Source of the DNA: an uncultured Bdellovibrionales bacterium
Lineage (GTDB): Bacteria; Patescibacteriota; Minisyncoccia; Moranbacterales; UBA1568
Assembly (NCBI GenBank): GCA_964357915.1
Contig: CAYHND010000002.1
Span: 1 to 34,293 of the forward strand
Length of the DNA stretch: 34,293 nucleotides
Direction of reading: 5' to 3'
A program made the position numbers and the translations under genes. This document shows positions 1-34,293 of this stretch, one piece after another; within the stretch, counting starts at the first letter, position 1, and the number at the start of each line of letters is the position of its first letter. Below the pieces are notes generated by a model. It had not been told where the DNA came from, did not search any database, and saw nothing but the letters and a program-made list of their open reading frames with translations.

Positions 1-67
1 ACATTTAGTATACAGTATTTTTTGAAAAAAAGTAGTCAAATTAAAATAGTGTCAAGAGATAGCAAGT

Positions 68-93
68 AAAAAATATTTCTCTAAATATTTTTT
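68..93. repeat. Perfect 11-bp inverted repeat, A/T-only hairpin; function unknown
   Basis: Arms 68-78 (aaaaaatattt) and 83-93 (aaatatttttt) are exact reverse complements with a 4-nt spacer (ctct). The repeat lies in the AT-rich non-coding stretch 1-130. Confidence 0.5.
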
Positions 94-130
94 CGCTCTC
101 AAAAAGTTTGTACCACTTACATCCCTAGAT

Positions 131-163
131 AAAAAAATCCCGCGCAAGCAACGTGCTCACGCG
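131..163 (-). terminator. Rho-independent terminator downstream of the 173..460 gene
   Basis: On the minus-strand RNA, cgcgugagca (163-154) pairs with ugcuugcgcg (150-141): 10 bp including two G-U pairs, with a 3-nt loop. A run of 7 U follows (plus-strand A-run 131-137). The stem begins 10 nt after the TGA stop at 173-175. Confidence 0.7.
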
Positions 164-172
164 AGAAAGGAG

Positions 173-460
173 TCAAAACTTGCGACTAAAGACGAGACCA
201 AAAAGTTGTCGAGGTTCCTTTGTGTAATTCCCTCGAGTCATTGGTGCACTCAACCGATAGTCTTTGGCTCGAAAACGGATGAGACCTCCTTTGAGAGATC
301 CTCCTTCTGTATCCGAGCCAATTACAAATGAAGACTTGGATTCACTTTGGAACTGACCTTTCAAGGGGTTCATTCCAAGCGATTGATTGATAGGTTTTGC
401 CTCTACGGAGAGAGGCAGATAGATGGCGACAAGGCCAACGAAGAAAAAGAACTTCTTCAT
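173..460 (-). CDS. Small secreted protein (95 aa), unknown function
   Basis: N-terminal signal peptide MKKFFFFVGLVAIYLPLSVEA followed by KP. SD GAGGAG lies 9 nt upstream of the ATG. The gene has its own consensus promoter and terminator. No family recognised. Confidence 0.75.
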   Translation of the reverse strand: MKKFFFFVGLVAIYLPLSVEAKPINQSLGMNPLKGQFQSESKSSFVIGSDTEGGSLKGGLIRFRAKDYRLSAPMTRGNYTKEPRQLFGLVFSRKF

Positions 461-519
461 CTTGCTTCACTCCTCTTGAGGTATATGAAAGGGGTATTAA
501 AAATACCTGACTATCTATA

Positions 520-548
520 ATTATACACCTAAAATTAGTATTTGTCAA
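520..548 (-). promoter_or_regulatory. Consensus sigma70-type promoter for the 173..460 gene
   Basis: The minus strand reads TTGACA (548-543), a 17-nt spacer, then TATAAT (525-520). The -35 sits in the loop of an 8-bp inverted repeat (535-542 / 547-554). Confidence 0.7.
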
Positions 549-753
549 TACTAAGGCTCTACTAGGCCACAAAAGCCTTTTTTTGTCTCCGTTGCGCAAA
601 TAAAGGAAAAACCGTACCATTATAGACAGAAGGGGTCGATGGGAAGACGTTTTGTCTCCCTATCGCTTCAACGCAAGCGGCACTTTCAAAATTAAATAAC
701 TTGGATCTGTCGAGTATTTCACAGATCCTCATCTAGAAAGAGAGGTGAACAAC

Positions 754-1350
754 ATGAACGAACACGAACACGAAGAAACCAACTCCACTGGAGCTTGGGT
801 TCAAGAAAACCTCCGTATCATCGTCAGTGTCTTTATCGTAGCCGCTATTGCCCTGGGTATCTATTCATATTCTCAGCGTGCAGAAATTGCGAGCGAAAAC
901 GAAGACATCGCACAACTTCTCGACACCAAGGGTGAAGAAGCTGCAACTACTGAAGATGGTATGACAACCGAAGAAGGTAGTGATGACACAGCGATGAATA
1001 AGGCTGACAAAAAAGATAGCGTCGTCATCACCGAAGAATTGAGCCAAGAAACAGAATCAGCATTTGTCGAAAAGGCTGCCAAGGGTGACGGTACAACCCA
1101 TCTGGCTCGTCGAGCACTCGCTCACTACCTCGAGAAAAATACTGACTCTAGCCTCTCAGCTGAACACAAGGTCTACATTGAAGATTACCTCCGTAAGCAT
1201 GCTGCTCCCAAAGGATCAATGAACCCTGGTGCGTCAGTCGAATTCTCAAAGGCGAGTATCAAAGAAGCTATTGAGAGCTCAAAAAACCTCAATCAGCATC
1301 AACTCAATAACCTCAAGCAGTTCTCACATAAAGTGAGCGCCTACCGTTAA
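754..1350 (+). CDS. Membrane-anchored acidic protein, unknown function
   Basis: The ORF track starts at GTG 745, but the SD GAGAGG (739-744) abuts that codon, so ATG 754 (9-nt spacing) is the likelier start. One TM helix (IIVSVFIVAAIALGIYSY) is followed by a Glu/Asp/Thr-rich spacer and a C-terminal region (GDGTTHLARRALAHYL ... EHKVYIEDYL). TAA stop, followed by a strong terminator. Confidence 0.75.
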   Translation: MNEHEHEETNSTGAWVQENLRIIVSVFIVAAIALGIYSYSQRAEIASENEDIAQLLDTKGEEAATTEDGMTTEEGSDDTAMNKADKKDSVVITEELSQETESAFVEKAAKGDGTTHLARRALAHYLEKNTDSSLSAEHKVYIEDYLRKHAAPKGSMNPGASVEFSKASIKEAIESSKNLNQHQLNNLKQFSHKVSAYR

Positions 1351-1376
1351 GAAATCTATTCCCGTTCTTTCTACAC

Positions 1377-1402
1377 AAAAACCCCGCAACGCGGGGTTTT
1401 TT
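1377..1402. terminator. Bidirectional rho-independent terminator between convergent genes
   Basis: aaaaa-ccccgc-aac-gcgggg-tttttt: a 6-bp GC stem (1382-1387 / 1391-1396) flanked by an A-run and a T-run. It lies between the stops at 1350 (+) and 1419 (-). Confidence 0.85.
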
Positions 1403-1418
1403 GTTGATTTTTGTTAAA

Positions 1419-1910
1419 TTAATCTCCGTGCTGAATCAACTCTACCCGCTGTCCCACCTGGATAGCCTCATTAGGGAGCATCTCTAAGACACTGTCAGCC
1501 TCTACTCTTGGTGTGAGGGTTTCTAATGATTCTGGTGACACATGACTCTCTTTATGGACAATGACCCCCTCTCGAAGCCACAGAATATCAATAGCAAACT
1601 GCATGTCCTTCATCCAAAAACCGTACTGACCAGGGCTCTCAAAGACAAATAGCATTGCACAATCAGAGCAGAGAGAAGCTCTACCAGACAACCCTTGAGC
1701 TCTGGCTTCATGAGTACGACTTACTTCTACGCTACTGTAGATACTCTTCCCTATTTGGAGATGGATACCTTCTGTATGATGATTCACTTCTACTCCTCCA
1801 CGTTCTCTACCATGCTGATGTGGCCACAGAAAAAAAAGACTGGCTACTGCTAGACAGGCACAAAGAAATACTATTTCTTGGGGTCTCCTGTGAGTTTGCT
1901 GGTTTTCCAT
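1419..1910 (-). CDS. DUF192 (COG1430)-like protein with N-terminal membrane anchor
   Basis: Motif pattern GLSGR...L..DCAMLFVF....QYGFWMKDMQFAIDILWL..GVIV matches my recollection of the DUF192 signature. N-terminal hydrophobic segment IVFLCACLAVASLFFLW. The gene overlaps the upstream gene by 40 nt, so the start is uncertain. Confidence 0.7.
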   Translation of the reverse strand: MENQQTHRRPQEIVFLCACLAVASLFFLWPHQHGRERGGVEVNHHTEGIHLQIGKSIYSSVEVSRTHEARAQGLSGRASLCSDCAMLFVFESPGQYGFWMKDMQFAIDILWLREGVIVHKESHVSPESLETLTPRVEADSVLEMLPNEAIQVGQRVELIQHGD

Positions 1911-2902
1911 GCTACGTAGGTGAGAATACTAAAAATGAGCAGTAATATGGCGGTCAAGGCGATAAATTTACTCAGGAGCGTTGTGGAGAGAGCTAATAGA
2001 GCGATAATGGTAGTCACACCATAGAAAAACCATGAAACACGCCGTTCTGACCAACCGAGATCATGTAAACGATAATGCAGATGGCTCTTGTCTGCCTGAA
2101 ACACAGATCGTCGGTGACGCAAGCGATCCAGGATGACCCATAGAGCATCGGCAATAGGTAATGACAGCACCATAAGGGCAGTGGCAATTTTAGTCCCTGA
2201 AATGATAGCCAGAAGAGCAATAAGAAAGCCGAGAAAGAGCGAGCCAGTGGTACCGAGCAAAATACGAGCTGGGTGAAAGTTGAACAACAAAAAACCGAGA
2301 GTGGCTCCCGCGCCGATAAGAGCCAGGATGGCCACTGGTGGCTGATTAACCTCCGGCTTCAGTGCCAAAAGAGCAATAGTGAGGAGTGAGAGGACACTGA
2401 CACCAGAGGCGAGGCCATCAAGACCGTCGAGCCAATTGAGGGCATTCATGACTAGGAGAAACCAAAGTAATGAAAGGAAAACACTCGGCCAGAACCAAAT
2501 CTGGCTGGTAAAAAAGAGGGTTTCTCCAAATGGGATATTGAGTGAGAGGATGCGAATCCCGAAAATAATCATCAAAAGTGAGAGAATGACCTGAAAAGCA
2601 AGCTGTACCCTCCAGTCTTGGGCTTTGAGATCATCCCACAGACCAAAGAAAAAAATGAGAACACTTCCAGCAATCAAACCTAAGATCTCCTTAGAGAGAA
2701 CGAGGTAGGGGTGGAGAAGAACCGTCATGATAAAAGAAGCGATAATAGCCACTCCACCTAAACGCGATAAGTGAGCCTTAAGAGCGTGTCGTGCACCCTG
2801 ACGCCACACTTGTCGGTGAAAAAGCGGCAACAAAAGAAAGAGAAGTACGGTACCAAGTGAAAGGGCGAGGGCTAAGAGAAAAGGTGTTCCGTAAAGAGGC
2901 AT
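1871..2902 (-). CDS. Polyprenyl-phosphate N-acetylhexosamine-1-phosphate transferase family (WecA/MraY superfamily, Glycos_transf_4)
   Basis: Multi-TM protein carrying LWDDLK, NALNWLDGLDGLASG and HLHYRL motifs. It lacks the MraY-type PTMGG motif, so it is WecA/TagO-like. The usual GDxGS motif reads GTTGS here (see findings). Confidence 0.85.
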   Translation of the reverse strand: MPLYGTPFLLALALSLGTVLLFLLLPLFHRQVWRQGARHALKAHLSRLGGVAIIASFIMTVLLHPYLVLSKEILGLIAGSVLIFFFGLWDDLKAQDWRVQLAFQVILSLLMIIFGIRILSLNIPFGETLFFTSQIWFWPSVFLSLLWFLLVMNALNWLDGLDGLASGVSVLSLLTIALLALKPEVNQPPVAILALIGAGATLGFLLFNFHPARILLGTTGSLFLGFLIALLAIISGTKIATALMVLSLPIADALWVILDRLRHRRSVFQADKSHLHYRLHDLGWSERRVSWFFYGVTTIIALLALSTTLLSKFIALTAILLLIFSILTYVAWKTSKLTGDPKK

Positions 2903-2905
2903 GGT

Positions 2906-3298
2906 CTAGTAGTTAATAAAAGCGATACTCGCACTGGCTACTGCTACACCAAAGAGAATAAAGTTAGTGGCCAGAAGAAGAATATAAGCAGCAAAGCGGT
3001 CTTTTTTCTGGTAAAATGAGTAGCCCAAAGCTGTATGAAGAACAAAGAGTACAGTGGCTACTCCTTGGAGAACGTAGGCCTGCCACCAGGCACCTAGAAG
3101 ATCTACTCCAAAATAGACATTGTAGTGTAGAATCAGAGGCGTTTCACGTGGATGAATAAAATAAATCAACATACCCCAACCAGCAAGGAGGAGGAGAAAG
3201 GCCCCTAGAAGAAAGTTTTTAATAAAAGCATTATCAAGAAAAGTAACTCCATTCTCCTCTGGAACCGCTCTCTTGATTATTGTGAATGCTTGTTCCAT
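2906..3298 (-). CDS. Small integral membrane protein (about 3-4 TM), unknown function
   Basis: Hydrophobic helices (FLLGAFLLLLAGWGMLIYFI, VLQGVATVLFVLHTALGY, AAYILLLATNFILFGVAVASASIAF). Packed 3 nt from the downstream gene and 11 nt from rmuC. Confidence 0.7.
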   Translation of the reverse strand: MEQAFTIIKRAVPEENGVTFLDNAFIKNFLLGAFLLLLAGWGMLIYFIHPRETPLILHYNVYFGVDLLGAWWQAYVLQGVATVLFVLHTALGYSFYQKKDRFAAYILLLATNFILFGVAVASASIAFINY

Positions 3299-3309
3299 AT
3301 GCTGTAGGC

Positions 3310-4386
3310 CTATTTAAGTTCTTCACGCTCCCCGTCTGGTAGTGGCGCACCAACACGAGCAGCTTCGAGATAATCACCTACTCGATGAAGGCGTTTCTCG
3401 GCATCATCATACTTCTTATGGGCATTACCGAGATGATTGCCAAGGGTTTCAAATTCTTTGGTGAATTTGTCTTGTTCGCGAGAAAGGCGCTCTAGCTGAT
3501 GCATGATTTCCTTGGCTCGCTTTTCAATTTGCATACCCTGAAGTCCAAAGAGGATAGTGCGCATATAGGCATAGAAAGAGTTCGGTGAGACTGGGATAAC
3601 TCGTCTGTCCGCAAAGTAGGTCATCAGACCCTGTTCATCCTCATCTTTGATGATGGTCTCATAGTAGACGTTCTCAGCTGGTACATACATAAGAGCAAAA
3701 TCCAGCGTGCCCTCAGCTGGCACTATGTACTTGGTCGCTATAGCATCGACGTGTTTTTTGACATCCTGATAAAACTGTTTGCGAGCCGCTTTTTTCTCTA
3801 CTTCGTTTGTCGCAGTCACCACACGTTTGAAGTTTTCTAGAGGAAATTTGGAATCAATACTGATAATACCTCCCTTAAGAAAAATAACTGCATCTACGGC
3901 TTCTCCGCTCTTGAAGGCATACTGGGTAGCAAAATGCTCTTTGGGAAGCATCTGAGTCAACAAATCTTTCAATAAAAGCTCGCCAAAACCACCTCGAATC
4001 TTTGGCGCTTTCAAGATTTCTTGGAGTGAGGCTACTTCTTTGCCGACTTCGAGAATTTTTTCACTTGAGTGCCTCATAGCCTCAAGAGAACGCTGGACAT
4101 CGGCGTACGAACGGGCAGCACCATCAAGACGCTGATCCAAACGCTCTCCGTTATCATGTAAACGCTTATCGAGTGTCGTCTGGAAAGAAGAAAGTTGTTG
4201 GTTCATGGTGACCGAAAGAAACCCCATCTTTTCTTCGAAACTCTGAGTCATTTTTTCGAGACGTTCTTGGTAGAGGGATTCCGTACTCTCACCCACTCCT
4301 CCTGGCTTACGCTGCAAAAGCAAAACGAGCCCATAGAGGAGGCCCGCTATCCCTATGCCAATACTGATATAGATAAAGGCTTCCAT
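3310..4386 (-). CDS. rmuC: DNA recombination protein RmuC
   Basis: N-terminal TM helix and a long coiled coil, then a C-terminal nuclease-like region with DAVIFLKGGIISIDSKFPLENF, FALMYVPAENVYYE and VIPVSPNSFYAY. This is the typical RmuC architecture and motif set. Confidence 0.85.
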   Translation of the reverse strand: MEAFIYISIGIGIAGLLYGLVLLLQRKPGGVGESTESLYQERLEKMTQSFEEKMGFLSVTMNQQLSSFQTTLDKRLHDNGERLDQRLDGAARSYADVQRSLEAMRHSSEKILEVGKEVASLQEILKAPKIRGGFGELLLKDLLTQMLPKEHFATQYAFKSGEAVDAVIFLKGGIISIDSKFPLENFKRVVTATNEVEKKAARKQFYQDVKKHVDAIATKYIVPAEGTLDFALMYVPAENVYYETIIKDEDEQGLMTYFADRRVIPVSPNSFYAYMRTILFGLQGMQIEKRAKEIMHQLERLSREQDKFTKEFETLGNHLGNAHKKYDDAEKRLHRVGDYLEAARVGAPLPDGEREELK

Positions 4387-4398
4387 CAGTTTTTCCTA

Positions 4399-5004
4399 TT
4401 ATTTTTTAAGCCCGGCAATAAAACGCTTAAGTTCGGGCACTTTGTTGATGACTTCTTCATAGGGATTTTCCAGAAATTCCATGAAAAAACGGTCAAGCAT
4501 ATTTAGTCTATAGTGGAGTTCTTCAGCATTCATCAAGAAAAAACGGATTTCCTTGCCCACTTCTGCTTCGAGATGGGCAATAGCGTGCTTGAGCTTAGTG
4601 CGGTTCTCATTGTTGACCACCAAGACCATATCTACTTTACTCTTCGGGTTATTGATGAAAAGTCCGCTAATCAAAATCAGTTTCACTTCACCAACTACCT
4701 TGAGCTTACGAAAAATCTGTGACTGAGCATGCACATTGAGTTTGGAAACCAGACTATGAAGCTCGGTGTGAAAAGGAAAGTTTTCATTCAAAACATACAC
4801 TTTTTTCCCTTTGCGTATTTTTTCAATCAGAAACTTCATCTTTACCAATTTGGTAATCTCACGAGCAATATCTTTTCTTGGAACTAAGGTCTTCTGAGAG
4901 ACGATGGTAGCGCTAAACTCAACGCCTGGATTCAAGAGAAAGAAACGGAGTAAACGTGCGCGTGCTTTCGATCCGAACAGTGTATCAAAGAGTGCTAGTG
5001 ACAT
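4399..5004 (-). CDS. Winged-helix (ArsR/MarR-like) DNA-binding protein with unassigned C-terminal domain
   Basis: The N-terminus LFGSKARARLLRFFLLNPGVEFSATIVSQKTLVPRKDIAREITKLVKMKFL has a wHTH pattern. The C-terminal half (LILISGLFINNPKSKVDMVLVV...) loosely resembles a degenerate minimal nucleotidyltransferase, which is low-confidence inference. First gene of the 5004->1419 operon. Confidence 0.65.
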   Translation of the reverse strand: MSLALFDTLFGSKARARLLRFFLLNPGVEFSATIVSQKTLVPRKDIAREITKLVKMKFLIEKIRKGKKVYVLNENFPFHTELHSLVSKLNVHAQSQIFRKLKVVGEVKLILISGLFINNPKSKVDMVLVVNNENRTKLKHAIAHLEAEVGKEIRFFLMNAEELHYRLNMLDRFFMEFLENPYEEVINKVPELKRFIAGLKK

Positions 5005-5049
5005 AGTATAAATACAGAATTAATCCGCCTTTTAGGCCTCCTAAGGGCA

Positions 5050-5078
5050 AGTATACTGGCAAAAGAGATGAGCGTCAA
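5050..5078 (-). promoter_or_regulatory. Sigma70-type promoter of the wHTH-rmuC-membrane-wecA-like-DUF192 operon
   Basis: The minus strand reads TTGACG (5078-5073), a 17-nt spacer, then TATACT (5055-5050), about 45 nt upstream of ATG 5004. Confidence 0.65.
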
Positions 5079-5251
5079 AAAAGGCTCTTGCCAAAACTCC
5101 ATAGAAATGGTGGGGCTTTGGGTTTTTAGGCGAAATGACGCTGCCTAAGCATCACAGAGACGGAGCTCGTTGAAAGTAGCATGTCTTATTTTTGGCTCAA
5201 AGTAAGTACAAAGTCTTTCTTACCTACCTGTTCCAAACTGTGGTGCTGGGG

Positions 5252-5257
5252 TATAAT
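5252..5257 (+). promoter_or_regulatory. Candidate -10 box (TATAAT) 11 nt upstream of ATG 5269
   Basis: ggggTATAATtatagaagaatATG. No good -35 is present (best 3/6) and there is no SD, which implies a very short or absent leader. Confidence 0.4.
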
Positions 5258-5268
5258 TATAGAAGAAT

Positions 5269-7725
5269 ATGAAAGAAAAAAAAGGAACCCCTCCAAAAAG
5301 TACCCCTGGCGTGCTGGTGCGTACTTTTCATGAAATCTTGATTGCTGACAAACGTTCTTATGAGCCGTTTGTTAAGGTGTTTCGTGCAGAAGGAGAAAAT
5401 GTAAGTAAGCTTGATCTTGGTACCCTCGTAGGAGTGTTTGAGGTGGATGAAAAAGATGAAGATGCTGCGTACATTGTCAATTTTCTGGCTTCGGTAGCCA
5501 AGAAAGAGTATTTCAATAACCCGCGCCGTGGTCCTATCGAAAGTTTTGAGGCAGCGCTCCACAAGGTCAACGTTGCTCTCGCTGAATTGGTCAAACATGG
5601 CAACGTCTCTTGGCTTGGTAAACTCCACGGTGTGTTGGCTGTTCTCGAAAAGAATAATCTCCACTTCTCGGTCACTGGTGAGGCAGCGCTACTCCTTTTT
5701 CGTCAAGAACAATTCTCTGAAATAAGTGATGGCCTTGCTTCAAACGAGGCAGACGTTCATCCCCTTAAGACATTTGTTGAGGTCTCTAGTGGCCGACTCA
5801 TAGAAGATGATAATCTTATTCTCTCAACACCAGAGCTTCTCGCTCTTTTCCCTTTAGACTATCTCACTAAACAGGCGAGCCGTATGAACGCTCAGGCCTT
5901 TCGTCAGTTTCTGCGTACCGCTCTGGTCAATGAAATAGACATGGCAGCTGTTCTCGCTATTGAACTCAGTACAGCCAAGCAAGAGATTCCATCCACCCCT
6001 CCCAAAGTCAAAAGTGAATCACCGTCAAAAAGTAAGACTGTTGCCAATGCTTTTAGTCAGGCTACCTATGCATCTACCAAAAAGCCTTCCACCGTGCCCG
6101 CTCCAGAGGTGGTGCCTATAGATAGCGATTCTGTCAAAGACAAAGAAGAGTTTATTGATGAAAAAACTGGCCATATCTATGTCCAAGGAGATGAGATTGG
6201 CGATGGGGGCTCACTCAAGCACTCAGTGGTACTCGAAGGTATTCATGAGGTTGGCTACCAGATTGGTGAGTTTTTTTCACGAACTGTCCGTAGACAGGGT
6301 AAAAAGACTGCTCGTCTCGGAGCCTTCCTTCTTTGGGAAGCTCGCGAACAAACTACCCGCCTCTCCCGTAAAGCTGTCCAAAAGATTGGTGCCCTGAAGA
6401 CCAAGCTTGCCGAACAACAAAAAGCCAAAGCGGCTCAAAAAGTCCGTCAACTAGAAAAGGAAGCTCGTCAGGAGAGCAAGCGTCAAGCAGAAGCTGTAAC
6501 GGAGCCCGAGCTACTCCCAGAAGAGACTGTGCCTATCCTTCCAGTAACAGAGGAAGTGCTAGATGAGCCTATCTTCGATGAATCCCCTATTGGAGTAGTC
6601 GAAGAAGTTGTTCCTCATCATATTGAACGCTTCCGTTCACTCTACCAACCAAAAGCCAGCCCCCTTATTACAGAACCAGTCTCTCTAATAAAAAGTCCCA
6701 AACAGAATTCGCTCGTTCAACGGAAGTCATGGCTTAGCTTTTCGAAAAGATGGCTCCGTACGGTACTCTCTACTCTCAATACCCTCTCCCAGGCCATTCT
6801 CAAACAAAAAAAGATTCTCCTTCTTTCTCTTGGTGGGCTTCTCATAGTCAGTGGCTTCGGTTTCTGGTTGCTACAACTCAAAACAAATCCCGTCCACGTT
6901 GACCTACAAACCTCATCACCCGAGACCTCTACTCCAACCCCTGCTAATCTCGAAACCAACACCCTACAGCCCGAATCCACCTTTGCTCTCGACAAAGAAC
7001 TCGTTGCCCTGAGCTTCCTAGAAAATCGAGCATACGGAGCGACTACCAAAAGTATCGTCGCTGTAGACAGCAAGGAAGAGTTCGCTATTCCTGATCTCAA
7101 AGGCGAGATTCGTTTCCTCGCTCCTATGGAAGATCTGCGTTTGCTTTTTATCCTTACCAGTCAAAACGAACTCTTTGCCTGGAGCCCCCTCGCTAAAACA
7201 TTCACCAAAAACGAGTTGGCTCTACCAGCAAACGCTCGCGTAGTAGGTATGGGAACCTACCTCACCTATCTCTATGTCCTTGACCGTGGCAACAACCAAC
7301 TCTATCGTTACCCACGATCAGCGGCTGGTTTTACAGAATCTGCCAGCTGGATGAGGGAATCTCTTGAACTTACTGATGTAACCTATCTTGCTATCAACGA
7401 AACAGTGGCCCTAGCTCCTTCTCGCGAGGATCTTCTCTCTTTTTCACAAGGTAAAAAGACTGGTGCCTTTGACCCTGATGACTCAGCCAGGTCTCTAACA
7501 CTTCGAGCGCTGACAACCGATAGTGACTTTCCTTTTATCTATGCCTTAGATGAAGAAAGCACCCTTTCTATTTGGAACCTTGAACGTAAGCTCCTCCATA
7601 CATATAGCTTGAAAGATGCGCCTAAGGACGCCTCCTATCTTGCTTCAGATCCAGAGAAGAAGGTTCTCATTCTCGGCAATAAAGAGGGCGACATCACTCG
7701 CTATAGCAACATCACAAGTGAATAA
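5269..7725 (+). CDS. Large single-pass membrane protein: cytoplasmic PPM/SpoIIE-like (degenerate) domain, charged linker, TM helix, beta-propeller-like ectodomain
   Basis: 818-aa ORF. By eye, residues about 40-230 show PP2C-fold periodicity (LVGVFEVDEKDEDAAYIVNFL, LHGVLAVLEKNNLHFSVTGEAALLLFR, DDNLILSTPELL). A Pro/Lys/Glu-rich linker with a coiled coil follows, then a TM helix (ILLLSLGGLLIVSGFGFWLL). The C-terminal about 270 aa carry repeated beta-strand motifs (LYVLDRGNNQLYRY, IYALDEESTLSIWN). The function call is inference. Confidence 0.75.
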   Translation: MKEKKGTPPKSTPGVLVRTFHEILIADKRSYEPFVKVFRAEGENVSKLDLGTLVGVFEVDEKDEDAAYIVNFLASVAKKEYFNNPRRGPIESFEAALHKVNVALAELVKHGNVSWLGKLHGVLAVLEKNNLHFSVTGEAALLLFRQEQFSEISDGLASNEADVHPLKTFVEVSSGRLIEDDNLILSTPELLALFPLDYLTKQASRMNAQAFRQFLRTALVNEIDMAAVLAIELSTAKQEIPSTPPKVKSESPSKSKTVANAFSQATYASTKKPSTVPAPEVVPIDSDSVKDKEEFIDEKTGHIYVQGDEIGDGGSLKHSVVLEGIHEVGYQIGEFFSRTVRRQGKKTARLGAFLLWEAREQTTRLSRKAVQKIGALKTKLAEQQKAKAAQKVRQLEKEARQESKRQAEAVTEPELLPEETVPILPVTEEVLDEPIFDESPIGVVEEVVPHHIERFRSLYQPKASPLITEPVSLIKSPKQNSLVQRKSWLSFSKRWLRTVLSTLNTLSQAILKQKKILLLSLGGLLIVSGFGFWLLQLKTNPVHVDLQTSSPETSTPTPANLETNTLQPESTFALDKELVALSFLENRAYGATTKSIVAVDSKEEFAIPDLKGEIRFLAPMEDLRLLFILTSQNELFAWSPLAKTFTKNELALPANARVVGMGTYLTYLYVLDRGNNQLYRYPRSAAGFTESASWMRESLELTDVTYLAINETVALAPSREDLLSFSQGKKTGAFDPDDSARSLTLRALTTDSDFPFIYALDEESTLSIWNLERKLLHTYSLKDAPKDASYLASDPEKKVLILGNKEGDITRYSNITSE

Positions 7726-7728
7726 CCC

Positions 7729-10224
7729 CTATCCCTTGGTACTCAGTCTTTCAAGAATCTCTTGATTAACAAGCTTGGTGTCTCGTCCGTAACGCAGGCG
7801 AGAGAGTTCTTTGAGGGCTACTGCCACCTCACGACTCCCTTGAGTTGGAGGAAATGTTTTCATATTGAACGGCTTGGTGAGCTCATTGTTCATCAGGAGA
7901 CGAGCAAAACAATTGAAGTTATCAACATTGACGATATCAGCTGCTGTAAAGACCGGGGTGAATTGTTTTTCAAGAAACTCAGCGTCTTCTGGCCCAACTC
8001 GAAAAGTAACGAGCGAGCCTACGTTACCAAATACCGCCTTAGAAATATCTTCTTTGAGCTGGCCAATAAACTGATGAGCAAGCATCAAGGTGAGCTTGTA
8101 CTTACGAGCCTCTGAAAGAATCTGGGCAATAGAGCTCGTAGTGACGTTTTGGAATTCATCGAGATACAGACTAAACTCCTGGCGCTCATCCTCAGGAATA
8201 TCCGCTCGTGAAAGCGCTGCCATCAGGAGCTTACCCACTATCACCATACCGAGAAGACGGGCATTGATTTCTCCAATTTTCCCTTTAGAAAGATTGACCA
8301 AGAGAATTTTCTTGGTATCCATGATTTCACGAAAATTAAGAGTGCTTTTCTGTTGACCAATAATTGGTCTAACCAGATCATTGGATGTAAAAGGTGTTAG
8401 TTTGGAAGTGATGTACGGTACCATATTGGCAAGCGCCCCCTCACCTCCAGCTTTTTCAGCTTCATTCTGCCAAAAATCTCGGACTATCGGGTTCTGACAA
8501 TGACGGAGCTTCATGCGGCGGAAATCCTCATCAGCCAACACTTTGGATATTTCCATCAGAGTTGAGCCGCTTTCTGGATGATCCATGATGAGGAGCATGG
8601 CATTACGCATATACTGCTCAAACATCGGCCCGCCCGTCGCTTTCAGGTCATAGAGCTGGTCAAAAATACCAATCATCTCGTTGATAACAAAGGTCTTTTG
8701 TTCAGGATAGGCTGGATCGTATTCCAGCATGTTCATACCCAGAGTGCGCTCGACATCACTCGGGTCAAAAATAATGACATCTTGGGCGCGTTCTTTGGGA
8801 ATGCAGGCCAGAATATCCTCAATGGCATCGCCATGAGGATCCAGAAAACAAAACCCTCGTCCCGCTACGGCATCGCGTTTGGCAATTTCTTGAAGGAAGT
8901 TGGATTTACCCACACCCGTCTGCCCAACTACGTAGAGGTGACGGAGACGGTCTTTGTCACCGATACGAATATCTGTTTTGATACCCCGGTATTCGTTGTA
9001 ACCTAAGAGCGTTCCTTCGGTCGGTACATTAATTGGTGGCGGTGCCGCTCCCGCCTTGAGCCACTTAATCTTTGGTGTTTCTGTAGTGGAAATAGGAAAA
9101 TGGAAAATACCGGCAATCTCCTCTGTATTGAGAAGAAAGGCATGTTCATCATCAAAATTACGAAAGATATAGTGGTACGCTGCATCACGACTTTTGAGAC
9201 GCTTACGTACTCGAAAACGATTGACATCTGGGTTTTCAAATTGACCAAAAGCACTCTCTATCTGGCCCAAAATCTGTTCAGCACGTGTCTGGGTAGCCGC
9301 TGAGGCCAAAAGACGCACATTGACCCGAAAAGCCCCCTTGCTCGTCTTTTCCTCAATGGACTTGATGAGATCTTGATCCTGGGGAGTAAGCTGGACGGGT
9401 GGCTTATCTGCTTGAGGGGTGTTTGAGTTAGTGGGACTTAGACCACCTAAGACTCCCTTACCCACTTCTTTACCGAAAGACTGAAGTTTACGATTAGTGC
9501 CAAGATCACGCAGTTGCTTCCCCTCCTGAAGACTCCGGGCTATGGTGCGCCCCTCATGCCGCCAAGCATCACCAGCTGGTGCCAGCACCACCTGGATAGC
9601 TGCTCCCTCATCCAGGGTAGCCAGTTTACTTAAGGCATTCGAGAGTTCATTTAATGGGTCGACACCGAGTGAATTATAGGTGCGCAGTGGAAGAGCATGG
9701 CTATGAGTCAATTGAAGCTCTGTGATGGCTACGTGCCCTCCTGGAGTAAAGATAGTGTAGTCAGGGATGCGCTCAAGGTGAGCCTGAGGGAAGAAACTGT
9801 GAATTTGCTTCTCGATACTTTCACGAAATACCCTCGGTACTGCTACCAAGAAAAAGATCTCTTCACTGGTGGCTGGATTGGCAATTTCAAGGACAACTGT
9901 AGGTGCGTGGTAGAGAAAACGTTGGAAAAAGTTACCCGGGTGTTTGAGTCCTGTCAATGACACCAGGAGCTGTTCCATAGCGGCAATCTCCTCTTTCCAG
10001 ATATCTCCACGGTCGGTTCCTCCATCAGTACGTTTTTGTGGGCGAGCGACTTTGACCACCTCAAGCTCAAGCTCCAGAGACTTATTAATCTGCTTGCGGA
10101 AACCGTAAAAAGTCTTCACCAAAAGCAACCCCCCTGAGAAAAGAGTGAGAAAGCCTAATGCCCAAGCAAAGGGAATAAGAATAGTGTTAATGGTGATATC
10201 TATCATACCCTCCTGTATGTACAA
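7729..10224 (-). CDS. VirD4/TraD/TraG-like type IV coupling-protein-family ATPase (FtsK-HerA superfamily) with N-terminal TM helix and unassigned N-domain
   Basis: Walker A GQTGVGKS (nt 8902-8925), FLDPHGD, Walker B-like LYLDEFQNV, and ARKYKLTLMLAHQ. N-terminal TM helix ILIPFAWALGFLTLFSGGLLLV. The track start at 10224 is TTG, directly after the upstream stop. The alternative ATG at 10206 has AGGAGG only 2 nt upstream. Confidence 0.85.
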   Translation of the reverse strand: MYIQEGMIDITINTILIPFAWALGFLTLFSGGLLLVKTFYGFRKQINKSLELELEVVKVARPQKRTDGGTDRGDIWKEEIAAMEQLLVSLTGLKHPGNFFQRFLYHAPTVVLEIANPATSEEIFFLVAVPRVFRESIEKQIHSFFPQAHLERIPDYTIFTPGGHVAITELQLTHSHALPLRTYNSLGVDPLNELSNALSKLATLDEGAAIQVVLAPAGDAWRHEGRTIARSLQEGKQLRDLGTNRKLQSFGKEVGKGVLGGLSPTNSNTPQADKPPVQLTPQDQDLIKSIEEKTSKGAFRVNVRLLASAATQTRAEQILGQIESAFGQFENPDVNRFRVRKRLKSRDAAYHYIFRNFDDEHAFLLNTEEIAGIFHFPISTTETPKIKWLKAGAAPPPINVPTEGTLLGYNEYRGIKTDIRIGDKDRLRHLYVVGQTGVGKSNFLQEIAKRDAVAGRGFCFLDPHGDAIEDILACIPKERAQDVIIFDPSDVERTLGMNMLEYDPAYPEQKTFVINEMIGIFDQLYDLKATGGPMFEQYMRNAMLLIMDHPESGSTLMEISKVLADEDFRRMKLRHCQNPIVRDFWQNEAEKAGGEGALANMVPYITSKLTPFTSNDLVRPIIGQQKSTLNFREIMDTKKILLVNLSKGKIGEINARLLGMVIVGKLLMAALSRADIPEDERQEFSLYLDEFQNVTTSSIAQILSEARKYKLTLMLAHQFIGQLKEDISKAVFGNVGSLVTFRVGPEDAEFLEKQFTPVFTAADIVNVDNFNCFARLLMNNELTKPFNMKTFPPTQGSREVAVALKELSRLRYGRDTKLVNQEILERLSTKG

Positions 10225-10614
10225 TTATGCGATTTGCCCCTCAAGTTTCTCATGCAAGCGTTCAATGAGGGTGTCACGAAACATATCGAGAGCATAGAGG
10301 TCTTCGAGTTGGCGAGCCACACTGACCGCGTGAATCACTCCCTTAGTATCAGCCAAAGAGAGCAGTCTCGTGATACGCTCTTCCTCATCAACCAAAGAGA
10401 GGCTCGTGGCGTCATCTTTGACCTGATCATCCGTAGTGGTCTGCAAACTGGCTGTATGAGTATCAATTTTCTTCAGCAACTCCCCCATGCGCTCACTCTT
10501 TTGTTCTGGCGCTCGCTCTACAACCTGCTCCTTATTCATGAGACTCGTCGCTTCAGGCATCCCAGTAATACCTTCGATAGGTGATCCTCCGGTTATTTCA
10601 ATGCGCTCATCCAT
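10225..10614 (-). CDS. Small acidic cytoplasmic protein (129 aa), unknown function
   Basis: The ORF fills the gap between neighbours exactly. Asp/Glu-rich, no TM helix. C-terminal helical motif KGVIHAVSVARQLEDLYALDMFRDTLIERL. No family recognised. Confidence 0.7.
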   Translation of the reverse strand: MDERIEITGGSPIEGITGMPEATSLMNKEQVVERAPEQKSERMGELLKKIDTHTASLQTTTDDQVKDDATSLSLVDEEERITRLLSLADTKGVIHAVSVARQLEDLYALDMFRDTLIERLHEKLEGQIA

Positions 10615-10639
10615 ACTTTTTCGTGTTATGTACTTATAC

Positions 10640-10957
10640 TTAGACAGATGCTACTTCACTATATTTATCCATATCAGATTTGAAATCCGTTACTACTCCA
10701 CGAATAAAAACTGGGTAGTTAGGGATTTTTTCGGCCAGAAATGCCTCTACGGTATCAACATCGGCATTACTCTCTATGAGTTTCTGATAGTCTTTGGCTC
10801 CCTGAGCCCCCAACTTATCAATAGTCGCCAAGAAGAGTCTCTTGAGGAACACCTCGCCTATCTTTGCTAGCAAGTCATCTTGTTTTTCTGGCGATACATC
10901 TTCTAGACCAAAAATCTCTATGATTTCTTGGCGATACTGTTCGAGTACTTGGTTCAT
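10640..10957 (-). CDS. Small helical protein, DUF5663-like (tentative)
   Basis: 105 aa. The pattern IFGLEDVSPEKQDDLLAKIGEVFLKRLFL...DYQKLIESN...VEAFLAEKIPNY resembles my recollection of DUF5663 proteins common in Parcubacteria. The ATG overlaps the upstream TGA (ATGA at 10954-10957). Confidence 0.7.
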   Translation of the reverse strand: MNQVLEQYRQEIIEIFGLEDVSPEKQDDLLAKIGEVFLKRLFLATIDKLGAQGAKDYQKLIESNADVDTVEAFLAEKIPNYPVFIRGVVTDFKSDMDKYSEVASV

Positions 10958-13716
10958 ACGCGTGCGAGTTTATCGAGATTAAATTTATTTTCTGGAGATT
11001 CAAAACCGAGAGTCACCATGCGTCGTGTATAGGCTGCAATTGTTTCATTTCTTCCTGGCTCGGCTACTTTACCATAAGCATTTACCGCTAGCTCCTTAAA
11101 TCTATTTACTCGGGTAATTTGATCTGTGCCAAGTAGAGCTTGATTCTCTACAAGGGTCTCCCCTGGCGTCTTGGCAGCCAAAACAACATCCGTCATCTTC
11201 ACAGTGGGCGCATTGAGAATGCTATCACGAAAGCGCAGGTCATTAGTAGCAAAAATAGTCCTCCGCGTATCTTCTAGTTCTTTGTAGTAAACCGCTCTCT
11301 CTATCCTACCTTCTCCTATCAGTTTAGCAGTTCCATCGACTGGCTCATCCGATACCTCACTCTCAACAGAAGAACTCTCACCGGTATCAGCCACCGCTTG
11401 TTCTGGAACATTTACTGATGCTACTTCGTTATTTGCTATTCCTGCATCTGAAGCTACTTCAGGAGTAGGAGCCTCTATAGAAGATGCCGTGATGTCTTTA
11501 CCATTCAGCACCTCTTGTAGTTCTGATTGACTGACTAGACCGTCAAGTTTCAAGGTATCGCCCGCATAAATAGTATTGATATCACCGCTCCGGAACCCGA
11601 TGGCTTCTTGGTCTGCTGGTGAGAGAGCTTCCAACTTAGTGGCAATGAGTTTCTGTAATGAGGTGATGGCTTTGGTCTTTTGGGCTTCATCCATATCAGC
11701 CGGAAGGGATTTATCCAATACTCCCCACAACCCCTTCTGACTATCTGCTCCAGTTAGTTCGTATTCTGCCGGCATCGCTGACGCTCCCCCTCCCACTTCG
11801 TACGACATGGTGGGCGTGTTTACCGGCAAAGGGATGTCTTTGGTTACTCCAGTGACAATCTCGGCTCCTGGCGTAACAACGGTCGTAGCGTCTCGCAGAT
11901 GAGAGAGATACTCTGTCAAAGCCAGCCCTCCAAAAGCCCCTCCGACACGCAAAGACCATTTACGGAAAAAAGTTTTCGTTCGTTTTTTGTCTATCTGTTT
12001 ATCTATACTCTGACTATCAAGATCCAAAAACTCGTTAAGTCTCTTGGCAAACTCCTCAGAAGAAGTATGTTCTTCAGTTTCAATAAAATTCTCAATCTCA
12101 GCGTTAACTTTCTTCTCTTGACGTCCACTCAAAAATTTCTCTGCAGCCGTATCAAGAGCTACTGCCCCACCCAGTCCAGCACAAAATCTCCTAAGCGCTA
12201 TACCGCCGATAGCAATACCGGCACCAGGGGTAGCGGCGAGTGCTACAGAGCTTCCAAAGAGGATCACTGCCAGTGCGGCTTTTTTTCCTATCGAAAGGTT
12301 ATTGTATTGTTCTCCTATTTTATCAAGCCAAGTCCCCAGTTTTCCTGAGAGAGTTTTCTTCTCTTCTTCAGCGTACAAATTGCCAAGAGCTGCTCCTTCA
12401 GCCATCAAAAAATACTTCCCTAGCTCACGCATTGCTCCAGCCCTCTCTGTTTCACCTAAAGGGGCAAGACTAGAAATTTCTTCATCTTTCTTTTGAGCTA
12501 AGAGACTCCTGTAATGTTGACGGAGCATCACAAGATCCTGATCTTCAGGCTTTTTAAGCCACGTGAAACTTCTGACTAAACTCTTCCATTTAGCGGTCAC
12601 TTCAACGTCTTTGGTGACATAAGCCAGGCGTGCTGCTGTAATTCTTTCTTCAAGAGTACCTTCTTTTTCTGATTGTTGAGATCCTTCAATAGGTACTCCT
12701 TCAGCCACTACCCCCTCTACAAGATCCTTTACAACTGGAGCCTCCACTCCTAAGGCGAGAGTTTGCGGGATATCAAGAGCAAGCTCACTAGCAAGCTCAC
12801 TCGGTTCTATCACTACGGTTTTTTCATCTCTATTTTCTGGAGTAATGTTCTCTTGAATCAGTCTCTCTATTTCCTTTTCTGATCCACCAAGATTAAGAAA
12901 TTTATTTACTGCTTCTTGGCGCGCACGTTCACTATCGTTGAGGCGCTGACCAAAGCTAACTGCTTTGGTCTTCAAATCCACGCTCTGCTCGCGAAGTCTT
13001 CCGAGGACTGTATCAACCGACTCGATCTTCTTACGTCTACCTGAAGTAGCTTGTGGCTCACGATGAGCTATCTGATCATCGATACTTTTAATATCTTCCC
13101 CAATAGCAGCAATATTTTTCTTCAGCGCATCAATACGATTCTCTTCTTGGAGAATATTGACGCCTGCGTCCTTTTTTTCTTTTTCTTTTTTCTGCTCACT
13201 TCTTAGCTGTCGAATAGCATCAATCGCGTCTTTCCCGGTATTGTCTGTATTATCGACAACCGGTTCAGGATTTATCACTGCCCCTTTAGCCTTGACCCTA
13301 CTCTCTCCTACTGACACTTTTTCTTCGGCTAATGGCTTTGTGGCAGCTATTTGCTCTTGCGTGGCAGTAATTTGTTTTTTAATATTGTTCAACATCCACA
13401 CTGGCTGGTTGATATCACGCTCCTGTTCCTCTAGTCGATGTAGAGTAATCTCTAAAGAAGCAGTATCAGGGCGTTCTTGATGTAAATCAAGGTTAGCCTG
13501 TACTTGCTCTGGATCAGTCACTCTAACAGAGACAGGTTTACTTTCAGCAATGCCGACTTGGACAGTCTGTTCTTCTCCAGATGCTTCTGGTGGTAACACG
13601 AGTTCTGCTACTGCATCACCTTTACCATCAGTAAAAAGAAGTGCCTCCTGCGAAGCAACCTTTTCTTCTAGTCTAGGCTCCTTATATCTTCCTGTCACTC
13701 TGTCAAAAAATCCCAT
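10954..13716 (-). CDS. 920-aa coiled-coil protein with central Gly/Ala-rich TM hairpin, unknown function
   Basis: Long uninterrupted ORF. The N-terminal about 480 aa are charged and coiled-coil-like. Hydrophobic segments are AALAVILFGSSVALAATPGAGIAIGGIAL / FCAGLGGAVAL and WSLRVGGAFGGLALTEYL. An acidic Ser/Glu spacer precedes a C-terminal globular-looking region. SD-like AAGGA sits upstream of the ATG. Confidence 0.8.
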   Translation of the reverse strand: MGFFDRVTGRYKEPRLEEKVASQEALLFTDGKGDAVAELVLPPEASGEEQTVQVGIAESKPVSVRVTDPEQVQANLDLHQERPDTASLEITLHRLEEQERDINQPVWMLNNIKKQITATQEQIAATKPLAEEKVSVGESRVKAKGAVINPEPVVDNTDNTGKDAIDAIRQLRSEQKKEKEKKDAGVNILQEENRIDALKKNIAAIGEDIKSIDDQIAHREPQATSGRRKKIESVDTVLGRLREQSVDLKTKAVSFGQRLNDSERARQEAVNKFLNLGGSEKEIERLIQENITPENRDEKTVVIEPSELASELALDIPQTLALGVEAPVVKDLVEGVVAEGVPIEGSQQSEKEGTLEERITAARLAYVTKDVEVTAKWKSLVRSFTWLKKPEDQDLVMLRQHYRSLLAQKKDEEISSLAPLGETERAGAMRELGKYFLMAEGAALGNLYAEEEKKTLSGKLGTWLDKIGEQYNNLSIGKKAALAVILFGSSVALAATPGAGIAIGGIALRRFCAGLGGAVALDTAAEKFLSGRQEKKVNAEIENFIETEEHTSSEEFAKRLNEFLDLDSQSIDKQIDKKRTKTFFRKWSLRVGGAFGGLALTEYLSHLRDATTVVTPGAEIVTGVTKDIPLPVNTPTMSYEVGGGASAMPAEYELTGADSQKGLWGVLDKSLPADMDEAQKTKAITSLQKLIATKLEALSPADQEAIGFRSGDINTIYAGDTLKLDGLVSQSELQEVLNGKDITASSIEAPTPEVASDAGIANNEVASVNVPEQAVADTGESSSVESEVSDEPVDGTAKLIGEGRIERAVYYKELEDTRRTIFATNDLRFRDSILNAPTVKMTDVVLAAKTPGETLVENQALLGTDQITRVNRFKELAVNAYGKVAEPGRNETIAAYTRRMVTLGFESPENKFNLDKLARV

Positions 13717-13759
13717 ATTTCCTTTTCCTTTGTATTGATTTCATATATAATAATACCAT

Positions 13760-13781
13760 AGAAAGAGAAAAAACTCTTTCT
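13760..13781. repeat. 8-bp stem hairpin/palindrome in divergent promoter region
   Basis: agaaagag-aaaaaa-ctctttct (13760-13767 / 13774-13781) in the AT-rich 123-bp gap between divergent genes 13716 (-) and 13840 (+). Possible operator; no clear -35/-10 assignable. Confidence 0.4.
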
Positions 13782-13839
13782 CTAAAAGGAAAAGAAATAC
13801 CAAAATTAACCAGAGCCTATCTTCAGGCACCTCTCACTT

Positions 13840-15429
13840 ATGACCAAACAACACGCTCTCGTGTGGTTCGCTCTGACGCTCATTATTCTCGGTGCACTTT
13901 TTGCACGGAGTTACCATATTAGCTCTATTCCAAGCGGTCTCTATCCCGATGAAGCCGTCAATGCTGTTGATGCTCTAAGCGCTATCAATAGTGGCAACTA
14001 CCAACTTTTTTACCCCAATAATTACGGACGTGAGGGTCTTTTTATTAACCTTCAAGCCCTTTCTCTTAAAACTTTTGGCTATACCGTAGGGGCTCTCAAG
14101 CTCTGGTCTATCATTTTTGGCACCCTCACTGTTTTGGGTACCTACTTTCTTGGTCGCGAGCTCTTTCATCGTCGTGGAGCAGCCTTATTGGGAGCCTTCT
14201 TCATAGCCACCAGCTACTGGGCTATCAACTTCTCGCGTATTGGCTTTCGAGCTATCATGACCTCCTTTCTCATCAGCTTTGCCTTCTTTTTCTTCTTCAA
14301 AGGCCTGCGGACGAGGCGCTATCTCGACTTCGCTCTTGCTGGACTCTGTGTGGGCTTAGGTCTACACACCTACATTGCTTTTCGTCTTACCCCCCTTATT
14401 CTTATAGCTCTCCTTCCTTTCCTCATGCTTTCTTACGAAAACTTCCTCAAGCGTTACTGGAAGCAGGGTCTTGTGTTTGCTCTGACTGCTTTTATAGCAG
14501 CATCTCCCATGCTCTATCACTTCTTTATTGCTCATCCAGAAGATTTTGCCTCGCGTTCTACGGCTATCTCGGTCTTTGCACCCGAAGTTAATCATGGCGA
14601 TCTGCCTGGCACTCTATTTAAAACCTTCGGCCTCAGTCTTCTCAAATACAATTTCTGGGGTGACCAGAACTGGCGTCACAATTATCCCCCTTACCCAATA
14701 CTCGACCCCATTACTGGCTTCTTCTTTCTAGGAGCACTGTTGTTCCTTATTTCACAGACAGTAGCCCTTCTCGGTAGACGCTTGCGTCATCGTGATCGCG
14801 ATACTCGTCTGGTACGCAATATTTTCCTCCTAAGCGCCTTCTTTATCATGTTGATGCCTGAATTTTTCACTGCAGAAGGCCTTCCTCACGCACTCCGTGC
14901 TATCGGGACACAAGTGCCCGTCTTTTTGATGGCTGGTCTTGGTGCTTTTTGGATTTACCGGAGGATTATGCGTGCCCCCTCACAATCAAGAGTCATCCTG
15001 CTCTCACTTTTTTTCATCACCCTTGGTCTCAGCGCTACTTTTAACCTCACGAAATACTTTATCTTCTTTGCTAACAGTCCTGACCAGCGAGGTGCTTTTA
15101 ATGAAGACTATACCAACATGGCCACCTATCTCCTCAGTCTTCCACCTGAAACGAAGAAATACGTCTACACAAATGCCGGTGGCACTGATATAGACAACGG
15201 TCTCCCGGTGACGGCGGAATCTCTCTACTTCTTGACCTACGGTAAAATAGAGAATCTTATCTTTCTGAAGCCAGATACCTCCATTTCCACACCAGCCGTT
15301 GTGATTCTTATGCGTTACGACGACGCTATCGCCAAACGTCTCCTCAATCGCCATCCTGGAAGTGCAGTAGAAACTATTTACACTAATCCACACTCTCCTG
15401 TTGGTTTTCCTGCTATTATTCTTCCATAA
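13840..15429 (+). CDS. GT-C fold glycosyltransferase, family 39/83-like (ArnT/PMT-like, polyprenyl-phosphate-sugar dependent)
   Basis: 529 aa with more than 10 TM helices. The first periplasmic loop motif YPDEAVNAVDA is a DEx-type motif typical of ArnT/PMT-like enzymes. No obvious SD. Confidence 0.85.
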   Translation: MTKQHALVWFALTLIILGALFARSYHISSIPSGLYPDEAVNAVDALSAINSGNYQLFYPNNYGREGLFINLQALSLKTFGYTVGALKLWSIIFGTLTVLGTYFLGRELFHRRGAALLGAFFIATSYWAINFSRIGFRAIMTSFLISFAFFFFFKGLRTRRYLDFALAGLCVGLGLHTYIAFRLTPLILIALLPFLMLSYENFLKRYWKQGLVFALTAFIAASPMLYHFFIAHPEDFASRSTAISVFAPEVNHGDLPGTLFKTFGLSLLKYNFWGDQNWRHNYPPYPILDPITGFFFLGALLFLISQTVALLGRRLRHRDRDTRLVRNIFLLSAFFIMLMPEFFTAEGLPHALRAIGTQVPVFLMAGLGAFWIYRRIMRAPSQSRVILLSLFFITLGLSATFNLTKYFIFFANSPDQRGAFNEDYTNMATYLLSLPPETKKYVYTNAGGTDIDNGLPVTAESLYFLTYGKIENLIFLKPDTSISTPAVVILMRYDDAIAKRLLNRHPGSAVETIYTNPHSPVGFPAIILP

Positions 15430-15459
15430 ATTACCTAACTCATCATCAGCCTACCTTCT

Positions 15460-17358
15460 ATGGAGTTTTTACAAAAGCACAGCCTCAAAATAGCTCTCGC
15501 TATTCTTGTTTGTTTCTTTACCCTCAACCTCATTGTTTCTGACCAGGAAGCCACCACCATGGATGAACGAGCGCATATCCCTTCAGCCTACAGCTACGTG
15601 CGCTATGGAGATATGCGCCTCAATCCGGAACACCCTCCGCTCCTGAAAGATCTGGCCGGTCTTCCTCTCTTAGCTCTCCAGCCCGAATTTCCACTCCAGT
15701 CAGAGGAATGGCAACATGGTATCAATGCTCAGTGGGTCATGGGTCAGAAGTTTATCAGCTGTCTGGTTCCCGAAGAAGCCTGCAACGACGCAGATCAGAT
15801 TACCTTCTGGGCTCGAGTTCCTATTGTCTTAGTCGCTGTTCTTCTTGGTATTTTTATCTTTGTGTGGACGAGGGCGCTTGCCGGATCGCTGGCTGCTCTC
15901 TTTGCCCTCACTCTCTACGCCTTTGATCCCAATATCATTGCTCATAGTCACTTTGTGACCACTGATATTGGTATTGCAGCCTTTCTCTTCTTTTCTTTTT
16001 ACTACTTTGTGCGTTTCCTCAAAGAACCCACTCCGCGTAATGTCATTATCTCAGGTATCTGGCTAGCCCTGGCCAACCTGGCCAAATTTTCAGCGGTACT
16101 CCTCTTCCCTATCTTTGGACTCTTTGTCCTGTTGTATGCCTTGAGTATTGCGAAACCCTCTGAAGCACAACTCTCAACTTTTCTTTTCAAGCTCAAACAA
16201 ATTTGGCTCTACGGGTATAAGTTTGCCTTAAGCGTTGCACTCTGTTTTGTCATTATCTGGGTTTACTACTACCCACATACCATGAACATGCCCGGTATCA
16301 AGCTCGTTGAAGTAGCAGAAATGATGTTTCCAGATAAGCAGGCTGGGCCATTCGCCAAGAGCTTTATCAAAGCTACCTATGACAATTCTTTTCTCAAGCC
16401 TTTTTCTGCTTACTTCCTTGGTGTCTTCATGGTCTTTGGGCGTGTCGCTGGTGGGAATACCTACTATTTCTTGGGGGCTGTCTCTAACCACGCCTCCCCT
16501 TGGTATTTTCCCATTGTCTTTATCCTCAAGAGCACCCTCCCCTTCCTCTTTCTCCTTGTCGCAACAACACTCTACAGCCTCTACCGTATAGCTAAGAGCT
16601 TCAAGGATGAGCAGGTCACTTCTCTTGGCAAACTTGGTACTTTCTTAGCCCAATCTCTGCAGCGTAAGACAGCCCAGTATGTAGGAATCTTCTTTGTTCT
16701 TTTCTACAGCTTCGTCAGTATCACGGGTAACCTCAATATTGGCTTTCGTCACCTTTTTCCTATCCTCCCCTTCCTCTTCATGTTTATTGCCAAAGTGGTC
16801 TTTGACAGTATCAAACGTCAGTCCAGTCAATTTACCCAAAAGATTAGTTACAGTATTCTCGGTATCTTCACTTTCATTATTATAGCTACTCCGTTCCTCT
16901 CCTACCCTCACTTTGTCTCATACTTCAACACTGCTTTTGGGGGACATCAGAATGGCTACCGCTATGTCACTGACTCCAACTATGACTGGGGTCAGGACTT
17001 AAAACGCCTCAAGACTTTTGTGGATACCCATAACCGCTGTGTCGCTTCGCAGGCCAGCCTCAAAGATGACTGCACGCTAGCTATCGGTCTACCGCCCATC
17101 GACAAGCTCCGTATTGATTACTTCGGAGGGGCAACCCCTGAGTACTACTTCAAAGACGTAATGATTCCTTGGCATGCCTATACCTCACCTGAGGCTGGCT
17201 GGTATGCGATCTCCATTGGTTTTATGCAAGAAAGTGTCAGTGTTGATCCAGGCTACAAAGCCGACAGCTACGACTGGCTCATGCAAAACTACACTCCCGT
17301 TACCAGAGCTGGTGATTCTATCTTCATCTACTACGTACCAGAGGTACCCGCTAAGTAA
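15460..17358 (+). CDS. Second GT-C fold glycosyltransferase (PMT_2/GT39-like, phospholipid-carrier dependent)
   Basis: 632 aa, multi-TM. N-terminal loop DERAHIPSAYSYV...NPEHPPLLKDLAG is characteristic of this family. C-terminal soluble domain. Lies 30 nt after the preceding GT-C gene. Confidence 0.85.
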   Translation: MEFLQKHSLKIALAILVCFFTLNLIVSDQEATTMDERAHIPSAYSYVRYGDMRLNPEHPPLLKDLAGLPLLALQPEFPLQSEEWQHGINAQWVMGQKFISCLVPEEACNDADQITFWARVPIVLVAVLLGIFIFVWTRALAGSLAALFALTLYAFDPNIIAHSHFVTTDIGIAAFLFFSFYYFVRFLKEPTPRNVIISGIWLALANLAKFSAVLLFPIFGLFVLLYALSIAKPSEAQLSTFLFKLKQIWLYGYKFALSVALCFVIIWVYYYPHTMNMPGIKLVEVAEMMFPDKQAGPFAKSFIKATYDNSFLKPFSAYFLGVFMVFGRVAGGNTYYFLGAVSNHASPWYFPIVFILKSTLPFLFLLVATTLYSLYRIAKSFKDEQVTSLGKLGTFLAQSLQRKTAQYVGIFFVLFYSFVSITGNLNIGFRHLFPILPFLFMFIAKVVFDSIKRQSSQFTQKISYSILGIFTFIIIATPFLSYPHFVSYFNTAFGGHQNGYRYVTDSNYDWGQDLKRLKTFVDTHNRCVASQASLKDDCTLAIGLPPIDKLRIDYFGGATPEYYFKDVMIPWHAYTSPEAGWYAISIGFMQESVSVDPGYKADSYDWLMQNYTPVTRAGDSIFIYYVPEVPAK

Positions 17359-17372
17359 GTTCTCACCTAAAC

Positions 17373-17407
17373 AAAAAACACTCCGACATCATGTCAGAGT
17401 GTTTTTT
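17373..17407. terminator. Bidirectional rho-independent terminator (convergent GT-C operon and ftsQ-like operon)
   Basis: aaaaaa-cactccgac-atcat-gtcagagtg-tttttt: a 9-bp stem with one mismatch (17379-17387 / 17393-17401). The T-run overlaps the TAA of the minus-strand gene. Confidence 0.75.
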
Positions 17408-18377
17408 AATTCTTGTCTTTCTTTTTCTTTTCTTCTGGGACAATCACTGGCTTTGTCTCACTTGTGGTTGATGCTTCCTCTTTTTTCTCCTCACCCTCTT
17501 CCTGAGAGGGAGGACCCTTCAGTGTATAGTAAATGCGGTTTTCCGTGCGCAAATCTACGTTACGCAACTCTCCCTGGCGTTCAAAAGGAATCTCTTGTTC
17601 AAAAAAAAGTCTAAGGGTCTTGATATTTTCTTCTGGCTCTATGCGAGAGTTAATAAATAATTCCCATCCACCCTCCGTTTGCATGCGTAGCTCATCAGAA
17701 AACCTTGATGCCGAGGTCATCTCGGGCTTGATAACAATTCCAAGCTCTCCTTGTAGACGCTCCTTGTTTTCCTTAAAATGTTCAATAAAGGGGTAATCAA
17801 AGAGCGCACGCCCTATCTCTACTGGCAATCCCCCTGTATCAATAACCGTATACAGTGGCAGTTCTCCTCTGCGTTCCGGTACGAAGCCCCCTGCACGAGC
17901 CACATTATGTTCACTCAAGAGGTAACAGGGTCCCCTACTACACCACAAGAGTGCCAGCTCGCGCTCACGGAGAAAAACGTTGACCTTATTTGGGAATGTT
18001 TTGGTGACACTCACTTCTTCGATAGCTGGAAATTCATCCTCTAGAATAGCTCGTACTCTACTCGTCCGAAAGAGGAAAAAGTTATCACGCCAGATACTCT
18101 TCAATATTCGTGATTCATTTTCATTAGCAAACAGTTCTTCAATTCGCTCTTTGGGTACCAGTACGTTTCCTTCGACATGAAGTATCTCCATTTTCATCAC
18201 CGAAGAAAAAAAGAGCATATAGACAACCGTCCCAACAAAAACAACCCATAAGAAGCCAGTTAAGCGAGACAGGCCTCTTTTCAGATCTTCTATATTCTCA
18301 CTTCGTTTTGGTTTTTTTTGCTTCCGTTTTGGCAAGTAGAGTTCTTCACGGAAAGTAGGTTTCTTTTTTGACCACAT
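17406..18377 (-). CDS. ftsQ: FtsQ/DivIB-like cell-division protein (POTRA domain) with Lys/Glu-rich C-terminal tail
   Basis: Basic N-terminus, one TM helix (FLWVVFVGTVVYMLFF), then a POTRA-like start MEILHVEGNVLVPKERIEELF. SD AGGAG lies 4 nt upstream. Confidence 0.65.
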   Translation of the reverse strand: MWSKKKPTFREELYLPKRKQKKPKRSENIEDLKRGLSRLTGFLWVVFVGTVVYMLFFSSVMKMEILHVEGNVLVPKERIEELFANENESRILKSIWRDNFFLFRTSRVRAILEDEFPAIEEVSVTKTFPNKVNVFLRERELALLWCSRGPCYLLSEHNVARAGGFVPERRGELPLYTVIDTGGLPVEIGRALFDYPFIEHFKENKERLQGELGIVIKPEMTSASRFSDELRMQTEGGWELFINSRIEPEENIKTLRLFFEQEIPFERQGELRNVDLRTENRIYYTLKGPPSQEEGEEKKEEASTTSETKPVIVPEEKKKKDKN

Positions 18378-18387
18378 AGAGCTCCTC

Positions 18388-19293
18388 TTATGAAAGTGAA
18401 AGGAATAAGTGTTCTAGTGTGAGACGTGCCTGTACCTCTGGACGCTTCAGTTCAATAAGCGTTCCGTGCAGTTTCTCTAACAAAGAAAGGTGTTTTTTGA
18501 CTTGATCTCTATCTTTTATTTCTTTGGCTCGAGCGTACAATCCTGGCAAAAACCATTCGAAGAGTTGGATCAGGGTAGGAATATCTTTAGCGAGCTCATC
18601 AGCAAGTGTCAGTCGAGCACGGAGTGACAAAGTCGATATCTGAAAAAGCTTAGTGAGAAATTCTTTTTTCTTCTGAAATTGCTTTGGATTTTCTATTGCT
18701 TGAAATAAAACTCCTGGCCGACCCAGACGAAAGAAAAAATCTGGTAGTGCCTCCCCGAGAGTTAATCCAAAAGGAGCACCTTCTTCTTGGAGTGTCTTGA
18801 AGGAAACAAAACCAAAACGTATCTCGAAAAGGCGTGAAAGCAGTGTATCTACTATCTTTTGGCGTTCGTGAGTAACAAAAATAATGACCGCCCCTGCTTC
18901 TGGCTCTTCGACAAACTTAAGGAGCATGTTCTGTGAGGCTACTGTAAGAAGATGAGCGTCATCGACAATCAGCACTTTATACTGTCCTTCCTGAGGAGAA
19001 AGTCGTAGGAAGCGTAATGAAGCACGTGTCTCTTCTATACCAATACTCTTTTTTCGCGTCACTCCCCGCCTCACAACTCGAACTGGTTCTAATATTTGAA
19101 TATCCAGCGGTGTTGCTTGATCCAAAGAAGGCCGGAAGGTGGGCTTGCCGATAAGTTCTAAAGCCCACTCAAAAGCCACCAGCCGCTTACCAATACTCTC
19201 TGGGCCAACAAAAAGGATACCCTGTGAAACTTGTTTCTTGTCCACAAGCGCCTGCAACTGTTTACGTTCTTTGTGGTGACCAATAATGTTCAT
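18388..19293 (-). CDS. holB: DNA polymerase III subunit delta-prime (clamp-loader AAA+)
   Basis: IIGHHKERKQL, degenerate P-loop FVGPESIGKR, VLIVDDAHLL (DExx box), NMLLKFVEEPE and TLLSRLFEIRF (SRC-like). The track start 19317 is TTG and overlaps the upstream gene by 23 nt. ATG 19293 sits immediately after the upstream TAG and is preferred. Confidence 0.8.
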   Translation of the reverse strand: MNIIGHHKERKQLQALVDKKQVSQGILFVGPESIGKRLVAFEWALELIGKPTFRPSLDQATPLDIQILEPVRVVRRGVTRKKSIGIEETRASLRFLRLSPQEGQYKVLIVDDAHLLTVASQNMLLKFVEEPEAGAVIIFVTHERQKIVDTLLSRLFEIRFGFVSFKTLQEEGAPFGLTLGEALPDFFFRLGRPGVLFQAIENPKQFQKKKEFLTKLFQISTLSLRARLTLADELAKDIPTLIQLFEWFLPGLYARAKEIKDRDQVKKHLSLLEKLHGTLIELKRPEVQARLTLEHLFLSLS

Positions 19294-19294
19294 A

Positions 19295-20422
19295 CTAGTC
19301 TTCTCTAAAACCTTCAATCGCCTTCTTGAGTTCGGTCATAAAACGTTCTTCACTAAAGAGACTTGCTCTTGCTCGCAATGTATCTCTATCAAAGCTTTCT
19401 TCTTGCTGGATAAAACGGAGAATGGCTTCAGCGAGAATCTCTGGCATAAAAGTATTGAAGAAAAGTCCATGGGTCTGATCTTCGACAATCTCTCGCACCC
19501 CACCACGAGCTGAAGCAATGACCGGCGTCCCTGCCGCTAAAGCTTCAACAGCCACCAGGCCAAAATCTTCTTCTGAAGGAATAATGAGTGCGCGAGCGCC
19601 TTGGTACAAAGCTTGAAGCTCAATGTCTGTAACGTGACCCTTGAAAGTGATTGTCTTGCCAGCCATCCGGCCGAGAGTCTCTCTTTCTGGTCCAGCACCC
19701 ACTACCACCAGTGGCAGACCGAGCTTGTTCATCGCATCAATAGCTACATCAACTTTCTTAGCTTTGGTCAATCGAGAAACCACCAAAAAGTAGGTCCGCT
19801 CTTTTTCTTCCGTAGATTTTTCTGCTATTTGAATGCCTGGGTACACTACGGTGCTTGGTTTACGGTAGTACTTGGCTATCCGTCTCTTGGTAAACTCTGA
19901 ATTAGCTAGTAGCACATCTGGTCGGTCAGCAGCTTGGAAGTCCCAGACTCGGAGATACGAAAGGGCAAAGCGGCCGAAAATCCGAAAAGGAAGTGCTAGA
20001 CCGAGATCCTGTAGATAGCTCTTGTGTTTATCCCAAGCGAAGCGCATCGGAGAGTGCAGATAGGCAATATGCTTGGTATGAAGACGCGTGACAAGACCCT
20101 TACTCCAGGCGCCAGAGGAAGAGATAACCAGATCGTACTCACGAAGATCAAACGACTCGATAGCCGCTGGAAAGAAAAGTAACAGCAATCGAGGACGCTT
20201 ACGAAGAAAAGCTGGCAACTTAGCCAGCCAAGATGTCTTTATACGTACCCCGGGCAGGTGTTTTTGGGTGAGTTCTGAATCAGCAAGTAGCGTATATACT
20301 GGAGCATCTGGGTAGAGCTTAGAGATAGCCTGCAATACCCTCTCTGCGCCACCATAACTGGTCAGAAAATCATGTACAATGGCTATTCTTTGAGATTTGT
20401 TGTGAGGAGTATTTTCAGACAT
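19295..20422 (-). CDS. Glycosyltransferase family 4 (GT-B fold)
   Basis: N-terminus RIAIVHDFLTSYGGAERV. C-terminal E-x7-E region PSEEDFGLVAVEALAAGTPVIA. Confidence 0.85.
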   Translation of the reverse strand: MSENTPHNKSQRIAIVHDFLTSYGGAERVLQAISKLYPDAPVYTLLADSELTQKHLPGVRIKTSWLAKLPAFLRKRPRLLLLFFPAAIESFDLREYDLVISSSGAWSKGLVTRLHTKHIAYLHSPMRFAWDKHKSYLQDLGLALPFRIFGRFALSYLRVWDFQAADRPDVLLANSEFTKRRIAKYYRKPSTVVYPGIQIAEKSTEEKERTYFLVVSRLTKAKKVDVAIDAMNKLGLPLVVVGAGPERETLGRMAGKTITFKGHVTDIELQALYQGARALIIPSEEDFGLVAVEALAAGTPVIASARGGVREIVEDQTHGLFFNTFMPEILAEAILRFIQQEESFDRDTLRARASLFSEERFMTELKKAIEGFRED

Positions 20423-20449
20423 AGAGTATATATTGGCTTCACTTTTGCT

Positions 20450-20478
20450 ATTATAGCATGCTAGAAACCGCTTCCTAA
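20450..20478 (-). promoter_or_regulatory. Extended -10 promoter for the GT4-holB-ftsQ operon
   Basis: The minus strand reads TTAGGA (20478-20473), a 17-nt spacer ending in TGc, then TATAAT (20455-20450), giving the TGnTATAAT extended -10. It lies about 28 nt upstream of ATG 20422. Confidence 0.6.
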
Positions 20479-20586
20479 GGGACTTTTCTCATCAACCTTA
20501 TTCCTATCTGGCGAGGTAGCTAAAGTATTTTCTGAGACCGCTATTTCTTGAGCGGGCATGGTTCCTGAGTAATAACGAAGGAGAGC

Positions 20587-20624
20587 GAAAGAAATAAGAA
20601 TGATTTTCTCGCTGGGAAAATCAT
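20587..20624 (-). terminator. Rho-independent terminator after the 20651..21757 GT4 gene
   Basis: On the minus RNA, augauuuuc-ccagcga-gaaaaucau forms a 9-bp stem (20624-20616 / 20608-20600), followed by the U-rich tail ucuuauuucuuuc. Confidence 0.6.
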
Positions 20625-20650
20625 GTGTCAAAGAAAGTACTTTGGTCTAC

Positions 20651-21757
20651 CTAGAACAATTCTTTTATTTCAGAAGCGCATCGAGACCAACTAAACCTGT
20701 CCAGGTTCTTCTTCATTTTTTCTTGAAGAATAGTTTTTTCTGCCTCATCCATCTGCAGTGTTTTGTAAATACCCTCTGCAATACCCTCGCTACTCGTCGA
20801 ATCTACATATATTGCGCCTTCCCCTCCTACTTCTGGTAGCGACGAAGACTGACTTGTGACTACTGGCACACTCGCTGCCTGAGCTTCAAGCACCGGTAGC
20901 CCAAAGCCTTCATAGAGTGATGGAAAGATAAAAACGCCCGCATTCTCTAGAAGAGTTAGCTTCTCTTCTTCACCCACATAACCCCGCTCCTGAATCTCAT
21001 TCCTAAAGCGAGAGCTGAAGATTCTTCTTCGCACCTGCTCATAGCCGTGACCTTTTTTCCCAACCAGTATGAGTTGGTGCGGTATCTGATAACGCTCTTT
21101 GAGTATTTCAAAAGCTTCGATAATACGAACGACATTCTTGCGCTCTTCTATCCTTCCAATAAAAAGCAGATAAGGAATCCCTGTTTGATGTTTGCTGTTT
21201 GATTCATATTCCTTCTCTACGAATCCTTCTCCAATAACCACTATTTTCTCTTCAGGTACGCCATACAGACGTATGAGATCTTTTTTCGTATTCTCCGATA
21301 CAGCGATGATGGTATCCGCTTTCAGACATGAATAGCGGATAGATATGCGCATATACAATCGCTCCAACCAGCCGTAGCTTTTGGGACTTACCTCGTATTC
21401 TAGACCATGAACCGTGACCATATTGCGCTTGCCTCCAATAAGTGGCAGGGTGTGAGCTGGTACAAACAAGGTATCTACAGGATGGAGAAGCATCTCGAGA
21501 GAGAGCCCTCCTTGGGTCCAGAAGCGTGGTGCCCAAATACCGCGCAATTGCCAATTATTTGGTAGTGAGAAGTCAATCTCTGGATAAATAAAGACTGGCT
21601 TCCAACTCCTGATACGGAGTTTTTTTCTTACATAAAGATTCACACTCCTGTCAGAGGGTATGGTGTCTCGTAAGTGTTTCACAACTTGATAGCTGTATTC
21701 TTCAATACCAGTTCGATAGCGGAGAAAGGCTCGAGAAGCGTCAATGCCAATGTGCAT
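20651..21757 (-). CDS. Glycosyltransferase family 4/1 (GT-B fold)
   Basis: IFPSLYEGFGLPVLEAQAASVPVVTS (E-x7-E motif) and N-terminus MHIGIDASRA. Starts 1 nt after the mreB stop. Confidence 0.85.
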   Translation of the reverse strand: MHIGIDASRAFLRYRTGIEEYSYQVVKHLRDTIPSDRSVNLYVRKKLRIRSWKPVFIYPEIDFSLPNNWQLRGIWAPRFWTQGGLSLEMLLHPVDTLFVPAHTLPLIGGKRNMVTVHGLEYEVSPKSYGWLERLYMRISIRYSCLKADTIIAVSENTKKDLIRLYGVPEEKIVVIGEGFVEKEYESNSKHQTGIPYLLFIGRIEERKNVVRIIEAFEILKERYQIPHQLILVGKKGHGYEQVRRRIFSSRFRNEIQERGYVGEEEKLTLLENAGVFIFPSLYEGFGLPVLEAQAASVPVVTSQSSSLPEVGGEGAIYVDSTSSEGIAEGIYKTLQMDEAEKTILQEKMKKNLDRFSWSRCASEIKELF

Positions 21758-21758
21758 A

Positions 21759-22778
21759 CTATTTCGTTAACATGATAGTACGCTTATAGACATCGAGATT
21801 CTCTAGTACAATGCCTGTCCCCTTCACTACACAAAAAGCTGGATCATCAGCTACGTAGCACGGCACATTGATAGTCTTAGAGATAAGTTGATCCAAATGG
21901 CGAAGTTGTCCCGTGCCACCAGAGAGCACCATACCTTTATCCATAATGTCTGATGCCAATTCTGGCGGTGTTTCTTGTAACACCTGCTTAATCACATTGA
22001 TGATCTCTCGGAGCTCATCCTGGATAGCCTCGGTCACTTCATTGGACGATAGGTTGACGGTTTTTGGTAGGCCTCCCATCAAGTCTCGTCCGCGTACCTC
22101 CATGTAGTCTTCTTTGACCTGAGCCATAGCAGAACCGATAGTAATTTTTATTTCCTCTGCCGTCCGATCTCCAATAGCGAGACTGTATTTGCGCTTAATG
22201 TAGTCAGAAATAGCCTGGTCGATACGATTACCACCAACGCGAGCACTATGCGCTGCTACCACACCTCCGAGTGAGATAATGGCGATTTCCGAAGTTCCTC
22301 CTCCAATATTGATAATCATATTACCCTGAGCCGTATGGATAGGAATGCCCGCTCCAATAGCCGCGAGTATTGGTTCTTTGATAACATAGGCGGCCTTGGC
22401 TCCCGCTTTCATAGCAGCATCAATAACGGCACGACGTTCGGTTGAGGTGATACCTGCCGGAATAGAAATCACCACTTCGGGACGAAAGAAACGCACACGT
22501 CCACTTACTTTGTTGAGAAAATAACGAATCATCGCCTCAGTCACTCGGTAGTCAGCGATAGCGCCATCCTTCAATGGCTGCTTGGCAACAATAGTGTCCG
22601 GTGTACGGCCGAGCATCTCCTTGGCTTCATTCCCAACTGCCAACACTTTGTTTTCCAACAGTGAAATAGCCACTACTGATGGCTCATTGATAACTATCCC
22701 CTGTCCCGGCACAAACACGAGCGTGTTGGCCGTACCAAGATCTATACCAATTTTCCGTAAAAAGAAGGATTTTTTCAT
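21759..22778 (-). CDS. mreB: Rod-shape-determining actin homologue MreB
   Basis: IGIDLGTANTLV, NEPSVVA, VISIPAGITSTERRAV, INIGGGTSEIAIISLGG and VLSGGTGQL are canonical MreB phosphate and adenosine motifs. Confidence 0.95.
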   Translation of the reverse strand: MKKSFFLRKIGIDLGTANTLVFVPGQGIVINEPSVVAISLLENKVLAVGNEAKEMLGRTPDTIVAKQPLKDGAIADYRVTEAMIRYFLNKVSGRVRFFRPEVVISIPAGITSTERRAVIDAAMKAGAKAAYVIKEPILAAIGAGIPIHTAQGNMIINIGGGTSEIAIISLGGVVAAHSARVGGNRIDQAISDYIKRKYSLAIGDRTAEEIKITIGSAMAQVKEDYMEVRGRDLMGGLPKTVNLSSNEVTEAIQDELREIINVIKQVLQETPPELASDIMDKGMVLSGGTGQLRHLDQLISKTINVPCYVADDPAFCVVKGTGIVLENLDVYKRTIMLTK

Positions 22779-24037
22779 GCTGTTACTCTCTTAATATCGG
22801 CTCCGATAGCGGCCAGACGCTCCTCTATCTTCTCGTAACCACGATCTACCTGGTAAATTTCTTCGATAACTGTCGTCCCTCGAGCACACAATGCTGCGAT
22901 AATGAGAGCAGCACCAGCCCGCAAGTCATAGCTTTTGATCTGAGTCCCTCGAAGGCTACTTGGGCCAGTGACTAATACCTGATGAGGATTGAGTACCTTG
23001 GCGTGTCCCCCCATTTTCTCAAGTTCTGCCACATAGTTAAAACGTCCCTCAAAAAGCGAATCATGGATAAGTGTGTCTCCCACCGCTTGCGTAGCTAGAA
23101 TACCAAACGGTGCTTGCACATCGGTCGGAATACCAGGATAAATACGTGTGTCAACTTTGCTCACCGCTTTGAGTTGTTTGGCTGGTATGACGGTGATGCT
23201 TTCTTCCTCAATAGTGAAGCCTACTCCAAACTCACGCAGTTTTTCTAGGACTGCGTCAAGATGTTCTTCGCGAGCATTCACCACCGTAATAGGGCTATTA
23301 GTAGCGGCTCCAAGAATCAAGAATGTTGCTGCCTCGTTGGCATCAGGGATTAAAGTATGCTCTCCACTCCCGAGATCGGCACTGCCTTCAACAGAAAGTG
23401 TAGTTGTGCCAAGTCCAGTAATGCGAGCACCAAGCATATTAAGAAAACGACATAAGTCTTCCACGTGAGGTTCGCAGGCTGCGAGTTTGATGATAGTAGT
23501 ACCTGGAAGCACTGAAGCAAGCATGAGGACATTTTCAGTAGCAGTGACTGAAGACTCTCGCAAGACAACCATAGCGGCTTGACGGTTAGTCGCATCAATC
23601 TCATAACCCTGTTCTGTCTTGGTCACAGCCACGCCAAGTTTTTGAAGAGCATCCATATGAGTGTCCACAGGCCTTGCTCCAATGACGCAACCTCCTGGAT
23701 GACTGAGACTAAAATGATTCTGTTTAGCTGAGAGAGCACCTAGTAAAAGAATTGATGAACGAAGTTGTTTAACGAGTGACTGGTCAAGCCTGCTCACATC
23801 ATACTCACCTGGAGTGATCTGAACTGAATGATCATCTTTCCATACTACCTCCACCCCCATGCTTTGGAGGATCTCGAGCATGCGAAATACATCCTCAATA
23901 CGTGGGATGTTGTGGATAAGAGAAGTCCCAGGCGTGAGCAATGTAGCAGCCAAAATGGGCGTAGCTGCATTTTTGGAGCCACAAACAGCTATTTTTCCCT
24001 TCAATTGTTTGCCTCCAGTAATCTTAAATACGTGCAT
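22775..24037 (-). CDS. murA: UDP-N-acetylglucosamine 1-carboxyvinyltransferase
   Basis: GSKNAATPILAATLL, active-site loop HPGGCVIGARPVDTH (Cys present), YPGIPTDVQAPF and DLRAGAALIIAAL. The TGA stop overlaps the mreB ATG (ATGA at 22775-22778). Confidence 0.95.
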   Translation of the reverse strand: MHVFKITGGKQLKGKIAVCGSKNAATPILAATLLTPGTSLIHNIPRIEDVFRMLEILQSMGVEVVWKDDHSVQITPGEYDVSRLDQSLVKQLRSSILLLGALSAKQNHFSLSHPGGCVIGARPVDTHMDALQKLGVAVTKTEQGYEIDATNRQAAMVVLRESSVTATENVLMLASVLPGTTIIKLAACEPHVEDLCRFLNMLGARITGLGTTTLSVEGSADLGSGEHTLIPDANEAATFLILGAATNSPITVVNAREEHLDAVLEKLREFGVGFTIEEESITVIPAKQLKAVSKVDTRIYPGIPTDVQAPFGILATQAVGDTLIHDSLFEGRFNYVAELEKMGGHAKVLNPHQVLVTGPSSLRGTQIKSYDLRAGAALIIAALCARGTTVIEEIYQVDRGYEKIEERLAAIGADIKRVTA

Positions 24038-24067
24038 TTTCTCTTGTATTAAGCCTAAAGTAGGCTA

Positions 24068-24096
24068 AGTATAGCTCAATACCCGCTTTTTTTCAA
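24068..24096 (-). promoter_or_regulatory. Sigma70-type promoter of the murA-mreB-GT4 operon
   Basis: The minus strand reads TTGAAA (24096-24091), a 17-nt spacer, then TATACT (24073-24068), about 30 nt upstream of ATG 24037. Confidence 0.65.
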
Positions 24097-24133
24097 GGGT
24101 TACCCTTAGTGAAGCCATTTCTGGAACTAACTA

Positions 24134-24162
24134 TTGACTTTTATCGATTTTAGGTGTATAAT
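24134..24162 (+). promoter_or_regulatory. Near-consensus sigma70-type promoter of the lipoprotein gene
   Basis: TTGACT (24134-24139), a 17-nt spacer, then TATAAT (24157-24162). The 16-mer attttaggtgtataat is identical to the promoter at 520-548 (minus strand). This predicts a leader of about 78 nt. Confidence 0.75.
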
Positions 24163-24246
24163 GAACGGTCAGGTGAGATTCGCTCCCTCGACACCAGTTC
24201 TTCGGGTTAGTCACCCATCAACCTGCCCTAAGGAGGGATAAAGTTA

Positions 24247-24666
24247 ATGAAAAATTCAGTTATCGTCACTGCTTCGCTTATCGCATTCAGCCTTGCTGGT
24301 TGCGGTCAACAGAAACAGTCGGTCTCGCTTCAAACCAAATCTGAGGTGCCATCGGAATTACCTCACGTTTCCTATAAATCCGGAAATACAAAGGTCAGCA
24401 TTGCAGCCAGTGATATTCTGACCAAGCGTCTCGTCGCCCAACTCGGTGCGGAACAAGTCAGAAGGGAGAATCACTCCCCATTCACTAATTCCACCTGTAA
24501 GGCCACTCAACAACCTACTGGATGGAAGGTGTTCTGTAAGAGCATCGGCCCCATCCCTTGGTCGAGGAGTGACAAAAGACCAATACTTGGCTTCGGCGTA
24601 TCAGTACGCTTTGAGACAGGGCGGGATCTGAGTACCCGCGATACAGCTAAAATTGTTTTTGGCTGA
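24247..24666 (+). CDS. Small lipoprotein (139 aa), unknown function
   Basis: Signal peptide with lipobox MKNSVIVTASLIAFSLAGC. Strong SD AAGGAGGG 8 nt upstream. TGA stop followed by tandem terminators. Confidence 0.8.
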   Translation: MKNSVIVTASLIAFSLAGCGQQKQSVSLQTKSEVPSELPHVSYKSGNTKVSIAASDILTKRLVAQLGAEQVRRENHSPFTNSTCKATQQPTGWKVFCKSIGPIPWSRSDKRPILGFGVSVRFETGRDLSTRDTAKIVFG

Positions 24667-24675
24667 CTCAAAACC

Positions 24676-24709
24676 GGGAAGGGGATGTGCAGTGCACACT
24701 CCCCTTCCC
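24676..24709. terminator. Long GC-rich hairpin serving as terminator for convergent lipoprotein and trxB genes
   Basis: gggaagggga-tgtgca-g-tgcaca-c-tccccttccc forms about 16 bp of stem. On the plus strand it is followed by acccaattttt, and on the minus strand by gguuuug. Confidence 0.7.
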
Positions 24710-24727
24710 ACCCAATTTTTATACTAC

Positions 24728-24748
24728 ACAGCTTCAGGCTGTTTTTTT
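24728..24748 (+). terminator. Second (tandem) rho-independent terminator on the plus strand
   Basis: acagc-ttcag-gctgt followed by tttttt (stem 24728-24732 / 24738-24742, T-run to 24748). Confidence 0.55.
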
Positions 24749-24802
24749 ATTTTTAGTAGAAAAAAGTTTATTGAGAGATTGGAGAGATTTCTGATTCTTC
24801 CC

Positions 24803-25723
24803 TTATTTCCCCTTACGGATATAGTCGTAGGCTGAAAGAGCAGCAATCACTCCATAGCCGGCTGAGATGTTGTTTTGTTTGTATGGTACATCCGTAGCAT
24901 CGCCCGTAGCAAAAATGCCAGGAGCTGACGTAGCCGCTGTTTTGCCATCAACTACTATTTCATTACGTTCATTCATGGTAAGTAGGTTGGCTACAAATTC
25001 TGTGTTGGGCACCATACCAATTTCCACAAAGACTCCGTCGAGTGGAATGGTCTTCTCTGTTCCTGCTTCTAGATCACTGTAGAGCAGTCCCGTCACATTG
25101 GTCTCACCTAGAATCTCCTGAGTCAGCGCATGAAAAATCACACTCACCTTCGGAGATGCCAGAATATGATCCTGCGTAATTTGATCACCCTTGAGCTCGC
25201 CAGAGCGCACAATGAGAACTATCTCACTAGCATAGGGAAGAAGATCTTCTACGGCTTCTAGTCCAGCATTACCACCACCGACTACCGCTACTTTTTTATC
25301 ACGAAAAAATGGAGCGTCACAGGTGGAGCAGTACACTACACCTTTACCCTTGAACTTGTCTTCACCAGGAACATCAAGATGACGATGACGTCCGCCTGAA
25401 GCTATAATGACTGTTTTAGTATCATAGCTAGCCTTCGGTGTGGTGACGGTATAGCCACCCTCATCACGCTTGGTAAGCTCAGTCACTTTATTACCCACTA
25501 CAATTTCAAGTCCTTCTTGCGCGCGCAAATGCTTCTCTAGTGACTGAGCGAAGTCCCAGCCCGTGATGGTTTCAGTCCCGATCCAGTTCTCAATACCAGC
25601 AGAAACAGCTGACTGACTTTCAAAACTCTCCGTGATAAAGAGAACTTTCATTTGTTTACGGGCAGCATAAATACCCGCTGCTACTCCTCCTGGACCCCCT
25701 CCGATAATGATAATGTCGTACAT
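24803..25723 (-). CDS. trxB: Thioredoxin-disulfide reductase
   Basis: FAD motif IIIIGGGPGGVAAGIYAAR, redox CxxC CSTCDAPFF, NAD(P)H motif VAVVGGGNAGLEA, and C-terminal GIFATGDAT. Confidence 0.9.
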   Translation of the reverse strand: MYDIIIIGGGPGGVAAGIYAARKQMKVLFITESFESQSAVSAGIENWIGTETITGWDFAQSLEKHLRAQEGLEIVVGNKVTELTKRDEGGYTVTTPKASYDTKTVIIASGGRHRHLDVPGEDKFKGKGVVYCSTCDAPFFRDKKVAVVGGGNAGLEAVEDLLPYASEIVLIVRSGELKGDQITQDHILASPKVSVIFHALTQEILGETNVTGLLYSDLEAGTEKTIPLDGVFVEIGMVPNTEFVANLLTMNERNEIVVDGKTAATSAPGIFATGDATDVPYKQNNISAGYGVIAALSAYDYIRKGK

Positions 25724-25834
25724 AAACTAGGTTATAGTTGATAGAAAAAATAGCGCAGTAGCCTATTAAAAGCTTTACAGTAGCTACTCTTTAGCTAATA
25801 GCTCTCTCAAGTATACGGATGAAAAAAGCCTCTG

Positions 25835-27232
25835 TCAAAGGGCTAAAACCCTGGCCCGAAACTGGTCACCTCGGTCAAATTCATTCTGAAACATACCAAA
25901 ACTAGCTGCTCCTGGAGCCAAAAGCACTGCATCTCCAGCCAAAGCCTCTTTTTGAGCACTCTGTATCGCCTCTTCCATATTGCCTACCACCTGACACTTG
26001 GCCTCTACCGTATCATCCAGTAATGCCAGAATTTTATCAGTACCACTACCAGCAAAAAGAATTGTGAACTTAGCTCTGTTGATAGCCTCTAGAAGTTCAT
26101 CTAAAGGTAACTCCTTATCACTGCCTCCGGCGAGCAAAATCACTGGCCCCGTAACAGACTGGACCGATGCGAGACTAGCACTTGGGATAGTAGCGGCGGT
26201 GTCATTGATATAGCGTACTCCCTCAAGCTCGCGTACGAATTCAAAACGATGAGGAACGCCTCGGAAAGAAGCGAGAGCTTTACTGATTATTGTTACATCT
26301 ACTCCGTACTGGCGGGCTACTAAGCTAGCAGCTAAAAAATTCTCAAACAAATACTCTCCCTGAAGAAAAGAAGTTTTTTTCTCCAGTAACACTGTATCTT
26401 CACCATCGACACGTATATACAATCGTTCTTTATCTTGCCAAGCCTCACATTCAGCTGTATTGCCGGTATACAAGACCTGTCCTGGTGCTTGTTTAGCAAA
26501 ATATTCTGTCCAAGGATTTCTTTGTGGCAACACAAGTGTCCCCCCAGCATCTTGAAAAGCAAAAATCTGAGCCTTATCTTGAGCGTACTCTTCCATATCT
26601 CTATAGTAGTTCAGGTGATCTGGATAGAGATTGGTGATGACACTGACGCTCGGGCTTTTCTTAATAACTGATAGCCCTGAGAGACGCCATGATGAAATCT
26701 CAAAAACCACTACACTGTCTTTGGTCACCTTGGAAAGTTCTGAGAGCACCCCTATCTGACTAATACCTACGCGTACGACGTGGTGCGAAGCCTCTTCGAG
26801 AATCTCTGCTACTAGCGTCGCCGTGGTCGTCTTTCCCTTACTTCCAGTGATACCAATCACCGGAGCCTCACAGAGTGCCATAAAAATAGTTGAGTCCATC
26901 AGAACGAATGCTCCGTAGACCTGGGCGAGTAGAATAAGCGGGTTGTCCCAACGGATGCCGGGATTTTTGATGACTATATCAGCTTCTTGAAAATCTTTTT
27001 CACTGTGTCCACCTAAACGCCAGGTGATGCGACTATCAGGCGGAAGTTGTTCACAAGTACTCCTGAGCTCTTCTTTGGTCTTCGTGTCAGTAATGATAAT
27101 ACTAGCTGCCTTAGTGCCCAGAAGAAACTCGACTGTTCCAAGCCCACCACCATTGACTCCAAAGCCAAAAACAACGACTTTTTGGCCGTTAAAAGAGTCT
27201 CTGTTGAGGGTTTCTAAGCTACGCATAGTCAT
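25835..27232 (-). CDS. murD: UDP-N-acetylmuramoyl-L-alanine--D-glutamate ligase
   Basis: VVVFGFGVNGGG Rossmann N-domain, P-loop VIGITGSKGKTTT, and LLAGGSDKE. The track start 27271 is GTG only 9 nt from the upstream terminator T-run. ATG 27232 (or 27226), preceded by AGGGA, is preferred. Confidence 0.9.
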   Translation of the reverse strand: MTMRSLETLNRDSFNGQKVVVFGFGVNGGGLGTVEFLLGTKAASIIITDTKTKEELRSTCEQLPPDSRITWRLGGHSEKDFQEADIVIKNPGIRWDNPLILLAQVYGAFVLMDSTIFMALCEAPVIGITGSKGKTTTATLVAEILEEASHHVVRVGISQIGVLSELSKVTKDSVVVFEISSWRLSGLSVIKKSPSVSVITNLYPDHLNYYRDMEEYAQDKAQIFAFQDAGGTLVLPQRNPWTEYFAKQAPGQVLYTGNTAECEAWQDKERLYIRVDGEDTVLLEKKTSFLQGEYLFENFLAASLVARQYGVDVTIISKALASFRGVPHRFEFVRELEGVRYINDTAATIPSASLASVQSVTGPVILLAGGSDKELPLDELLEAINRAKFTILFAGSGTDKILALLDDTVEAKCQVVGNMEEAIQSAQKEALAGDAVLLAPGAASFGMFQNEFDRGDQFRARVLAL

Positions 27233-27279
27233 TTCTGTCCCTAGTATGGCATTTTTAGAGTATTTTGGCACTAGCGGCT

Positions 27280-27311
27280 AAAAAACAAAAACCGGATCCT
27301 CTGAGCCCGGT
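27280..27311 (-). terminator. Rho-independent terminator ending the GT2-galT-tpiA-gap-...-amidohydrolase operon
   Basis: On the minus RNA, accgg-gcucagaggau-ccggu is followed by uuuuguuuuuu (stem 27311-27307 / 27295-27291). Confidence 0.6.
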
Positions 27312-27326
27312 ATATTCGTATTTTCC

Positions 27327-28916
27327 TTAGGAAAACCAGCCCCGTTTGGGCATAAGTATCTTTCCTCGTTTGAGCGGGATGACCGTGCCTTTGGTGAGAG
27401 CCAATTCACCATTGATAATGACCGTTTCGATACCTGTAGCATACTGGTAAGGGTTTTCCAGAGTAGCATTGTCCGTAACGGTATTGGGATCAAGAACCAC
27501 AACATCGGCAACGTAGCCCTGAGCCAACGTACCTCTTTTCTCCAGGCGAAAAACATCAGCTGGTTTGCCGGTCATTTTGTGAATAGCTTCTTCCCAAGAC
27601 AAAATTTTCTCTTCACGGACATACTCACGCAATACACGAGGAAAGGTACCGAAGCTTCTCGGATGTACCAGTTCGCCGGTATGTTTATGTTCGATATTGT
27701 ATCCAGCACTATTACTCGCAATAATAGAGAAGGGATGCTGAATAGCGTCGCGAACATTCTTTGGAGAAAGTACTTCCAGTGAGACAATAGCGTGTCCATC
27801 ACTGGCAAGCAAGAAATCAAGAAGGGTTTGCTCTGGCGTACTCCCCTGCAAAAGGGCAATCTCTGAAATCCTCCTCCGAGAGAGCATGCGAGAAAGTGAA
27901 GAGGCTGAAATAAGAATCTGGTCGTAATTGATGTTCTTAGTTTTGAGATCACGAAGTACTGCCTGTTTGGTCTGTGGATCCCGTAGCTTGGCCATCATCA
28001 TCTGACGACCATCCTTGGTAATCCATTCTGGGAAGAGCGTGTAGAGCACTGAGCCTGTCTGAGTGTAGGGGTAGACATCAAAAGTAACATTAATGCCCTC
28101 GAGAGCTTTTACTTCAATGAGTTCAAGGGCGAGTTTCATCTGATCCCAGTGAGCTTCTCCTACCGCCTTGAGGTGAGAAATGTGCAAAGTGACACCAGTT
28201 GCTTTGGCTACATTCAAAGCCTCTTCAACGGCTGCTACCAGACCCGCTTCTTCATCACGCACATAGGTAGCATACACGCCCTTTTTCTCTACTACTGTCT
28301 TGACGAGCGTAGTGATTTCGCGTGCACCAGCATCACGAGCATGTGTGTAGTGTAGCCCTGTAGACAATCCTATTGCTCCCTCCTTAAGAGCGCTCTCTAG
28401 AAGTCTCTCCATGATAGCAATATCATCGGGTGTAATCGTACGTGCAACATCATGCATCACGCCACGGCGGAGCGTCCCATGACCCACTAAGGTGGCGAAA
28501 TTCACTCCCAGCCCTCTTCGTTTGAGCTCATTCAAATACTCATTCATCCGTAACCAATTGAAGTTGATTTTCTGAACATCTGTCCATTTCTGGATAGAAC
28601 GGATGGTTTCGGAGCTCGTCAGTGGCGCCAGAGAAGATCCTGAATTACCTCCAATAATAGTAGTCACTCCCTGATACAAGAGACTCTCTTGAAAGGGAGT
28701 TTTAAAGAGCTGCCAATAGGTATCTGAATGGTTATTCACATCGACAAAACCAGGGGTAACATACTTACCGCTGGCATCAATTTCCAACTCTCCTCGTTCA
28801 TGAGCAAGATCGCCAATAGCCATGATGGCTCCTTCGCGAATAGCAACGTCAGCCTGAAACATAGGTCTTCCAGAGCCATCAATCACAGTCCCTTTTTTTA
28901 TGAGAATATCATACAT
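27327..28916 (-). CDS. N-acyl-D-amino-acid deacylase (D-aminoacylase)-like amidohydrolase with a degenerate metal site
   Basis: By eye it is collinear with D-aminoacylases over the full length (GTVIDGSG, PGFVDVNNHSD, QGVTTIIGGNSGSSLAPL, LVGHGTLR, GAIGLSTG, GVYATYVRDE, HISHLK, FDVYPY, HPRSFGTFPRVL, KMTGKPA, GYVADVVVLDP). Several ligand positions are substituted (see findings). Confidence 0.85.
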   Translation of the reverse strand: MYDILIKKGTVIDGSGRPMFQADVAIREGAIMAIGDLAHERGELEIDASGKYVTPGFVDVNNHSDTYWQLFKTPFQESLLYQGVTTIIGGNSGSSLAPLTSSETIRSIQKWTDVQKINFNWLRMNEYLNELKRRGLGVNFATLVGHGTLRRGVMHDVARTITPDDIAIMERLLESALKEGAIGLSTGLHYTHARDAGAREITTLVKTVVEKKGVYATYVRDEEAGLVAAVEEALNVAKATGVTLHISHLKAVGEAHWDQMKLALELIEVKALEGINVTFDVYPYTQTGSVLYTLFPEWITKDGRQMMMAKLRDPQTKQAVLRDLKTKNINYDQILISASSLSRMLSRRRISEIALLQGSTPEQTLLDFLLASDGHAIVSLEVLSPKNVRDAIQHPFSIIASNSAGYNIEHKHTGELVHPRSFGTFPRVLREYVREEKILSWEEAIHKMTGKPADVFRLEKRGTLAQGYVADVVVLDPNTVTDNATLENPYQYATGIETVIINGELALTKGTVIPLKRGKILMPKRGWFS

Positions 28917-28918
28917 AC

Positions 28919-29965
28919 CTATGCGGGTTGGTTTTTGTGTAAGACTTTTTGAACCGCTGCCATAAACGCCTCGTCACGTTGAAGAATTTTCGGGATCAGG
29001 GTCGTCAAATCAACAGCCTCTTTGAACTCACTGATTTTTTCCAAAGCACTCTTCTTGGCAGTTTTGATAATCTCATCGTACTCAGGCATATCCTCTCGTG
29101 CAAAGTGTACATTACGAAAATCTTCACGAGTGCCAATGAGCACTACTTGTCCTGTACGCATAGGTGGATCCATTTCAGCTAAAGCATTCCCCGACCCCCG
29201 ACTATTACGCATGCCAGCTATATGTCTATGGAAATCCTCATCAAGGCGCAGCTCATCTACCGCGTAGTGCATAGCATAGGCCGGATCAATAGAGGCAACC
29301 TTCAGCATAAAACTTTTGTTCTGACGAGCCTCTCGTGGCAGTGACTGAAGGAATCCTCCCAATGAATCACGACTTGCCTCGAGTTGATGAACGTATTTTT
29401 CAAAATCGCCAGACTCCTGAAGACCGTCAAGACGAATCTCTTGGTTACCAAAACCAGCTTCTTTAAAAATGGGTTTAGGTGCTTCTGGTACAGCTGGTTC
29501 TTCTTTGATTTTTTCTTGCACCACAGGTTCTGTAGGAGTGACTGGTAGCTTCACCTGAGTCTCCTTTTTGGTTACCTCCGGTGTATCACTCCCACTTACT
29601 TTCTCTTGTTTTTTCCCAATCGGTAAGGGTTCTCTCAGCTCTTGTTCTATATGGAGAAGCTCTTCTTCAAGTTCTTTTCTTTCATGAATAAGCTCAAGGA
29701 GTTCTTCGTCTTTTTTATCAGGACGAATCTCTTCATTGAGATGCGAGATCTTGGCCTCAACAGTTTTTTCTTCTTTCAGGAGAGCCTCGTGTTTTTGCTC
29801 TGATTCTTGCAACAAGGCATCCTCTTTCTGATAGTCCGCTACGATATTTTCTAGATGTTTACGTTCAGCCAGAATTTCTAAGATAACGTCATCAGACAGA
29901 CCAGCAAATGCCATGCCCTGTATTTCTTTCAACCGCTGTTCTTGTGCTCTGCGTTCCTCCTTCAT
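28919..29965 (-). CDS. Coiled-coil protein with C-terminal globular domain (possibly DUF4116-like), unknown function
   Basis: The N-terminal about 120 aa form a Glu/Lys-rich heptad-like coiled coil, followed by a Pro/Glu/Lys linker. The C-terminal region carries NKSFMLKVASIDPAYAMHYAVDELRLDEDF and LQRDEAFMAAVQKVL. The family call is low confidence. Confidence 0.7.
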   Translation of the reverse strand: MKEERRAQEQRLKEIQGMAFAGLSDDVILEILAERKHLENIVADYQKEDALLQESEQKHEALLKEEKTVEAKISHLNEEIRPDKKDEELLELIHERKELEEELLHIEQELREPLPIGKKQEKVSGSDTPEVTKKETQVKLPVTPTEPVVQEKIKEEPAVPEAPKPIFKEAGFGNQEIRLDGLQESGDFEKYVHQLEASRDSLGGFLQSLPREARQNKSFMLKVASIDPAYAMHYAVDELRLDEDFHRHIAGMRNSRGSGNALAEMDPPMRTGQVVLIGTREDFRNVHFAREDMPEYDEIIKTAKKSALEKISEFKEAVDLTTLIPKILQRDEAFMAAVQKVLHKNQPA

Positions 29966-29976
29966 AGCACCGTGTT

Positions 29977-30996
29977 TTAGGATCGCGAATGTCCTGTGTG
30001 CAGAACCATCTCGACCAGTCTATTAGAGTAGCCCCATTCGTTGTCATACCAAGCCACTACCTTGACCAAATCTCCATCGACAACCGCTGTAAGGGCAAGG
30101 TCGACTATACTTGAGTATGGATTGCCAATGAAATCTGAGGAGACCAATGGTTCCTCTGTCACTGCCAGGACTTGTCGATAACGACTACTCGCTGCTGCCT
30201 CTTTGAGAACATTATTAATCTCCGCTACTGTTGTTTTTCGTTTCAAAAGAAAGGTAAAATCTGTCAGAGACACCACGATTGTAGGAACACGTACCGAAAG
30301 ACCGTCAAACTTTCCCTTGAGCTCGGGGAGTACTTGCGTAACAGCAATAGCGGCTCCCGTAGTCGTTGGTACGATATTTTCGGCTGCTGCACGTGCACGC
30401 CGGAGATCCCTGTGTGGACCATCTTGTAGGTTTTGATCAGCAGTATATGAATGAATGGTGGTCATGAGAGCCTTTTCGATACCAAACTTTTCATGCAGTA
30501 TCTGGGCAATAGGCGCTAGAGAGTTCGTCGTACACGATGCGTTAGAAAACACCGTCTCGTCCTTATACTGCTCCTGATTAACGCCCATCAGAAAAGTTGG
30601 CACCGAGCCATCGTCTCCTTTTGATGGAGCTGAGAGAATTACTTTATGAGCACCCGCTGTCAGGTGTTTGGAAGCAGCTTCTTTATCTGTGAAGCGTCCC
30701 GTACATTCCAATACCACATCCACTGCTAATTTCTTCCATGGTAGTTTTTCTGGCACAGGCTCGGCAAACATAGGGTACTCTACTCCGTTCACCTGGATAC
30801 CTGTTTTGGTCACCGTAATATCGCCCCGGAAATGTCCGTAGGCGGTATCATACTTGAGCAGGTGAGCTAACACACTCGGCTCCGTTAGATCATTGATGGC
30901 TACTATTTCAATATCTTTTTTTTGTAAAGCTATTTTGAAAGCAGCGCGTCCAATACGGCCAAATCCATTGATAGCTACTCGTACTTTTTGTTCCAT
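29977..30996 (-). CDS. gap: Glyceraldehyde-3-phosphate dehydrogenase, type I
   Basis: VAINGFGRIGR, catalytic SNASCTTNSLAP, VPTIVVSLTDF and WYDNEWGYSNR. Confidence 0.95.
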   Translation of the reverse strand: MEQKVRVAINGFGRIGRAAFKIALQKKDIEIVAINDLTEPSVLAHLLKYDTAYGHFRGDITVTKTGIQVNGVEYPMFAEPVPEKLPWKKLAVDVVLECTGRFTDKEAASKHLTAGAHKVILSAPSKGDDGSVPTFLMGVNQEQYKDETVFSNASCTTNSLAPIAQILHEKFGIEKALMTTIHSYTADQNLQDGPHRDLRRARAAAENIVPTTTGAAIAVTQVLPELKGKFDGLSVRVPTIVVSLTDFTFLLKRKTTVAEINNVLKEAAASSRYRQVLAVTEEPLVSSDFIGNPYSSIVDLALTAVVDGDLVKVVAWYDNEWGYSNRLVEMVLHTGHSRS

Positions 30997-31018
30997 ACTA
31001 TCTTTTTCTATTTATCTT

Positions 31019-31801
31019 TTAGACAACTTCTTTAGTATATTGCTCATGGAGACTAATCATTTTGACAATTTCATACGGAAACAAACTCTCCCGACCAACC
31101 AACACTCCATCCATATCAGCTTCCCAAGAGACGGCTCCGAGATAGGCGCTTTTGACAGAACCTCCGTAGAGCACCTGGATACGCGTGGCCGTGTTTTCAT
31201 CAAAGAGCTCTTGAAGAAATTTACGAATCATCACCCGTACCTGCATGATTTCTGCAGTCTCAGGCGTTCGGTCAGTTCCGATAGCCCAGCGTGGCTCATA
31301 GGCTAGAATAATTTTCTCCGCCTGCAGTTTGGAAAGACCGACAAAAATACTCTTGAGTTGCGTGTCTATGATACTAGCTGTTTGACCCTTCACTCGCTCG
31401 TCCTCAGTCTCACCAATACAGACAATTGGTGTCAGAAGGTTCTTTAGAGCGCTATGGGTCTTCGTTCTGACTATCTCATCATCTTCCCCTCCATAGAGTC
31501 GGCGTTCACTGTGTCCTACGAGAACATATTCGATACCATCATTTTTGAGCATAACTGGTGAAATCTCACCGGTGTATGATCCACTCTTTTCCCAAAACAT
31601 ATTCTGAGCTCCACGCGCAAAACCCGCTGGTAGATGATCAAACTCGTTCTGATACAACATGGGCGGACACAAAATCACTTCTGATGAGCTGGTATTACGC
31701 CCCTCAGCTTCACGGGTCAGTACTTGAAGGTACTGTCGCACTTCAGAACGTGACATGAGATTCATCTTTAGATTGGCAACAACGAGGAATGATTTTGACA
31801 T
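31019..31801 (-). CDS. tpiA: Triose-phosphate isomerase
   Basis: VVANLKMN (catalytic Lys), VLVGHSERR (His), ILAYEPRWAIGT (Glu) and VLYGGSV. Confidence 0.95.
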   Translation of the reverse strand: MSKSFLVVANLKMNLMSRSEVRQYLQVLTREAEGRNTSSSEVILCPPMLYQNEFDHLPAGFARGAQNMFWEKSGSYTGEISPVMLKNDGIEYVLVGHSERRLYGGEDDEIVRTKTHSALKNLLTPIVCIGETEDERVKGQTASIIDTQLKSIFVGLSKLQAEKIILAYEPRWAIGTDRTPETAEIMQVRVMIRKFLQELFDENTATRIQVLYGGSVKSAYLGAVSWEADMDGVLVGRESLFPYEIVKMISLHEQYTKEVV

Positions 31802-31804
31802 AAG

Positions 31805-32824
31805 TTATGTAAGATACGAACGAAGGAAAGGAGCGGCTACTTCCGGGGCAAGCGTAGAAACCTCAATGCCAGTAGAGAGTTCAAAACCAGCCCAAATAGT
31901 AGTCCTTGGCACTATCTCTATGTGCCAACGATAGTGGCTATATTCTTGACCATCACAAGGTGCCGTATGGATGAAGAAATTATAGGCTGGATCTTGCAAC
32001 CCATTAAAGAGACTTTTGAGCGCCATATGAAGAGCTTCTCCACAAGCGTATTTCTCTTCGTCAGTGATTCGCTCAAAATAGGGGTTGTCACGCTTACCTA
32101 CTATCCACATCTCAAAAGCACTCCGTGAGGCAAAAGGACAAAATACCACAAAGTGCTCATTCTCAAAAACGACTCGCTTGCCAGAGCTTCCTTCATATTC
32201 AAGGATGGTATCAAAAACGTTGAGTTTATGGGCTTGATGATACTGCTTGGCACCCTCGAGATCACGCACTACTTCACTGGGAACAACTGGAATGGCCATC
32301 AGCTGTGAATGTGGATGAGCCAATGATGCTCCGGCTTCCTTACCATGGTTATGGAAGACCTGAATATAGTTGACCGATTTTTTATTCATCAACCCAAGAT
32401 AACGCTCCTGATAAGCATCGAGTAGCTCTGCCACTCGCCAGACCTCCATCTCAGCAATAGACTGATACGCACTCCTCGTCACTACCACCTCATGATAACC
32501 CGTGCCTGTCTGAGCGACATATGGTCCCTCATTGAGGTTCTTAGGAGTCTTGCCTCGCACAAAAGCTGGGAACTTATTAGGAAAAACTCGTAAGCTCCAA
32601 TCTCCATCAGCCTGACGGTAAATCAAAACATCTGGCTCTTGGCCACTCGCTTCTGGATCTTCAAGTGGATCTTCGTGAGAATTATTGATTATCCGAGAAG
32701 CTACAAATTCATCAGGTCGCTTAGCCCGGCCAGTTGCAATCACCACCCAGTCACCCGTAATAATATCTTGACGGAGTTCTGATGGATTTTTTGATTCTTC
32801 AGTTGTGTTTGTTTTTGGAGACAT
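31805..32824 (-). CDS. galT: Galactose-1-phosphate uridylyltransferase-like HIT-family nucleotidyltransferase
   Basis: RAKRP, FPNKFPAF, active site HPHSQL (HxHxQ), CPFASRSAFE and YRWHIEIVPR. It lacks the usual N-terminal CxxC (see findings). Confidence 0.8.
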   Translation of the reverse strand: MSPKTNTTEESKNPSELRQDIITGDWVVIATGRAKRPDEFVASRIINNSHEDPLEDPEASGQEPDVLIYRQADGDWSLRVFPNKFPAFVRGKTPKNLNEGPYVAQTGTGYHEVVVTRSAYQSIAEMEVWRVAELLDAYQERYLGLMNKKSVNYIQVFHNHGKEAGASLAHPHSQLMAIPVVPSEVVRDLEGAKQYHQAHKLNVFDTILEYEGSSGKRVVFENEHFVVFCPFASRSAFEMWIVGKRDNPYFERITDEEKYACGEALHMALKSLFNGLQDPAYNFFIHTAPCDGQEYSHYRWHIEIVPRTTIWAGFELSTGIEVSTLAPEVAAPFLRSYLT

Positions 32825-32851
32825 TTTTTTGTTTCTATAAGAGATCTTGAG

Positions 32852-33619
32852 TTAGATCAACTGACTTTTTTTGTACTGACCAATATGATACCTCCCAAAC
32901 CAGAAACGCAGGCGGGTTTTGAAAAGATCTATCACTACTTGAATAAAACCATTCTTGCCCGTCAAGCTTACCGTAGAACCCTCTTCATTCATCCAACGCA
33001 CTGGCATTTGCTTGATTTTGAAGCCCAGTTTCTGAGCAAGAGCGATAAGCTCAAAATCAAAACCAAAACGATCCACTACCATACGGCTTGCTACTGCCTC
33101 AGCCGCCTTAGCATTGAGCATCTTGAAACCACACTGAGTATCCGGATAGCTCCATAAGCCAAGGACCACACGAATAAGAATATTCCCCATGTTACCCATC
33201 ACCTCTCGATGTTTTGGTTGATGTATTTGAATGAAAGATCCTTCGATATCACGTGATCCAACCACCACATCATAACCAGCCTCAAACTGAGTCATGAAAG
33301 CATCAAGATGCGTAATAGAAGTAGAACCATCAGCATCCAAGAAAAGACGATACTCTCCCTGAGCCTCAAGCAGTCCCTGGCGTACTACATAACCCTTACC
33401 ATGATTTTCTGGATTCTCTATTACTCTCACACAAGGTACTTGGAGGCCGTAATTACGGGAAATTTCAGCTGTATTGTCTGGTGAACCATCAACAATAATA
33501 ATGATTTCATAGGTAAAACTCTTCCCCTTAAGGTGCTTATCTATCTCGAGAAGGTTACGTCCAATACGCTCCCCTTCCTTATAGGCGGGAATAATCACTG
33601 AGAGAAAAGGTTGTTCCAT
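32852..33619 (-). CDS. Glycosyltransferase family 2, polyprenyl-phosphate hexosyltransferase-like (Dpm1/GtrB/ALG5-like)
   Basis: LSVIIPAYKEGERI, IIIVDGSPDNT, LFLDADGS (DxD) and QCGFK. A soluble 255-aa GT-A enzyme. Confidence 0.9.
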   Translation of the reverse strand: MEQPFLSVIIPAYKEGERIGRNLLEIDKHLKGKSFTYEIIIIVDGSPDNTAEISRNYGLQVPCVRVIENPENHGKGYVVRQGLLEAQGEYRLFLDADGSTSITHLDAFMTQFEAGYDVVVGSRDIEGSFIQIHQPKHREVMGNMGNILIRVVLGLWSYPDTQCGFKMLNAKAAEAVASRMVVDRFGFDFELIALAQKLGFKIKQMPVRWMNEEGSTVSLTGKNGFIQVVIDLFKTRLRFWFGRYHIGQYKKSQLI

Positions 33620-33734
33620 AGTTTCACTTTATTTGTATACGATATAGCTTCATTTTAGCATAAAACGCCCAAAACAAAAGGCGGTTTACCCTCAGATTTT
33701 ATATCTGCTTAAATAACAGTACTCTCTCAAATAC

Positions 33735-34127
33735 CTACTTCTTTAATAGCCAGTCTGTGAGCATGATGCGAGCGGCCTCAGCATCATCATAAGCTTGAAT
33801 AGCTTTCTTGGCGGCCTCCAGCCTATTAGCTTGAGCCATTTTACTCGTGAACATTTCATTTTGCATGATGACTTCCACTCCTAGTGATATAAACTTCCGC
33901 TTCACTTCTGAGAGTTCTAGAGCAAAGTCAGCCTCTGGATGCTCAGGGTCACCTAAGATAACTATGCCAATTTCTTCAATCTGTATGATTTCCTCAAGAA
34001 TAGGCCATAGGTTCTCGTCTACCGGCCAGATTCCATACGGTACCGCTATCCGTGTCTCTGCATGCGCCAAGGCCACCCCTACTTTGGCTCGCCCCCAATC
34101 AATGGCTAAAAAGTTTTTCATTTGCAT
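33735..34127 (-). CDS. ruvX: Holliday-junction resolvase-like / pre-16S rRNA nuclease RuvX (YqgF)
   Basis: FLAIDWGRAKVGVALA is the YqgF N-terminal motif, with IVILGDPEH further on. The track ORF extends to 34208, but family proteins begin just before the xxIDxG motif, so ATG 34127 (MQMKNFLAIDWG) or 34121 is preferred. Confidence 0.8.
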   Translation of the reverse strand: MQMKNFLAIDWGRAKVGVALAHAETRIAVPYGIWPVDENLWPILEEIIQIEEIGIVILGDPEHPEADFALELSEVKRKFISLGVEVIMQNEMFTSKMAQANRLEAAKKAIQAYDDAEAARIMLTDWLLKK

Positions 34128-34213
34128 AAAGTTTTCTCTACTTGGATTGATACCAAAGTTGTTTACCTCTTCACACCTATTCTTCTGATTGAAGGTTCTT
34201 GGACTCATTGTCG

Positions 34214-34261
34214 AGAAAATGTCCTTCCACGAGGTAGTTCCTTAGGGTGCGGACATTTTCT
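34214..34261. repeat. Perfect 11-bp inverted repeat with 26-nt spacer upstream of ruvX
   Basis: agaaaatgtcc (34214-34224) and ggacattttct (34251-34261) are exact reverse complements. No adjacent T-run. All three minus-strand frames contain stops near the window edge, so the region looks non-coding. Confidence 0.5.
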
Positions 34262-34293
34262 AACGACTCTCTCGTCTCAGAACCGGTCAATCA

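Follow-up and report, generated by a model that had tools for sequence, protein, structure and literature searches.

A conserved Patescibacteria operon centred on a DUF8128-family ATPase that joins a predicted VirB4-like N-terminal domain to a VirD4-like motor

The coupling proteins of type IV secretion systems (T4CPs: VirD4, TrwB, TraD and TraG; Pfam T4SS-DNA_transf, TrwB_AAD_bind and TraG-D_C) have a membrane-anchored N-terminus, usually with two helices directly before the NBD, and a FtsK-HerA-type P-loop motor with a helical insertion between Walker A and Walker B; they are often encoded away from the channel genes. The VirB4/TrwK ATPases have an N-terminal docking domain and a RecA-like motor, and a small gene, VirB3, lies upstream of VirB4 and is sometimes fused to it. 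Coupling ATPases also have accessory subunits, which are small, acidic, helical proteins encoded beside the ATPase and bound as adaptors or regulators. Legionella DotL works with IcmS, IcmW, LvgA, DotM and DotN, Helicobacter pylori Cag-beta with CagZ, and F TraD with TraM.

The Patescibacteria make up a large share of bacterial diversity. VirB4 is found in 2,417 of 3,035 Patescibacteria genomes (~80%) and T4CP homologues in 2,918 of the 3,035, and of 5,713 T4CP homologues in total only 148 are near virB4; the N-terminal domain of VirB4 serves to dock the ATPase on the T4SS complex of the inner membrane (PMC12102498). The Patescibacteria T4CP-like genes were set aside there as possibly exapted (PMC12102498). 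In the one Patescibacteria species tested genetically the T4SS is essential (PMC10633639, PMC11665869). The T4SS cluster of S. epibionticum lacks a recognisable coupling protein (PMC10633639), and a t4cp homologue of that organism, not necessarily of the type described here, is non-essential whereas the T4SS is essential; exaptation was suggested (PMC12102498). The ATPase family that concerns us, DUF8128, has already been counted among the T4CP homologues far from virB4, the "orphan coupling protein" (PMC12102498), and our literature search found no paper with this ATPase architecture and these partners. The sequence-only reading of the present locus had called its ATPase an orphan, a word that fits its position only; T4CP homologues are mostly far from virB4 (PMC12102498).

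The window analysed here is the whole 34,293-nt stretch of contig CAYHND010000002.1. On its minus strand, from 13716 to 7729, the ORF listing confirms four tightly packed genes, D, C, B and A (Table 1). The D stop and the C start share ATGA (10954-10957) and a gap of 25 nt (10615-10639) separates C from B, just as had been read from the letters. The B stop had also been said to abut the last ORF, an artefact of the mechanical TTG call. Because homologues of A align from Met7, the true start is likely the ATG at 10206-10204, which is preceded by cAGGAGGgt, and the B-A spacing is then ~18 nt. The start of D is preceded by an AGGAAA Shine-Dalgarno-like motif. The divergent intergenic region upstream of D is probably the operon promoter; we only infer this, since in a consensus promoter scan promoter-like sites were no commoner than in shuffled sequence.

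Table 1. Positions of the genes, domains and motifs of the operon in the window
Feature	Position	Strand	Basis or remark
D / PMT_2-gene divergent intergenic region, 123 nt	13717..13839	.	sequence; AT-rich
Gene D	13716-10954	-	ORF listing; 920 aa
D, conserved C-terminal part, residues ~340-910	10987-12699	-	part of gene D
D, predicted membrane hairpin, residues 478-521	12154..12285	-	hydropathy profile
Gene C	10957-10640	-	ORF listing; 105 aa
Gene B	10614-10225	-	ORF listing; 129 aa; acidic; disordered N-part
B, conserved C-terminal helical motif	10243-10377	-	part of gene B
Gene A, DUF8128-family ATPase	10224-7729	-	831 aa as mechanical ORF from TTG
A, single N-terminal transmembrane helix, residues ~10-36	10117..10197	-	hydropathy profile
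A, DUF8128 domain, residues 70-385, predicted VirB4-N-terminal-domain-like fold	9070..10017	-	AF2 model and Foldseek
A, Walker A GQTGVGKS, residues 434-441	8902-8925	-	motif located; TrwB P-loop aligned
A, FLDPHGD	8827-8847	-	motif located
A, all-helical insertion between the two Walker motifs, residues 509-636	8317..8700	-	secondary structure of full-length model
A, Walker B LYLDEFQNV	8143-8169	-	motif located; TrwB alignment
A, ARKY...AHQ segment, ARKYKLTLMLAHQ	8071-8109	-	motif located after Walker B (region 8071..8169)

Is the operon part of a mobile element? Domain searches of the other ORFs in the window found no T4SS, relaxase, integrase or transposase domain, in keeping with the sequence-only reading. 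No tRNA gene was detected by a tRNA scan of the window, nor does the window contain an Rfam match or a repeat boundary, and its GC content is uniform. The four-gene arrangement is kept in 80 related genomes (species-level), at the same locus and with the same flanks, which is beyond chance. The operon is chromosomal, as had been claimed, and vertically inherited, without sign of a mobile element.

The anchor and motor of A resemble those of the T4CPs. The hydropathy profile shows the one N-terminal transmembrane helix that had been proposed, and the basic residues after it argue for an N-out, C-in topology. The Walker A, FLDPHGD, Walker B and ARKYKLTLMLAHQ motifs claimed for A were all found in place. 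Pfam scores are just above the cut-offs for TraG-D_C (26.1 bits, cut-off 22) and T4SS-DNA_transf (22.7 bits, cut-off 20.1), and the best PDB sequence match is TrwB, with Walker A, Walker B, Arg and Gln aligned; the T4CP-like P-loop core is thereby upheld. No NCBIfam cut-off was passed, the best match being the VirD4-like conju_CD1115 at 31.9 bits against an equivalog cut-off of 250, and the others reaching 17-28 bits against cut-offs of 366-900. By phmmer, D689/E690 of A correspond to TrwB chain positions 285/286, R707 to R304 and Q718 to Q315; the chain is the deltaN70 construct, so that adding 71 gives D356/E357, R375 and Q386. R375 is the arginine finger of TrwB, and R707 is the candidate arginine finger of A, with Q718 as the putative Gln sensor. 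K440, D689/E690, R707 and Q718 are invariant or nearly so in family alignments, and G434, Q435, T436, G437, G439, K440 and S441 are invariant in an alignment of 24 sequences. The insertion between the Walker motifs is predicted to be all-helical (pLDDT ~60-89) and is placed as the T4CP all-alpha domain. Foldseek with the full-length model aligned ~325 columns with TrwB at TMt 0.45-0.49, and the motor matched TrwB, Cag-beta (including Cag-beta/CagZ, 8dol) and DotL (6sz9). In most of 80 Moranbacteria-type loci the ATPase is 61-72% identical, versus 24-52% for B, C and D. The alignments point to a motor under strong constraint, with its catalytic set intact. A belongs to the same P-loop superfamily as HerA and FtsK/SpoIIIE, and HerA is among the Foldseek matches; these matches are limited to the P-loop core. 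DUF87 scored 23.0 bits against a cut-off of 23.2, over the Walker A region only, and there was no FtsK_SpoIIIE match and no HerA-barrel or gamma domain in A.

Between anchor and motor lie about 380 residues that had been considered unassignable. They contain the DUF8128 domain, an extra domain of ~320 aa with a predicted fold like that of the VirB4 N-terminal domain, which canonical T4CPs lack. The AF2 model of this N-domain has a pLDDT of 89.4 and a pTM of 0.87, and in Foldseek against the PDB its top 14 matches are all TrwK/VirB4 chains (E 2e-4 to 7e-3; next E 0.16). Full-length A also finds TrwK/VirB4 first, over ~800 columns at E 1.9e-9 and with modest TM-scores (0.35-0.47). BFVD matches of the N-domain are phage G Gp156 (E 3e-16), the VirB4-like Gp155 (E 2e-5) and a "type IV transporter" component. 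Because the confident N-domain model matches only TrwK/VirB4 N-terminal domains in the PDB, A is, on its modelled structure, VirB4-like in architecture, with motor motifs of the VirD4/TrwB kind. PF26449, which one source names "DUF8128", is precomputed together with PF10412, PF12696 or PF01935 on the best 120 homologues (66-95% identity, 95-99% coverage), and full-length alignments of A to family members reach down to 33% identity. Local Pfam scans did not report PF26449 even for proteins on which it is precomputed, so that A is placed in DUF8128 by homology and not by a direct HMM score.

The DUF8128 ATPase is a core, vertically inherited gene family of the Patescibacteria, with 5,706 clusters (50% identity) at E<=1e-30 across many lineages; the suggestion that the ATPase is lineage-specific must be given up. 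Its housekeeping neighbours across classes include CysS, DnaB, RecR, YbaB, DnaX/HolB, MraY, Ddl and FtsQ. In 166 related loci the family profile found no further ATPase at E<=1e-5 within 7-10 kb except tandem family paralogues, a search that a VirB4 might escape. Partner sets differ by lineage: some have only B and the ATPase, or a soluble fusion of the two, and 26 of 86 diverse loci have a conserved downstream gene of ~190 aa that the Moranbacteria loci all lack. Some homologues of A have nSTAND_NTPase5 matches. Relatives outside the Patescibacteria have motors 45-49% identical joined to other N-halves, some with receiver domains, and no known T4SS link.

B is directly upstream of the ATPase in 77 of 80 Moranbacteria loci, and upstream of it or fused to it in 32 of the 86 diverse loci. 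The fusion is at the N-terminus of longer family members, which lack the transmembrane helix of A. In the reverse test, 57 of 66 independently found B loci, from several lineages, have the ATPase within 3 kb on the same strand. B has no Pfam or PDB match and no membrane segment. It is an obligate, dedicated cytoplasmic partner of the ATPase, and in some lineages it is fused and replaces the membrane helix.

C and D are recurrent accessory partners of the ATPase, sometimes in a different order. The acidic, helical C matches Pfam DUF5663 (PF18908) at 21.7 bits, below the cut-off of 23.7, with E=3e-4 over 81 of 84 profile positions, and is probably a divergent member of that family; the verdict that the companions of the ATPase defy assignment was in this respect too strong. 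In 55-58 of 80 Moranbacteria loci a C-like gene is found no more than 2.4 kb from the ATPase, and such genes are equally close to it in loci of Minisyncoccia, Paceibacterota, Berkelbacteria and Azambacteria; Azambacteria and other Parcubacteria repeatedly have the order C-B-ATPase. D is acidic, its N-terminal ~340 aa are hypervariable, and it has no Pfam, NCBIfam or PDB match. The hydropathy profile bears out the membrane hairpin ascribed to D, a central, Gly/Ala-rich segment predicted to form two short hydrophobic helices around a TPGAG turn. The same profile has no N-terminal signal sequence, and both large domains of D would therefore be cytoplasmic. A word-based search found only four homologues of D; with a profile of residues 340-920, 51 of the 60 large ORFs upstream in Moranbacteria loci are recognised, as is a 778-aa ORF in a Minisyncoccia locus (L082) of changed order, in which a B-ATPase fusion is followed by a D-like and then a C-like gene.

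How does A stand against the known ATPases? It shares with the T4CPs the anchored N-terminus, the motor with a helical insertion as predicted from the model, and the position away from channel genes. It differs in having one helix (the fused forms have none) where canonical T4CPs usually have two, in its additional N-domain, in the absence of a relaxase or MPF gene nearby in the window, and in being a chromosomal core gene and not one carried by mobile elements. With VirB4/TrwK it shares the predicted docking domain and RecA-like motor architecture, and the small protein just upstream, sometimes fused, recalls the VirB3-VirB4 arrangement. Unlike VirB3, however, B has no membrane segment; the window contains no VirB3-, VirB6- or VirB8-like neighbour, and Patescibacteria have a separate bona fide VirB4. 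A has no match to the VirB4 Pfam families CagE_TrbE_VirB, AAA_10 and P-loop_TraG, whereas gp155 of Bacillus phage G matches them. The phage G protein gp156 has the full DUF8128 and motor architecture of A (21.5% identity over residues 125-830, E 3e-37; N-domain TMq 0.64-0.67), and phrog_5156 matches A at E 8e-79; gp150 of the SPO1-like phage JL is grouped with them. Phage-borne, in contrast to A, gp156 adjoins gp155 (VirB4-like: P-loop_TraG, AAA_10) and gp153 (TrbL_4, VirB6-like), and is to judge by these similarities a distant homologue of A inside a T4SS-like module.

What might the four proteins do? We tentatively favour, with less than even confidence, a coupling-complex-like assembly that serves a T4SS encoded elsewhere in the genome. 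The ATPase would assemble as a hexamer at the cytoplasmic side of the membrane and be held there by its own helix and possibly also by D; of the features of a ring translocase, the alignment supports the position of the trans-acting Arg. B and C might be adaptor or regulator subunits, by analogy with IcmS/IcmW on DotL, CagZ on Cag-beta and TraM on TraD; sequence and profile comparisons detected no resemblance of either protein to such subunits, and the analogy draws only on gene context and the B fusion. ATP would be used to select a substrate, protein or DNA, and to feed it to a type IV secretion channel (VirB3/4/6/8, pilins) that, from the literature, may be expected elsewhere on the chromosome, as in most Patescibacteria. 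We count in favour of this T4SS-serving assembly the packed operon, the T4CP-type motor, the VirB4-like N-domain, the phage G module, the partner linkage, the motor constraint, the literature, and the prediction that the operon has no channel protein of its own. Against it stand the lack of a T4SS gene in the window, the result of the profile search in the 166 related loci, the N-domain and single helix that set A apart from canonical T4CPs, and the fused members without a membrane helix; the non-essential t4cp of S. epibionticum and the non-Patescibacteria relatives with other N-halves were also counted there.

It is possible instead, though we lean against it, that the motor has been exapted for a housekeeping task independent of a T4SS, acting on DNA or protein inside the cell at the cytoplasmic membrane face, for example in nucleoid or chromosome handling, in division-linked DNA clearance, or in extraction or remodelling of membrane proteins. 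The gene is core and vertically inherited, its neighbours across classes are genes of replication, division and the envelope, prediction places all four products mainly in the cytoplasm, and soluble fused forms exist. The receiver domains of the outside relatives and the variation of partner sets (such as the ~190-aa downstream gene) fit as well, as does the exaptation proposed for the S. epibionticum t4cp, dispensable beside an essential T4SS (PMC12102498). Yet the closest structural relatives of both domains are T4SS ATPases, the phage G homologue sits in a VirB4/VirB6-like module, and housekeeping synteny may only mirror conserved gene order. FtsK is moreover mentioned in a paper on the Saccharibacterium TM7x, so a simple FtsK replacement is probably not needed.

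The sequence-only reading had proposed that the four proteins are an autonomous, lineage-specific translocon that, at a host-contact surface, carries DNA or protein through the envelope, which we find quite improbable. One might think that a conserved operon with membrane segments in A and D, and with a hypervariable N-terminal half of D that could reflect host-interaction pressure, would suit such a machine. Hydropathy and topology prediction, however, assigns most of each of the four proteins to the cytoplasm and gives one helix (A), one hairpin (D) and no polytopic membrane protein, so that export would need an external channel; no observation speaks for a host-contact surface or for a channel complete in itself. 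D lacks a signal peptide, and its variable region would by prediction also lie in the cytoplasm. The ATPase is spread across Patescibacteria, moreover, and some lineages have only B and the ATPase or the soluble fusion. That a HerA/mad8-like ATPase forms the basis of an anti-phage or conflict system here is very unlikely: the PADLOC mad8 match (E 3.6e-12), weak HerA model matches, Foldseek matches to HerA and SIR2-HerA, and the nSTAND_NTPase5 matches hint at it, but the matches of HerA type do not extend beyond the shared P-loop core, B, C and D have no effector domain (nuclease, SIR2, TIR etc.), and the gene, which is near-universal, keeps its synteny and is strongly conserved, does not show the patchiness of defence islands. 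A T4CP-like motor without neighbouring MPF genes might finally be what decay has left of a conjugative or integrative element. That origin is largely refuted, and we give it hardly any credence, as the catalytic motifs are all intact and strongly constrained, the window has no integrase, relaxase, tRNA or repeat boundary and is uniform in base composition, and the locus keeps its flanks in the 80 species-level genomes and housekeeping neighbours across classes.

The scattered T4CP-like genes of the Patescibacteria thus gain an anatomy: a VirB4-like docking domain (as predicted) with a VirD4-like motor, the partner B, and the recurrent C and D. The B-ATPase complex is a possible missing energising or selecting component of the T4SS, which is now testable, and the DUF8128 family may represent a third branch in the radiation of VirB4/VirD4 ATPases, bearing on the evolution of T4SS ATPases. 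If only the expected is confirmed, A is a divergent coupling protein with adaptors, unsurprising but useful for annotation of DUF8128, DUF5663 and the B family. A bolder view, which we think unlikely, is that the DUF8128 ATPase, B, the DUF5663 protein C and D are a new Patescibacteria-specific machine of the cytoplasmic face, descended from VirB4/VirD4 and independent of T4SSs, that may act on imported host-derived macromolecules, or on the chromosome of cells whose division apparatus is minimal. Were this true, the "orphan T4CPs" in nearly every Patescibacteria genome would be a new functional class and not coupling proteins.

As the sequence-only reading had it, genes D, C, B and A are four consecutive minus-strand ORFs, and our ORF table agrees; the ATGA overlap of D and C and the 25-nt gap between C and B can both be read in the sequence, and the motifs quoted for the ATPase encoded by A stand at their proper coordinates. 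The stop codon of B was also said to abut the last ORF, which holds only when A is called from a TTG. With homologues of A aligning from Met7 and an AGGAGG in front of the ATG at 10206, that ATG is the likely start, and the true spacing of B and A is about 18 nt. B and the ATPase ORF share a reading frame and are parted by only one stop codon, the TAA that ends B. Programmed read-through from B into the ATPase was considered, and is unlikely because the two ORFs stand in different frames in L001, the locus of a 95%-identical relative; the window, too, has a Shine-Dalgarno sequence and an ATG after the stop. Other lineages have B joined to the ATPase in a single polypeptide, and the split between the genes looks evolutionarily recent or labile.

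Coordinates of the genes and other features in the window and in related loci (L handles)
Feature	Sequence	Coordinates	Strand	Remarks
D	window	13716-10954	-	920 aa
C	window	10957-10640	-	105 aa
B	window	10614-10225	-	129 aa
B, residues 80-124	window	10243-10377		
B stop codon (TAA)	window	10225-10227		
A	window	10224-7729	-	831 aa
201-aa protein	window	4399-5004	-	
818-aa protein	window	5269-7725	+	
Two tandem PMT_2 genes	window	13840-17358	+	
~190-aa downstream protein	L084	12639-13178		also in 23 more loci
~190-aa downstream protein	L085	13287-13892		
~190-aa downstream protein	L086	12708-13301		
DnaB helicase with intein	L086	1-2663		
Two DUF8128 paralogues	L139	1128-6163		
Two DUF8128 paralogues	L147	6893-15521		
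Two DUF8128 paralogues	L167	7016-14468		
T4SS-like trio of phage G	L087	4725-10289		gp153, gp155, gp156 (DUF8128-type ATPase)

What kind of ATPase is A? Its C-terminal half is a P-loop motor of the type IV coupling protein (T4CP) kind, with TraG-D_C and T4SS-DNA_transf just over the Pfam cut-offs, DUF87 and TrwB_AAD_bind just under them, and a VirD4-like family as the top NCBIfam match at a score far under cut-off. The top PDB sequence match is TrwB, and the alignment places D689/E690 on D356/E357, R707 on R375 and Q718 on Q386, once the residue numbers of the crystallised construct are raised by 71. We take TrwB R375 to be the arginine finger. An arginine finger had been named beforehand as a feature on which a translocase assignment would turn, and the residue aligned with TrwB R375 is present (R707); since D689/E690, R707 and Q718 align with TrwB and are invariant or nearly so in family-wide alignments, the objection of a missing finger does not apply.

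The approximately 380 aa that precede the motor had been called unassignable; they hold the DUF8128 domain, and their fold can be matched to the N-terminal domain of VirB4. The full-length AF2 model of A is mediocre (pLDDT 62.5), and its best PDB fold matches are TrwK/VirB4 chains (~800 aligned columns, E 1.9e-9), with Cag-beta, TrwB (~325 columns, TMt ~0.47), DotL and HerA ranking behind. Modelled alone with a more diverse alignment, residues 70-385 gave a pLDDT of 89.4 and a pTM of 0.87. TrwK/VirB4 chains take all of the first 14 places among the PDB matches of this model (E 2e-4 to 7e-3, TMq 0.35-0.47), and the first match outside that group comes at E 0.16. In BFVD the matches are Gp156 of phage G (E 3e-16), gp150 of phage JL and a protein of phage Slash, and also the VirB4-like phage G Gp155 (E 2e-5) and a 'component of type IV transporter system'. 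Because of these PDB and BFVD matches, the modelled DUF8128 domain is assigned a VirB4-N-terminal-domain-like fold. Homology to the VirB4 domain is likely, and falls short of proof because the TM-scores are modest. As modelled, A has a single membrane helix, then a docking domain like that of VirB4, and last a VirD4-like motor into which a helical segment is inserted. It differs from a canonical T4CP in architecture and context, and from VirB4 in sequence and context, and we class it as a DUF8128-family ATPase and a hybrid of VirB4 and VirD4. A probably descends from the T4SS ATPases and is predicted to work like them.

A first homologue search gave 1,835 matches among its candidates, and the best 120 of these, at 66-95% identity, all carry an N-terminal PF26449 (named DUF8128 in one source). 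Counted in clusters of 50% identity, an exhaustive search gave 21,390 at E<=1e-3 and, at the stricter E<=1e-30, 5,706, with full-length alignments to A reaching down to 33% identity. Among the matches listed in genome scans are loci labelled Moranbacteria, Staskawicz-, Uhr-, Magasanik-, Buchanan-, Falkow-, Komeili-, Berkel-, Levy-, Davies-, Curtiss-, Doudna-, Peri- and Peregrinibacteria, and Saccharibacteria; when one distant protein, P0250, was the only query, the scan gave just three loci. Several MAGs carry taxon labels, such as 'uncultured Bdellovibrionales' and 'Gammaproteobacteria', that probably arose as artefacts at submission, and no weight was put on them. An IMG/VR scan gave relatives of the motor half only. 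Some homologues (P0167, P0169, P0172, P0178, P0181, P0184, P0186 and P0192) are 1,500-2,000 aa long, with C-terminal extensions of 800-1,200 aa that match nothing in Pfam and are unlike B, C or D. Others, P0242-P0274, appear by composition to come from outside Patescibacteria; they have other N-terminal halves and motor domains 43-49% identical to the window's, and P0265 and P0273, two of those scanned, start with a Response_reg receiver domain.

Does the ATPase have partners of its own? The 80 Moranbacteria-type loci listed have the order 750-1750-aa protein, ~100-aa protein, ~140-aa protein, ATPase; B was detected in 77 of them and C in 55-58. In most, the ATPase is 61-72% identical to the window's, and B, C and D just 24-52%. 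Because the flanks are syntenic in Moranbacteria too, synteny inside this group is by itself no proof of functional linkage. In 86 diverse loci, B, wherever found, always either immediately precedes the ATPase gene, on its strand (28 loci), or is fused to the ATPase (4), and the B profile matches the N-termini of longer DUF8128 members. Nearly all fused proteins are without a membrane helix; one has B and then about two helices. For a reverse test, a degenerate DNA motif encoding DPYxLDxFHD was scanned through all GTDB species genomes and occurred at 68 places; the profile identifies 66 of these as B genes. At 57 of the 66 the ATPase gene is found on the same strand no more than 3 kb away, in 54 cases less than 400 nt downstream; at the other nine the fetched block mostly ended too soon to tell whether it is there. 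Since B is upstream or fused in diverse loci, and the ATPase is near 57 of 66 B genes, B is, judged from these sequence comparisons, a dedicated partner domain of the ATPase.

The N-terminal part of B is acidic and disordered; what is conserved is a helical motif of ~45 aa at the C-terminus. In residues 80-124 of the window's B there is an Arg (MFRD) where ~90% of aligned B proteins have the His of DxFHD. Comparison found B and C unrelated to each other. B, C and D gave no PDB sequence or profile match and no match in PADLOC and PHROG searches; Pfam had nothing for B or D, and for C a weak match to DUF5663 only.

For D, word-based searching turned up just four close homologues, and tblastn and iterated profiles were used instead, with D found by the former in 20 Moranbacteria-type loci and by the latter in 51 of 60 large upstream ORFs. 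Its first ~340 residues are alignable only among the window and its two closest relatives. The long D proteins of Moranbacteria loci that have no C gene hide no C or B domain inside. Azambacteria and other Parcubacteria loci also have the order C, B, ATPase, and there are loci of Minisyncoccia, Paceibacterota and Berkelbacteria in which a C-like gene is at most 2.4 kb from the ATPase, right after, or one gene after, the gene for a large charged protein whose hydrophobic segments are rich in Gly and Ala. In the locus L082 the order is a B-ATPase fusion, a 778-aa D-like protein (E 5e-10 against the D profile) and a C-like protein. That the linkage survives such rearrangement of gene order is good evidence that B, C, D and the ATPase are a functional module.

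Doudnabacteria-type loci have a small upstream gene and the ATPase only; in two of three loci examined the small gene is B-like. A profile search of diverse loci did not detect B in ABY1-type lineages, which have instead a conserved gene for a ~190-aa protein downstream; this protein may be an alternative partner of the ATPase. Of the 86 diverse loci, 26 have it, for the most part ones of the ABY1 and Doudnabacteria types, and no Moranbacteria locus does; it lies within ~1.4 kb of the DUF8128 ATPase in 25 of the 26, has the motif GVFDGQNMIGPDxKQYPVPANYASKSKLVEGD, and matches nothing in Pfam. In the Parcubacteria loci L180, L188, L189 and L221, C and B are followed by an AddA-like helicase-nuclease, and one of these Parcubacteria is the cultured Candidatus Microsyncoccus archaeolyticus; in L221 C and B have the ATPase about 3 kb upstream.

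A T4SS-type context for the ATPase was seen only in Bacillus phage G, where gp156 follows gp155 (VirB4-like) and gp153 (TrbL_4, VirB6-like). A phmmer search with phage G gp155 and gp153, an insensitive test, gave no match in 166 Patescibacteria loci. In the SPO1-like phage JL the homologue gp150 is close to a StbA/ParM-like gene. Within 7-10 kb around the ATPase in the 166 loci, the family profile (E<=1e-5) found no other ATPase save tandem paralogues in three loci. There the two DUF8128 paralogues are in tandem or a few kb apart, which fits the ~2 T4CP homologues per genome reported (PMC12102498). In another Patescibacteria locus, a DnaB helicase with an intein and LAGLIDADG endonuclease is near the ATPase.

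The remaining window genes are housekeeping genes: DUF192, MraY-type GT4, RmuC, two PMT_2, FtsQ, HolB, two GT1, MreB, MurA, TrxB, MurD-like ligase, amidohydrolase, GAPDH, TIM, GalT-like protein, GT2 and RuvX. Domain searches of these other window ORFs bear out that they include no T4SS, relaxase, integrase or transposase domain. Across the window there were no tRNA genes, no Rfam match, no break in base composition and nothing meaningful in a tandem repeat search, and promoter and terminator consensus sites were no commoner than in shuffled sequence. The 818-aa protein, without a match in Pfam, NCBIfam or PHROG, is encoded convergently to the ATPase, and the two stop codons are 3 nt apart; 57 of the 80 Moranbacteria loci keep it as a neighbour (34-73% identity), with extra DNA usually lying between it and the ATPase. 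The 201-aa protein, without a Pfam match, is present in 37 of 80 related loci and unusually conserved in most of these, typically 62-96% identical and above its neighbours. The tandem PMT_2 membrane glycosyltransferases (GT39-like, Agl23-like) are divergent from the operon and hold the same position in 55-57 of 80 related loci.

Across classes the neighbours of the ATPase are CysS, DnaB, RecR, YbaB, DnaX/HolB, MraY, Ddl, FtsQ and amidohydrolase, several of which are also in the window. Together with the even base composition and the protein's strong sequence constraint, these shared housekeeping neighbours favour an ancient core gene that is passed on vertically; the same three observations speak against a mobile-element remnant and against a defence island. 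Both a decayed element and a role in defence are thus among the less likely explanations, as is an autonomous translocon of the four proteins, which the sequence-only reading had favoured. Hydropathy and charge suggest one N-out/C-in helix in A, soluble and acidic B and C, and in D a single hydrophobic hairpin without a signal peptide, and for this reason the large domains of all four proteins are predicted to be cytoplasmic. By hydropathy none of the four is polytopic, and that they export anything alone is unlikely. Replacement of FtsK by the ATPase was also set aside, since FtsK is named in work on TM7x, a Saccharibacterium.

What, then, might the module do? The reading that we favour, and hold tentatively, is a coupling-complex-like assembly: a ring ATPase would sit at the membrane, B and C would be its adaptor or regulator subunits, D would be a membrane scaffold or a client, and the complex would serve a distant T4SS, encoded elsewhere in most Patescibacteria genomes. 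VirB4 is found in 2,417 of 3,035 such genomes (PMC12102498), and no coupling protein was recognisable in the T4SS cluster of S. epibionticum (PMC10633639). Two classes of Patescibacteria lack VirB4. The main rival, an exapted motor that works without a T4SS, strikes us as somewhat less likely; a Saccharibacterial t4cp is reported to be non-essential (PMC12102498), soluble fused B-ATPase forms exist, and relatives outside Patescibacteria have other N-terminal halves, some with receiver domains, all of which would suit such a motor.

The 'orphan T4CP' as such is already reported, because Quinonero-Coronel et al. (2025) counted 5,713 VirD4-type T4CP homologues in 2,918 of 3,035 Patescibacteria genomes, just 148 of them near virB4, and noted exaptation as possible (PMC12102498). 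Our literature search found no paper mentioning DUF8128 or DUF5663. Relative to the searchable papers, the fold of DUF8128, gene B and its fusion, the recurrent C/D module and the phage G parallel appear to be new. A T4SS specialist would not be astonished by the DUF8128 ATPase; what is gained is an experimental handle on the function of the essential T4SS of Patescibacteria.
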